From the IMG/VR virus record IMGVR_UViG_3300028743_000008, positions 1 to 52,965 of that record: DNA of 52,965 nt. One strand, 5' to 3'. Every line of letters begins with the position of its first letter. The stretch's first letter is position 1. This document shows positions 1-52,965 of the stretch, piece by piece. This stretch comes from a virus. Taxonomy: Duplodnaviria; Caudoviricetes. Made by a program: the position numbers and the translations under genes. The notes beneath the pieces are model-generated. The model was not told where the DNA came from. It saw nothing but the letters and a program-made list of their open reading frames with translations, and made no database searches.

Positions 1-149
1 ATGACCATTTCCCTACCGAAAAACACGGCTGGGGGTAATGACCATTTCCCTACCGAAAAACACGGCTGGGGGTAATGACCATTTCCCTACCGAAAAACAC
101 GGCTGGGGGTAATGACCATTTCCCTACCGAAAAACACGGCTGGGGGTAA
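1..149. repeat. 37-bp perfect tandem repeat, 4 full copies (ATGACCATTTCCCTACCGAAAAACACGGCTGGGGGTA)
   Basis: Identical units at 1-37, 38-74, 75-111 and 112-148, with no spacers. Confidence 0.98.
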
Positions 150-155
150 CTACCT

Positions 156-1118
156 TCACCGTAAAAGTTCATCCTCTCGGTCGTCCAGGAACTTTTTGAG
201 TTTGGCCTGGGCCTCGGCTAGGTCCGTTTTTCGTTGGGCCGCTAGAGTCTGGGCTTTGGTTAAGGCGTCCGCCGCTTTATTATACTCCTTTTTAGCAAAG
301 GATACTTTTTCTACGGGCGTTAACTCAAGTTGCGCAACGTGTGTTGCATGCCTAACCGAATAGGTTTCTCGGACGCGTTCACCTATCGCATCAAGTGGAC
401 CGTCTTCGATTTGTAAGTCTGGTGCACAGATCACTTTACACTTGTATGTCTTAGCGGCGTTTGGGTCGTTACGGTCCAACTCTATGCGATAGAGCAACTT
501 CTTAACGCGCCTATCTGATATAATAGTGACTATACGTCCAGACATTAGGCCGTCCAGGGTAAGAAACTTAGCACGTCGGCCAACGTTTTGCATAACGACC
601 TCAACCTCCTTAGCGATAGTAGCGTCGTCCCAAACGAGGGCCGCAACCTCAGCGCGTACTCTACGCTTAGGTTCTTTTACGGGGGCTAATTCGGCCGTTA
701 CTTCTAATAGCTCAGAATCGTACACCTTCATAATCCTTCGTGTTTCGTCGCCTTCGTCCGTAATCTTAATGGCATACAGAATTCTGTTATTAGCACCGAT
801 TACGACGTCTACGATTACGCCCTTATGCCACGTGGCTTCATTAAAAGGAACGACGTTACACATGTGACCTATATTAGGCCTTAGGTCGTCCACAATGTCG
901 TTAACCTCGTCGTCTGACAACTTAGTATCTACGACCGCGGGGGCGTCGTTTTCTGATATTACACAAGGGGCGCGAAAGTTTCCCCCTTCGTCTAATTCGT
1001 GTGTCTGGGCCCGTGCATCTAAGACGGCCCTAATTTTGGGTTGCTCCTTTTCTGTAGCAACCTCAAATAATGCCTCAAGCTTTCTAGAGCTCAAGGCATT
1101 ATAATCTTTATTTGTCAT
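156..1118 (-). CDS. Hypothetical phage protein with two internal beta-rich repeats and a C-terminal coiled coil
   Basis: 320 aa ORF in the minus-strand operon; similar segments PNIGHMC..GVIVDV..RILYAIK and QNVGRRA..GRIVTI..KLLYRIE. Confidence 0.8.
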   Translation of the reverse strand: MTNKDYNALSSRKLEALFEVATEKEQPKIRAVLDARAQTHELDEGGNFRAPCVISENDAPAVVDTKLSDDEVNDIVDDLRPNIGHMCNVVPFNEATWHKGVIVDVVIGANNRILYAIKITDEGDETRRIMKVYDSELLEVTAELAPVKEPKRRVRAEVAALVWDDATIAKEVEVVMQNVGRRAKFLTLDGLMSGRIVTIISDRRVKKLLYRIELDRNDPNAAKTYKCKVICAPDLQIEDGPLDAIGERVRETYSVRHATHVAQLELTPVEKVSFAKKEYNKAADALTKAQTLAAQRKTDLAEAQAKLKKFLDDREDELLR

Positions 1119-1125
1119 TCTATAA

Positions 1126-1326
1126 TTAATTTAAGTAAATAATCAATAGGAAGATAAGGCCCGTAATCCAATAGAGTAGGGACTTAGTTACGGGCAACGC
1201 CTTAATGGGAAAAGGGCTGAGTACCAAAGCACACAGTATTATTCCGCCGTGTACGCCTATAATAAACAGTACCAATTTAAGCAGCTTGAGTACTATTTCG
1301 TTCTTTGCTAATTCAATTGCTAACAT
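1126..1326 (-). CDS. Small membrane protein (2 predicted TM helices)
   Basis: 66 aa with two hydrophobic stretches; tightly packed in the operon. Confidence 0.7.
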   Translation of the reverse strand: MLAIELAKNEIVLKLLKLVLFIIGVHGGIILCALVLSPFPIKALPVTKSLLYWITGLIFLLIIYLN

Positions 1327-1535
1327 GCTAGTTTTGTGTTAAGTGAATAAAACTGTATAGATAGTTCCGTCTTCATACGAAGATGGCAACCAAAGCCAAA
1401 GTCATGAGCCAAACGCCTAAGCCTCTGGGCGTCCGTTAAAGTGGATACGCCGCTTCCTGTAGCCCACAGATAATAAAAGCTATTGCCTCTACTATCTTTC
1501 GCGTCTTCTAATGCGATTACAAAATCTTCGTCCAT
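1320..1535 (-). CDS. Hypothetical protein
   Basis: 71 aa ORF tiling between neighbours. Confidence 0.6.
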   Translation of the reverse strand: MDEDFVIALEDAKDSRGNSFYYLWATGSGVSTLTDAQRLRRLAHDFGFGCHLRMKTELSIQFYSLNTKLAC

Positions 1536-1539
1536 AGTC

Positions 1540-1761
1540 TCAAGTATTAAGTTTCAACCTATCTTTTACACGGGCCTCCATGTCTGGGTCGCGAAAGATA
1601 AGACTTGCGACTACCATGTTCACAGCACTAGAGTATTGTATGCTTCTTAAGCATGTACCCACTTGTTTATTTGCTTTACAAGTGATGTATCCGTCGCATT
1701 GAAAGCACAGTGTACGTCTAGTAAATTTGCGTGCTATTTTTTGACTTTCTGGTATTTTCAT
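1540..1761 (-). CDS. Small Cys-containing hypothetical protein (likely start MKIPES)
   Basis: ATG overlaps the stop of the upstream ORF (ATGA); CFQC..C..C motif. Confidence 0.6.
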   Translation of the reverse strand: MKIPESQKIARKFTRRTLCFQCDGYITCKANKQVGTCLRSIQYSSAVNMVVASLIFRDPDMEARVKDRLKLNT

Positions 1762-2168
1762 AATCGTATGATTTGTTTGTTTTCTACGTCGTAAATTGCT
1801 AATTGCTTCCATATCACAGCCTCACTTAATGCGTGTGCTTTGTCACTTTCGTTTACAGATAGGTCAAAGAATACTTTGCCCGTGCTTTGATCATACCAGG
1901 AGCCGAGGTATAAAGGTTGACCAAAATAAGTTGTGCCTAATACGTCTACGTGTGACTTCACCCAGGCCGCGACGGCGTGTACATCTACTTTCGAAAGCGT
2001 CTCATACTCAAGTGTATGCTTCTTACCGCCTAAGGATACCATGTACCCCGTTACAGGTTGTTCTAAGTCTAAGTTATAAGAGCCGCCGTACTTTTGTTCT
2101 GACAATGAAATGGAAGCTATTAATGTAGCTGCTATTTCGTGACTCTTTTCAGTGTCTATAAAGTTCAT
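1758..2168 (-). CDS. Conserved-looking phage protein, possibly SAM-lyase-like fold
   Basis: YLGSWYD..GKVFFDLSV..DKAHAL..A..KQLAIYD pattern; ORF is solid, function is inference. Confidence 0.6.
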   Translation of the reverse strand: MNFIDTEKSHEIAATLIASISLSEQKYGGSYNLDLEQPVTGYMVSLGGKKHTLEYETLSKVDVHAVAAWVKSHVDVLGTTYFGQPLYLGSWYDQSTGKVFFDLSVNESDKAHALSEAVIWKQLAIYDVENKQIIRL

Positions 2169-2170
2169 AA

Positions 2171-2968
2171 TTATTTAGAATTATATATGTTATGTATTAA
2201 TGATATATCGCTTTCGAATAGTTCTGTAACTGCTATGTCGCTACAGGCATAGGCCGCGAAGTTACCAGCATGGTAAATACCTGTTACGTGTTTGAAATGC
2301 TTTTGTAATAAGCCTTCAAACTCTTTTATGTCGTAGCAGTATTCGCCCATGTCGACCAACACGTTTTGTTTCTTCTTTGCTATTTCGTCTTGAGTAAAAT
2401 ATTTGGACTTCCATAAATCGTCTTTTAAATTTTCATTCCTTTGCCACAGTTCCGTATCCTTATTGCTAAACTTTTCACAGAATATGCAAACGCCCGTATC
2501 TTCTACAGACGCTTTCAACTCAAGTATTTCAGGTTCACGAGTCTTTGTAAAGAACTGAAAGCCCAATAGCTCAAGCGCAATATCAAAGGTTATTACCTTT
2601 GTATCTATTTGATTTATTTGTTGGCCGCTTTCGTCCGTCCAGGAAGACATAAAGCCCCCTAAGTTATTGAACAGCCTAGGATACTTCATTTGCGGCGAAA
2701 TTTGTTTAGCAAGACTTATCATTTTAGGGCTACCATCTACATTAATATAGGAACCCTTAAAGCCATTGTCAAATAGAGTTTTGCCAAACAGGCCCGTAGA
2801 GCCGCATACATCTAGTATAGTTGCTTCGTAAAAGTGTTTGCGTATATTTGCCTGTAGTTCGGAAATAAAGGCCCCATACAAAGGTATGCTTTGGCGTACA
2901 TGTGTATCGAACTCACTAGCCATCTTATTAAAGAAAGCTTGTTTTATGGGTGTATTCTTAGTCTTCAT
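2171..2968 (-). CDS. CmoA-like (carboxy-SAM synthase family) class I SAM-dependent methyltransferase-fold protein
   Basis: FDTHVRQSIPLY, ILDVCGSTG, VDGSPKMI, FQF, CEKFS, EIAKKK and GNF parallel the E. coli CmoA motifs FPDMIQRSVPGY, YDLGCSLG, IDNSPAMI, LQF, SEKFS, EISQKR and FNF. Confidence 0.8.
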   Translation of the reverse strand: MKTKNTPIKQAFFNKMASEFDTHVRQSIPLYGAFISELQANIRKHFYEATILDVCGSTGLFGKTLFDNGFKGSYINVDGSPKMISLAKQISPQMKYPRLFNNLGGFMSSWTDESGQQINQIDTKVITFDIALELLGFQFFTKTREPEILELKASVEDTGVCIFCEKFSNKDTELWQRNENLKDDLWKSKYFTQDEIAKKKQNVLVDMGEYCYDIKEFEGLLQKHFKHVTGIYHAGNFAAYACSDIAVTELFESDISLIHNIYNSK

Positions 2969-3120
2969 GGTTGCGTCTTTTTTAAATAGTATAATGTATA
3001 TGTTCCGCCGTCGTTTGCGACCAGCAAAGAATTAGTAGAATCATATCTACCTTTACAAAAGGTGATCATGTTATAAACATTATCAAAGTCCTTACTACAT
3101 GAAAAATCTTCTTTCTTCAT
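2965..3120 (-). CDS. Small hypothetical protein (51 aa, MKKEDFSCSK...), absent from the ORF track
   Basis: Translated by hand; TGA stop overlaps the ATG of the CmoA-like gene (ATGA). Confidence 0.65.
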   Translation of the reverse strand: MKKEDFSCSKDFDNVYNMITFCKGRYDSTNSLLVANDGGTYTLYYLKKTQP

Positions 3121-3132
3121 AACCGTATGCGT

Positions 3133-3447
3133 TTAGTATCCTAGATATTGTAATATTGTGCAATTGGGTAAGCGTTCGCCGCTTGAATCGGTTACTTCAA
3201 ATTCGCCGTATTTGCCGCAAGTAAGCGTATCAAAAAGTTCAGGGTGGTTTGCTACATTATATACGCGTAAAAATGTAATAGGTTCGTCCGCTTTGCCGAA
3301 GGCGTATACCTGTAATCCGTGTTGCTCTAATAGCCCTTTTGTGGACCAAAGACTCTTTGCTATTCCTTCTTTTGTCAAAGGAGTTAGAAGGCCGCTATAA
3401 CTTTCGAACAGTATTTGCTTCTTTAATGTTTCTCTTATCGTCTCCAT
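3133..3447 (-). CDS. Hypothetical protein
   Basis: 104 aa ORF in the operon. Confidence 0.7.
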   Translation of the reverse strand: METIRETLKKQILFESYSGLLTPLTKEGIAKSLWSTKGLLEQHGLQVYAFGKADEPITFLRVYNVANHPELFDTLTCGKYGEFEVTDSSGERLPNCTILQYLGY

Positions 3448-3458
3448 ATCTATAGATA

Positions 3459-3770
3459 TTAATTATGAAGGCCCCACGTGTTATGCTCAATAAGAAGGGC
3501 ATTAAAAGTAATGTCGTTATTATAATCGTCTTGCGACATATCAAATAAACTCTCAGCGTCTTCGCACTCGTATAAGTACCAATCAAAAAAGCCTTGTATG
3601 GTATCGAATAACTTTACGTACCCGTTACCATCAAGGTAGGCAACACCCGTAAAGGGCATTCCGTTTGCGTCGACGCCCGTAGTTTCTGCTTTTAGAAACT
3701 CCATTTGTTCACCCTGTTTTTGCCCGTAAACCGTTTCGGTTATCGTTGCAAGTCTGCTAATGATCTTCAT
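3459..3770 (-). CDS. Acidic hypothetical protein
   Basis: 103 aa; first gene after the internal promoter at 3797-3828; D/E-rich C-terminal half. Confidence 0.7.
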   Translation of the reverse strand: MKIISRLATITETVYGQKQGEQMEFLKAETTGVDANGMPFTGVAYLDGNGYVKLFDTIQGFFDWYLYECEDAESLFDMSQDDYNNDITFNALLIEHNTWGLHN

Positions 3771-3796
3771 AATCTGTATGTATTAATTTGTAAGTA

Positions 3797-3828
3797 CAAA
3801 GATAACATGTTGTCCTTATACTTACAAA
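3797..3828 (-). promoter_or_regulatory. Bacteroidota primary-sigma promoter (internal early promoter)
   Basis: Minus strand reads TTTG (3828-3825), 20 nt spacer, TATCTTTG (3804-3797). Confidence 0.8.
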
Positions 3829-3847
3829 TGTTTAGCGTTAAATTATG

Positions 3848-4390
3848 CTAAGGCTTGAATAATTCTTTTAGCGCGTCTAATTTCAAAGCGGGTAACTGCT
3901 TTTCTTGCACCGTTATGAAGGGCAACGCCTCTGGGAACTCGGCTGTAACTCTTTCGAGTGTAGATAGAGCGCGAAGATTTTCGGTTAGTTCCTCGATTAA
4001 TTCCGCTTTACAATATCTTTTACCCTTTGGCCCGTCTAGCCTATTAGTTAGGTCCCACGCTAAATTGTAGTCGTTTAGTGATACCTCGTAGGAGCCGCTT
4101 TTGTAGGGGACACTTTTGTCTAAGTTAAGTTTAATACTTCGCCCTGGGCCGTGTATTAAGCCCCTAGGCGTTTCCGACGGCGGCACTACGTATAAGTGTT
4201 TCATACTGTTTTGACTAAAATAGGAGGGGTAAGCCACAAAGCAATTGCGTACATTTGCGGGGATGTACTTTTCGCTGATTCTGTAACCTAAGGCATGCAA
4301 GTTATCTTCTAAGACTTTTATACCTTCGTCCCAGATTTTGGATGCCATTTTCTCGGCTGTTTCCGTTGCCAACGCTTTTGTAATTTTCAT
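3848..4390 (-). CDS. Nmad5-like (nucleotide modification associated domain 5) protein
   Basis: MKITK start and the C-terminal LRALSTLERVTAEFPEALPFI motif typical of the family. Confidence 0.7.
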   Translation of the reverse strand: MKITKALATETAEKMASKIWDEGIKVLEDNLHALGYRISEKYIPANVRNCFVAYPSYFSQNSMKHLYVVPPSETPRGLIHGPGRSIKLNLDKSVPYKSGSYEVSLNDYNLAWDLTNRLDGPKGKRYCKAELIEELTENLRALSTLERVTAEFPEALPFITVQEKQLPALKLDALKELFKP

Positions 4391-4656
4391 AATGCGTAAT
4401 AATTTTTATCTGAGTACATAAATGTGTAAATTGGGTGTGCCCTTTGAACTTCATATACGCTTATTGCAGGCACTTTGAATAAGTCATAAGAGTAAGTAAT
4501 TGATACCTCTGTGTCTAGGGTATAGTCATACATTTGCACGCTCTGAGTCAATGCGTCAAAGCTATCTAAACGAAGGTCATGCTTTTCGAGTTGAGGCTCG
4601 GCTTGACATGCGACTAAAAGAATAGACATAACGATTACAGTTGCTAAATGTTTCAT
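4387..4656 (-). CDS. Small lipoprotein
   Basis: MKHLATVIVMSILLVA-C lipobox signal peptide. Confidence 0.7.
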   Translation of the reverse strand: MKHLATVIVMSILLVACQAEPQLEKHDLRLDSFDALTQSVQMYDYTLDTEVSITYSYDLFKVPAISVYEVQRAHPIYTFMYSDKNYYAL

Positions 4657-5111
4657 TTTATTTTGCTAATGCTGAGTACAGCGATTAAAGAATCTTCACC
4701 CTTAAGGTCCGTAGGCCTATTACATATAGCCATAAATCTAGTATTTGACGGGCCCTGGTTATTAGATACTAAATAGGCTTGCTTTGTTAGTAGCTGTAGG
4801 CAATGTTCCGTTTCTTCGCTAGATATGTGCATCATATAAAGTAAATCTTTTAGCTTCATATCTAGGCGGTTAACGGGGAACATCCGAAAGTTAACTAAGT
4901 CTTTCATGTCTTCGACGTCTACGCAATTCAAACAATTTGTGCACCTTTTACAGTCTATACAACCAAAGCAGTCTACACAATTTTCACACCTTACTAGGTC
5001 CGCGCTAGCCTGTAGAAAGTTAGTAAAGCTGTAGGCCTCAGCATTCCAACGGTTGCCGTACCTATCGACCCAATAACCCTTTTTATAATATACTGATTCG
5101 TGTTCGTTCAT
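4653..5111 (-). CDS. Cysteine-rich (CxxCxxC repeat) protein
   Basis: CENCVDCFGCIDCKRCTNCLNC, eight Cys at 3-residue spacing. Confidence 0.7.
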   Translation of the reverse strand: MNEHESVYYKKGYWVDRYGNRWNAEAYSFTNFLQASADLVRCENCVDCFGCIDCKRCTNCLNCVDVEDMKDLVNFRMFPVNRLDMKLKDLLYMMHISSEETEHCLQLLTKQAYLVSNNQGPSNTRFMAICNRPTDLKGEDSLIAVLSISKIK

Positions 5112-5608
5112 GGCATATCCTCCACTTTTACGTTATCATACCCCGCGGCCTTAAGATCCGCTTTGATATACTTAGTGAAACGACCTTTTTTAGTGTACTT
5201 ATGTAAATAAAACACGTTCGCCGTTGTATGACACCCCTCAAGAATAGAATAGCAGTCGTATTTCTCTGTGAGGTGCGAATAGTTATTTAGCAACACAATA
5301 AGAGTATCCCTTATGCCCTCGGTTCTAATTGCAATACGTACCGGTGCATTTTTGATCTTTTCGCCCTTCTCTACTAACTCCTTTGCCTGAATAGCATTTT
5401 GATCTTCTACGTAACGAGTCTCACAGGCCAACGCCCTTTGAAAGTCGTTTAGGAAGGTCAAGCAACTATTTTTTGTACCTGTGTGGATTACTTCGCCGTG
5501 AAGTTTGACATGTGAATAACCATTGTATTCTTGAGTCTCAAATGCAAAGTCCGTTGTTTGCTTTGCTTGTGCGCAAGTTGCGTCTAGTAATTTTTTTGTC
5601 CCTAACAT
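5108..5608 (-). CDS. Hypothetical protein
   Basis: 166 aa ORF, 4-nt overlap with the next gene. Confidence 0.7.
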   Translation of the reverse strand: MLGTKKLLDATCAQAKQTTDFAFETQEYNGYSHVKLHGEVIHTGTKNSCLTFLNDFQRALACETRYVEDQNAIQAKELVEKGEKIKNAPVRIAIRTEGIRDTLIVLLNNYSHLTEKYDCYSILEGCHTTANVFYLHKYTKKGRFTKYIKADLKAAGYDNVKVEDMP

Positions 5609-5620
5609 AATTGTATATCT

Positions 5621-5779
5621 TTATTTATTAATATTCTGTGCAAGTTTGATCTGAAAGGCTATGAACTTTTCAAAGTCTGAATAGTTTAGGTTCAAATACG
5701 CTTTGTTTATCACTCTATACCTCGTTTCGTGCGTCTTAGCTCTTTTGTAAGATGCCTTATAACTGTTTAATGTTGCCAT
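5621..5779 (-). CDS. Small basic protein (start MATLNSYK), paralog of 6098-6268
   Basis: ATG at 5779 follows the AATAAGATT leader; similarity to the neighbouring small ORF. Confidence 0.7.
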   Translation of the reverse strand: MATLNSYKASYKRAKTHETRYRVINKAYLNLNYSDFEKFIAFQIKLAQNINK

Positions 5780-5783
5780 AATC

Positions 5784-6110
5784 TTATTTATTAAGTGTTT
5801 CGTCTTTGTCAATCGTAATACCCCTTTTTGCGCATCTGTTTAACAGCATGCCTTTACGCATATAATACGGTGTGATTTGTTGCCAAAAACAAAGGTCGCC
5901 CGTGTTTACTCTTTCTATTACTGAGTAGCCCATTGTCTCGTGCTCAACTAAACGCGTATGTATACGTTTTGTCTCTGCTAACCTTTTAAGCTCGTAGGCC
6001 TCAGCACCTTCTATTATTTCGTTTGCTATTCTATTATCCCAGGTCTGTTTTCTACCTTCTTTGGGCATGTTAAGTGCTACGTTCCGTTTTGCTTTATTTA
6101 ATGTCTCCAT
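5784..6110 (-). CDS. Hypothetical protein
   Basis: 108 aa ORF in the operon. Confidence 0.7.
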   Translation of the reverse strand: METLNKAKRNVALNMPKEGRKQTWDNRIANEIIEGAEAYELKRLAETKRIHTRLVEHETMGYSVIERVNTGDLCFWQQITPYYMRKGMLLNRCAKRGITIDKDETLNK

Positions 6111-6268
6111 AGTCGTATTATTAGTTTGGTTTTATAGGCAATAAATTCTCTAAATTCTGAATCAGAAAGATATAAGTATGCACGGTTTCTAATCTTTATA
6201 GTTCGCCTGATATTGTTGCGTATTAGAGCTATTCTGAATGCCTGTTTGTAATTATCCAATGTTTTCAT
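6098..6268 (-). CDS. Small basic protein (56 aa, MKTLDNYKQAF...), absent from the ORF track
   Basis: Translated by hand; AATAAAGATT leader; similar to 5621-5779. Confidence 0.7.
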   Translation of the reverse strand: MKTLDNYKQAFRIALIRNNIRRTIKIRNRAYLYLSDSEFREFIAYKTKLIIRLWRH

Positions 6269-6273
6269 AATCT

Positions 6274-6792
6274 TTATTTATTAAGTCCCTGTAATGCGTA
6301 ATACTCGTTCTGTATCTTATGTAGGCCGTTGTCCCACGCTTCGTTGTCTGCTAACTCGGTCCTGGGATTAACGTATAGAACTATGCCTAATAACGAGTAA
6401 TCTAAGAGTAGTATATCGTCCGTACCGTTCAGGCACTTCTTTACGTACGTATCGAGTTCGTCGGGTGTGAGTACTCGGCCCGTACCTAATATGGGTGTGA
6501 CATGTACCGTTACTTCTTTGCCTTTCTGTAGTATGGTGTAGGATACACTGAACACAGTTGCGTAACCGTTACCCGCGTTTGACCAACCCTTTGAGGTTAG
6601 TTGCTTAGCGTCGATACAGGGGCGTTCGGTCAACTTAACGTTGCCTAATTGCCAATAGTTCACCATGCTAGAGGTGATGCGTGCCAACTTACTTTGTCTG
6701 ATAAGTCCATTGATAGCGTAACCAATAATGGATGCAAGGAATAGCGCACATAATGCAAGTGCAATTCTTTTGATAAGTTCTTTCGTCTTCAT
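6274..6792 (-). CDS. Membrane-anchored hypothetical protein
   Basis: Basic N-terminus followed by hydrophobic IALALCALFLASIIGYAI. Confidence 0.75.
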   Translation of the reverse strand: MKTKELIKRIALALCALFLASIIGYAINGLIRQSKLARITSSMVNYWQLGNVKLTERPCIDAKQLTSKGWSNAGNGYATVFSVSYTILQKGKEVTVHVTPILGTGRVLTPDELDTYVKKCLNGTDDILLLDYSLLGIVLYVNPRTELADNEAWDNGLHKIQNEYYALQGLNK

Positions 6793-6823
6793 AATCTTTA
6801 TGTATTAATTGTTTATATGGGGA

Positions 6824-7021
6824 CTAACCGCGTACGCCGCCGTTATATATTCTCTTTAGTTTTCCATAGCCATACTTTCTGTAGTTAGCTGTGTCTGCTT
6901 TGAACGCTTGATAAGCTTCTGTGATGTTAGACGCGCAATAATTAATCTTTGTGCGACGACCCATTGAATCTATTATTTCATAATAGTTCTTTTGCTCTGA
7001 TGTTACTGTAGATGTTATCAT
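6824..7021 (-). CDS. Small hypothetical protein, first gene of the early operon
   Basis: 65 aa; its leader is shared with the gene at 6792. Confidence 0.7.
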   Translation of the reverse strand: MITSTVTSEQKNYYEIIDSMGRRTKINYCASNITEAYQAFKADTANYRKYGYGKLKRIYNGGVRG

Positions 7022-7100
7022 ATTCTTTATGTATTAATTGTTTATACTAAGGTATGGCATGTGCCATAGTCAAATGTCTTATTGAACTCTTTCAATACAA

Positions 7101-7132
7101 CAAAGATAATAGGTTTATCTTATACTTACAAA
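7101..7132 (-). promoter_or_regulatory. Bacteroidota primary-sigma promoter for the leftward early operon
   Basis: TTTG (7132-7129), 20 nt spacer, TATCTTTG (7108-7101); near copy of the 3797 promoter. Confidence 0.8.
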
Positions 7133-7400
7133 TGTTTATCGTTAAAAGATTGATATGTTTGTGTTAAATAGACTTACTAAGTTTGTAAGTATAGTGCAAA
7201 CTGAGTTCTGGTTTATGTTCGCCTTTTGGATTGTGCCTGTTTGCCATTAAACTGCGCATTTGTGCTAATAGTGTGCAGTGCAGAGTATGACAAGATGGCA
7301 TGTAGGTAGGGGGTAAATGGTTCCGTTTGAAGCAAGTGGGCACACGTAACTATCTGGCTATCAGTTCATTACCCCTTACCCATTGAACCTTTACTTTAAC

Positions 7401-7463
7401 TGACATTTTGTCATGTTGCCATAGTACTGTCATTATGTCATATATCTATCTGTCATTTTGTCA
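7401..7463. repeat. Three 13-bp TG(A/T)CATT(T/A)TGTCA operator-like boxes
   Basis: TGACATTTTGTCA 7401-7413, TGTCATTATGTCA 7428-7440, TGTCATTTTGTCA 7451-7463. Confidence 0.7.
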
Positions 7464-7923
7464 GGTACCTTATTTGGCTCATAGATGCATCACAATGCTA
7501 TACAGTACCCAGATGAATAACTTGTATACCTTTGAGCCTAAACGTTTATAACTCGTACCCAAAAAACCGCGTAGGCTATAAATGTCTGATGGCCTACTCT
7601 GCACAGTGAAAAACTGCATGGTGAAAAATCGGCCCCCCTTTTGGCATTCGGCTAAGGGCCCTACTCTATATTATAATACCCTGTCGCATCCTCGAACATT
7701 TCTAAAATCCTCCTACGAGGCCCCTTAGCTCCTTAGGCCTTCCAGGTAATCCTCCCAAAAAATATAATTGAGTCAAAGGGCCCCCTCATATCAATGTAGC
7801 CCCTGTGCCCAACCCCTTAAAAAATTATTTTGCATCTATCGAAAGAGTATTATACATAAAAAGTGCATATTAATAAGCAAATAAATTGTAACCGCTTGAG
7901 GGTTCAGTTAATTACGTCAATTC

Positions 7924-8260
7924 TGTTTACATTTATTAGTAAAGGAAACAAAGTAAACAATAATAAACAAAGCTTTGTTTACGCTAGCGGCTCTGATAAT
8001 GAGAGAGTTAGACCCCTGTAAACAAAGTAAACAATAAATTAGCAAGAAACACTGATGGAGATATAGATATGCCTCTGAGCAAATGTTAATAAATACAGTG
8101 CCGAAAACAGCGCTAGAGGTTTATAGGAATTATTGTTTACTTTGTTTACGCATAAAATAGGTTGTTTACCCAACAGTCACTTAAAGATATGACACACAAT
8201 GGGTTACACACGATTTGCACCCGATTTTATGCGTAAACAATAAATCGTCTTTGTTTACGC
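7924..8260. repeat. Cluster of GTAAACA/TGTTTAC iterons in nested inverted repeats (candidate replication origin)
   Basis: 18-bp palindrome 7964-7981; 20-bp IR 8018-8037/8130-8149; 17-bp IR 8142-8158/8224-8240; 10-bp IR 8231-8240/8251-8260. Confidence 0.8.
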
Positions 8261-8517
8261 CTTTTTGGTCAACCGTTAAATATTTTACACTATATTAACC
8301 CGCCTTAACTGATTTTCCTTAGCGATTTTGTTGCGCGCTAAATTGCGCACTAAATTACGAGCTTATTTTTCCCCCGATTTTGTTAACAATAAATGACAAT
8401 TTTCTTTTTCACGCTATCAAAAGTTTGTCTGATTCTTTGTTTCTTTGTTTCGATTCCTTTATTCATGGGCTTTTTGGCAAATTTATTGTTTATTTCGTAT
8501 ATTTTCTTGCCTTTTCT

Positions 8518-8548
8518 CTTGTTTCTCCTAAAATAATGCCTATATTTG
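8518..8548 (+). promoter_or_regulatory. Bacteroidota-type promoter for the terminase operon
   Basis: CTTG, 19 nt spacer, TATATTTG (8541-8548), 28 nt upstream of the ATG at 8577. Confidence 0.7.
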
Positions 8549-8576
8549 CCCACATAATATATAAAGGAGTAGACTT

Positions 8577-9293
8577 ATGGCAGACAATATACTAGATAAC
8601 GATATAATGAACCTCTTGCCGCCCCGCGGTGTCTCGCAGGACATGGAGCTCTCTTTGGAGCGAGATCGGCAGCTTAAGAAAGGCAGAGATCGGGAGAAGT
8701 CTCGTATTAACGCCTCTGAGATGGTACGCCTTAAGCTCCGTGAGAAAGAACGGATCAGACAGGAGGAGGTTAAGCAGTCCAGAAGGGATACTGTCAACGA
8801 CAGAGAGGCCGCTGAGCTCGAGAGACGCAAGGAGACGCTACGTACGATAGAGACTATCGACGCCAATCAGCCCGTTGTAGTCCTTCCTAAGGAGGCTGCC
8901 GCTCTGCAAGGTACCTCAAGACCGGATGTCGTTAAGCTGCTCACAGCGCTTAACATCAACCTGAACTTACAGCTCACTAAGAACGACGTAAAGAACTTAA
9001 TCGCATGTCTCATGACGTGTAACGCCACTCAGCTAGATGCCGTCTTCTCTAACGCTAAAACCCCGGTCGTTATTAAGGGCCTGATCAAACGCATCATCGA
9101 CGATGCACGCGTCGGTAATATAGAGACGACCGAGAGGCTATGGGATCGCATATTCGGTAAGGCTGACATGGTACTTGATGTGCCACAGGGCTCAAGCCTC
9201 ATCGAGAAGGGGATATTACCTAATACTCCGGTGTCACGCGAGACCTATGTATTGATACGCGAGACGATCATGGGCCGAGACGACGTTAAGTAA
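8577..9293 (+). CDS. Probable terminase small subunit
   Basis: First gene of the packaging operon; helical; ERLWDRIFGKA motif resembles small terminase C-terminal motifs. Confidence 0.55.
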   Translation: MADNILDNDIMNLLPPRGVSQDMELSLERDRQLKKGRDREKSRINASEMVRLKLREKERIRQEEVKQSRRDTVNDREAAELERRKETLRTIETIDANQPVVVLPKEAAALQGTSRPDVVKLLTALNINLNLQLTKNDVKNLIACLMTCNATQLDAVFSNAKTPVVIKGLIKRIIDDARVGNIETTERLWDRIFGKADMVLDVPQGSSLIEKGILPNTPVSRETYVLIRETIMGRDDVK

Positions 9294-9351
9294 ACTATTG
9301 ATAATCAGTTTGGCCCGGCAGATTCCGGGAGATTTATAAATTCATAAAGTT

Positions 9352-9666
9352 ATGTTCATATTAAGAATCATTGAAGAGGTCAGAGACAACGAGAGTTTGC
9401 CTTTTGATCAAGTTATTGAGAACTTCGAGTTAGGTGCGTCCTACAGTAAACTAAAGAACGGTCATACTAAAGAGTTCGACCGGATCATGGCCGAGAACTA
9501 TCCGGAGACTAACCCGAGCGAAGTAGATGCTCTTGTCATAGGTGATAACGGTATGGAGTTCTTCATCCAACCTAATACTCCACTTCGTGAGTACTCTTAC
9601 TTTATTATGTCCGAGAGTGGTAAGACTTTGGAGCGCATAACTGCGACGATACCTCCTACAGTATAA
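9352..9666 (+). CDS. Hypothetical protein
   Basis: 104 aa with an AT-rich leader. Confidence 0.7.
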   Translation: MFILRIIEEVRDNESLPFDQVIENFELGASYSKLKNGHTKEFDRIMAENYPETNPSEVDALVIGDNGMEFFIQPNTPLREYSYFIMSESGKTLERITATIPPTV

Positions 9667-9733
9667 GTATAACCGGATGGCTACCCCGGGTCGTGTTTCA
9701 TGGCCCCCGGCGGTTCTCCTAATACATAAGATC

Positions 9734-9814
9734 ATGAGACTAGATAATTTTTTAGGGCTGTACTTCTTAATAGTCGTGATAGCCGTTATTGTTATATTGC
9801 TCATCGGAGCTTAA
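9734..9814 (+). CDS. 26-aa single-TM peptide (MRLDNFLGLYFLIVVIAVIVILLIGA)
   Basis: Translated by hand; preceded by the same TAATACATAAGATC leader as the next gene. Confidence 0.55.
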   Translation: MRLDNFLGLYFLIVVIAVIVILLIGA

Positions 9815-9825
9815 TACATAAGATC

Positions 9826-10143
9826 GTGGAACCAATAGCCAAAGAAGATTTACACCTAGCAGAGGCCCCCCGTAGAGCCTTCTGCCAAATGATTAATGCC
9901 CGGTTGAGCGAGATTGCTGAGATCAAGGCTAATTATAAGAACATCTGGGGGACACTCCGTGAAGGTGATCGAGTTAGTATCCGGGTGAGCCCCGGGGAGA
10001 AGAGGGTAGACTGCGTAGTTAGCGATGTCGGTCTGGATAACGCCCTTCGCTTCCATTACGTATTTAGGCTCGTTAAGCAAGACGGTACTATTTCTCGTCG
10101 TGAGGTTCATACTTATTCGGATAGTATAATAGAGAAGATATGA
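9826..10143 (+). CDS. Hypothetical protein (GTG start)
   Basis: 105 aa; ATGA overlap with the next gene. Confidence 0.65.
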   Translation: MEPIAKEDLHLAEAPRRAFCQMINARLSEIAEIKANYKNIWGTLREGDRVSIRVSPGEKRVDCVVSDVGLDNALRFHYVFRLVKQDGTISRREVHTYSDSIIEKI

Positions 10144-10634
10144 AACGGGTATATCAAAGAATAGTAGATAAGGGTCATGGAGATTGCATGCAAGCCTCCG
10201 TGGCCTCCCTTTTTGAGGATGAATATGAGAATGTTCCTAACTTTATTGAGCATGAAAATTGGTTTGATCTTTTTGAGACCTACATAAAGTCAAAAGGGTA
10301 TGAGTTTGATGGGATGCTGCATAACATGGCATGGAATATTTTATCTAATCCCACCAGAGAATGCTTTGAATATATCGAGTTCGTAGATTCACAGATTATA
10401 TCAAAGTTAAATATTGATGCGGAGCCCGGCGTAGAGGGACTATTCTTATGCTCTGTCCTATCGCCGAAGTACTTTACGTGGGAGCACATGGGAACTCACA
10501 TGGTAATTTGCGACAGAGAATTTAATATTGTTCATGACCCTAATAAGGAGTATCGGGATATTGAAGCCTATCCCCTATCATCTATCCTTGGATACCACGG
10601 TATTATCAATATCACGACATTCAAAAAGATATGA
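10140..10634 (+). CDS. Papain-fold / C39-like peptidase-like protein
   Basis: GDCMQASVASL, THMVI and VHDPN give an ordered Cys-His-Asp triad. Confidence 0.6.
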   Translation: MKRVYQRIVDKGHGDCMQASVASLFEDEYENVPNFIEHENWFDLFETYIKSKGYEFDGMLHNMAWNILSNPTRECFEYIEFVDSQIISKLNIDAEPGVEGLFLCSVLSPKYFTWEHMGTHMVICDREFNIVHDPNKEYRDIEAYPLSSILGYHGIINITTFKKI

Positions 10635-12181
10635 GAGAAACTTTACAGGATATACAGGACCGAGCAAGACCCGCGTTAACCGACGGCCTATCAGCAAAGG
10701 AGATGATGAAGATCGAGATGTTATCGTCTTTCGAGTCCTTTACTCGTGTCATGTTCAAGGCTCAGTATGGTAGACGGTTTATAGTGAACCGTCACCACCG
10801 GGCTATGTTCAAGGCGCTACAGGACGTTGTCGACGGTAAGTGCACCCGACTCATTATTAATATGCCACCGCGTTATTCTAAAACGGAGGTGGCTATTAAG
10901 AACTTTACCGACTACGGTTACGCTCTGAACCCTAAGTGTAAGTTTCTTCATCTATCGTATTCTGACCTTTTGGTAACGGATAACTCCAACACTATTAGGG
11001 AGGGCATGAAGTTGCCTATTTACCGTGAACTCTTTCCCGACTCAGCCCTTGAGCATGACAAAGGATCGGCCACTCGATGGAAGACCGCTAAAGGCGGAGA
11101 GTTCTATGCTGTATCTACACAGGGTCAGGTTACCGGATTTGGTGCAGGTAACTTAGAGGAGGACGATACGAAGACTCTTAGTGAGGCAGAGCTATCTTAT
11201 GACAAGTATGTAAACGAACTACTAGGGTTTGCAGGAGCTACTCAGGGCGTCTTCCAGGGCGCCATACTGATAGATGATCCTATCAAGCCCGAGGATGCCG
11301 CATCCGATCTGGTCAGAGAACGGATCAACTTACGTTTCGAGACCACTATCCGTAACCGTGTGAACTCAAGGAAGACGCCTATTATCATTATCATGCAACG
11401 CCTGGATGATCATGACCTGTGTGGCTACCTTAAAGAGATCGAGCCGGATAAATGGACGGTCCTATCGCTCCCGGCCATCTACACAGATGAGAACGGTGAG
11501 GAAAAAGCTCTTTGGGAGATGAAGCATACGCTATCGGAGCTAAAGGACTTACGACGCATTGACGAGTATAACTTTGACACTCAGTACATGCAGGACCCCA
11601 CGCCTAAGAAGGGCCTTATGTATCAGGAGGGCTTTGGTACGTATAAACCCGAGCAGTTGCCTAGGTTGTCTACTCGGTCCTGGAACTATACGGATACGGC
11701 CGATACGGGTAAGGATAACCTATGCTCTATTTGTTTCATAGATACGCCCGAGTATGCTTATGTTACGGACATATTATTCACAGATGCTTCTATGGAGGTC
11801 ACGGAGCCTCAGCAGGCTCAGATGTTCTCTAAGAACAAGACTACGCTCAGTGAGATCGAGTCTAATAACGGTGGCCGGGGATACGCGCGAGCGGTGAAGA
11901 AGCTTCTCAGGGTAGCCCACATATTCCGTTGTATAATCCGTACGTTCACCCAGACGCAAAATAAGCAGTCCCGTATATTTAGTAACTCAGCCGGAGTGAT
12001 GAACGATATACTATTCCCCGAAGATTGGGCAACCCGTTGGCCGGAGTTCTACAGGGCTATTATGAAGTACAAGAAGAAGCAAGGTAATCAGCCTGATGAT
12101 GCGCCAGATGCTTTGACCGGAGTGTATGAGATGCACATATCTAAGGTGTTTAGGCGAGGGGGCGTAAGAAGAACGAATTAA
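10631..12181 (+). CDS. terL: Terminase large subunit
   Basis: INMPPRYSKT Walker A, ILIDDPIK Walker B, IIMQR motif, nuclease acidic residues (YTDTA, PDDAPDALT). Confidence 0.95.
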   Translation: MRETLQDIQDRARPALTDGLSAKEMMKIEMLSSFESFTRVMFKAQYGRRFIVNRHHRAMFKALQDVVDGKCTRLIINMPPRYSKTEVAIKNFTDYGYALNPKCKFLHLSYSDLLVTDNSNTIREGMKLPIYRELFPDSALEHDKGSATRWKTAKGGEFYAVSTQGQVTGFGAGNLEEDDTKTLSEAELSYDKYVNELLGFAGATQGVFQGAILIDDPIKPEDAASDLVRERINLRFETTIRNRVNSRKTPIIIIMQRLDDHDLCGYLKEIEPDKWTVLSLPAIYTDENGEEKALWEMKHTLSELKDLRRIDEYNFDTQYMQDPTPKKGLMYQEGFGTYKPEQLPRLSTRSWNYTDTADTGKDNLCSICFIDTPEYAYVTDILFTDASMEVTEPQQAQMFSKNKTTLSEIESNNGGRGYARAVKKLLRVAHIFRCIIRTFTQTQNKQSRIFSNSAGVMNDILFPEDWATRWPEFYRAIMKYKKKQGNQPDDAPDALTGVYEMHISKVFRRGGVRRTN

Positions 12182-12230
12182 ATAAAGTTAAATATTCTTC
12201 TGAGTAGTATTTTCGGTCGAGAATAAACAC

Positions 12231-12238
12231 TATCTTTG
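12231..12238 (+). promoter_or_regulatory. Bacteroidota -7 promoter element ahead of the structural genes
   Basis: TATCTTTG in the intergenic gap; -33 element is weak. Confidence 0.55.
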
Positions 12239-12271
12239 GTTCCGTAAAGTATAATTTAAAATTAAGAGATT

Positions 12272-12916
12272 ATGGGTCTAATGTGTGGGTGCCCCTTAGG
12301 AGCACATCTCGACGACTTACCTATTCCCGCTTGCGAGGAGTCCATAGGACAAATCCAGAAAGTAATAATCCAAAGGATTTTTAAAACGGGAACTACAAAG
12401 AATAGCATTGCCACACCTGGCGTGCTAGCCTCTTGGACTCCGCTTCTTTCAGCCGCAGACGGTTCGAAAGTAATTGTGAGTCCTTATATAATGGGGCCTA
12501 CGTCCGAAGCGGGCGCCGCCAAAACTTTTGGTGGAGGTAACAATACCCTTGGAGGTATCGAAATGATTGTGGGTCGCGACCCGAGTACATTCACTTGTAA
12601 CATGTATAATCAGAAACAATCTGTGATTGCCATTTTGAAAAAGTACATGTGTGAAAACGTAGGTGTATTCCTGATTGACGACGCAGGCCGTATTGGCGGA
12701 TTAGCTGACGACTTAACCACTCCTACCAAATACTTCCCGATTCCAATCGGTAAGTTCTTCGTCGGTGATAAAAAAGCTGGCGGATTTGAGGAACCGGACG
12801 CTAACGTAATGAGTTGGGATTTCTATCCTAATTGGTCTGACAAGTTTACGCTTGTTACTCCAACAGACTTCAACCCGTTGACGGACTTGGCTAACGCTAC
12901 ATCCGTAGGCGCTTAA
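12272..12916 (+). CDS. Virion structural protein, probable major tail (tube) protein
   Basis: 214 aa, beta-rich; MGLMCGCP..GQIQKV N-terminus resembles structural proteins of Bacteroides siphoviruses as I recall them; no other tail tube candidate is evident. Confidence 0.6.
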   Translation: MGLMCGCPLGAHLDDLPIPACEESIGQIQKVIIQRIFKTGTTKNSIATPGVLASWTPLLSAADGSKVIVSPYIMGPTSEAGAAKTFGGGNNTLGGIEMIVGRDPSTFTCNMYNQKQSVIAILKKYMCENVGVFLIDDAGRIGGLADDLTTPTKYFPIPIGKFFVGDKKAGGFEEPDANVMSWDFYPNWSDKFTLVTPTDFNPLTDLANATSVGA

Positions 12917-12930
12917 AAACAAAAAGGACT

Positions 12931-13191
12931 ATGATTGATAAGATAACACTTTTCAGCGAAAGTCTGGATGAGTCTAGGGACTTCGATGCGTCACACGCGT
13001 CGAGGCTCCTTTCTCTTGATAATGGCGGGGGATGGTCCCTACCAAAAAACTCCCCTTATACATTTGTGAATGGCAGCTTTAGAACTAGTTCAAATCAAAG
13101 AAATACTGCAAAAGCCCCAGAAGAGTCAGTCAATAAGGACAGCGATTCTTCAACAGGCTCGAGTGAGGTTTCACACGGAGACGAACTATGA
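12931..13191 (+). CDS. Small protein overlapping the portal start
   Basis: Good leader; HASRLL..GGGWSLP motif; 122-nt out-of-frame overlap with the portal. Confidence 0.6.
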   Translation: MIDKITLFSESLDESRDFDASHASRLLSLDNGGGWSLPKNSPYTFVNGSFRTSSNQRNTAKAPEESVNKDSDSSTGSSEVSHGDEL

Positions 13192-14881
13192 TAGTTCATC
13201 TGTAACAATACCGACAACCATCTTTTTGAATTGGGTGAAGGCTTTGTTACCGAAGGACAAATATAACGTCTTCTTGCATTTATTCAAATTTCCCCTACAG
13301 ACTCCTAGTATTATAGAGAATGTGTACAGGGAGTTAGGGCGCGTATTCGAGTCCCGGAACTCTGCGTTTGCTTATCAGTTCAGTCAGACTGAGTATGATG
13401 AGGATTGGAGAGACTATAGGCAGAATAAGCTCAATGAACCTAATGTATGGAAGACCGTAGGCTGGCAGCACCTTAAGACCGCCCCAAACAGCATACTGAT
13501 CGTGGATATTCCTCCGGTTCAGTCTACGTTGAGGCCGGAGCCTTATTTCTATTGGCTAAATATAGAGGATGTAATTGATTACGATGTTCAGTGTGATGGA
13601 ACCACTTTGAATTGGATCGCGTTTAGGCAGCCGGGTAATGTGGTTGCTGTTTTTGACGATACCTTTTATAGAACCTTTCAATTAGCCCCCGGCAGTAACG
13701 GGATCATGGAGATTCAGAGTCAATTGACCGAATCAGCCCATGAGTTAGGTTATTGCCCGGCCAGATTCTTTTGGTCCACTCCTATTAACGAGTGCGAAAA
13801 GGATATTAAGAAAAACCCTATATTCAAGGAATTGTCTACGCTCGATTGGCTTTTGTATTTCTCTATTTCTAAACAGCATTTGGACTTATATGCTCCCTAT
13901 CCTATTGTCAGCACTTACGCGTCTGAATGTCATTACGAGAACACGGAAACGGGCTCCTTCTGTGATGGCGGATTTCTCCGTAACGAGAATGGGGATTACA
14001 TAGTTCATAGGGATAATACCCTTGAACCATGCCCCTTATGCAGTCATAAGAGGCTGGTAGGACCGGGATCGACCCTTGAAGTGCCTATACCTTCTCAGAC
14101 TGAGGGTATTGCGGATTTAGGTAATCCGGTTCATATTACGACTATTGATGCCGACTCCTTAAAGTATAACGTATCTGAGGTTGAAAGATTAGAGGATAGA
14201 GTTATTCTGTCTCTCGTTGGCACGGGAGGTGCTTCGGCAGTTAGTCAGAAGGAAGCTATAAACGAAACACAGGTGGCCGCTAACTTCGAGTCTAAGACTT
14301 CTGTATTAATGTCCTTGAAGTCCAACTTCGAGGCTGCGCAGAAGTTTGTAGAAGACACGATCTGTCGTCTTCGTTACGGGAGTGACTTTATTTCCTCAGC
14401 GGTTAGTTGGGGAACAGAGTTCTATGTATTCACTATAGGAGAACTTTATAGTAAATTCGGGGAGGCTAAGACTAATGGAGCCTCATCTTCTGAGTTAAGC
14501 GCTATCGCCAATCAGATACTTGAGGTCGAGTATAAGGATAATCCTCTGGTGTTAAGAAGGATGCAGATTCTCAAGCAACTTGAGCCCTATCCGCACTTAA
14601 CTCTGGATGAAATGTTAAATCTATCTAAATTAGGTATACTTAATCAGATGGATGCAGTATTAAAAATAAATTTTGCTACTTTTGTCGATAGGTTCGAACG
14701 CGAGAACATAAACATTCTTGAGTTCGGAAGAGATATAAAGTTTAGCGATAAAATAGATAAAATTAAAACAGTATTGTATGAGTACGCCAAAGAAAAACAA
14801 CAGCAAGAGCAAATCGGAGCTCCTAGCCCTCAAACAGGAGCTGGAAGCGAGCAAAGCCCGGCTGCTTCAAATCAAGAGTGA
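13070..14881 (+). CDS. Portal protein
   Basis: 603 aa between terminase and scaffold/capsid; HELGYCPARFFW motif typical of portals. Confidence 0.8.
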   Translation: MAALELVQIKEILQKPQKSQSIRTAILQQARVRFHTETNYDSSSVTIPTTIFLNWVKALLPKDKYNVFLHLFKFPLQTPSIIENVYRELGRVFESRNSAFAYQFSQTEYDEDWRDYRQNKLNEPNVWKTVGWQHLKTAPNSILIVDIPPVQSTLRPEPYFYWLNIEDVIDYDVQCDGTTLNWIAFRQPGNVVAVFDDTFYRTFQLAPGSNGIMEIQSQLTESAHELGYCPARFFWSTPINECEKDIKKNPIFKELSTLDWLLYFSISKQHLDLYAPYPIVSTYASECHYENTETGSFCDGGFLRNENGDYIVHRDNTLEPCPLCSHKRLVGPGSTLEVPIPSQTEGIADLGNPVHITTIDADSLKYNVSEVERLEDRVILSLVGTGGASAVSQKEAINETQVAANFESKTSVLMSLKSNFEAAQKFVEDTICRLRYGSDFISSAVSWGTEFYVFTIGELYSKFGEAKTNGASSSELSAIANQILEVEYKDNPLVLRRMQILKQLEPYPHLTLDEMLNLSKLGILNQMDAVLKINFATFVDRFERENINILEFGRDIKFSDKIDKIKTVLYEYAKEKQQQEQIGAPSPQTGAGSEQSPAASNQE

Positions 14882-15329
14882 GAGTCCTGACGGCTTAAGT
14901 GATGAGCAACAGGAACAGTTAACGGATGTAGTATCAAACTTAGCTGACGTTGAGGATGAAATCGAGGGGCTTCCTAAAGAAGTAAAAGCCGTCGATACAG
15001 TCGCAAAAGAAGCTCTGGTACAAGTTACCGCAGATAAGATTGAGATTGCCCGATTGAAAGCCGCGCTTGAAGAAGCAAAGGCTCATCCTGTAGAGGCTCA
15101 AATCAGTAAAGCCGAGGAAGACTTTAAGTTAGAGACCGGATGCGAACAGTTTGTTCATGCCCTTATTTTTAGAGGGACAGGACGCTTTAACCGGAACACA
15201 GGGAAGGCCATAAGAGAGCCTTACGTGCAAAGATTTACCAGAGGCGAATGGGACTTGTTTCAGAAACATGCCAAAAGCTTAGGTTACGTTATCGACAAAG
15301 TATTACACAACCCTTTTGAAACCAAATAA
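14778..15329 (+). CDS. Head-associated hypothetical protein (acidic coiled coil plus C-terminal domain)
   Basis: 183 aa; overlaps the portal C-terminus and ends 3 nt before the scaffold gene. Confidence 0.7.
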   Translation: MSTPKKNNSKSKSELLALKQELEASKARLLQIKSESPDGLSDEQQEQLTDVVSNLADVEDEIEGLPKEVKAVDTVAKEALVQVTADKIEIARLKAALEEAKAHPVEAQISKAEEDFKLETGCEQFVHALIFRGTGRFNRNTGKAIREPYVQRFTRGEWDLFQKHAKSLGYVIDKVLHNPFETK

Positions 15330-15332
15330 GAG

Positions 15333-16280
15333 ATGTTAACCGAAGAGATTATAAGTGGGATACCCGTATTAAAGGATTTAACTCCCGAACAAAAAGCAGC
15401 AATCGTCGAAACTAGTAAAAACGACGAGACTTCTGTAATTGCTAAAACTATCGGGGGCCTACACGGGCAGTACGATACCGACGTATTAACTACGTCGGGA
15501 ATAGCAAAAAAAGAAGGTGAAAAATCCTACGACTATACTAAAAGGGTAATCGAAGCCCTGAAAGTCAAAGCCGAGGGAACAAAGGAAATTAACAGTCAAC
15601 TCGAAGCTCTGAAAGCCGAAAAGTTAGACTTGGAAAATAAGATCAAAGCGGGTTCGCAAGACGAGACATTGAAGCAACAGTTAAACGACGCTACTGCCCA
15701 GGTGAAACAGATGCAAGCCGCGCTTACTGAGAAAGAAACTACTTTAGCTCAACAGAAGACAGAGTTTGACTCTAAGTTGAAAGACTTTAAGTTTGATGCT
15801 GAGTTCGGTAAAGCGGTTTCCGGTATCAAATTTAAACCGGGCATGGACGACAAAGAGATAAGAGAAGCTCTTTTAGAAAATGCAAAGGCTCAGGTTAAGG
15901 CAATGGGGACTCCCGAGTTCATTAATAAAAATGGCGAGGATGTTCTTGTTATCCGGGATAAAGACGGAAACGTCTTGTATAACCCACAAAATAACCTAAA
16001 GGAGTATACCCTATCGGAACTTCTTACTACTAAAACAGCTTTGGCTAAGGCTATTGATGCCGGTAGAGAAGGAGCAGGTGCTGGAACAGGGGCCAATCCT
16101 CAGGGGAAGGGAGCCGGAAGTCTTATCAACATAGCCTCAGCTAAGACTCAGGTCGAAGCTGATGAGATGATAAGCAAGTATTTGGGTGAGCAGGGCATAT
16201 CTAGTATTGATCCGGCTTATTCAGCTAAATCCTTAGAGATTAGACAAGAGAACAAGGTAGGTGAACTACCAATTAAGTAA
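15333..16280 (+). CDS. Capsid scaffolding protein
   Basis: K/E/Q-rich coiled coil with a GAGAGTG linker, directly upstream of the capsid gene. Confidence 0.75.
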   Translation: MLTEEIISGIPVLKDLTPEQKAAIVETSKNDETSVIAKTIGGLHGQYDTDVLTTSGIAKKEGEKSYDYTKRVIEALKVKAEGTKEINSQLEALKAEKLDLENKIKAGSQDETLKQQLNDATAQVKQMQAALTEKETTLAQQKTEFDSKLKDFKFDAEFGKAVSGIKFKPGMDDKEIREALLENAKAQVKAMGTPEFINKNGEDVLVIRDKDGNVLYNPQNNLKEYTLSELLTTKTALAKAIDAGREGAGAGTGANPQGKGAGSLINIASAKTQVEADEMISKYLGEQGISSIDPAYSAKSLEIRQENKVGELPIK

Positions 16281-16334
16281 GATAAATCTGCCTCCTCACG
16301 AAGAGTAATGGGAGGGGCCTAAAAATTAAAAGTT

Positions 16335-17447
16335 ATGAGTTTAATATTAACTAGAATCCAGAACTTCCGCGAGAAGAGTAATCTGGATAAAAATGAAAGC
16401 AGGCCTTCCCGTTACGGAGCGTTTGATGCGTTCGCGCTTCAAAATCAGATGCCTAACAGCATTCTGACAGACGCGCTAAAGGCAACCGCGCAAAGATCAA
16501 TGGGAACGATCCTTGAGACTCCTGTAGTAGACTACGATGGCGCAGTTACTATCGGGAACGCTAGAACCTTGGAGATTGCGGACAGTGAGAATACTTCTCA
16601 CATGGTACAATTCACCTTTGCCACTTTGGCTTGGGGATTTACTATGGTTCCGGTACTTTATCAGAACAACGAGTACAACGCACAAGAGGATTTCAACAAG
16701 AAGTTCTTGAAGTATTTGTACAAATTGGCTGCTACTCTTGATACCTCAGCTCTTGCCGCTTTGGCAGCCGCTAAGACTCAAGTCATTAATAACGGTCTGC
16801 TTTATGACAAAACAGGAGCCATTATCAATGCTAAATGGACTGAACGTGAAAACGTCTTAGGCGATTTAGGTGTAATCATGGAGGCTAATGACTTCTACGA
16901 TCCCCTTGATATTGTTTCCGACGCTGGTATCGAAAGTATTGTGAAGAACTTGACAAAAGAGGGCACTTACAACGACATCAACAAAACCATTGAGTATGCG
17001 GATAAGAGATTCCACTACACCAATCGCTTTGGTGCTGACGCTACTAAGTATGCTCAAGGATACGCGATCGCACAGGGCTCTTTGGGCTTATTGTTCCGCT
17101 TCGAACGTGAGGCAGTTGCCAAAACTAAGATGGCTGACGGAACCGAGTGGGACGTTACCAATCTTCCATTGCTGAACATTCCTGTAGGAACCTATTATTA
17201 CGAAGACAAGGGTAACTATTCTGCTATTGCGGGCGCCGCTTCTGCTGATATGGACCGTGTGCGTAAAGAACATTATGGCTTTGCCGTTGATGTTTGTTTC
17301 GTAACTCCGTACAACAGCGACATCACTACAAGACCTAATCCTATTTTGGCCTTCAACGTGAGCAACGTTAACGCAAGTTATGCTAAACCTGTGGTTGTTG
17401 TTAACTCTACTACAAATCCTGTTAACACTAAAGAGGTAGCAGCTTAA
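16335..17447 (+). CDS. Major capsid protein
   Basis: 370 aa after the scaffold, followed by a strong hairpin; N-terminus resembles B40-8-like Bacteroides phage capsid proteins as I recall them. Confidence 0.85.
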   Translation: MSLILTRIQNFREKSNLDKNESRPSRYGAFDAFALQNQMPNSILTDALKATAQRSMGTILETPVVDYDGAVTIGNARTLEIADSENTSHMVQFTFATLAWGFTMVPVLYQNNEYNAQEDFNKKFLKYLYKLAATLDTSALAALAAAKTQVINNGLLYDKTGAIINAKWTERENVLGDLGVIMEANDFYDPLDIVSDAGIESIVKNLTKEGTYNDINKTIEYADKRFHYTNRFGADATKYAQGYAIAQGSLGLLFRFEREAVAKTKMADGTEWDVTNLPLLNIPVGTYYYEDKGNYSAIAGAASADMDRVRKEHYGFAVDVCFVTPYNSDITTRPNPILAFNVSNVNASYAKPVVVVNSTTNPVNTKEVAA

Positions 17448-17481
17448 AAGGAACTTAGGAACTTTGGTTTCATCATAGATG

Positions 17482-17530
17482 AGGAGTTATGGCTTATGAC
17501 GGTTGTGTCGGCCGTAACTCCTTTGATTTT
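17482..17530 (+). terminator. Intrinsic terminator after the capsid gene
   Basis: AGGAGTTATGGC...GCCGTAACTCCT stem followed by TTGATTTTT. Confidence 0.75.
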
Positions 17531-17553
17531 TGTAGCCAATAACAAAAGCAAAA

Positions 17554-18852
17554 ATGATAAGAACTACAGATTTAATAGAGTCTTTTTCTGGGCTCATAGG
17601 ATGGCAACCCGATTATTCGATTCCCATTTCTCCGGTCCTTTCAAGCGAAGTTTCGGCTAGCAGCTCGGGCTTGTATTTTAATGGTGTGCATCCTTTGCTC
17701 ACCCTAAAAAATCTATCAAGTATTGCTCCTAATTTCAGTAGCATTTCTGTGGATTTATATAGCGCTGAAAAAGCCTATGTCGCTAAAGCTATTGTCTCGA
17801 AGGACTCTAATATCTATAAGGCCACTGAAAATGTTCTAGTTGGAGAGATACCGGGGGTGAGTAGTAAGTGGATGCCCACTAGTTTATTCTCCGAATGGCT
17901 TCAAGGAAAAACGGAAGGTAGTATTCGAAAGATGATATTTGCTTATTATAACGACAAGCTCGCTAGTAAGACACATAAAACCATCTTAGAGAATAAAGCT
18001 CTATTCGATAGTACGGGCAGACTCGTGGATACTATTGTCAATAACAATAATATCGTGGGGCTTGAGATCAATCAAGTTCGATCTAAGAGTGTTACTCTCA
18101 AAGTAAACTCTATCACTTTGCAGACTGACGGGACGGGTACTATTACGTTAAGTATATACCATTCTTCGAAGTATGATCCGGTGAAAGTACTGACCTTGGA
18201 AAAGACGCAACGAGGCGTTCAGGCGTTTCCGCAGACGGATTTATATCTTCCCTATGAGGCAGACGGTATTACTGCGGGGGGCAGCTACTATATGACTTAT
18301 AAGCAGTCGGAATTGGCGGGGGATAATCAGAAAGCTATTAATAAGGCTTTTGATTGGACTAACGGACCTTGTACTACTTGTTCTCGAAGAGATTATGTTT
18401 CCTGGGCACAGTGGTCTAAGTTTCTTGAGATAACCCCCTTCTATGCCGCTGAGACCTATCAAACGGGAACTGATCTTTGGGATGTCGAGAAGAACATCAT
18501 GTCTTTGGATAAGAACTACGGTTTGAATCTCGACATAACACTTCAATGCGATATAACCAATATGCTTATCAAGCAGAAAGACCTATTTATTGATGCCCTA
18601 TCTAAACAGGTGGCCATTGATATGCTTCGTGAGTTTGCATACAATGCAAATGTTAGGATCAACGCTAATTCTATTAACGTAGGAAAGACAGAGATTTTAT
18701 ATGAACTTGATGGGGATTCGACTTCGATGAAGAAGTCCGGTCTGAATTATCAATTGAATGAGGCTCTCAAGTCGGTTAAGATAGAGACAGAAGGATTAGA
18801 CAGAATATGTCTGCCTTGTAGAAACAATGGAATAACGTATCATTCGATATGA
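17554..18852 (+). CDS. Virion structural protein (head-tail adaptor/neck candidate)
   Basis: 432 aa directly after the capsid gene; contains a small YSAEKAY..IVSKDSNIYKA..W insert resembling a CBM5/12-like module. Confidence 0.6.
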   Translation: MIRTTDLIESFSGLIGWQPDYSIPISPVLSSEVSASSSGLYFNGVHPLLTLKNLSSIAPNFSSISVDLYSAEKAYVAKAIVSKDSNIYKATENVLVGEIPGVSSKWMPTSLFSEWLQGKTEGSIRKMIFAYYNDKLASKTHKTILENKALFDSTGRLVDTIVNNNNIVGLEINQVRSKSVTLKVNSITLQTDGTGTITLSIYHSSKYDPVKVLTLEKTQRGVQAFPQTDLYLPYEADGITAGGSYYMTYKQSELAGDNQKAINKAFDWTNGPCTTCSRRDYVSWAQWSKFLEITPFYAAETYQTGTDLWDVEKNIMSLDKNYGLNLDITLQCDITNMLIKQKDLFIDALSKQVAIDMLREFAYNANVRINANSINVGKTEILYELDGDSTSMKKSGLNYQLNEALKSVKIETEGLDRICLPCRNNGITYHSI

Positions 18853-19319
18853 GCAACGGGTTAGACGAACTGATAGTCAATATGATAGCCTATCGGGATC
18901 AGATAGAGGATTTTGTCGCAGAAGAGATCAAAGAGGATGAAGCTTTGATATGTGATATGAACTCGCAAGAGCAGCTATATGATAAGGGCGTAAATGCGGA
19001 TGGTCAGGACATATTTGGCTACGCCCCTTATCGCCCTGAGACTATAAGTAGAAAGGCCTCTGAGGGGCAGCCTACTGACAGGGTTACCCTAAAAGATACG
19101 GGGGCCTTTTATCGGTCTTTCTATATAATCTTTGGGGTCGATAGCTTCTATATTACTGCGTCTGACCCTCTTACTCAAACTTTGTCGACAAAATATAGTG
19201 ATAATTCAGAAAAAGATAATATCTTTGGACTCACTAACGAGAATATGTTAATCCTAAGTAGAGAATACGTTCTTCCCTATCTCCTAAATAGATTGAGGGA
19301 ACGCTTTAATTTAAGATAG
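18849..19319 (+). CDS. Neck/tail completion protein
   Basis: RVTLKDTGAFYRSF motif typical of virion morphogenesis proteins; position. Confidence 0.65.
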   Translation: MSNGLDELIVNMIAYRDQIEDFVAEEIKEDEALICDMNSQEQLYDKGVNADGQDIFGYAPYRPETISRKASEGQPTDRVTLKDTGAFYRSFYIIFGVDSFYITASDPLTQTLSTKYSDNSEKDNIFGLTNENMLILSREYVLPYLLNRLRERFNLR

Positions 19320-19320
19320 T

Positions 19321-19917
19321 ATGAATGAGGTAACCATTACTAATCCGGTATTGATCGACGGTCTCCTTTACGAGATTAACGATAACCTAAAGAAGCGTTT
19401 GATCTGGTTGAATGCGGCGTTTGGAAAGGCGTATAAACTGCAAACCAGAATCAATTGGAATACTTTTGATGTGCCCCATAAATTACAGGAGACGAACTAT
19501 ACCTACCCGGCGGTTCATATTGCCGGAGAAGAATATATGTCGGTCTTACCTAATGACAACATAGGTAATTTCTCTTTCTTCCACATATATGACCCTCAGA
19601 CTGTGGCCACTGTTTCTGCCATGCAGAACCTTTCCCTTACGGGGGCCTTGGTATTTTGGATTAAGTATGACACGATATATGAAGATGGGGAACTAAATAC
19701 CGAGGTATTAAAGAAAGAAATTCTTAATGCACTTACAAGCATGCCCCTGCGAAAGGGGGGAATTAAAGTGACTTCGGTTTCGGAGCGCCTAGAAAGTGTA
19801 TATAAGGAATATAACTTTGAAAAATATAGTCAGGCTACTTTGGATAAGAAATATTTGATGTTTCCTTATTGTGGGCTGCGCTTTGAACTGACATTAAAAA
19901 CCAGAGAATTATGTTGA
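19321..19917 (+). CDS. Probable tail terminator/completion protein
   Basis: 198 aa; synteny only. Confidence 0.5.
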   Translation: MNEVTITNPVLIDGLLYEINDNLKKRLIWLNAAFGKAYKLQTRINWNTFDVPHKLQETNYTYPAVHIAGEEYMSVLPNDNIGNFSFFHIYDPQTVATVSAMQNLSLTGALVFWIKYDTIYEDGELNTEVLKKEILNALTSMPLRKGGIKVTSVSERLESVYKEYNFEKYSQATLDKKYLMFPYCGLRFELTLKTRELC

Positions 19918-20168
19918 ATATATTAGAAGGAGTAATCGTTACGGCTTTGACTAGTTCCTTTTTGATATTGCTAATAGCAAAGACAGGAATCAGAAACAAG
20001 GTCATTGAGAAAGCGCCCAGATTAATATCCGAGTTATTTTCATGCGACTTCTGTTTGTCCTTTTGGACTTCCCTAATGGCCTCGATAGTATTGTTCTATC
20101 CGACCGGGCTTTATGGGATTATTCTGTGTGCGATATGTTCAACACCTATATGCCGAATACTATTATGA
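19911..20168 (+). CDS. Small membrane protein, DUF1360-like
   Basis: Hydrophobic helices and LFSCDFCLSFW motif. Confidence 0.65.
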   Translation: MLNILEGVIVTALTSSFLILLIAKTGIRNKVIEKAPRLISELFSCDFCLSFWTSLMASIVLFYPTGLYGIILCAICSTPICRILL

Positions 20169-20929
20169 AGAATTTAACGCTAGGTACGAAAATAATAACC
20201 GTTTACGATAGCATTGATGAGATGCCGATTGCAAACTTTCAGAAGTACAATAAGTATCTCCTGATTGATTCGGGCATAGGCTCGGATGTGGATAGCTTGA
20301 ATGACCACATCCAACGGATAGCCAAATTGATAAATGCAGGTAATAAGGAGTTTGCAATAAAAGAGTTACAGAACATGAGGCAAAATATAGCTATGATAAA
20401 TAGCGAAATATCACCTCAGTATTTGGCCTTCACCGCATTAATACATAGTATCGACGGAAAAAAGAACGAGGACCTCTCCGATGATCATCTTAAGGAGGTA
20501 CTTAAGGAAATAAACAAGGTTAGTCACAGTAGTTTATTGAGTTTTCTCAGTAGATTTAAAAAAAAAATAGACCTAGAGCTAGCAACTTACTTTAAAGAGT
20601 TTGATGACAACCCTATGGAAAAGGAGGCTTATGATAAGATCAAAGAGAGAACGCTTCTTGTATTGGACGGCATAAAAACTGAAAAAGATAATACCGAAAA
20701 GATAGATAAGATCGACGAGTATCTCTTTGGTCTTTATAGGCCAAATACCTTCGTAGGACGAAACTCTATAGAGGTCAAATATGATAAGAACTTCGAGGCT
20801 TCAAGGTGTACGATAAGTCAGAGATTCAACGGGATGAGTACGGAGGATATGACAGTCTTACAATTTTTCAATGCCATCGAATTAATTAAAAGGCAGATTG
20901 ACGAGGAACGTAAGTCCCTGAAAAAATAA
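20165..20929 (+). CDS. Probable tail assembly chaperone (start MKNLTLG)
   Basis: Immediately upstream of the tape measure gene; central A10 run; ATG overlaps the upstream stop. Confidence 0.6.
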   Translation: MKNLTLGTKIITVYDSIDEMPIANFQKYNKYLLIDSGIGSDVDSLNDHIQRIAKLINAGNKEFAIKELQNMRQNIAMINSEISPQYLAFTALIHSIDGKKNEDLSDDHLKEVLKEINKVSHSSLLSFLSRFKKKIDLELATYFKEFDDNPMEKEAYDKIKERTLLVLDGIKTEKDNTEKIDKIDEYLFGLYRPNTFVGRNSIEVKYDKNFEASRCTISQRFNGMSTEDMTVLQFFNAIELIKRQIDEERKSLKK

Positions 20930-20934
20930 ATATA

Positions 20935-23900
20935 ATGGACCCTGTAAAATATTCAGACCTGATTCAACCGGACGACTCCCTAACTGAGTTCATCCGCCTG
21001 GCTGGGGAAGTAAAGACTTCTTTGGTAGACTTACAAAGCACGGTTAAAAGGAGTGCCGAGGAAACAGCTACGTCGCTAAAGAAGACTAGTGGAGCAACCG
21101 CGGAGGGGCGCCAGGAGATTAAGAAGTCTACTGACGAAGCGTCTCGTTTGTCTAGGGCTCAAAAGGAATTGGCCTTAGCCACTTCCGACGTAGGTGCTAA
21201 GATACAGGAGCTTAAGGTTCTTACGGCTCAGGCAAACTCTGAGAACAGAACGATGGCGCAGTATGTAAATACTACGTCTACTTCGTATGCCAATATGAAG
21301 GCGGAGCTAAAAGCCGCTAAAGACGAGTTAGCGGGGATGTCCGCTCAGCAAGTTATCAGTTCGACCCAGGCCTCTCAGTTAATAGCCAGGGTTCTACAAC
21401 TGCAAAGTGGGATAAAAGACTTCGACGAGATGTTACGTCAACAAGTGGTGACGCAAAAAGAGGCTAATCAGACTAGTAGTGAAGCCACGTCGCTTAATGC
21501 GGCCAGAACCTCCGAGTTAGCTAAGCAGATCGCCCTTGAAGAAAGGCTAGCCTATGCTAAATCCGACGAGAATAGGCAGTCTATGCTTCTCAACGCTCAG
21601 ATAAGGGAGGCAACACAGGTCTCTAAGTTGGAGGCTACGATCAACTCCGAAAAAGAGGGATCGTATAATAGCCTTAGCGCACAATACAGTTTGAATAAGA
21701 TACGTCTTAATGCGATGTCCGATGAGGAACGTAAGAACGTAGCAACAGGTGGCCAACTTGAGAAGCAGACACTTGCGATAAGGGAGTCTATGATTAAGAT
21801 GCAGGAGGCTACGGGAATGCACACATTATCCGTCGGCAACTATGGCAAAGCTTGGGACGGCCTCGGGATGTCCGTCAATCAGATAGTCAGGGAACTACCT
21901 TCCGCTGCCATTTCTATGAATACCTTTTTCTTGGCGATCTCTAATAACGTCCCCATCATGGTGGACGAGATTCAGAGATTACGTATGCAGAATAAAGCGG
22001 CTATTGCAGAGGGAAAGCCGACGTCAAGTGTTGTAGGAGGGATCGCGAGTTCTTTGTTTAGTATGAACACTATGCTTATCCTTGTACTTACTGCTTTCAG
22101 TATGTATGGTAAACAGATAGTAGACTTTGTAGGTAGTCTTGCTGCCGGGGATTTGGGTATACTAACTATGCGAAAGGAGTTGGCCAATCTTCAAGACGAG
22201 TTAGCTAATGATACCTCTTACGGATCGCAAGTTACAAAGATAAAAAGTTTATCAGCCGAATGGAAAGCCCTAGCGGGAGACGCTAAGGGACAAAAACAAT
22301 GGATATATGATAATCAGAGTGAGTTTAAGAACTTGAATGTCTCTGTGCTCAACGTAAATGAGGCTTATAATGTATTCGTTAAAAATACAGCGGCGGTCAT
22401 AGAGTCCCTGGCACTGAGGGCTAAAGCTACCGCGGCCATGAACTTGGCTTCTAAATCGTACGAGAGTGCAATGATCAAGAAAAACGAGGAGGATTTAGAA
22501 AAAATAAACGGAAAGCCCTGGTACAAAAAGGCTCTTTCCTTCGCTATATCCTCCACACGAAATGCTTTCGGAAGCAAACACGGATCGTATGCGGAAGCGG
22601 ATAAGACTGTCGCCAATCTTTTTGGGGGAACTAGCAAAGAACTAGAGTCTGAGGGAGATAAGTACATAAAGCTATTTCAGAAGTATACGGATCAAGCCGA
22701 CAATATCCTTAGTGGCGCCGGGATAGATACGAGTCACAGAACTCCGAAAAAGGCGAAAGCCCCTAAGAAGTTAACGGACGAAACTATACCGATTATGCAG
22801 ACTTCCGCCTCCGTGCAGAAGAAGTACGAGGAGAGTATCACCGCTTTGGAGAGAGACGAGTTCGTTAAGCGTCGCCAGGAAGCAATGAATACCTATAATT
22901 CGGAGACCAGAGAGCTAGGCATAACTTACGAAAAGAATAAGAAGATACTTAATGATGGAGGTAAGCACTATAAGAAGCTAAGTAAAGAACAGATTGCCAC
23001 GCTTAATGCCACGCAGAATACGATCGTTGAGACAGTTAAGAATAAGCAATTACTTGTTACTAAGAACCTTGAGGACATCGAAAAAGATCGCCAGGTATCT
23101 TTGCTACAGATTGATGAACAAACGACTAATTTACAACTTGAGACCACTAAAAAGGGATCGGAGCAAGAGCTTAAGTTAAAGCAGAAACTGTTGAATATAG
23201 AGATGCAGATCGCTATTATTCAGAATAGTAAGAAAGCGCCGGATCAGCAATTATACGAGGGCGATATTATATCTAGCTATCAGCAAAAGGGAAATGAACT
23301 TACGGGCAGTACTAAGTTAGACGCTTTTTCCGAGCAGCAGACTGTAGACGCTAACGTCTTCAATGAGGTTCAGCGTAACGAGTACCAGGTGAATAAGTTC
23401 AAGTTAGCTCAGGAAAAAGCCCTTTGGGAGGAGAAACTTGAGTTGGCGAAGAATGGTCAGCTTAAGATGTCCGATGCCGAAAAGGACGCCGCGGTAGCTG
23501 CTATTAAAGATATAGATAAGGAGTCAAAGAAACTCGATAAGAATAGTAGCATACTTGACAAATTAGGTTTTACTACGGATCAGCAGTCCACACTTAAAAC
23601 GGTGGCTAAGGAAACGTTAACACAGCTAAGTAACATACTTCAATCTGATACGGAGCTCGCTCAAGTAGAGGTAGATACCGCTTCGAAAAAGACGCAAGCC
23701 GCTCAATCTACTTATGACGCTGAGGTTACGGCCCGGGCTAACGGGTACGCCAACAACGTGGCCACAGCTAAGAAGCAACTCGAGACGGATAAGAAGAACC
23801 AGAAAGAGAAAGAGAAACTGTTAGTGGAGTCTCAGAATAGGCAAGAGGCCCTGAACACTATTACGCAAACGTCTTCTTTGATTACGGCTTCGGCTGAATT

Positions 23901-24429
23901 ATGGAAGGCCTTTGCTACGATTCCTATCCTTGGCCCGGCTTTGGCCATTGCGGCTATAGGAACCATGTGGACGAGTTTTGCGGTAGCCAAAGTCAAAGCA
24001 AGGCAAGTTACCAAAGCTCAGGCAAACGCGAGCACTTCATACGGGGAGGGAGGTCTTGAGTTCCTTGAGGGCGGATCGCACAGTTCGGGAAACGACATAC
24101 CAATAGGTCGTAACCGTAAAGGTATGCGCAAAGCAGAAGGGGGAGAGGCTTTGGCCGTTATCAATAAACGAAACACTAACAAGTACAGAAAAGTACTTCC
24201 GGATGTTATTAAAGCTTTTAACAGGGGTGTGTTCGAAGAGAAATACGGAAATATTTTTGATAAGTCCGGGCAAAATATTAATCTGGTAGTTAATAGCAGA
24301 ACGGATGTATCAAGAATAGAAAACTCGCTAGTAGAAATAAAGAAACAGAACGCCTCTAAGATTTATACGCTTCCCGACGGAACGGTAATAGAGATCAGGG
24401 GCAATGTGAAAAGAATAATAAGAGGATAA
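20935..24429 (+). CDS. Tail tape measure protein
   Basis: 1164 aa, A/Q/K/E-rich coiled coil, SVGNY motif, hydrophobic segments, IPILGPALAIAAI near the C-terminus. Confidence 0.9.
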   Translation: MDPVKYSDLIQPDDSLTEFIRLAGEVKTSLVDLQSTVKRSAEETATSLKKTSGATAEGRQEIKKSTDEASRLSRAQKELALATSDVGAKIQELKVLTAQANSENRTMAQYVNTTSTSYANMKAELKAAKDELAGMSAQQVISSTQASQLIARVLQLQSGIKDFDEMLRQQVVTQKEANQTSSEATSLNAARTSELAKQIALEERLAYAKSDENRQSMLLNAQIREATQVSKLEATINSEKEGSYNSLSAQYSLNKIRLNAMSDEERKNVATGGQLEKQTLAIRESMIKMQEATGMHTLSVGNYGKAWDGLGMSVNQIVRELPSAAISMNTFFLAISNNVPIMVDEIQRLRMQNKAAIAEGKPTSSVVGGIASSLFSMNTMLILVLTAFSMYGKQIVDFVGSLAAGDLGILTMRKELANLQDELANDTSYGSQVTKIKSLSAEWKALAGDAKGQKQWIYDNQSEFKNLNVSVLNVNEAYNVFVKNTAAVIESLALRAKATAAMNLASKSYESAMIKKNEEDLEKINGKPWYKKALSFAISSTRNAFGSKHGSYAEADKTVANLFGGTSKELESEGDKYIKLFQKYTDQADNILSGAGIDTSHRTPKKAKAPKKLTDETIPIMQTSASVQKKYEESITALERDEFVKRRQEAMNTYNSETRELGITYEKNKKILNDGGKHYKKLSKEQIATLNATQNTIVETVKNKQLLVTKNLEDIEKDRQVSLLQIDEQTTNLQLETTKKGSEQELKLKQKLLNIEMQIAIIQNSKKAPDQQLYEGDIISSYQQKGNELTGSTKLDAFSEQQTVDANVFNEVQRNEYQVNKFKLAQEKALWEEKLELAKNGQLKMSDAEKDAAVAAIKDIDKESKKLDKNSSILDKLGFTTDQQSTLKTVAKETLTQLSNILQSDTELAQVEVDTASKKTQAAQSTYDAEVTARANGYANNVATAKKQLETDKKNQKEKEKLLVESQNRQEALNTITQTSSLITASAELWKAFATIPILGPALAIAAIGTMWTSFAVAKVKARQVTKAQANASTSYGEGGLEFLEGGSHSSGNDIPIGRNRKGMRKAEGGEALAVINKRNTNKYRKVLPDVIKAFNRGVFEEKYGNIFDKSGQNINLVVNSRTDVSRIENSLVEIKKQNASKIYTLPDGTVIEIRGNVKRIIRG

Positions 24430-24434
24430 GGATA

Positions 24435-26693
24435 ATGAAGATACCTAAATATCAATTCTATATAAGGGAGTACACCGATGTAAATGATACGGTTTATACG
24501 GATACTCTTGTTTCGCCTGTATACAACGCCATGAATAAGAAAGTGACACGAGAGAGTAGCCAGATGTTTTTTAGGTCTACCATAAGTGGCACTATTAAAT
24601 TGGAGGGCCTGGACTTCACGGTAATGAGGAATACTAGTATTAATCATGACCTCGAGTTCAGGATATACAAGTTGAATGAAGATTCAAACGTCTATGAGGA
24701 ATATTATGTAGGTATATTCAATAAGACCGATTGTACTTTTGACTACGATAAAAAGCAATGTACTCTGGGTTTTGATACGCATGACAATTATACTAATATT
24801 CTCCTTGAGTATAGTAATTCCTATGATCTAATTAAACTAGGATGCGCGACCTCTAAGCTTACCCTACACAAGCGCCCTATTATACAATTCTACGAGTCCG
24901 GCGGTTCTGTGTTATCTAATTTCTGTGGGGGCTACTATTGGGAAACGGACGTAGCCACTTCGGAGGATGATGTTGATACCCTCGAGAATACTTACTTCTT
25001 TGCCCCTCGAAAGTCCCTTGCCGAAATAACGGTAAAGGGAGCAACGGAGCCAAAGGTCAACGGGGTATACGGAACTCTATACACCTATTTTACATATTTT
25101 GGTTCGGACCGTCTGCATACTAACGATGATTCGTATTATATGAAATGGGGATGGAGCACAGCTACGTCTAGTGTCACTCTACAGATTGTATTCAATCCAA
25201 CACCAGACACTTCTACCTTTGAAACTGTATTGTATGCAGGCACCTTCGTGAATACGGATGATCTATGGGATAATGATTTAACTTTGACTAACCCGAATAA
25301 CACTTCGGACAAGGTTACGGTAACCAATTTCCTTCAACACACTATGTATGCGCGCTTGATATTTAGTGATAACGTGACGGGAAGTACCGTTCATGATGTA
25401 CCGTCAAACGACATTATAGACACTAATTTAAACTACCCGAAGTGTTCACCTTTTACAGGTGGCGATTTCTATTGTTCTCCTTTCACGGAGGACATAAATA
25501 GGGGCTACGGGGCAAACGATCTAGGGGATTATTTCTCTCCAAATAAGCTTTTGACGATTTATCCTAAGATAGAGAGGCCTATACCATTATGTCAGGGGGG
25601 ATGGGGAAATGCTTCATTATGGTTTAACTATGGTACGGACTACATGACTACCGATCTAGCTTACCGAAAGACATATACGATGAAGGATGCCTTTTTTATT
25701 GCGGACGTAATTAAAGCATACTTGAAAAAGATAGCGCCGGACATAACGCACGAGGCTACTACTACGTATAGTCAGTTTCTCTATGGGGATACCGACCCCC
25801 TGGCCCTGGATAAGTTCTACCTGTTCATTACTCAAAAGACTAATATACTTGAAGGGGAATACGATCAGGCGGCTCAGAAAGCGCCCTTTACCTTTGAGAG
25901 TTTAATGGAGATGCTTCGCGATTGCTTTCGTTGCTATTGGTTTATCGACGATGATAAACGATTTCGTGTCGAGCATATAAGTTGGTTCATGAATGGCGGA
26001 AGCTACACAAACGATATTAAATCAATATCCATTGATACGACGGCTCTCAAGGATGCCTTTAACGGAAAGACTTTCTCCTTCATGCAGAATACGGCAACAT
26101 ATAGTAAAGACAATCTTTATAGGCGCGTAGAGTTTTCCTGGGGTGATAAAGCTGCCGAACCTTTCTTAGGCATATACATAAAGATGTTATCTAAGTATCT
26201 GAGTACTATTTCGGGGGTTAATTCGCTAAGTATATCGGATTTCACGCCGGACGTGGACTACATGTTATCTAGTCCCTCCTCATTCTCTTCTGACGGGTTT
26301 GCTCTACTGTGCCCGATAAAAAATACTGATGGGACCTTTGAGGTCCCAATCTCTGAGATCAGCTTGACTGATAGTAATGTGAATATCACGTACAAAGCTT
26401 ATGTTCAGAACGTATATGCCACCTGGGCTCACTTACTTAACTATTACCTGTACGATATGCCAGGGGATCAAGCCGAGTTCACTAACTCAGACGACACCAT
26501 AGTGCTTAGCAATACTTTGACCATAAAAGGCTTGAAGAAGTTTATGTCTCAGGATATTACGTTCAAGTCTGACATTGATCCTGACGTGAATAGCTACATT
26601 AAAACGGGGTTAGGTAACGGGCAGATAGATAGTCTTGACATTAATCTCACGACTCGAAACATAAAGGCTACATTGCTATTTGCTCCAACATAA
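24435..26693 (+). CDS. Tail tip/hub protein
   Basis: 752 aa, T/Y/D-rich, directly after the tape measure gene. Confidence 0.7.
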   Translation: MKIPKYQFYIREYTDVNDTVYTDTLVSPVYNAMNKKVTRESSQMFFRSTISGTIKLEGLDFTVMRNTSINHDLEFRIYKLNEDSNVYEEYYVGIFNKTDCTFDYDKKQCTLGFDTHDNYTNILLEYSNSYDLIKLGCATSKLTLHKRPIIQFYESGGSVLSNFCGGYYWETDVATSEDDVDTLENTYFFAPRKSLAEITVKGATEPKVNGVYGTLYTYFTYFGSDRLHTNDDSYYMKWGWSTATSSVTLQIVFNPTPDTSTFETVLYAGTFVNTDDLWDNDLTLTNPNNTSDKVTVTNFLQHTMYARLIFSDNVTGSTVHDVPSNDIIDTNLNYPKCSPFTGGDFYCSPFTEDINRGYGANDLGDYFSPNKLLTIYPKIERPIPLCQGGWGNASLWFNYGTDYMTTDLAYRKTYTMKDAFFIADVIKAYLKKIAPDITHEATTTYSQFLYGDTDPLALDKFYLFITQKTNILEGEYDQAAQKAPFTFESLMEMLRDCFRCYWFIDDDKRFRVEHISWFMNGGSYTNDIKSISIDTTALKDAFNGKTFSFMQNTATYSKDNLYRRVEFSWGDKAAEPFLGIYIKMLSKYLSTISGVNSLSISDFTPDVDYMLSSPSSFSSDGFALLCPIKNTDGTFEVPISEISLTDSNVNITYKAYVQNVYATWAHLLNYYLYDMPGDQAEFTNSDDTIVLSNTLTIKGLKKFMSQDITFKSDIDPDVNSYIKTGLGNGQIDSLDINLTTRNIKATLLFAPT

Positions 26694-26745
26694 AAATAAA
26701 ATGCTAAATTAGATTAAAATTATTTTCTTGGTAGGATAAATTGTC

Positions 26746-26753
26746 TATATTTG
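26746..26753 (+). promoter_or_regulatory. Bacteroidota -7 element just 4 nt upstream of the ATG at 26758
   Basis: TATATTTG-TGGC-ATG in an AT-rich gap. Confidence 0.55.
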
Positions 26754-26757
26754 TGGC

Positions 26758-27543
26758 ATGATCTTATACGAGAATAATATATCGCCCTTAGCTTTTGTTG
26801 AATCCCTTGATCAGCAAAGTCAGAATAGGGATTACGCTTACGGGCAAATTGTACCTCTGTGTATGCCCGTAAACTATATTATACCCTTTCAGGTCTGCGT
26901 TTCTTCTACGATAACGGCTATAAGTAAGGTTTATCTCTGTAACGTTAACGACCTAACCGAGACGGATATTACGAGTAAGCTTACTTCGCTTTCTGTTATT
27001 ACCGAAGACGGGTATAACATAATAAAGTATAATCCGAGAGACACTTTGCTTGTAGATTCTCTTCCAGAGGGAGAATACTACTTAAGGATTGAGTCGTCTA
27101 ACGGACTTATGCTTTATTCCGAGATTATAGCCCTTACTTCTTCCTATATCGACTATACCCGTATAGAGTATTCTAATACAGTTGATCTTAAACCTAATTT
27201 TGGTATTATAAGTTTTTCCGACGGCTTCAAGTTTGTGGTATTTATAAACACTCAGTTGGGTCGGCCGGATTATACTTTTGAGGAGGAATCAGTTACTCGA
27301 CTAGGGTATACCTATGAGGAAGTTAAGACGAGTAAGAAGAAATACAATTTCAACTTTACGGCCCTTGAATACCTATGTGATGCACTAAGAGTAATATCCC
27401 TTTGTGATACTAGAAAAGTGAGTGATAAGTACGGAGATCATTATCCGAATACTTTCTCGACAACTATGTCATGGTTAGATCAAGGATATTTGGCCGAGGT
27501 AAAGGCTTCTTTCGAAGCTGATAATATAATAGCTAATATATAA
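26758..27543 (+). CDS. Tail (distal/baseplate-type) protein; paralog of the N-terminus of the next gene
   Basis: 261 aa; shares NNISP, DYAYG, PFQV, EYLCDALR and WLDQGYLAEV with 27548-32155. Confidence 0.75.
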   Translation: MILYENNISPLAFVESLDQQSQNRDYAYGQIVPLCMPVNYIIPFQVCVSSTITAISKVYLCNVNDLTETDITSKLTSLSVITEDGYNIIKYNPRDTLLVDSLPEGEYYLRIESSNGLMLYSEIIALTSSYIDYTRIEYSNTVDLKPNFGIISFSDGFKFVVFINTQLGRPDYTFEEESVTRLGYTYEEVKTSKKKYNFNFTALEYLCDALRVISLCDTRKVSDKYGDHYPNTFSTTMSWLDQGYLAEVKASFEADNIIANI

Positions 27544-27547
27544 CAAT

Positions 27548-30500
27548 ATGATTTTAGTAAGCAATAATATATCACCCATACCTTTTTATGAGGACCTATC
27601 CTTTCAGGAGCACAATAAAGATTATGCCTACGGAGAGATATTTAGGTTAGTAATGCCCTCTAATTATATTCTCCCTTTTCAAGTTGTTATTGACCCTCTT
27701 ATAACAACGGTTTCTAAGATCGAGATCATTAACTTTGAGACAAATGATATTCAGGATATTACAGCTTTAATGACTGCTAGGGGGCTAACAGTTAAACAGA
27801 TGGGCGATTATAACATATTGAAATATGTGGGCGCCGATTTTGCGGGATCATTTGAAGTGGGAACTTATTATCTGAAAGTAACATTTACCCAGGGGAGTGT
27901 TCTGTACTCCGATCTGATAAATCTAGTGGATTCGGTAGATCAGTATATAAAGATAACTTACTATAACTCATTCAGTATAGGCTTTACACAGGGAACGATA
28001 GATTTCACAGAGAACTTTAAGTTCGTCGTATATCTCGATTCCCAGGTAGGAAAGCCCGAATATGATTTCGAGGAGGCTTCTCAGGCTCGAGGCGGATATA
28101 CCTTTATCGAGAGTCAGAGTAGCGTAAAGAAGCACAAGTTCATTTGCGTTGCTCCCGAGTATTTATGCGACGCCCTAAGAATAGTCAGACTTTGCGATAA
28201 TAAGGAAGTATACAGTAGGGGATTGACTTACTCCCCGACGCTCTTTAATATAGAAGTGAAATGGCTGGATCAAGGATACTTAGCCGAGGTAGACGCCGAT
28301 TTCACAACGGATACAAACATATCATCCATAGCTGGATTTTATGGGATGGCTAGCGGCTCGGATGAGCAAGGCGGCGGGGGGACAGGCGGCGACATAACTA
28401 TAGTAAAAACGACGGACTTAACTACGGCTTTAACTAATGACAATGTCTTTTCTTCTCTCAGGTCTTTGCAAGAAATCGCGAATAAATCGGTGTCTAGGTT
28501 AAACGATGATACCGTCAATGGAAATATATCCTTTGCTAAAGACATATATGTCTCGGGAAAGGCTACAGCTAGTGAGATTGATGCACCGGAGGTAAAGGGG
28601 ATGAACGGAACGTTTGCTAATTTGCTTAAGGCTGCGGCATGTACGATCGTTGGATTAGCTACGCTAGGGAGCGTCGAAGCCACTAATCTTCATTCCATAT
28701 CGGGAACGGTAGATAGTTTATACGGAAATACGGGAACTTTCCTAGGCGCTCTTTCTTCTGCGGGAATAGAGAGTTCTAAGGGCGGTTTATTCTACGGACA
28801 GTATTCTCCTTTCCCCTCGGGGTTAGGGACTTACGTGGCCGATTATGTATCACCAACATACGGGGCTCGTGTATTAGCCTATGATGGAGTCAACTACCAG
28901 AAATTATCTCTAGGACGATTAATAGGGTCCAATTTTCAGTTGAACCTAAATGCCGATGGGACGTCCAATTTTGGTGACGATTTAACGGTTTCAGGTTCAT
29001 TAACTGTGCAAGGTATAGAGAGTTCCGAGGGCGGGATATTCTACGGACAGTATCCTTCATTTCCTTTAGGTAAGGGTACTTATGTGGCTAACTATGTTTC
29101 ATCTCAGTATGGCGCACGCGTGTTGGCCTATAATGGCGCAGCCTATCAGGACCTGGCTCTTGGAGCTATGCCCACGACTAACGTCTTTTCGGAGGTGCTA
29201 AGAGCAAACGGAAATATTAATTTTGGGTACGGTATAGGAACTAGTAATTATACTAGCCAATTAACCGGTTGGAATCTAGGGGCGGACGGAAAGTTAGATG
29301 TTCGAAAAATATATTCTGACGAGATAAGCACTCAGGCGTTTACTGCACAAGTAAGTCAGGCTTTAGCAGGTTCTGATTTTCTCACAAAATCGGTAAGCAA
29401 ACTATCTTACAATTTTGTGATTCCGAGTTCTGTAGGCGGATCGTCTCAATTAATCGTAGACGATTTAGAGGGATTCCCTGCAACTCAATGTTTTGCGAAT
29501 GGCGACTATATTAGATTGCGCCCTATCAATAAGAGTGCTGGGCTAGTCATAGGCAATGCATACGGAACGATAGTGCTTGATACAACATACGGAACTAATG
29601 GCTTTCTAAACGGTACACAGGCGTATACTTTTACTGTGACTTCGCTAAGTAACGCATCAGGAATTACAGTATTCAAGGGCTCAGAAGTTTTAGATTACGG
29701 CATTTCGGGGAGTGGCTTGATCAAAAGGACTACATTAGATAGCGCGGGTAGTCCCTATATGGATATTGACACTTGGGTTACTGATCCGTCCATTTCTACC
29801 AATTATACAGTACATGCGCGATTGGGCAATCTTAGCGGTATTGCTAACTGTAGTGGATATGGATTATATTCTAACAAAGCATTCTTGACGGAAAGTATTC
29901 TTGTAGGTGATCTTACAAAGGCGGGTAACTACATGGAATACGCAGGCAACGCCCTGAATATACATGCAAATCTATATGTGACAGGTGGCAACGCAGCTAC
30001 TAATGATTCGGTTAATACCGCTATAAATAATGTTCAAATAGGTGGAACTAATTTATTTTCAGGGACAAAAGATTTAGGCGGATTAGGTACTCATGGTACG
30101 TATACAAATAATGATTATCTTGGATTCACCTCGGTAAGCTATAATGATTGGACTAGTTATTTTGATATATGCTATCAAAATGCAGCTATTAATTTTAACA
30201 TAAATCAGTATTATACCCTTTCTTTTTATGCTAAATCTACAGTGGAAGGTGACACAATACTCTCTTATTTCTACCCAAATTTAAATGATCAGATTGGTGA
30301 CGGGCATACACCAACAAACTTAACTACAGAATGGAAAAGGTATTCAATAACGTGGTATAGGCAGTACAGCGATGCTGTTGCTGTAATTGTTGCCCGTATG
30401 TACCCGGGGCATGGTAGTGGCACTGTTTCTGTATGCGGAGTGAAATTAGAGGAAGGAACAAAGGCAACTTCATGGTCACTTGCCCCATCAGAAACGCCAA

Positions 30501-32155
30501 CTGAAACAGCTATCAAAGCAGCGTTTTCATTGTCTGGTGATAATATTTCTTTATTTGGAAAAACAATAAACATAAGCGGGGCAGCTGTATTCAGTTCGTT
30601 GGCTACAAATGATTCTGTAAGTACCGCAATTTCCAATATTCAGGTAGGTGGAACGAACTTATTGAGTTATACTTCGGACTTGTCTACGTGGGTAAAAGAT
30701 AATTCAGAATATGGTGTAATTGGAACGGTAGAAAAACAAGAAGATGGAAGTGTTTTAATTACTGATAATACGTCTAATACTAGATTGATTTATTATGGTA
30801 CAGGTCCGGCAAACTCAGTTCCGGCTTATCCAAACACGAAGTACACTGTTTCTATAAAGTTTAAAAAACAAAGTGGTACACCAACATTTAGATGGCAATT
30901 ACAAGAATATCAAAATGATACTCATATTTCAACAACATGGACACAAGATCTTGCTGGTCATGTAAAGGATATAGATGGGTGGCAAACTGTATATGCAACT
31001 ATAGAAACATCATCTATTACAACTGGACTTGTTCTACTATTCCAGGACGGAGAAGATTATACGCCATACGTACATAGTTTTTACTTAAAAGAGCCAAAGC
31101 TAGAGATCGGAATTAAGGCTACTGATTGGTCACCCTCTCCTGATGATTTCGCTATTAGTATAGGTTATTCATCTTACGCTGATATGGTAGCAAAGGCAGC
31201 AGCTAATCAAACAATTATTAATGGAGGATATATAAGGACATCTCTAATAGAAGCCGGAGCAATAGTAGCTGACAAAATAGCCGCAGGTGCAATCACAGCA
31301 GATAAGATAGCTGCACAGGTTATTACAACCGCGAAATTAAGCGCGGATTTGTTCGATGGCAACTATATTAATGCGAACTACATTAATGCGGCTACCATAC
31401 TTACAAATGCACTTACCGCGGGAACTATTGTTGCGGGAAACGCCACTATCACAAACCTTACTGTAGATAGCGGAAAATTTACTAATGCTACAGTAACAGG
31501 AAATATAACTGCAACAACAGGTAAAATAGGGGCTTTTACACTTAATGCAGATGGAACTTTAAAATCTTCTTATTATCAAACTACTATGACGCTTTTAGCC
31601 TCAGGAATGGAGATGGAAAGTGTATCATCCCCGCAGAGGGTAAAACTATGGGAAACTTGTTTGAATGTAGAATCTGATTATCAGTTAATTGGACCAGCTT
31701 ATATTTCTTGCACGCAGACAGATTACCCAAATAAAGGGAATGTTGCTCTTATGTTAGAGGCTGCCGGTTCAACTAGCGGGGATTCAGATTCAACGGGATA
31801 TGGCGGTAATCATGCAATATTTATACAACACGGGTATATAAGTGGATTTAACCTACATATCAGAAGAATAACGGCAAGCCAAACGCTAAGTAAATATGAT
31901 AATATTATTATATGCAAAAATACTTCTGATATAAATGTAACTCTGCCTTCCGTTGCTGGGGATGGGCATTTATATAAGATTAAGAATGCGGGTACTGCTA
32001 GTATATATGTACTTACTCAAAGTGGCGCAGTCATTAATAGCGGAAAGACTAATAGAATAACATCCTGGGGGAGCATCCCCGACGGTAGAATTATGGAATT
32101 TTGGTATGACAAAGTAAATCTTGTTTGGGAAGCAGGATATTCACAATGGGATTAA
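27548..32155 (+). CDS. Large tail fibre / receptor-binding protein
   Basis: 1535 aa, G/T/S/N-rich; two carbohydrate-binding-like domains (GGTNL...KLExGxKATxWS); IxADKIAA repeats; ARLGNLSGI motif. Confidence 0.85.
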   Translation: MILVSNNISPIPFYEDLSFQEHNKDYAYGEIFRLVMPSNYILPFQVVIDPLITTVSKIEIINFETNDIQDITALMTARGLTVKQMGDYNILKYVGADFAGSFEVGTYYLKVTFTQGSVLYSDLINLVDSVDQYIKITYYNSFSIGFTQGTIDFTENFKFVVYLDSQVGKPEYDFEEASQARGGYTFIESQSSVKKHKFICVAPEYLCDALRIVRLCDNKEVYSRGLTYSPTLFNIEVKWLDQGYLAEVDADFTTDTNISSIAGFYGMASGSDEQGGGGTGGDITIVKTTDLTTALTNDNVFSSLRSLQEIANKSVSRLNDDTVNGNISFAKDIYVSGKATASEIDAPEVKGMNGTFANLLKAAACTIVGLATLGSVEATNLHSISGTVDSLYGNTGTFLGALSSAGIESSKGGLFYGQYSPFPSGLGTYVADYVSPTYGARVLAYDGVNYQKLSLGRLIGSNFQLNLNADGTSNFGDDLTVSGSLTVQGIESSEGGIFYGQYPSFPLGKGTYVANYVSSQYGARVLAYNGAAYQDLALGAMPTTNVFSEVLRANGNINFGYGIGTSNYTSQLTGWNLGADGKLDVRKIYSDEISTQAFTAQVSQALAGSDFLTKSVSKLSYNFVIPSSVGGSSQLIVDDLEGFPATQCFANGDYIRLRPINKSAGLVIGNAYGTIVLDTTYGTNGFLNGTQAYTFTVTSLSNASGITVFKGSEVLDYGISGSGLIKRTTLDSAGSPYMDIDTWVTDPSISTNYTVHARLGNLSGIANCSGYGLYSNKAFLTESILVGDLTKAGNYMEYAGNALNIHANLYVTGGNAATNDSVNTAINNVQIGGTNLFSGTKDLGGLGTHGTYTNNDYLGFTSVSYNDWTSYFDICYQNAAINFNINQYYTLSFYAKSTVEGDTILSYFYPNLNDQIGDGHTPTNLTTEWKRYSITWYRQYSDAVAVIVARMYPGHGSGTVSVCGVKLEEGTKATSWSLAPSETPTETAIKAAFSLSGDNISLFGKTINISGAAVFSSLATNDSVSTAISNIQVGGTNLLSYTSDLSTWVKDNSEYGVIGTVEKQEDGSVLITDNTSNTRLIYYGTGPANSVPAYPNTKYTVSIKFKKQSGTPTFRWQLQEYQNDTHISTTWTQDLAGHVKDIDGWQTVYATIETSSITTGLVLLFQDGEDYTPYVHSFYLKEPKLEIGIKATDWSPSPDDFAISIGYSSYADMVAKAAANQTIINGGYIRTSLIEAGAIVADKIAAGAITADKIAAQVITTAKLSADLFDGNYINANYINAATILTNALTAGTIVAGNATITNLTVDSGKFTNATVTGNITATTGKIGAFTLNADGTLKSSYYQTTMTLLASGMEMESVSSPQRVKLWETCLNVESDYQLIGPAYISCTQTDYPNKGNVALMLEAAGSTSGDSDSTGYGGNHAIFIQHGYISGFNLHIRRITASQTLSKYDNIIICKNTSDINVTLPSVAGDGHLYKIKNAGTASIYVLTQSGAVINSGKTNRITSWGSIPDGRIMEFWYDKVNLVWEAGYSQWD

Positions 32156-32175
32156 TAATTTAAAAATAAGATAAA

Positions 32176-32613
32176 ATGAAAGTAAAAGTAAAATTTACAG
32201 CCAAAGAGGAAGAAGCCGTTATTAAAGACGGCAAAGAAGTAAAGGAAGTAAAGGTCTATAAAGACGCCATACAATTGTACGACTTTAATAAGAAGCCTAT
32301 GGCGGCTAAAGACTTTGGTAAAAACATGGCCAATAATTTGATCGTGGAAAAAGTCCCGGTCGAGTGTCAAGACGATCCCGTTGGGTGGGGTCATTTCATA
32401 GACGCTCTATACTACAGCGCGGGTAAGGAGTTTGAGGCCGAGGACAAGTATCTTCGCATCCTTAAGGACTATTCGGTTAAGCACTTCTCGAGCCTGATAG
32501 TCTATGCCCTATGGGAGCTTATTGATACGGCTATCGCTAATGCCGTTGCTGACGAAGCCGTTGCTAGTGCCGCAAAAGCGAAGGAAGGTTTAAAACAATA
32601 TAATAAAAAGTAA
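32176..32613 (+). CDS. Hypothetical protein (possible fibre chaperone)
   Basis: 145 aa immediately after the fibre gene. Confidence 0.65.
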   Translation: MKVKVKFTAKEEEAVIKDGKEVKEVKVYKDAIQLYDFNKKPMAAKDFGKNMANNLIVEKVPVECQDDPVGWGHFIDALYYSAGKEFEAEDKYLRILKDYSVKHFSSLIVYALWELIDTAIANAVADEAVASAAKAKEGLKQYNKK

Positions 32614-32617
32614 GATC

Positions 32618-32905
32618 ATGGATTACAAGGAAACGTCCAAAACAACTGCAATCGAATTTTCCGCTACGATCGGAGACTTCCTTTACAAAGGCTCATACAA
32701 GTATGATGCCGAAGGAGCCATTACTAATTTTAATGGGGGTATATATAAAGACACTGTGTTTGCTGGCAATTTCAGCATGGATAACTCAGGGGCCTTGAAT
32801 TTAACGGGGGTGCTTGTTCGCGCCGACGGAGTGCTTCACGCAACTAATGCAGGCGCGGTCATTGACTACGTTGTAGGGGTAGTAAAAGATGCAATATCAA
32901 AATGA
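32618..32905 (+). CDS. Hypothetical protein
   Basis: 95 aa in the operon. Confidence 0.7.
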   Translation: MDYKETSKTTAIEFSATIGDFLYKGSYKYDAEGAITNFNGGIYKDTVFAGNFSMDNSGALNLTGVLVRADGVLHATNAGAVIDYVVGVVKDAISK

Positions 32906-32936
32906 TATGTTTAATTCGTTTAAAAGAAAGAAGAAA

Positions 32937-33236
32937 ATGTTTGTAGAAAGCAAAAGAATCTCAACGGTTAAAGGAACCGCTTTGGGAACAGCCTCTTACA
33001 TGTATGAAATCTCATACACGGAAGAAGACAAAGAGGCTAAAGACCTTGTTATGAAAGTGAGTAAACCCGTCGAAGGCGGGAGTACACCCTTGGAAATAGG
33101 AACCGTCCAGAATGTTGATGGCGTTCTTGAAATTAACCTGACTGAGGACGATCATTTGGTTCAGGTGGTACAGGACTACAAGGCTATAGTTGAAGATATT
33201 GGAGGAATCCATACAGGCGGAGCCGCTGGGAAATGA
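32937..33236 (+). CDS. Hypothetical protein (start uncertain: 32889, 32907 or 32937)
   Basis: A-rich leader before the ATG at 32937; ATGA overlap with the next gene. Confidence 0.6.
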   Translation: MFVESKRISTVKGTALGTASYMYEISYTEEDKEAKDLVMKVSKPVEGGSTPLEIGTVQNVDGVLEINLTEDDHLVQVVQDYKAIVEDIGGIHTGGAAGK

Positions 33237-33628
33237 AGAAAGAGTATACTATATATCTGATTCGATTATTGAAGTATTATCCGATAGTCTATAGCGTAGA
33301 AGTGTTAGTACTTCTATCCTTATATTGCTTTGGGATCGACGTATCCAATTGGATTTACTGCGCAACCGGAGCTTGTTTATATAGTATACTCATCTGTTTT
33401 GTATCTTCGTTTGTATTTCAATTTTGTGCATGGTATAGAGTGCTTTGCTTCTCGTCAACGGCGTATATTATTTTTGAATGGATAAATGTAAATATTATAA
33501 AAATAAATAATTACCTTTACATCTCTCAAGTAATAATAATATTCGGAATGCTTTCAGCACTAATTATATTTGTACATGGAAAAAGAACTAATAAAAGACA
33601 TTATAAGGGCTCTAAAAAGACTGATTAA
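33233..33628 (+). CDS. Membrane protein (about 4 TM helices)
   Basis: Multiple hydrophobic helices and a basic tail. Confidence 0.75.
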   Translation: MKKEYTIYLIRLLKYYPIVYSVEVLVLLSLYCFGIDVSNWIYCATGACLYSILICFVSSFVFQFCAWYRVLCFSSTAYIIFEWINVNIIKINNYLYISQVIIIFGMLSALIIFVHGKRTNKRHYKGSKKTD

Positions 33629-33836
33629 GAAACTCGAAAGCGGGGATTGCGATAGCCTTACACCCGAACAACTAAAAGAGCTTAATGCTGGGTTTAAGAA
33701 AATACTTAACGTGGAAAGGGGGATAGATTATGACTTTACAACAAATGATAGCGATATTTGGGACGCCTGGCGTTCTTTACTTCGTTCTATATTATCGTTT
33801 GGTCAAAAGGGGCCTAAGGATAAGAGTAAAGAATGA
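33576..33836 (+). CDS. Small helical protein overlapping both neighbours
   Basis: MEKELIKDIIRALKRLIKKLESG amphipathic N-terminus; fills the 33628-33730 gap. Confidence 0.5.
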   Translation: MEKELIKDIIRALKRLIKKLESGDCDSLTPEQLKELNAGFKKILNVERGIDYDFTTNDSDIWDAWRSLLRSILSFGQKGPKDKSKE

Positions 33837-34107
33837 AGAGATCGAGGCTATAACAAAGGTCACCCATACCCTCGAGCTTGAGATTGAGCGAAAGGACAGG
33901 GAGAATATAGCGATTAGAGAAAGATTGACCGCAGTAGAAACGGAGCAAACAAGCCTTAAGAGAGGGCAGGCAATACTTGAGACCCGAGACATGAATAATG
34001 TAATTGCCTTGGCTGCCGTTTCCCAATGTGACCACCCTGAAAAAGAATGCCCTATTTGTAATAAGATGGGGGAGTTAAGAAAACGATATGATAACAAGGA
34101 TAAATAA
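33730..34107 (+). CDS. Single-TM coiled-coil protein (holin/antiholin-like)
   Basis: N-terminal TM helix, coiled coil, C-terminal Cys cluster; directly before the endolysin. Confidence 0.6.
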   Translation: MTLQQMIAIFGTPGVLYFVLYYRLVKRGLRIRVKNEEIEAITKVTHTLELEIERKDRENIAIRERLTAVETEQTSLKRGQAILETRDMNNVIALAAVSQCDHPEKECPICNKMGELRKRYDNKDK

Positions 34108-34114
34108 AAAGTAG

Positions 34115-34681
34115 ATGAACAAAGACATTATTAATTCGGCAAAGAAGCAGGCTACATTAAGACCCGCCTCTTTACTTACCATCGTCGACGTGGAGACAGG
34201 CGGCGAAGGTTTTGACCCGGCAACGGGCAAACCTATCATAAGGTTCGAAAAAACCTGGTTCAGAAAATATCAGCCCGAAGCCGACCCAAACGGTAAGTGG
34301 AACAATACTAAAGTGGGCACTCAACCGGGGGCATGGATAGCTTTTAATGACGCCTTCGCCATTAACCCGAGGGCCGCTATGATGGCCACTTCGATAGGAG
34401 TTGGTCAAATTATGGGATTTAATTACGCCCTTCTTGGATATAAGACCGTAGACGATATGTGGAACGATGCAAAGAAGGACTTGGATATGCAGCTTAATCA
34501 AATGATCCGTTTTATAACGGCCAACAGGAGATTAAAGACAGCCGTAGACAACTTAGATTGGACTACAGTGGCCACTATTTACAACGGAGCCGGATTCCGG
34601 GAGCTCGCTAAGAAACTAAAGAGAACGCCTTATGACATTTCGCTAAGGCAGGCGTATATGAAATACGAAAAATTACTGTAA
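34115..34681 (+). CDS. Endolysin, N-acetylmuramidase (DUF3380 family)
   Basis: VETGGEGF, PIIRFE, TSIGVGQIMGFNY and ATIYNG motifs. Confidence 0.9.
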   Translation: MNKDIINSAKKQATLRPASLLTIVDVETGGEGFDPATGKPIIRFEKTWFRKYQPEADPNGKWNNTKVGTQPGAWIAFNDAFAINPRAAMMATSIGVGQIMGFNYALLGYKTVDDMWNDAKKDLDMQLNQMIRFITANRRLKTAVDNLDWTTVATIYNGAGFRELAKKLKRTPYDISLRQAYMKYEKLL

Positions 34682-34682
34682 T

Positions 34683-34916
34683 ATGAAAAAGTTATACGAG
34701 GCCCTTGTGGCCAAATGGAAGGCCGAAACACCTATTTTATATAAATGGGTCATTAAGATTTCGGCTACGATTGCGGGCCTTACCGTTGCGGTTAATGAGG
34801 CCCTGGACTTAAATGGAGCAGTTAAACCTGATTGGTTCGTATCCTCCTACTTTTATATCATAGGGATCACTGCGGGAATCGCATTTTTATCTAAATTCAC
34901 CGAAAAAAAGCAATGA
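34683..34916 (+). CDS. Holin (2 TM helices)
   Basis: 77 aa with two TM helices, adjacent to the endolysin. Confidence 0.7.
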   Translation: MKKLYEALVAKWKAETPILYKWVIKISATIAGLTVAVNEALDLNGAVKPDWFVSSYFYIIGITAGIAFLSKFTEKKQ

Positions 34917-35569
34917 GTATGATGACATGGAAAAATATCAAAGCGCTTCTTCTGATAGTTGGAGCGCTGTTAATTATCTTTCTTTTGTACTTTAGCATAA
35001 ATACTTACAAAGAGAAAAACCGATTACAGAAGAATCAATCGGCCCTCTTAGTCGGTATGCAGAGGTACAAGATATTGGATAGTTTGAATGCCGCTAAAGT
35101 AGGGGTATTGACTCTTTCTATTGGGGAGATAAAGGCTAATAAAAAGGAGGACCTAAAAGACATTACGAAACTAGGTATTAGTAACAATGATCTAGTTGCC
35201 TACTCAAAGGCCGAGTTACAGCAATCCTATAATATTAATTCTAAGTTACGTGATTCACTAATTCGGGTAAAGGCAAACGTTAAGGGCTCTCTGATCCACG
35301 ATACGACTACGCAGTACATAGACACTTGTAAAACGTTTAATTATAAGTCTAAATGGTTTGACGCTCAGGGTCTGATATGTAAAGATAATATATCCCTTCG
35401 AGCGCAATCACGAGACTCCCTTGTATCAGTGGAGCATACGATCCCAAAAAAGATATGGTTTATACGACTCCCGAAATGTATATTTGGTTATAAATCATTA
35501 CAATATGACATCTATTCGAAAAACCCTAATACATCAATTATGGGCATCGAATACGTGAAAACAAAATAA
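34913..35569 (+). CDS. Spanin-like lysis protein (DUF6549-like)
   Basis: N-terminal TM helix, RLQKNQSALL, C-terminal SKNPNT; last gene of the lysis cassette. Confidence 0.6.
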   Translation: MSMMTWKNIKALLLIVGALLIIFLLYFSINTYKEKNRLQKNQSALLVGMQRYKILDSLNAAKVGVLTLSIGEIKANKKEDLKDITKLGISNNDLVAYSKAELQQSYNINSKLRDSLIRVKANVKGSLIHDTTTQYIDTCKTFNYKSKWFDAQGLICKDNISLRAQSRDSLVSVEHTIPKKIWFIRLPKCIFGYKSLQYDIYSKNPNTSIMGIEYVKTK

Positions 35570-35588
35570 GATTAGGCAGAAGTAAAGT

Positions 35589-35620
35589 AATATGGCCCGG
35601 GGAATCCTTCGGGCCATATT
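35589..35620 (+). terminator. Hairpin ending the late operon
   Basis: AATATGGCCCGGGG-AAT-CCTTCGGGCCATATT; U tract is weak. Confidence 0.65.
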
Positions 35621-35701
35621 GATTATCAGCCACTTAGTATACCTTAACAAAAATAAATTCTTATTTAACACAAAATATTTTTTTCTCTCGGATAAAGCAA
35701 T

Positions 35702-35709
35702 TATTTTTG
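35702..35709 (+). promoter_or_regulatory. Bacteroidota -7 element for the replication operon
   Basis: TATTTTTG 33 nt upstream of the ATG at 35743. Confidence 0.55.
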
Positions 35710-35742
35710 TAACCGTAATCAAGAAACAAAAATAACAATATA

Positions 35743-36135
35743 ATGAAAAAGAGAAAGTATTTTAATATCGAGCAACTCATAAAGACTTATGCGATCGACA
35801 CGGACGATATAGCAAAGGTTCTTTTTCCTAGGGTGAAATACCCTAAGCAGGCCTTTGCTCGTATTGTATCCGGAGAAGCTGAGCTAGAGTATTCCCAATT
35901 AGAAAAGCTAGCGGATTATGTAGGATTATCCTTATCCGATATGTTCGAGGATCAGTGGAAAGGCTATTTCAAAGACGGCATCCTTAGAATAAAGAAAGGG
36001 GAAGTCGAGGCTAAGTTCAACTGTGGGGGTAATTTTGTCTCTCTATATAAAAACGGAGAGTTCATTGAACACTATGTGGTAAACACGGCCCTATTATCTA
36101 TGAAGGAATTACTAAAAAAGATAGAATCTTTATAA
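35743..36135 (+). CDS. XRE-like helix-turn-helix regulator
   Basis: DIAKVLFP..FARIVSGEAELEYSQLEKLADYVGLSLSDMF resembles an XRE domain. Confidence 0.65.
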   Translation: MKKRKYFNIEQLIKTYAIDTDDIAKVLFPRVKYPKQAFARIVSGEAELEYSQLEKLADYVGLSLSDMFEDQWKGYFKDGILRIKKGEVEAKFNCGGNFVSLYKNGEFIEHYVVNTALLSMKELLKKIESL

Positions 36136-36153
36136 ATAAATATTTTAATAATT

Positions 36154-36639
36154 ATGGAACCAATCAAAATTGAAGTTGAGATTAGTCTTAACTTAGGGAG
36201 CAACGCTGCCCAATTAGCGGAAGCCTTAATAGGCAAGTTTACAGGCAAAGGCATCTCTGCTACCGACCCAGAGATTGCGGGAAGTATTAACGCAACGACT
36301 GCCGTTAGCAATGCTCCTGAACCGTCAAAGGGTAGAACAAAGCGCTTAGCGCCACCCGTAGCCCCACCTCTCACTAAACCAGAGTCACCTAAGCCACAAG
36401 CTCCACAAGCTCCACAAGCTCCACAAGCTCCACAAGCCCCGAAGGATGAAGCGCAAGCGCCCGGACTCGATGCAGGATTCATTAATCTCGATCAATTGCG
36501 CGAAAAGATGAAGCCCTCCGTTTCGGTTCACCGTGAAGAGATCAGAAAGAAGCTGAATGATCTGGGTGCCGCTTCTGTATCGAAGTTGGCCGTCGAAAAA
36601 TATCCTGACTTCTACTCCTTTTTACAAGGCTTGGCATGA
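36154..36639 (+). CDS. Pro/Ala-rich linker protein of the APSE-like replication module
   Basis: PQA repeats and a C-terminal LGAASVSKL..EKY domain, in the usual position before DUF2800. Confidence 0.75.
   Translation: MEPIKIEVEISLNLGSNAAQLAEALIGKFTGKGISATDPEIAGSINATTAVSNAPEPSKGRTKRLAPPVAPPLTKPESPKPQAPQAPQAPQAPQAPKDEAQAPGLDAGFINLDQLREKMKPSVSVHREEIRKKLNDLGAASVSKLAVEKYPDFYSFLQGLA
36394..36438 (+). repeat. 9-bp coding tandem repeat (CCACAAGCT)x5 encoding PQA
   Basis: Directly visible; the last copy is CCACAAGCC. Confidence 0.95.
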
Positions 36640-37892
36640 CCAAAAGGAAGACGAAAATAACGGATAGTGTAGGAGTTCAGCAGGACCACAGTACCCGGCA
36701 GCATGCGATCTTAGCCGCTTCCTCAAGTAGCCGTTGGCTGAACTGCACTCCATCCGCTAGACTCGAGGCTGAAATGCCCGAGGGGGAAACCTCTAAGTAT
36801 GCCGAAGAAGGAACTTTAGCTCACGAACTGAATGAGTTGTTTGTACGAAATGACTTGCTGCATAACATATCGGCAGCCGACTTTAGCGCAAGTTTGGACC
36901 ATTTAATCAGTAACGATTTGTTTAAGGAGGAAATGAACGATTGCGCTTCAATTTACCTTACTTACCTTACTGAAAATCTAAATGAGGCTAAGATGCGGTC
37001 GAAATTTGCCCTCCTTTTGGTAGAGCAGAAACTAGACTTAACCGAGTACGTTCCCGAGTCCTTTGGAACCTCCGATGCCCTGATATTATCCGATGATCTA
37101 ATGGAGGTTATTGATTACAAGCATGGCAAGGGGATACCCGTCTACGCAAAGGATAATAATCAAATGATGCTCTATGCTCTGGGTGCTTTATTGGCCAATG
37201 AATTGGTATATGACATCCATCGAATACGAATGACCATCATTCAACCCAGACTTGATAATATCAGTTCCTGGGAGATTACGAAAGAGGATTTGATGAAATG
37301 GGCTAATGAAACGCTCAAGGACAGAGCGCAAATGGCCTTTAAAGGAGTCGGCATACAAGTATCCGGCGCATGGTGTAGATTTTGTAAGGTGAGAAACCGT
37401 TGTAAAGTTCTCGCAGATGAGCAGTTGCAGCTCACAAAGTATGAGTTCTCCCGGCCGGACCTTTTGACAGACGATGAGATTGCGGACATACTTAAGAGAG
37501 TTCCGATGCTACAAACTTGGGCTACGAGCATATTTGATTATGCCCTTGCAATGGCGGAGGACGCCGACAAAGAATGGCCTGGATTTAAGTTAGTGAATAA
37601 ACGATCTCGAAGGGTACTAACGAATGAAGAAGCCGCCATACAGCATATTCAGCAGATCAGACCGGATTTAACGGCGCAGGATTTATACAATCTTAAGCTT
37701 AAGTCCCTCACCGATCTCGAGAAGGTATTAGGCGGTAAGCCAACCTTCAATAAGGAAATGGCCCCTTACATTATTCAATCCGAACCGGGGCATACCCTAG
37801 TAAGTATTGACGACTCAAGACCCTCCGTCGGTTCTGGGTTGGAGCAAGCAAGACGGGATTTTACGGAACCAATAGACGCAGAAATATTATGA
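36636..37892 (+). CDS. Cas4-like PD-(D/E)xK exonuclease (DUF2800)
   Basis: WLNCTPS, EGTLAHE, FGTSD, VIDYKHG, QMMLYALG and WCRFC..C Fe-S ligands. Confidence 0.9.
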   Translation: MTKRKTKITDSVGVQQDHSTRQHAILAASSSSRWLNCTPSARLEAEMPEGETSKYAEEGTLAHELNELFVRNDLLHNISAADFSASLDHLISNDLFKEEMNDCASIYLTYLTENLNEAKMRSKFALLLVEQKLDLTEYVPESFGTSDALILSDDLMEVIDYKHGKGIPVYAKDNNQMMLYALGALLANELVYDIHRIRMTIIQPRLDNISSWEITKEDLMKWANETLKDRAQMAFKGVGIQVSGAWCRFCKVRNRCKVLADEQLQLTKYEFSRPDLLTDDEIADILKRVPMLQTWATSIFDYALAMAEDADKEWPGFKLVNKRSRRVLTNEEAAIQHIQQIRPDLTAQDLYNLKLKSLTDLEKVLGGKPTFNKEMAPYIIQSEPGHTLVSIDDSRPSVGSGLEQARRDFTEPIDAEIL

Positions 37893-38125
37893 AGAACGGA
37901 AAAGGATTAAGAGAGACGATGGGGAAACCTAAGTTAAAGGATTTTAGCTTTACAGCATTTTTTCATCCAGAGAAGGCCGGGCCAGAGTGTTTCAGAGATT
38001 TCACGGGGCACTTACATTATACCCAGAGAGCCAAAGCTATGAGACCAACCATTTTGGTCTATGACTCGAAAAGCAAACGGCCCGCCAGAAAGCATGCCGG
38101 AGGTTACGTTCCCCAGGCCAGATAA
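37889..38125 (+). CDS. Small basic hypothetical protein
   Basis: 78 aa; ATGA overlap. Confidence 0.55.
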   Translation: MKNGKGLRETMGKPKLKDFSFTAFFHPEKAGPECFRDFTGHLHYTQRAKAMRPTILVYDSKSKRPARKHAGGYVPQAR

Positions 38126-38159
38126 TAATTAAGTAATAACATTTTAATAAAGAAGAATC

Positions 38160-38723
38160 ATGGAAAGTTTCAACAGTACAAAAGTAGTAACAGGATTAGT
38201 ACGTATGTCTTATCCTAATGTTTTCAAAGCAACCGCGATGGAAGAAGGGCAAGACCCCAAATTCTCTATCTCTTTGATCATCCCTAAGAGTGATACGAGA
38301 ACCATCGAAAAGATCAAAAAAGCAATTGAACTTGCGATGGAGCAAGGTAAGGGATTACTTGAAAAGAATGGTAAACGCCTTCCTAAGATCAAGTATCCAC
38401 TAAAAGACGGAGACGAGGAAAAGCCGGACGACGAGGCTTATAAGAACTCATATTATCTTTCTGCAAGAAGCCAAAGACGACCTGACATTGTGGACGAGAG
38501 CGGGCAGCCGATCATGCAGGAGTCAGAGTTTTATGCGGGTTGTTATGGACGTGCCTCAGTGAACTTCTACGCATACAACTACAATAAGGTTTCTCCGGGT
38601 GTAGGATGCGGATTAGGAAATCTCCAAAAGCTGAAAGATGGTGAACCTTTAGCAGGGGGCTCATCCGCTGAGGAAGATTTCGCCGAGCCTTTTGAAGGCG
38701 GTGACGATGATTTACTAGATTAA
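38160..38723 (+). CDS. Single-stranded DNA-binding protein (DUF2815)
   Basis: VRMSYPNVF, PLKDGD, FYAGCYGRASVNFYAY, GLGNLQK and an acidic tail. Confidence 0.92.
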   Translation: MESFNSTKVVTGLVRMSYPNVFKATAMEEGQDPKFSISLIIPKSDTRTIEKIKKAIELAMEQGKGLLEKNGKRLPKIKYPLKDGDEEKPDDEAYKNSYYLSARSQRRPDIVDESGQPIMQESEFYAGCYGRASVNFYAYNYNKVSPGVGCGLGNLQKLKDGEPLAGGSSAEEDFAEPFEGGDDDLLD

Positions 38724-38729
38724 TGTTTT

Positions 38730-38761
38730 ATGGCCCAGGTTTTCTAATTTTCCTGGGCCAT
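38730..38761 (+). terminator. Hairpin between SSB and polymerase (attenuator or processing site)
   Basis: ATGGCCCAGG...CCTGGGCCAT 10-bp stem; little U tract. Confidence 0.55.
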
Positions 38762-38777
38762 TAACTCTTAAACAGAT

Positions 38778-40778
38778 ATGTATAAAGACCTTTTTATTGA
38801 TGTTGAAACCTTCTCGTCCGTAGACTTAGGCGACTGTGGAATGCACAAGTATGTCGAATCGAAAGACTTTCAGATACTTATTATAGGCTATGCCTTTGAC
38901 GACGAACCTGTAATAACTATTGATTTGTCCCGAGGGGACAAAATGCCCGAAGAATTTACGGATGCCCTGTACAACCCGGACATAAGAAAGAATGCGTTTA
39001 ATGCCGCCTTTGAGCGAAATTGCTTCCGTCGTATTGGAATGGATATACCCATATACGATTGGTTTTGCACGATGGTAATGTCCGCTTACTGCGGCCTTCC
39101 GCTAAAGTTGGATACCGTATCTAGGATTCTTAACATAAAGGATAAGAAGCTCGCTACGGGTAAGGCCCTCATCAAGTATTTCTCATGTCCCTGTAAGCCA
39201 ACAAAAGTAAATGGAATGCGTACTAGAAATTACGCAAGCGATGATCCAGAAAAATGGGAAATGTATAAAGAGTACAATGTTTACGATGTTCTGTCTGAAA
39301 GAGAGATTCACAGACGTTTGGAAAAGTATTACACTATAACTCCTTTTGAAAGAAGTCTTTACATCCTTGACCAGACTATAAATGATCGGGGAATCTTAAT
39401 TGATAAGACCCTGGCTAAAGGAGCCGTTCTTGCGGATCAGGGATACACGGAAAGATTGCTCGAAGAAAGTAGGAGATTGTCAGGACTAGACAATCCTAAC
39501 TCTGTAGCTCAGTTAAAAACCTTCGTTCAGAACGAGCTAAACAGAGCGAAAGACATAAACGATCCTAATATCGTTCTCGGCTCGTTGGATAAGGAACAAG
39601 TGAAAGAGTTGCTCAAGAAACCGGAGGTTAAAGCTAATTCTCGATTAAATACCGTTTTAAGTAACCGTTTGGGCCTGGGAAAAAGCAGTATCAAAAAGTA
39701 TTATACGATGCTTAATGCGGCCTGCGAAGATGGTAGAGGGAGAGGATTCTTTCAATTCTACGGAGCTAATAGAACAGGGCGTTGGGCAGGAAGACTTCTT
39801 CAATTACAAAACCTAGCAAAAAACCATTTACCCGATCTCGAATATTTTAGAAGTTTGATTCGATCGGGTGATTGGGAAACGTTAGAACTATTCTACGGAG
39901 ATGTCGCTGATATTTTGTCTCAACTTGTGAGAACGGGATTAGTTGCTCCCGAGGGAATGGTCTTTTCCATAGCCGATTTCTCTGCAATTGAGGCCCGGGT
40001 CATATCATGGCTGGCTAACGAAGAATGGCGTTTGGAAGTGTTCAAAGGCGACGGTCGAATATACGAGGCTACAGGCGCCCGTATCTTTGGCGTGCCAATC
40101 GAACTAGTAACCAAAGGCTCGGAGTATCGGGCAAAGGCTAAGATTGCCGAGTTGGCCCTGGGCTATGAAGGCGCTTTAGGCGCAATGAAAAGAATGGGCG
40201 GAGAAAAGATGGGACTATCCGATGCTGAAATGATGGGCGTTGTACATAAGTGGCGAAAGGCCAATCCGAGAGTAGTCGCTCTTTGGCGAGAGTTAGAGTC
40301 CGCCGCTCACGATTCGGTCAAGTATAATCGAAAGAATATAGTTACTTGTAGAAACATTGAGTTTGATTGCGACGGCGAATATATGACAATAAAATTACCT
40401 TCGGGGAGAAGACTATTTTATAAGGGCCCTCGAATCGCGCCAAAAGGTACTAGAGAATCTCTTTTCTATTGGGGCATGAGTATGGAAACTCACCAATGGG
40501 GTGAAGTAGAAACTTATGGGGGCAAGCTTACTGAGAACATAGTCCAGGCTATTGCAAGGGACCTTATCGGGTATTCGATGCTTCAATTAGAGGAACACAA
40601 CTATCCCATTACCATGCACGTACATGATGAGGCTATTGCCGAAGTACCGAAGGACGGAAATGAGGATAAATACCTTGAGAATATGATAATTCTAATGAGG
40701 AGATCGCCCGAATGGGCTAGAGACCTTCCCTTGAATGCCGACGGCTTCATCACGCCTTTCTATAGAAAGGATGATTAA
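38778..40778 (+). CDS. polA: Phage DNA polymerase, family A, with 3'-5' exonuclease
   Basis: IDVETFS ExoI, FNAAFE ExoII, RTGRWAG, DFSAIEARV motif A, RAKAKIAELALGY motif B, HVHDE motif C. Confidence 0.95.
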   Translation: MYKDLFIDVETFSSVDLGDCGMHKYVESKDFQILIIGYAFDDEPVITIDLSRGDKMPEEFTDALYNPDIRKNAFNAAFERNCFRRIGMDIPIYDWFCTMVMSAYCGLPLKLDTVSRILNIKDKKLATGKALIKYFSCPCKPTKVNGMRTRNYASDDPEKWEMYKEYNVYDVLSEREIHRRLEKYYTITPFERSLYILDQTINDRGILIDKTLAKGAVLADQGYTERLLEESRRLSGLDNPNSVAQLKTFVQNELNRAKDINDPNIVLGSLDKEQVKELLKKPEVKANSRLNTVLSNRLGLGKSSIKKYYTMLNAACEDGRGRGFFQFYGANRTGRWAGRLLQLQNLAKNHLPDLEYFRSLIRSGDWETLELFYGDVADILSQLVRTGLVAPEGMVFSIADFSAIEARVISWLANEEWRLEVFKGDGRIYEATGARIFGVPIELVTKGSEYRAKAKIAELALGYEGALGAMKRMGGEKMGLSDAEMMGVVHKWRKANPRVVALWRELESAAHDSVKYNRKNIVTCRNIEFDCDGEYMTIKLPSGRRLFYKGPRIAPKGTRESLFYWGMSMETHQWGEVETYGGKLTENIVQAIARDLIGYSMLQLEEHNYPITMHVHDEAIAEVPKDGNEDKYLENMIILMRRSPEWARDLPLNADGFITPFYRKDD

Positions 40779-40795
40779 ATAATAAATATTATACT

Positions 40796-40803
40796 TATAT
40801 TTG
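40796..40803 (+). promoter_or_regulatory. Bacteroidota -7 element ahead of the primase gene
   Basis: TATATTTG in the intergenic gap. Confidence 0.5.
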
Positions 40804-40832
40804 TCCCCCGATGGAACTAAAAACAAAATCAA

Positions 40833-43217
40833 ATGATTGACGGATTAATAAATATAGCTACGGGTCTGAGTGCCAGCAGCAAAATATGGCGGAACAAAGC
40901 TGTGAAATGGTCTTCCCTAGTAGACAAATTAATGAGGGAGACTAAGACTACCGAAACATATAGCCAATTCATGTCGGCGTCAAAGGCTGATCAAAGTAGG
41001 GCTAAGGATTTAGGCGGTTTCGTCGGAGGATTTCTGGCCAACGGTAACAGATCGAAAAAATCGGTGCTGTATAGACAAGTGGTAACACTTGATGCCGATT
41101 TCTCCTACGCCGATTTCTGGTGGGACTTTACGAATCTGTTTGACTGCGCCGCGGTTATTCACTCGACTCACAAATCTTGTCCCGAGAAGCCTAGGCATCG
41201 TCTTATACTCCCCCTGTCTCGCGAAGTAACCCCCGAGGAATATCAAGCTATCTCCCGAAAAATAGCGGGGGATTTGAATATCAATATCTTTGACCCTACG
41301 ACTTTTGAACCCGAGAGACTTATGTTTTGGCCCTCTGTTTCGTCGGATATGGACTTATATACAGAGGTACAAGACGGACCTTGGCTTGATGCTGATAGTA
41401 TTCTGAAAACCTATACGGATTGGCACGATATGTCGGAATGGCCTATTAATGAGGGACACGATAAGGTTATACGAAATGATATTCAGAAACAGGAAGACCC
41501 GGAGGAAAAGAAGGGCGTTGTTGGAACTTTCTGTAGGGCATATAATATAAATGAAGCTATTGAGAAGTTTTTACCCGACGTCTACGAAGAGGCAGGCCCG
41601 GAGAGATACACCTATCTTAAGGGATCGACAGCCGCCGGACTTATTACCTACGACGACAAGTTCGCTTATTCGCACCACAGTACTGATCCCGCGGGGAATC
41701 AATTATGTAATGCTTTTGATCTGGTACGTATACACAAGTTCGGTCATTTGGATACGGGTAATGAAAAGAACGAGCAAGGCCGTAGGAGTTACAAAGCGAT
41801 GGAAGAGTTTGCTACGAAAGACCCGGCCACAAAGAAGAAAATAGCCTCCGAGAGATTGGCCGAAGCCCGCTTCGACTTTGCCGAAGGAATCGAGGACGTT
41901 GAGGTAACAGAAGAAGATACCACCTGGATGGAACAGCTAGATGCTAATACTAAAGGTGAATACGAAAACACGGCTAATAACATAGGACTTATTATCGCGA
42001 ACGATAAACGCCTAAAGGACGCCTTTATGTTGAACTCCTTTGATTGTAAGAGATATGTTCTTAAGTCCTTGCCCTGGCGAAAGATAGATTCACCAGAGAC
42101 CTTAAGGGATGTCGATTTAGCGGGGATGAGAAATTATATCGAGTGTATATACGGAATCGTTTCATCCTCTAAGATTGACGACTCCTGGGCACTTGAGTTC
42201 GAGAAGAAAAGTGTACATCCAATAAAGGAGTATCTTTCAGGGCTTGAGTGGGATGGCGTAGCCAGAATAAATACCCTTTTGGTAGATTACTTCGGTGCTG
42301 AGGATAACGCTTATACTCGTGCGGCTATTAGAAAACCCTTATGTGGGGCAGTGGCCAGAATCTTTAATCCCGGAACTAAGTTTGATCTGGTACTTACTTT
42401 AATCGGTGACCAGGGAACTTATAAAAGTACATTTGTTAAAAAACTCGGAAGACAATGGTTTTCTGATACTTTCATTACGGTCCAGGGGACACAGGCCTTT
42501 GAGCAACTTCGTGGGGCCTGGATTATAGAGATCGCCGAGCTCTCCGGTCTTAAGAAAGCAGAGGTAGAAACTACTAAGCAGTTCATATCGAAATGTGAGG
42601 ATATGTATCGACCCGCTTACGGCCACATTACCGAGACTTTTAAGAGGCAATGCGTCTTCTTTGGTACAACTAATAACAAGGACTTCTTACGTGACCCAAC
42701 GGGGAACAGACGCTTCATGCCTATCGACGTTCGGAACGAGTCTATCAAGAAGTCCGTAGTAGAGGACATGACTCCCGAGGAAGTTGACCAGATATGGGCT
42801 GAGGCAGTACAGATGTACAAAGCCGGGGAAAGATTATACCTCACGGGTGAAGAAGAGATTATCGCTCGTAAAGAACAGCACATGCACGCTGAGTCCGACG
42901 AAAGAAAGGGATTAATAGAGCATTACCTTGATACCCTTCTTCCAGAAGATTGGGACTCATTAGACCTAATTGAGAGACAATTATTCCTTGACGATCCCAT
43001 AGCAAAACTTGGCTCGGTAGAGAGAACAAGAGTGTGCGTTCCCGAGATATGGTGTGAATGCCTAGGCAAAGATAAAACCGACATGTCCCGCTATAACACG
43101 AGAGATATTAACGAGATACTTAAGTCGCTAGGCGATTGGGAATCGGTGATGTCGACTAAGAACTTTCCGCTCTACGGGAAACAGAAGTATTATATTAGAA
43201 AAGACAGTTTATTATGA
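40833..43217 (+). CDS. Primase-helicase: N-terminal primase-polymerase domain plus VirE/VapE-type P-loop domain
   Basis: LDAD, HSTHK and PRHRLILPL primase motifs; GDQGTYKS Walker A, IIEIAE Walker B, FGTTN, TGNRRF. Confidence 0.9.
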   Translation: MIDGLINIATGLSASSKIWRNKAVKWSSLVDKLMRETKTTETYSQFMSASKADQSRAKDLGGFVGGFLANGNRSKKSVLYRQVVTLDADFSYADFWWDFTNLFDCAAVIHSTHKSCPEKPRHRLILPLSREVTPEEYQAISRKIAGDLNINIFDPTTFEPERLMFWPSVSSDMDLYTEVQDGPWLDADSILKTYTDWHDMSEWPINEGHDKVIRNDIQKQEDPEEKKGVVGTFCRAYNINEAIEKFLPDVYEEAGPERYTYLKGSTAAGLITYDDKFAYSHHSTDPAGNQLCNAFDLVRIHKFGHLDTGNEKNEQGRRSYKAMEEFATKDPATKKKIASERLAEARFDFAEGIEDVEVTEEDTTWMEQLDANTKGEYENTANNIGLIIANDKRLKDAFMLNSFDCKRYVLKSLPWRKIDSPETLRDVDLAGMRNYIECIYGIVSSSKIDDSWALEFEKKSVHPIKEYLSGLEWDGVARINTLLVDYFGAEDNAYTRAAIRKPLCGAVARIFNPGTKFDLVLTLIGDQGTYKSTFVKKLGRQWFSDTFITVQGTQAFEQLRGAWIIEIAELSGLKKAEVETTKQFISKCEDMYRPAYGHITETFKRQCVFFGTTNNKDFLRDPTGNRRFMPIDVRNESIKKSVVEDMTPEEVDQIWAEAVQMYKAGERLYLTGEEEIIARKEQHMHAESDERKGLIEHYLDTLLPEDWDSLDLIERQLFLDDPIAKLGSVERTRVCVPEIWCECLGKDKTDMSRYNTRDINEILKSLGDWESVMSTKNFPLYGKQKYYIRKDSLL

Positions 43218-43405
43218 ATGAGAAAAGGATACGAGTATTAGGTGCCATTCTTGCATACGAGGACGGTAGACGCATATACGACAGATTAGGTATATCCATT
43301 AAGGAGGTCGAAAAAGATGCGCTCAGACGAAAATTAGAAAGGACTTACCTTTGCAAAAGAGCTCATTTAGTTTACTTGGAACATAATGATGAAGACAATG
43401 GATAA
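43214..43405 (+). CDS. Small hypothetical protein
   Basis: 63 aa; ATGA overlap. Confidence 0.55.
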   Translation: MNEKRIRVLGAILAYEDGRRIYDRLGISIKEVEKDALRRKLERTYLCKRAHLVYLEHNDEDNG

Positions 43406-43697
43406 GACAAGCGAAAAATATATAGAGAGACATTTAGTTGAGGACATGAAGATTAGATGTCATGGCATGTGCTTAAAGCTATCGGCGGAATATGTATCGG
43501 GCCTTCCCGATCGGGTTTGCCTATTTCCTAAAGGACAACTTGCCTTTGTGGAGCTTAAGACTACGGGAAAAAAGCCTCGAAGATTGCAGGAAGTTATACA
43601 TCAACGCCTTCGGGAATTAGGCTTCCGGGTAGAGGTAATTGACTCTGTAGAAGGAGTCGACAAACTGATGGACGAATTTTCTGATATACCTTTTTAA
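43386..43697 (+). CDS. VRR-NUC domain nuclease
   Basis: SEKYIE, GLPDR, FVELK and PRRLQ motifs. Confidence 0.9.
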   Translation: MMKTMDKTSEKYIERHLVEDMKIRCHGMCLKLSAEYVSGLPDRVCLFPKGQLAFVELKTTGKKPRRLQEVIHQRLRELGFRVEVIDSVEGVDKLMDEFSDIPF

Positions 43698-43699
43698 TC

Positions 43700-45085
43700 A
43701 TGAAGGAATCAGATTTACATGCTTATCAGAAAAAAGGAGTAGAGCATATCATAAACAATCCTTACTGTGGCTTGTTTCTTGATATGGGTCTGGGTAAGAC
43801 AGTTACTACTCTTACGGCTATCGAGAAGCTGATGTATGACTACCTTGAGGTAGAGTCCGTGCTTATAGTAGCACCAAAACGCGTGGTTCAGACTGTTTGG
43901 GCAGAGGAATGCTCAAATTGGGATCATTTGAACCATCTCAGTGTTGTGAAGATCGTAGGATCGGAGAGACAGAGAATCGCGGCTTACATGATAAAAGCTG
44001 ATATACACATCATATCGAGGGACAATTTAACCTGGCTCTGTGCCTATTGCGGATCGGTTCTTCCTTACGACATGATCGTTATTGATGAGCTAAGTTCCTT
44101 TAAATCACATAAATCACAGCGCTTCAAAGCGATGAGACTGATAAGGTCTTCGGCTAAAAGACTAGTGGGACTTACGGGTACTCCGGCGCCCAATGGCTTA
44201 ATTGATCTCTGGCCTCAGGTTTATCTAATGGATAAGGGCGAGCGCCTCGAAAAAACGATCACTAAATACCGAGAAAGGTACTTCACGCCGGGACAAACTA
44301 AAGGGCATATCGTGTACAACTATAGGCTCAATAAGGAGTCGGACGAAATGATTCACGAGAAGATCGAGGATATATGTATTAGCATGAAGTCGGAGGACTA
44401 TTTGGATATGCCGGAAAGAACGGATAACTATATTAAACTCGAGATGCCGGAGGCACTTAGGCATCAATACTTAGACTTCGAAAAGAATAAAGTTCTTGAG
44501 TTAGTTAGTGGCGTAGGCCCGGATAATGAGATCACCGTTCTCAATGCCGCAGCGCTATCTAATAAATTGCTACAGTTTGCCAACGGGGCGGTGTATGACG
44601 AGAACGGAGGCGTTCATGCGGTGCACGACATAAAGCTCGAGGCTCTGGAAGAAATAATAGAAGACGCTAACGGTAAGTCGGTTCTTGTCGCCTGGACCTT
44701 TAGACATGATCGCGACAGGATCATGGAGTATCTTAAAAAGTACAAACCGAGAGAACTTAAGACCGAGGTAGATATTAAGGAGTGGAACGAAGGTAAGATA
44801 CAGGTCCTATTAGCTCACCCGGCTTCCGCGGGGCACGGCCTTAATCTACAGTTCGGAGGTAGTATGATAGTTTGGTACGGTCAAACGTACAGTCTTGAGC
44901 TCTATCAGCAGTTTAATGGTAGGCTCTTTAGACAGGGGCAAAAGTTGCCTGTAGTAATCAATCACTTGTTGCTTAAGGGCACTCATGATGAGGACGTTAT
45001 AAAGTCCTTGCAGTCTAAGGACCGAGTGCAAGACGGACTCATGAACAGCATAAAAGCAAAAATCGACAAGTACATCAAGCGTTAA
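43700..45085 (+). CDS. SNF2-family helicase
   Basis: LDMGLGKT, VIDELS, GLTGTP, SAGHGLNLQ and QFNGRLFRQGQ motifs. Confidence 0.93.
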   Translation: MKESDLHAYQKKGVEHIINNPYCGLFLDMGLGKTVTTLTAIEKLMYDYLEVESVLIVAPKRVVQTVWAEECSNWDHLNHLSVVKIVGSERQRIAAYMIKADIHIISRDNLTWLCAYCGSVLPYDMIVIDELSSFKSHKSQRFKAMRLIRSSAKRLVGLTGTPAPNGLIDLWPQVYLMDKGERLEKTITKYRERYFTPGQTKGHIVYNYRLNKESDEMIHEKIEDICISMKSEDYLDMPERTDNYIKLEMPEALRHQYLDFEKNKVLELVSGVGPDNEITVLNAAALSNKLLQFANGAVYDENGGVHAVHDIKLEALEEIIEDANGKSVLVAWTFRHDRDRIMEYLKKYKPRELKTEVDIKEWNEGKIQVLLAHPASAGHGLNLQFGGSMIVWYGQTYSLELYQQFNGRLFRQGQKLPVVINHLLLKGTHDEDVIKSLQSKDRVQDGLMNSIKAKIDKYIKR

Positions 45086-45120
45086 TTAAAGTTAAGGATT
45101 TAAGAATAAATGCCGATAAA

Positions 45121-45152
45121 TTTGCGGGAACCGAAACAACGTATTATATTTG
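45121..45152 (+). promoter_or_regulatory. Bacteroidota primary-sigma promoter
   Basis: TTTG (45121-45124), 20 nt spacer, TATATTTG (45145-45152). Confidence 0.8.
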
Positions 45153-45184
45153 TTGCAGTAATAAATTAATAAACATAGAAAATC

Positions 45185-45487
45185 ATGGTAGTAGAATTAA
45201 ACATCGAAAAAGATCAGGACCTAAGGGCCTATGTAAAGAACTTAGTCAAGGGGCAAGTAACCTCCCTTCTCAGATCAGAAATAAGGGACATAATCAGAGA
45301 CGCCCTATCCAACATGTCTCCGGTATCAAACAGAGACGCTCTTGAGAAAATGTGTCAGGCGACCATGAAGGATACGATTCATAAAGAACTATTTGAAAGT
45401 GCCCGTTATGGGGATTATTCTCCCGCGCAAATAGCTTTGAACGAAGCTATTAAGGAAGCGTTAAAAGAACTCATCCTAAAAAAGTAA
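45185..45487 (+). CDS. Hypothetical protein
   Basis: 100 aa after the promoter. Confidence 0.7.
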   Translation: MVVELNIEKDQDLRAYVKNLVKGQVTSLLRSEIRDIIRDALSNMSPVSNRDALEKMCQATMKDTIHKELFESARYGDYSPAQIALNEAIKEALKELILKK

Positions 45488-45491
45488 GAAC

Positions 45492-45884
45492 ATGGTGGAA
45501 GTAGACATTCAAACGGGGGGTCACAAGTGGGTAAAGCAAAACACGGTGACCATAATCAAAGGAAAAAAGAGCTATGATCTCCCTAAGTGTGAGGTCTGTG
45601 GGGCCGTAGGAAAACGAATTAGGTTAGATACAGTTACATTAACTGAAAAAGAGTTCGAGAGACATGCAATCTGCAAAGGTTTCGTAGCAAGAAAGAAAAT
45701 GGCTATTACTTTATGTCACGCCCAGGGCGAAGAGTTTGAGTCAATGACTCCCGGAAGCGAGCACAATATTATTGATCCGCCGCAAGGTGGTACTCGGGTA
45801 AGGGGCGAATGGACTATGGGAAAGACCGAACCCGTTCTTATCCTATTTGATGAGTTCAGATACACCGACGAAAAGCCTTTATAA
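45492..45884 (+). CDS. Hypothetical protein with possible Zn-ribbon
   Basis: GHKW..CEVCG..C motif. Confidence 0.7.
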   Translation: MVEVDIQTGGHKWVKQNTVTIIKGKKSYDLPKCEVCGAVGKRIRLDTVTLTEKEFERHAICKGFVARKKMAITLCHAQGEEFESMTPGSEHNIIDPPQGGTRVRGEWTMGKTEPVLILFDEFRYTDEKPL

Positions 45885-45887
45885 ACT

Positions 45888-46409
45888 ATGGACTACTTTA
45901 AAATATTCAGTGATTACACAAGGCTAAAGCTTTCCGGGGACACCCTTTGGCGAAGCAATATGGTTAAGGCCGTTGCGGGCCATGTGTCTAGCGCTACCGT
46001 AGATAATTATCTCAGGCTGGCGTTACAAGCCGGGTATATAAAGAAACTGTCCCACGGCAAATATCAGCTAATCAAGCCCCTCTCGAAGGATATGACACGT
46101 AGCACACTTCGCTTCGAAGCAAGAAACGGCAAGCCGCAAGTTAATTATTACGGCAAGGTGATCGAGTTCTTAAAGAGTAAAAGACTAGGTGAAGCGTTCA
46201 CCTTTGCAGAACTCAGCCATTTGGAGCCCGTGCCTAAGAGCACAATACGACACTACATAAGCCTTCTTAATACAAGAGGCTATATTATTAAACTGTACAA
46301 TACGACCTATCGAGTCGAGAAACTAATAACGGATAAACGCTTCGGAGTTCGTAAGATCAGAAGCAAAGAAGTAATATATAAACATAATAAAAGAGTAGAT
46401 CATGAATAA
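45888..46409 (+). CDS. Tandem winged-helix DNA-binding protein
   Basis: Two similar units: SATVDNYLRLALQAGYIKKLSHGKYQLIK and KSTIRHYISLLNTRGYIIKLYNTTYRVEK. Confidence 0.7.
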   Translation: MDYFKIFSDYTRLKLSGDTLWRSNMVKAVAGHVSSATVDNYLRLALQAGYIKKLSHGKYQLIKPLSKDMTRSTLRFEARNGKPQVNYYGKVIEFLKSKRLGEAFTFAELSHLEPVPKSTIRHYISLLNTRGYIIKLYNTTYRVEKLITDKRFGVRKIRSKEVIYKHNKRVDHE

Positions 46410-46788
46410 AGAAGAATTACTAAAGAAGGAAGTTGGCGGAAGTCATTATAACACTCTGGGCATGCAGCCCGTGGAGTTATGCTCTGAGGCGGGATTTGAT
46501 TTCTTTCAAGGGAGCGTATTAAAGTATGTAACTCGCCACAAAACTAAGAACGGAGCAGAGGATATTAAGAAGGCGATTCACTTCGCCGAGTTCGGAGATT
46601 CGATGTCCTATAATAGCGCCGATGGCGGCCTTTCAAACGGGGATTACCAATTTCTAGCGGGAGAATACACCCGAGCTAATCGGATGGGACCTCTTGAATC
46701 TACAGTAGTGCGCAATCTTTATGAGCGCGAATTTCCTGCCATTAAATGCCTCCTGGAACAAATACTTAAAAGAGATTATCATGAGTAA
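46402..46788 (+). CDS. DUF3310 protein (T7 gp1.7 nucleotide-kinase-like family)
   Basis: VGGSHY..QPVE..FFQGSVLKYVTRHKTKNGAEDIKKA. Confidence 0.85.
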   Translation: MNKEELLKKEVGGSHYNTLGMQPVELCSEAGFDFFQGSVLKYVTRHKTKNGAEDIKKAIHFAEFGDSMSYNSADGGLSNGDYQFLAGEYTRANRMGPLESTVVRNLYEREFPAIKCLLEQILKRDYHE

Positions 46789-47023
46789 GAAAGTAAACTC
46801 CGTTTTAATCGTAGGCCCTCAGGACTCATGTAAAACGGCCATAGCAAATAGCCTGGGTGAAACTTTTGGCCTGGAAATATACGATGAGGTTGTAAGCCCT
46901 GAGGAACTCGAAGCCCACGAGGCTACTAAGGATACAGGCATTTTTGTCTTACAGTTAGATCACTGTATCTTTTTGGATACCGGGTATTTTGACTTAGTTA
47001 TTAAAACCAATAAACTTAAATGA
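46781..47023 (+). CDS. Small protein with a degenerate P-loop (start MSKKVN)
   Basis: VLIVGPQDSCKT followed by IYDE. Confidence 0.6.
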   Translation: MSKKVNSVLIVGPQDSCKTAIANSLGETFGLEIYDEVVSPEELEAHEATKDTGIFVLQLDHCIFLDTGYFDLVIKTNKLK

Positions 47024-47024
47024 T

Positions 47025-48374
47025 ATGAACTCAAAAGATAAAGAACTAGTGGCAGAGATTAAGGCCGAAATTAGGGAAACGCAGATGTACAGTAACGTGT
47101 ACGATGCTCTACGAGGAAAATACTATGGCTACATGCGTCTGGAATTTAGCAACGGTAGAAGGGACTTAAGCGCCTACCTAGACGAGATTAAAACAAAGAA
47201 AGAAGACATATTACAGAAGATGGCTGAGTTACAGAAGAAGGCCGAGTTAAAGGACGTAGCCAAAGATATTGACAAATCCCTTCTCGCACACTATCTATTT
47301 GATCACGGTATGACAGAGATTGTGATACGAGAGGGCCAGGGAAGAATAACTCCGGGGGAAAGCCTATCAAATACTAAAATAGCTCCGAACTATTCAAACT
47401 TAGTGCAATTGGTATGTCCTAATATGGCTTTATTTCTTACGAAGGAAGGAGCGCCTTTGAACGCAAGACTCGCCGAGATTTGTAAGGGCATCGCTACTAT
47501 TATTAGTAAACATTCGCATTCCAAAGCCTGGGAACTCGAGGCGTATTTGCTCAAGGAATTGGAGTGCTACGCTTCTCCCGAGAGAATAAAGCGTCTAAGG
47601 GCTGGATTAGAAACCCTTAAGGATGAATATAGGTCAAAAAAGGATATAGATTTTCGTGAGTTTCACGAGAAAGAGTTTGATATGATAATAGATGCGTTGT
47701 CTTATGATGAATTAGAGGGCTCGATCATTGTGTACCAGGACCTTCGAGATTTTGTGGGAGCGAGCATATTGCTGATGCTTACCCCGATTGGGACGCCCAA
47801 AAATAAAGAGTGCGAGATTATATGCAAGCAATTAGCCGCGTTAAGGGATATGCCCATAGGCAAAAGGTATAACGCTAGTTACGGCTATCTTATGATGTTC
47901 TTACGTGCGAACAGATCGAAAGCACTAGCGGATAAAATCGCAGGTACGATACGGGGCATGGACGGCGAATCTGATTTTGAACGAGGGATCAAAGGCGATG
48001 TGCATTCAAGGGCTCTAGGGCTTATCATAGAGGCTATAGTTAATAGCACAAAAGATTCTAATGCGAAAAGCGAGGGGTCCTTATGGGATGATCTGATGCG
48101 TTATGTTAGCGGCATGATTACCACAAGCGAAGTAAACGACAGGATAGCCCAGGAAGTAACGGGGATATACGATCCTCTAAGGTCCGAGAAAACAATGACC
48201 TGGTATGAGGTAAAGGCCAAATTGATTGAGTTGAAAAAAGCTAATTCCCCTGACCCCGAAAAGCGGGAGGAAGAAGACGCACGAACTGCCGCTTCTAAGA
48301 AGTCCCTAGTCGATCCCGAAGAATTAAGAAAAGCAATTGATACATTCAAAAAGGTCTTGGGGGGATTACTATGA
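47025..48374 (+). CDS. Large helical hypothetical protein with internal repeats
   Basis: 449 aa; LFLTKEGAPLN..EICKGIA resembles LMLTPIGTPKN..IICKQLA. Confidence 0.75.
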   Translation: MNSKDKELVAEIKAEIRETQMYSNVYDALRGKYYGYMRLEFSNGRRDLSAYLDEIKTKKEDILQKMAELQKKAELKDVAKDIDKSLLAHYLFDHGMTEIVIREGQGRITPGESLSNTKIAPNYSNLVQLVCPNMALFLTKEGAPLNARLAEICKGIATIISKHSHSKAWELEAYLLKELECYASPERIKRLRAGLETLKDEYRSKKDIDFREFHEKEFDMIIDALSYDELEGSIIVYQDLRDFVGASILLMLTPIGTPKNKECEIICKQLAALRDMPIGKRYNASYGYLMMFLRANRSKALADKIAGTIRGMDGESDFERGIKGDVHSRALGLIIEAIVNSTKDSNAKSEGSLWDDLMRYVSGMITTSEVNDRIAQEVTGIYDPLRSEKTMTWYEVKAKLIELKKANSPDPEKREEEDARTAASKKSLVDPEELRKAIDTFKKVLGGLL

Positions 48375-48589
48375 CAATATTAATTAAAATACTTGCGGCC
48401 TTTATGGATGTAGTAAGTGACAGAGGGCTAGAGATGTTCTTGATCTTTATCGCGGCCGCCTTCTTTACTATGTTAATTGACATACAAAAAGATAAATGGT
48501 ACACTAGGATACCGGCCAAATGGTTTCTATTCATAGGCGTACTAATGTTGATCCTAAAAATGGTCTCGTGGATATATCACATAGTATAA
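48371..48589 (+). CDS. Small membrane protein
   Basis: 72 aa with 2 TM helices. Confidence 0.7.
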   Translation: MTILIKILAAFMDVVSDRGLEMFLIFIAAAFFTMLIDIQKDKWYTRIPAKWFLFIGVLMLILKMVSWIYHIV

Positions 48590-49116
48590 GGAGAATATGT
48601 GTGGGCCTTGTTTTCCTAACGTTGGCCCCTACGGTTCACGCCTCAGACAAATGGTCGGAGCTAATAAGTGCCCTGGAATTTGTCGAAAGCGGGAACAGGA
48701 TCAACGCTATAGGAAAGCGTAACGATACGGGAGTTCTTCAATTAACACCCGTATATGTCAGGGAGGTGAACAGGATATTAGAGAAGAAGGTATACAAACT
48801 ATCCGATAGGCTGTCCGAGAGAAAGTCTATAGAGATGTTCAATATCTACCAGGCGAAGCATAATGCCTGCCGTAATATCCTCAGAGCCATAAGACTTCAT
48901 AATCCGAAGGCCCCAATGCAATACAGACTTAAGATATTAAAAGCAATAGAAAACAATGAAAAAAGTATGGCACTATCTAGGGTATTTATACTACCCCGTG
49001 TTTATTACCTTTGTTGCACTTCATATAATAGCTCGCTTTGTTCTAGCGATCACCTATTTTGGAATGCTGGAAGCCCGAAAGGGGAAAGATGTTTTAAAAC
49101 ATATTTGGTAAGATGA
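48586..49116 (+). CDS. Secreted lytic transglycosylase / lysozyme-like protein; start and stop anomalous
   Basis: Signal-peptide-like RRICVGLVFLTLAPTVHA; FVESG catalytic Glu, GVLQL and RLHN motifs. Confidence 0.6.
   Translation: MRRICVGLVFLTLAPTVHASDKWSELISALEFVESGNRINAIGKRNDTGVLQLTPVYVREVNRILEKKVYKLSDRLSERKSIEMFNIYQAKHNACRNILRAIRLHNPKAPMQYRLKILKAIENNEKSMALSRVFILPRVYYLCCTSYNSSLCSSDHLFWNAGSPKGERCFKTYLVR
48956..49111 (+). CDS. Small membrane protein (51 aa, MKKVWHYLGYLYYPVF...), absent from the ORF track
   Basis: Translated by hand; A-rich leader; stop lies 1 nt before the next ATG; nested in the tail of the transglycosylase ORF. Confidence 0.65.
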   Translation: MKKVWHYLGYLYYPVFITFVALHIIARFVLAITYFGMLEARKGKDVLKHIW

Positions 49117-49943
49117 TAAGAGACGCAGAAACTATCCGAAAGATACAAGAGAGGGAAATGATGGAAGGCAGCCTCACTCCCGAGGAGACGATGGCCGATA
49201 AGGCCTGGGGAACTCAGATCGCTTTTGATAAGGATGAGAACGGCAACGTTATAAAGGACGAAAAAGGCAAGAGTCATTTTCGCTTGATAGCCGCTACGCA
49301 TAGTCAACTCGTAGAGAAGATGGCTAGGCGAAATAAGGCGGGCGTTGAGGCTAACAGATTAAAGGCGAGGGAGCGAGAGATAAGAAGAATAGAGATTCAG
49401 AGGGAGGCTATTAACAGTAAGCTTATTGACATTAACGATGCCATTCCCGTAGAGCATATCCGACTTCTTATAAAGCTGCTTACCCAGGATCAAGCGGACG
49501 CGATGCAGAAGAACGCTGACTACATTAATGTCAGGCTAAAGCGTTTGCTATGTCCCCTTATTCCCCGGTCGCTTAAGAGGTCAATGATTCTCTATCCTAA
49601 GTCTGTGGTCAAACATCCGGGTTTCATTTATCAAGCAAGTAAAGAGTATGGGCAAGGCCGAATATTTTCGGCTACCCCGGACATCGTTTACTACTTTGAG
49701 CAGGGAACGGAGATGAAAATATTAAGAGACACTTATACTAATCAGCTTTTCTCTATTGACAAAGCCGTGGTACAGTACTGTCTCAATAAGGAAAGATTAT
49801 CAGAACGGGAAATACGGTACGCGATCCAATTAAAAACGCTTAAAACGTACTTCACCCTCGTGAAGAAAAACCCGGTCTGGTATGACATATTAGTTCAAGA
49901 ATTAATACGAAGAAGAAATGAAGCAAATAAGTGCACTCCTTGA
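49113..49943 (+). CDS. Hypothetical protein
   Basis: 276 aa ORF. Confidence 0.8.
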   Translation: MIRDAETIRKIQEREMMEGSLTPEETMADKAWGTQIAFDKDENGNVIKDEKGKSHFRLIAATHSQLVEKMARRNKAGVEANRLKAREREIRRIEIQREAINSKLIDINDAIPVEHIRLLIKLLTQDQADAMQKNADYINVRLKRLLCPLIPRSLKRSMILYPKSVVKHPGFIYQASKEYGQGRIFSATPDIVYYFEQGTEMKILRDTYTNQLFSIDKAVVQYCLNKERLSEREIRYAIQLKTLKTYFTLVKKNPVWYDILVQELIRRRNEANKCTP

Positions 49944-50220
49944 GGGTAAAAGAGAGTATCAAAGGCGCAAGGGCTATGATGCGGATCATGACGATGCCCA
50001 CGTCAATGGAGAGATAGTGATGAGCGTTGCTAAAAGATACTTAGACAATTATAATGAGCGGGTTAACCTCGGTCTCTTAAACACGGAAATCCACATAGAC
50101 CATGCGATTGACGACCTAGCTAACGCCGGTGCCTGTATCATGGCTGAGATGGAGCGTTTGCAAAGAATACAGTTGCGACTGAGAGAACTAGAAAAGGTAG
50201 TAAATATAACGGATAAATGA
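49918..50220 (+). CDS. Conserved phage protein with ER..Q..KGY...HDD motif (possibly MazG-fold related)
   Basis: REYQRRKGYDADHDDAHVNGEI and LANAGACIMAEMERL. Confidence 0.65.
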   Translation: MKQISALLEGKREYQRRKGYDADHDDAHVNGEIVMSVAKRYLDNYNERVNLGLLNTEIHIDHAIDDLANAGACIMAEMERLQRIQLRLRELEKVVNITDK

Positions 50221-50221
50221 C

Positions 50222-50503
50222 ATGACAGATAAACAGTTAGCAAAGGGTAATATACTCAAGTCAAATATTGAGTTTTACGAAGGGGCCTTAAAAGACTTTG
50301 ACACTTTTCCGGGGGAGATCGAAATAAGTCTTGACGATCGCGCCGATAGAGCGCACAAGCCAATTATTAAATTGACCCGAGACTCGGACTCTTTAACTCG
50401 AATGAATATTCAGGCTAAGGAGTACAGCACTATTCGAAGCCTCATACGCACGGAGATAGCGGCTGTGATAAATAAACTACAGTTAGAATTAGATAATTTA
50501 TAA
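50222..50503 (+). CDS. Hypothetical protein
   Basis: 93 aa ORF. Confidence 0.7.
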   Translation: MTDKQLAKGNILKSNIEFYEGALKDFDTFPGEIEISLDDRADRAHKPIIKLTRDSDSLTRMNIQAKEYSTIRSLIRTEIAAVINKLQLELDNL

Positions 50504-50508
50504 ACATT

Positions 50509-51126
50509 ATGAACGATACTAAAGACGAAAACTTCATAGGTAACCAAACCGCAAAAAAGGGTAGGGGAATGACCCCGCAGTTTATAGACCTGAACGGTCG
50601 AAGAGACAAGGCCTACGAGAATGCTAAGAATCACGGCTTTCACGAGGGCGGTCAATCTGAGGAAACGTATAAAGCCCTTGTCATAAGCGAATTATGCGAA
50701 GCAATGGAAGCCCATAGACATGGAAAGTGGGCAAAGGCGACGGAGTTTGATCAGCGTCTACACGACGCCAGGGAAATCGCCGAAAAAGATAAGGACCTTC
50801 TCTTTGAGGGCCTTATCAAAGATTCGGTAGAGGATGAATTAGCAGACACTGTCATCCGTATACTTGATGTGGCGGGAAAAAGAAACGAAGCCATCGTATT
50901 ACGTCGCGACATGATAGCCGAGGACAAAAGGCACGTATATAATCATACTGTACCCGAATTATTATACGGCTGCATGTGCCGAGTAGTTCAGTCCTGGGCT
51001 TTGAGGGATCAATTAGAATGGATATGGGCTATTTGCGAAGTTATAGGACCCGACATACTTCACTTTGTTACACTAAAAATGGACTACAATAGCGGTAGGC
51101 CCTATCATCATGGAAAAGCATACTAA
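50509..51126 (+). CDS. MazG-like nucleotide pyrophosphohydrolase
   Basis: ISELCEAMEAHR, VEDELADTVIRILD and KMDYNSGRPYHHGKAY. Confidence 0.85.
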   Translation: MNDTKDENFIGNQTAKKGRGMTPQFIDLNGRRDKAYENAKNHGFHEGGQSEETYKALVISELCEAMEAHRHGKWAKATEFDQRLHDAREIAEKDKDLLFEGLIKDSVEDELADTVIRILDVAGKRNEAIVLRRDMIAEDKRHVYNHTVPELLYGCMCRVVQSWALRDQLEWIWAICEVIGPDILHFVTLKMDYNSGRPYHHGKAY

Positions 51127-51544
51127 TAAAACGCCGGAGGTCCTAGGAATAGGCCCCGGCGATCTATCAGAGATCGCCCCTACAGAGGATAAAAAACATA
51201 TAAGGGCTAGAGTAATAGACGTTGATAAGATCGTCTGGGGATTCAAAAAACCTAGTGGCCGTTTCTTTGTGTTTGATCCTTCCTGGCACGGTCGTGTTTG
51301 GCTACTCCCCGGGGAGTTCGAGCTAGCGGACTCTGAGGAATCTCTTGAACGGTACAAGGTTATTGACCAGGACGAAAGTAATGCGGTGGATATAGAAAGT
51401 ATGTTAAACAACATGTTTGTTGATGGCTGGGAACTTATTCAAACGGTTCCTATGTGGCACACTTTTTTGCCCTCTAGCACACAGACAAAAGGGACAGATG
51501 CCTTTTGCTGTCAATGTAGATACATATTTAAAAGAAGAGCATAA
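51110..51544 (+). CDS. Hypothetical protein with a C-terminal DUF4177-like domain
   Basis: RYKVI..LNNMFVDGWELIQ..YIFKR. Confidence 0.65.
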   Translation: MEKHTNKTPEVLGIGPGDLSEIAPTEDKKHIRARVIDVDKIVWGFKKPSGRFFVFDPSWHGRVWLLPGEFELADSEESLERYKVIDQDESNAVDIESMLNNMFVDGWELIQTVPMWHTFLPSSTQTKGTDAFCCQCRYIFKRRA

Positions 51545-51702
51545 CGTATTGAAAAGATATAAAAATCCTATTGACACGCATAAGTCAATAGGGGAGTTAA
51601 GTAATGGAGTTCCATCGCGCTGCTTTGGTAAAAAGGTTATTATAAGAAGGCAATGGATGAGTAAGCCGCGAATACGCGGACAAATACCTTACGGTTAGCT
51701 AT

Positions 51703-51743
51703 AGAAAAAGGAGATAATTTGTAGATTACCTCCTTTTTCTTTT
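51703..51743. terminator. Bidirectional intrinsic terminator between the convergent transcription units
   Basis: AGAAAAAGGAG-ATAAT...ATTAC-CTCCTTTTTCTTTT. Confidence 0.8.
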
Positions 51744-51754
51744 GTTCTTATTAA

Positions 51755-52201
51755 TCACTTAGGATTATACGTCATGTTTGCTATAGGATACCTACTGATG
51801 CCGTTGCATATTGTCGCTTTATCTTCGGCGTCGTATTCAACCGTCCCGTGCCCCAGATAGGTATACTCTTTTAATCGGGTATTGTAGAAAGCATAATCGG
51901 CCTTTTTGTCAGGAAGCATTTTAACTCTGATCTCTATATCTCCACTAAAGTTCTCTGAATAGTCATATCTATCGAGGCCCTTTATTGGGCCGCCACTGTT
52001 TCGGGCCTCGGGTTTAGAGGCCTCTACGGGTTCGATTGTCATTATCACCCGATCCGAGCCATCAATCAGTTCTCCGGTTATTTTATACCCGGCCCCAAAC
52101 TCTTTTTTAAGCGCCTCTGCTTCTTCTAAGTTGGCGTCGTCCAAAGGTTCTTCGCCCTCGGTCAAATAATAATAGGCATCACTTGATACTTCTCTTTTCA
52201 T
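51755..52201 (-). CDS. Acidic hypothetical protein
   Basis: 148 aa; last gene of the leftward operon. Confidence 0.7.
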   Translation of the reverse strand: MKREVSSDAYYYLTEGEEPLDDANLEEAEALKKEFGAGYKITGELIDGSDRVIMTIEPVEASKPEARNSGGPIKGLDRYDYSENFSGDIEIRVKMLPDKKADYAFYNTRLKEYTYLGHGTVEYDAEDKATICNGISRYPIANMTYNPK

Positions 52202-52601
52202 CTTTAGCCCTCCTTTTTTCTTTATTTATTGCTAATTCTGTACATTTAATGGCCCACCCCTGCATATATGTGAAGGGCTCCAAATTATTTATGTCGTAGT
52301 GCACGTCTACGTCGTTGAGTATACCGCCGATGGCGTGTAGGCATTCGTGACCAATATCATCTCCGTCAGAGTCCGGCCTGATAGCTATAAGGGAACCTTT
52401 TCGGTGAGTTCTTTTATGAACTACGGTGTACCAGGTTCCGACGTCGCCGTCTTCAAAGCCACTTACACCTAACCCGTTATGGGTTTTGTACTCATAAAAC
52501 TCTTCGTTTACTCGGCCAAAGTCCTTATCAAGAACAACTACAAATAGCCATCTCGGATAGATCACGGGATAGAAACTATATACCTTTAATCTCTTTTTCA
52601 T
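52179..52601 (-). CDS. HExxH zincin-like metallopeptidase-domain protein
   Basis: IGHECLHA followed by EPFTY (third ligand Glu). Confidence 0.7.
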   Translation of the reverse strand: MKKRLKVYSFYPVIYPRWLFVVVLDKDFGRVNEEFYEYKTHNGLGVSGFEDGDVGTWYTVVHKRTHRKGSLIAIRPDSDGDDIGHECLHAIGGILNDVDVHYDINNLEPFTYMQGWAIKCTELAINKEKRRAKDEKRSIK

Positions 52602-52855
52602 GGCACTATTTCTTTTAGCTCTACTTCCGTGGGCTCCCTATCCTCCCACTTTACGTTGGGAAGCAATTGCGCAGGCAATTCTACTTTTGAGTAGCACCGG
52701 CCAACCCGAGGATATATGTAGTCGGGTTGCTCTTCTTTACAACGTATCCAATAACTTTTATCGTAGTAATAGCTGGGGTGCTTTGTGGGCTTTGCGCCCG
52801 CATACAAATACAGCCTTCCGCTTTTATCTCTGGCTACGTACAATTTCTCATTCAT
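52598..52855 (-). CDS. Small conserved phage protein
   Basis: YVARDKSGRLYLY..P and VKWEDREPTEVEL pattern common in small phage proteins. Confidence 0.7.
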   Translation of the reverse strand: MNEKLYVARDKSGRLYLYAGAKPTKHPSYYYDKSYWIRCKEEQPDYIYPRVGRCYSKVELPAQLLPNVKWEDREPTEVELKEIVP

Positions 52856-52876
52856 ATCCTTTTATATTAATTACTA

Positions 52877-52965
52877 TACCGAAAAACACGGCTGGGGGTA
52901 ATGACCATTTCCCTACCGAAAAACACGGCTGGGGGTAATGACCATTTCCCTACCGAAAAACGCGG
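52877..52965. repeat. Continuation of the 37-bp tandem repeat (partial, full, partial)
   Basis: Partial 52877-52900, full 52901-52937, partial 52938-52965 with one A>G change at 52962. Confidence 0.97.

Follow-up and report, generated by a model that had tools for sequence, protein, structure and literature searches.

Two adjacent genes of a siphovirus-like phage with a Bacteroidota host, one encoding a CmoA-like class-I SAM-dependent enzyme of 265 aa (hereafter MT) and the other a protein of 136 aa, belong to a recurrent and hitherto undescribed two-gene module. We give an even chance to the reading that the pair is a module directed at S-adenosylmethionine (SAM), carried in a leftward and presumably early operon. 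The analysis suggests that it probably attacks the SAM of the host to disarm its defences. The initial annotation had proposed a CmoA-like enzyme coupled to a SAM-lyase-like protein; the coupling of a CmoA-like enzyme with a protein of SAM-lyase type was retained, but the homology of the 136-aa protein with the SAMase of phage T3 was not.

The window, i.e. the whole stretch of DNA analysed, is a record of 52,965 bp with a CheckV completeness of 100%, the portal of which is 59% identical to portals of Bacteroides fragilis phages. MT (2171..2968, minus strand) and the 136-aa gene (1758..2168, minus strand) lie in a block of small leftward ORFs (156-6792), divergent with respect to the structural and replication genes, which run rightward. 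They are 2 nt apart, as previously reported, the junction reading TAA-tt-ATG, and ATGA overlaps flank the pair on either side: the stop of a 51-aa ORF (2965..3120, minus strand) overlaps the start of MT, and the ATG of a Cys-rich 73-aa ORF (1540..1761, minus strand) overlaps the stop of the 136-aa gene. This coupling of genes was counted as support for the module. Both flanking ORFs, candidate members of the module, have no assigned function, the former being devoid of Pfam or PHROG matches and the latter of Pfam matches. The operon had been described as early, a timing that is presumed. A promoter and terminator scan gave a result no better than shuffles, and a DNA search of the gene-pair region against phages returned no match.

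MT had been said to follow CmoA motifs from end to end, which holds for the extent of the similarity but not for its level. The match with TIGR00740 (E 8.6e-8) runs over nearly the full length, from residues 11-239 to model positions 16-234 of 239, with a score of 32.1 bits that is below the curated NCBIfam cut-off of 193.3 and thus not at equivalog level; the score with PRK15451 (16.6) is also below its cut-off of 285. Among PHROG families, phrog_4752 matches at E 4.7e-16, and a profile of the MT family aligns end to end with the CmoA structures 4iwn, 4gek and 1im8 (E 4.5e-8 to 8.3e-8). Sequence comparison thereby identifies the 265-aa protein as a genuine yet distant CmoA relative. Its AF2 model (pLDDT 91.7) superposes on 1im8, 4gek and 4iwn with VIA Z of 22.2, 22.0 and 22.0, respectively, 216-219 residues being aligned at an rmsd of 2.6-2.8 with the C-terminal helical lid included. 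With the CmoA of E. coli (4GEK/4IWN) and YecO of H. influenzae (1IM8), the protein thus shares the class-I fold over ~217 residues and the SAM-binding Asp residues: Asp53, Ser57 and Asp78 are invariant in the 38 relatives aligned and correspond to Asp62, Ser66 and Asp89 of CmoA motifs I/II. In CmoA, Arg199 forms a salt bridge with the carboxymethyl group of carboxy-SAM (Byrne 2013, PMC3663124). Lys200 of the 265-aa protein aligns with this residue in the HMM alignment, and the family has Lys or Arg there in 37/38 relatives (K21/R16/E1), position 199 being Lys in 38/38. The branch formed by Maribacter phage Panino and locus L001 reads Gly at the Arg199-equivalent position (by eye from the sequences), which was counted against the SAM-directed module.

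Substantial differences with CmoA were also found. The identity with the 265-aa protein is only 16-18%, and the family displays a β-hairpin insertion of ~15 residues, bearing a near-invariant Trp110 and an Asp-Glu, as well as an invariant Glu133 which adjoins the Asn132 position of CmoA. As structural neighbours of the model, CysG, BelI (9FC*, 9G0K) and MM_2633 (3DTN) tie with CmoA within 1 Z (Z 20.8-21.5; best Foldseek E-values of 2.4e-11 to 5e-10 for this group), but the profile covers the N-terminal half only in their case. Among enzymes with the class-I methyltransferase fold, MT is a divergent member of this CmoA / CysG-BelI / MM_2633 subgroup, whose characterised representatives, CmoA and CysG/BelI, work on small molecules. 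Titles and abstracts on CysG and BelI present them as SAM- and metal-dependent O-methyltransferases acting in natural-product pathways. A role in tRNA modification, in line with the PHROG name “tRNA methyltransferase”, was rejected because this label is inherited from CmoA; the window contains no tRNA gene and no match to a CmoB-type family.

A CmoA-type enzyme in a phage could alternatively make carboxy-SAM (Cx-SAM) for a carboxymethyltransferase involved in nucleic-acid hypermodification. Such a pathway has been described: according to PMC12783734, phage CmoA homologs, encoded “typically alongside CmoX”, supply Cx-SAM to this C5-methyltransferase homolog, and the CmoA-CmoX-CmoY pathway, as in Synechococcus phage S-B43, makes 5-carboxymethylcytosine. 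The basic residue at the Arg199 position of MT fits with this function, and the transferase may be host-encoded or of an unrecognised type. We nevertheless consider it very unlikely here. As initially annotated, neither a DNA methyltransferase nor CmoB was found: PF00145, PF08003, PF01555 and PF02086 each have 0 matches in the complete 52,965-bp record, and PF00145 has 0 matches in the complete genome of Panino, so that no C5-methyltransferase homolog was found in either of them. Moreover, the enzyme family is far more divergent from canonical CmoA (32 bits against the cut-off of 193) than the homologs of that pathway, its partner is SAM-lyase-like, and tblastn against 50,697 phage records returned Panino as the sole match. 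The MT family occurs in phage early operons and in virion polyproteins, with no CmoB or CmoX partner found. The lack of a detected transferase that could use carboxy-SAM in this complete genome was counted in favour of the SAM-directed module.

The 136-aa protein is a small α/β protein from a large phage family without a name, which comprises 240 representatives (at 50% identity) at E<=1e-3. It has no Pfam (searched to E<=1), NCBIfam or PDB sequence match, its family profile returned nothing meaningful against PDB and Pfam, and a word-index search retrieved only the protein itself. The ESM Atlas search gave unnamed viral clusters only, and the 23 matches in BFVD are all uncharacterised or multi-domain phage proteins. 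Two “giant” matches (P0064 and P0069) were dropped from the family as false positives, being cadherin-repeat proteins. The AF2 model has a pLDDT of 93.2, and its C-terminal ~95 residues are predicted to adopt a β-α-β-β-α-β order that fits the PII-like, ferredoxin-type α-β sandwich of SAM lyases. Among 80 members, near-invariant residues are W91 (80/80), G89 (79/80), D102 (D76/E4) and Q122 (Q72/E8). At the N-terminus, the family also has ~38 additional residues and a set of invariant positions of its own (Gly28, Pro38 and Gly41).

A parallel between this protein and a segment of T3 SAMase had been drawn by eye. The T3 segment given is correct, as verified by translation of T3 gene 0.3, and the 136-aa protein does contain the motifs listed for it (GSW at 89-91, DLSV at 102-105, DKAHAL at 109-114 and KQLAIY at 121-126), but the direct similarity between the two proteins is not above chance. 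The hhalign probability of the 80-sequence family is 1.1% against T3 SAMase and 0.2% against a 19-sequence alignment of the T3 type, and PF23780 matched 0/80 members, even at E<=10. Homology with T3 SAMase cannot be demonstrated at this level of comparison. The proposed fold comparison was more favourable, although weak: in an unbiased search of 48,161 chains with the model, the SAM lyase Svi3-3 (6zm9_A) ranked 2, with a Z of 3.6, an rmsd of 3.2 and 18% identity over 72 aligned residues (39-136 of the model and 12-125 of the chain). T3 SAMase (7ock) ranked 44 in this search, where the best Z overall was only 4.1. Ferredoxin-like folds are common, and Foldseek against the PDB returned nothing at E<=0.001 (E 0.4). 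A second look within the 1000 matches of Foldseek gave 4qvu as the top one (Z 3.5), with eIF4E at 2.1-2.8 and 7ock at 2.7; 6zm9 is missing from this comparison because it was not among these 1000.

Members of the SAM-lyase family are homotrimers whose active sites lie between subunits, and cleave SAM into MTA and homoserine lactone. The SAM lyases (T3 gp0.3 and Svi3-3, 6ZM9; PF23780) and SAM-AMP lyases (9GAD/9GAB) are small early phage proteins, as the 136-aa protein presumably is, and it would share the predicted β-α-β-β-α-β core with them. Gly56, Glu69 and Gln104 are reported as strictly conserved in SAM lyases, in addition to Tyr58 (Guo 2021); these residues and Ser71 contact SAM. The common pattern comprises Gly-x-aromatic, an acid 11 positions further, a Ser and finally a Gln that precedes the last strands. 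G89-x-W91 and D102 at +11 match G56-x-Y58 and E69 at +11 of Svi3-3 exactly, and the Asp-x-Ser is placed like Glu69/Ser71, making the Gly-aromatic-acid-Ser spacing identical; Q122 follows D102 in the order of Svi3-3 (Q104 after E69), but closer. Conversely, Asp stands for the catalytic Glu of lyases and Trp for Tyr, which counts against a lyase reading. The 136-aa protein also differs by the lack of an acid after the Gln, an acid-to-Gln distance of 20 residues instead of 26-35 with a shorter second helix region, and the extra N-terminal ~38 residues. The link of this protein with SAM lyases is partly supported, by three indirect lines: its fold rank, its residue pattern and its association with MT.

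This association was assessed at the 8 loci with close MT homologs (41-54% identity), the set read for neighbour genes. A SAM-lyase-like small gene is present on the same strand at 6 of them, including the window. Furthermore, a domain of the 136-aa family is fused N-terminal to a CmoA-like domain in two proteins, P0017 (393 aa; E 4.6e-16 with the family HMM) and P0019 (386 aa; E 1.1e-15). At the five other positive loci, the partner is provided by a second small family (~107 aa), the gene of which precedes the CmoA-like gene on the same strand, either directly (L004, L006), separated from MT by one small ORF (L007, L008) or 1.6 kb upstream (L002, HMM E 1.7e-6). Among 177,635 PDB sequences, the four best matches of a profile of this second family are 9gad (a SAM-AMP lyase), 9lqd (a SAM lyase), 9gab and 6zm9 (Svi3-3), with E 0.02-0.026. 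The alignment with Svi3-3 places Gly, Tyr/Trp, Glu69 and Gln104-Glu105 in register, and PF23780 matches below threshold (E 0.0079 and 0.032; 28-bit cut-off). These PDB and Pfam matches are marginal, the profile being built from only 6 sequences, several of which come from related contigs. The neighbours of the second family in the Atlas are DUF3574. Its hhalign probabilities, none of them significant, are 0.3% against the T3 type and 0.7-2.2% against the 136-aa family. In these comparisons with the 136-aa and T3 families, hhalign chose short local motifs, Gly-x-Trp and Gln-acid-Cys-Val; one alternative register paired the GG-x-S of the 136-aa family with the FGG of the second family.

The linkage is recurrent when viewed from MT (6/8 loci and two fusions), but facultative when viewed from the 136-aa family. 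Locus L005 has MT and no small partner gene, MT is missing from the 2.5 kb around L114 and L115, and it was found within 3.5 kb at 0/23 of the IMG/VR loci of the 136-aa family retrieved with a 12-sequence alignment. At 14 of these 23 loci, the domain lies within ORFs of 473-2153 aa, and its partners in large proteins are Phage_portal, Zeta_toxin, GNAT, DUF7178 and ART-PolyVal. Similarly, the MT domain constitutes residues 377-621 of a CDS of 1829 aa located among the structural genes of Panino, and is found inside a 767-aa ORF at L001. Both domains thus occur as solo genes and within giant multi-domain phage proteins with disparate partners, as do the domains of polyvalent proteins; in the window, both are solo operon genes. 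Their presence in giant virion proteins fits with proteins that act as infection begins (Iyer 2017, PMC5512222). The main text of that publication contains 0 occurrences of “CmoA”, “SAMase” and “adenosylmethionine”.

The same publication stresses that polyvalent proteins combine domains with disparate activities. Fusion in such proteins does not imply a common pathway, which counts against a module. The two proteins could be independent effectors which are merely clustered: an unrelated polyvalent module of 136 aa, e.g. one that binds nucleotides or second messengers or inhibits a host protein, next to an ordinary small-molecule or protein methyltransferase, brought together only by the free clustering and fusion of early anti-host genes. 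We regard this as possible, if on the unlikely side. It would account for the members of the 136-aa family mostly found without MT or joined to unrelated domains such as Zeta_toxin, GNAT, ART-PolyVal and portal, for the lack of a significant sequence link between this family and lyases, for fold matches none of which exceeds Z 4.1, eIF4E and others reaching similar values, and for the tie of MT with the CysG/BelI O-methyltransferases. It does not fit well with the recurrence of a small protein with Gly-x-Tyr/Trp, acid and Gln at 6/8 MT loci and in two fusions, nor with the fact that two different small families supply this partner, one of which matches solved SAM lyases best. Moreover, SAM lyase had been proposed beforehand, and came second among the 48,161 chains of a blind search.

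The fusions P0017 and P0019 and the translational coupling are also consistent with a complex, in which the 136-aa protein would not be a catalyst but a PII-like subunit of the CmoA-like enzyme, binding SAM or regulating, or else its chaperone, and would control or feed the activity of this enzyme. SAM lyases have a PII-like fold, the classical members of which are ligand-sensing regulators (PMC7877911, PMC12255297), and the replacement of the Glu and Tyr of lyases by Asp and Trp agrees with this reading. Nonetheless, we consider it quite unlikely. Most members of the 136-aa family occur without MT, and MT occurs without the 136-aa domain at L005 and in the giant protein of Panino.

Returning to a pair directed at SAM, we infer its ligand, chemistry, timing and target as follows. 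Shortly after infection, both proteins would bind SAM. The CmoA-like enzyme would convert it into carboxy-SAM or another derivative or, alternatively, make SAH by methylating an abundant metabolite, and the 136-aa protein would cleave or sequester SAM or a conjugate such as SAM-AMP. Their joint effect would be to lower SAM and raise inhibitory analogues, with the subsequent failure of type I/III restriction, BREX and type III CRISPR systems signalling through SAM-AMP. That a SAM lyase should accompany an enzyme that uses SAM is a mechanistic oddity, unless consuming this metabolite is all that either of them does. In a stronger and rather unlikely version, the 136-aa family would be an unrecognised, highly divergent branch of SAM lyases or SAM-AMP lyases, forming with the CmoA-like enzyme a two-enzyme counter-defence deployed as early genes or packed in the virion. 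It would destroy SAM or SAM-AMP and turn SAM into an analogue, such as carboxy-SAM, that poisons SAM-dependent immunity, and the immunity targeted in Bacteroidota would include SAM-AMP-signalling type III CRISPR, a Cmr/CorA system of this kind being described in B. fragilis (PMC12255297).

Phages classically counter SAM-dependent restriction with SAM lyases, which have more recently been linked with BREX and with CRISPR signalling through SAM-AMP. If true, the coupling of a protein of SAM-lyase type with a CmoA-like enzyme would represent a second, chemically different attack on one metabolite. It would also bear directly on how phage CmoA activity relates to SAM-dependent defence: the authors of the 2025 study of CmoA and CmoX (PMC12783734) ask whether the depletion of SAM by CmoA has an effect on defences such as SAM-AMP signalling. 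Finally, it would provide a first clue to the function of a very large family of “hypothetical” phage proteins and of a domain found in injected polyvalent proteins.

The genome is complete (52,965 bp, CheckV 100%). Its rightward (+) genes encode the terminase, the portal, capsid and tail proteins, and a replication set of Gp2.5-like SSB, family-A DNA polymerase and primase-helicase; a block of small ORFs (156-6792) runs leftward (-). Its portal shows 59% identity with portals of Bacteroides fragilis phages and lower identity with those of Parabacteroides, Flavobacterium and Croceibacter phages, pointing to a probable host among the Bacteroidota. The gene pair proposed in the initial annotation is present in the leftward block as described: a CmoA-like ORF (265 aa, 2171..2968, -) and the ORF of a 136-aa protein from an unnamed phage family (1758..2168, -), joined by the sequence TAA-tt-ATG. 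A 51-aa ORF overlaps the start of the former through ATGA, and the stop of the latter shares bases with the ATG that opens a 73-aa Cys-rich ORF, the four forming a translationally coupled string. Judging from gene position, the block would be expressed early; a consensus promoter scan of the window was uninformative. The same block encodes a 152-aa protein (4653-5111, -) in which Cys-x-x-Cys repeats follow one another (CxxCxDCxGCxDCxRCxNCxNC), matching phrog_15341, of unknown function (E 3.4e-14). On the plus strand, three consecutive ORFs of 449, 198 and 276 aa (47025-48374, 48520-49116 and 49113-49943), 3' of the replication genes, had no PHROG or Pfam match, and ordinary phage accessory genes encode a MazG-like pyrophosphatase (50509-51126; phrog_9236, E 1.1e-41), a DUF3310 protein (46402-46788) and a DUF6549 protein (34913-35569). 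Apart from this pyrophosphatase, no nucleotide-modification gene was recognised in the window.

The claim that the 265-aa protein follows CmoA motifs end to end holds as a distant family resemblance but not as orthology: CmoA TIGR00740, its best NCBIfam model (E 8.6e-8), aligns over nearly the whole length (protein 11-239, model 16-234 of 239) but scores only 32 bits where the cut-off is 193. Pfam returned generic methyltransferase matches, all sub-threshold, and PHROGs phrog_4752, “tRNA methyltransferase” (E 4.7e-16). A family profile from 38 relatives (38-54% identity, 34 invariant columns) matches the CmoA structures 4iwn, 4gek and 1im8 end to end (E 4.5e-8 to 8.3e-8), and MM_2633 (3dtn) and CysG/BelI in the N-terminal half only. 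The AF2 model (pLDDT 91.7) superposes best on 1im8, 4gek and 4iwn (Z 22.2, 22.0 and 22.0; 216-219 residues aligned, rmsd 2.6-2.8), tied within one Z unit with CysG (21.1-21.5), 3dtn (21.4) and BelI (20.8), after which Z drops to 18.4 or less; Foldseek was concordant. Asp53, Ser57 and Asp78, invariant in the 38 relatives, correspond in the alignment to SAM-binding positions among the residues listed in PMC3663124. According to the same source, CmoA Arg199 forms a salt bridge with the carboxymethyl group and defines the CmoA group; the aligned position 200 is Lys in 21 relatives, Arg in 16 and Glu in one, next to an invariant Lys199. Sequence comparison thus places the protein as a distant relative of the CmoA family rather than a CmoA ortholog. 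CmoA carboxylates SAM using prephenate (PMC10491745), and natural-product pathways employ CysG and BelI as O-methyltransferases that depend on SAM and metal, so that the characterised members of this subgroup act on small molecules; MM_2633 is a putative methyltransferase only.

The known phage role of CmoA, as described in PMC12783734, is to provide carboxy-SAM to the C5-methyltransferase homolog CmoX, generating 5-carboxymethylcytosine in DNA, and a supply of cofactor for hypermodification could be envisaged on this model. However, the transferase of that pathway is missing here: in agreement with the initial report of no partner DNA methyltransferase or CmoB, the complete window genome gave no hit to PF00145, PF08003, PF01555 or PF02086, nor did PF00145 match anything in the complete Maribacter phage Panino genome, which encodes a related domain. 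We regard this explanation as very unlikely.

The 136-aa protein had no sequence match in Pfam, NCBIfam or PDB and matches phrog_17808, of unknown function (E 5.5e-4), while its matches in the ESM Atlas and BFVD are unnamed viral proteins only. HMMER, run exhaustively over 1.84 billion representatives, defined a family of 240 proteins (E<=1e-3), most of 115-140 aa, whose profile and members match no recurring Pfam family or PDB sequence. Two long proteins from the representative search, P0064 (1833 aa) and P0069 (2811 aa), were discarded as false positives, being cadherin-repeat proteins with repeated matches confined to a 40-residue stretch. Across 80 aligned members, G28, G41 and W91 are invariant and P38, V44, G89, D102, A113, Q122, A124 and D127 nearly so.

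The proposed likeness of this protein to T3 SAMase was not borne out by direct tests, since hhalign gave a probability of 1.1% against the translated T3 gene and 0.2% against 19 T3-type sequences, and Foldseek of the AF2 model (pLDDT 93.2) against PDB gave no match at E<=0.001, with T3 SAMase (7ock_L) at rank 40 (E 0.4). A broader link to SAM lyases is nevertheless suggested by fold and residue pattern. In VIA, a fold search of 48,161 representative chains independent of Foldseek, the Svi3-3 SAM lyase (6zm9_A) ranks second (Z 3.6, rmsd 3.2, 72 residues aligned at 18% identity, model 39-136 against chain 12-125) and 7ock 44th. All Z values are low (maximum 4.1), so the modelled fold appears to be without a clear solved relative, but such a rank for a family named beforehand is unlikely by chance. 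Active SAM lyases are reported to be strictly conserved only at Gly56, Glu69 and Gln104, with Tyr58 packing on the sulfonium and Ser71 contacting the ribose (Guo et al., PMC7877911). In sequence, the pattern G89-x-W91, D102-x-S104 and Q122 follows the order Gly56/Tyr58/Glu69/Ser71/Gln104, with the same aromatic-to-acid distance (11 residues), and Q122 falls after the second helix and before the next strand, the location of the “B-loop” Gln of SAM lyases; position 102 is acidic and position 122 Q or E in 80/80 sequences. Comparative evidence from related loci points the same way, but the window's own small protein remains weakly tied to SAM lyases.

This locus evidence includes two fusions, P0017 (393 aa) and P0019 (386 aa), in which an N-terminal region of ~120 residues matching the small-family HMM (E 4.6e-16 and 1.1e-15) and carrying G-G-W, an Asp at +11 and a Gln spaced as expected precedes the CmoA-like domain. 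Among eight loci with close CmoA-like homologs (the window and L002-L008), a gene of ~107 aa from a second small family lies just upstream in L004 (incomplete at the contig end), L006 (625-945), L007 (277-600) and L008 (691-1011), one small ORF intervening in the last two. In L002 a member (258-563; HMM E 1.7e-6) is found 1.6 kb upstream on the same strand, the 98% identical L003 having too short a flank to tell, and L005 has no lyase-like partner. With several of the contigs related to one another, the loci reduce to approximately these independent lineages: the window, L002/3, L004, L006-8, L005 and the fusion pair, all but L005 with a lyase-like partner. Conversely, none of 23 small-family loci has the CmoA-like gene within 3.5 kb, nor do the second-family loci L114 (2468-2818) and L115 (1900-2262) within 2.5 kb. 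The linkage expected initially is thus recurrent but facultative, not obligatory. A regulatory-subunit role for the small protein seems unlikely.

The second small family (~105-120 aa; invariant FGG, G-x-W/Y and KQE motifs) matches PF23780 “S-AdoMet_lyase” below cut-off (E 0.0079 in L007, 0.032 in L006) and DUF3574 at E 0.021-0.028. With a six-sequence profile searched against 177,635 distinct PDB sequences, the top four matches (E 0.020-0.026) were 9gad SAM-AMP lyase, 9lqd SAM lyase, 9gab SAM-AMP lyase and 6zm9 Svi3-3, the alignment to Svi3-3 having Gly, Tyr/Trp, Glu69 and Gln104-Glu105 in register. As the Atlas groups this family with DUF3574 proteins (TM 0.93), DUF3574 may be a SAM-lyase relative.

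Both domains also occur in giant proteins. The small domain lies within ORFs of 473-2153 aa at 14/23 IMG/VR loci (solo at 9/23; near-duplicates L091/L092 and L093-L096 included), with Phage_portal, Zeta_toxin, GNAT and DUF7178, and ART-PolyVal in P0157, as partners, and BFVD adds “Zeta toxin” and “XkdF” proteins carrying it. This distribution is a signature of polyvalent proteins, predicted to be injected along with DNA (Iyer et al., PMC5512222). The 136-aa protein also has a weak tblastn match (H1/H2; E 7e-3, 33% identity, 73% of the query covered) at 29349-29615 of Synechococcus phage Syn5, inside the internal virion protein of gene 45, which again hints at carriage of the domain by ejected proteins. 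The CmoA-like domain forms residues 377-621 (HMM E 1.2e-41) of a 1829-aa CDS of Panino, PANI_CDS0069 (PP540027; L090:4897-10386), annotated “tRNA methyltransferase” amid virion structural genes; it is the sole recognisable part of this protein, which has no Pfam match, and a 767-aa ORF in L001 (IMG/VR) is 48% identical with the same layout. Two independent effectors brought together by polyvalent logic are a possible, though doubtful, reading.

The recurrent SAM-lyase-type neighbour, the fusions and the presence of both domains in predicted-injected proteins argue for a module that, as infection begins, would target the host SAM pool or a signal derived from SAM, a reading to which we give about an even chance. 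The product of the CmoA-like protein may be carboxy-SAM, or SAH together with some methylated metabolite, and the small protein may either cleave SAM, Cx-SAM or SAM-AMP or simply bind one of them, a division of labour that is itself conjectural. T3 SAMase defeats type I restriction and BREX through SAM cleavage, and the type III CRISPR signal, whose study began in B. fragilis, is acted on by SAM-AMP lyases belonging to the same family (PMC12255297).

SAM-targeting counter-defence is an already known kind of system. In the literature searched, SAM lyase and CmoA were not found treated together outside PMC12783734, where CmoA-mediated SAM depletion is raised solely as a future question, and neither CmoA nor SAMase comes up in the main text of Iyer 2017. 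Three features appear to be undescribed: the pairing, the CmoA-like domain within virion polyproteins, and the affinity that the small family of 240 representatives may have with lyases. The putative SAM-directed pair is of note chiefly for its recurrence and its direct testability.
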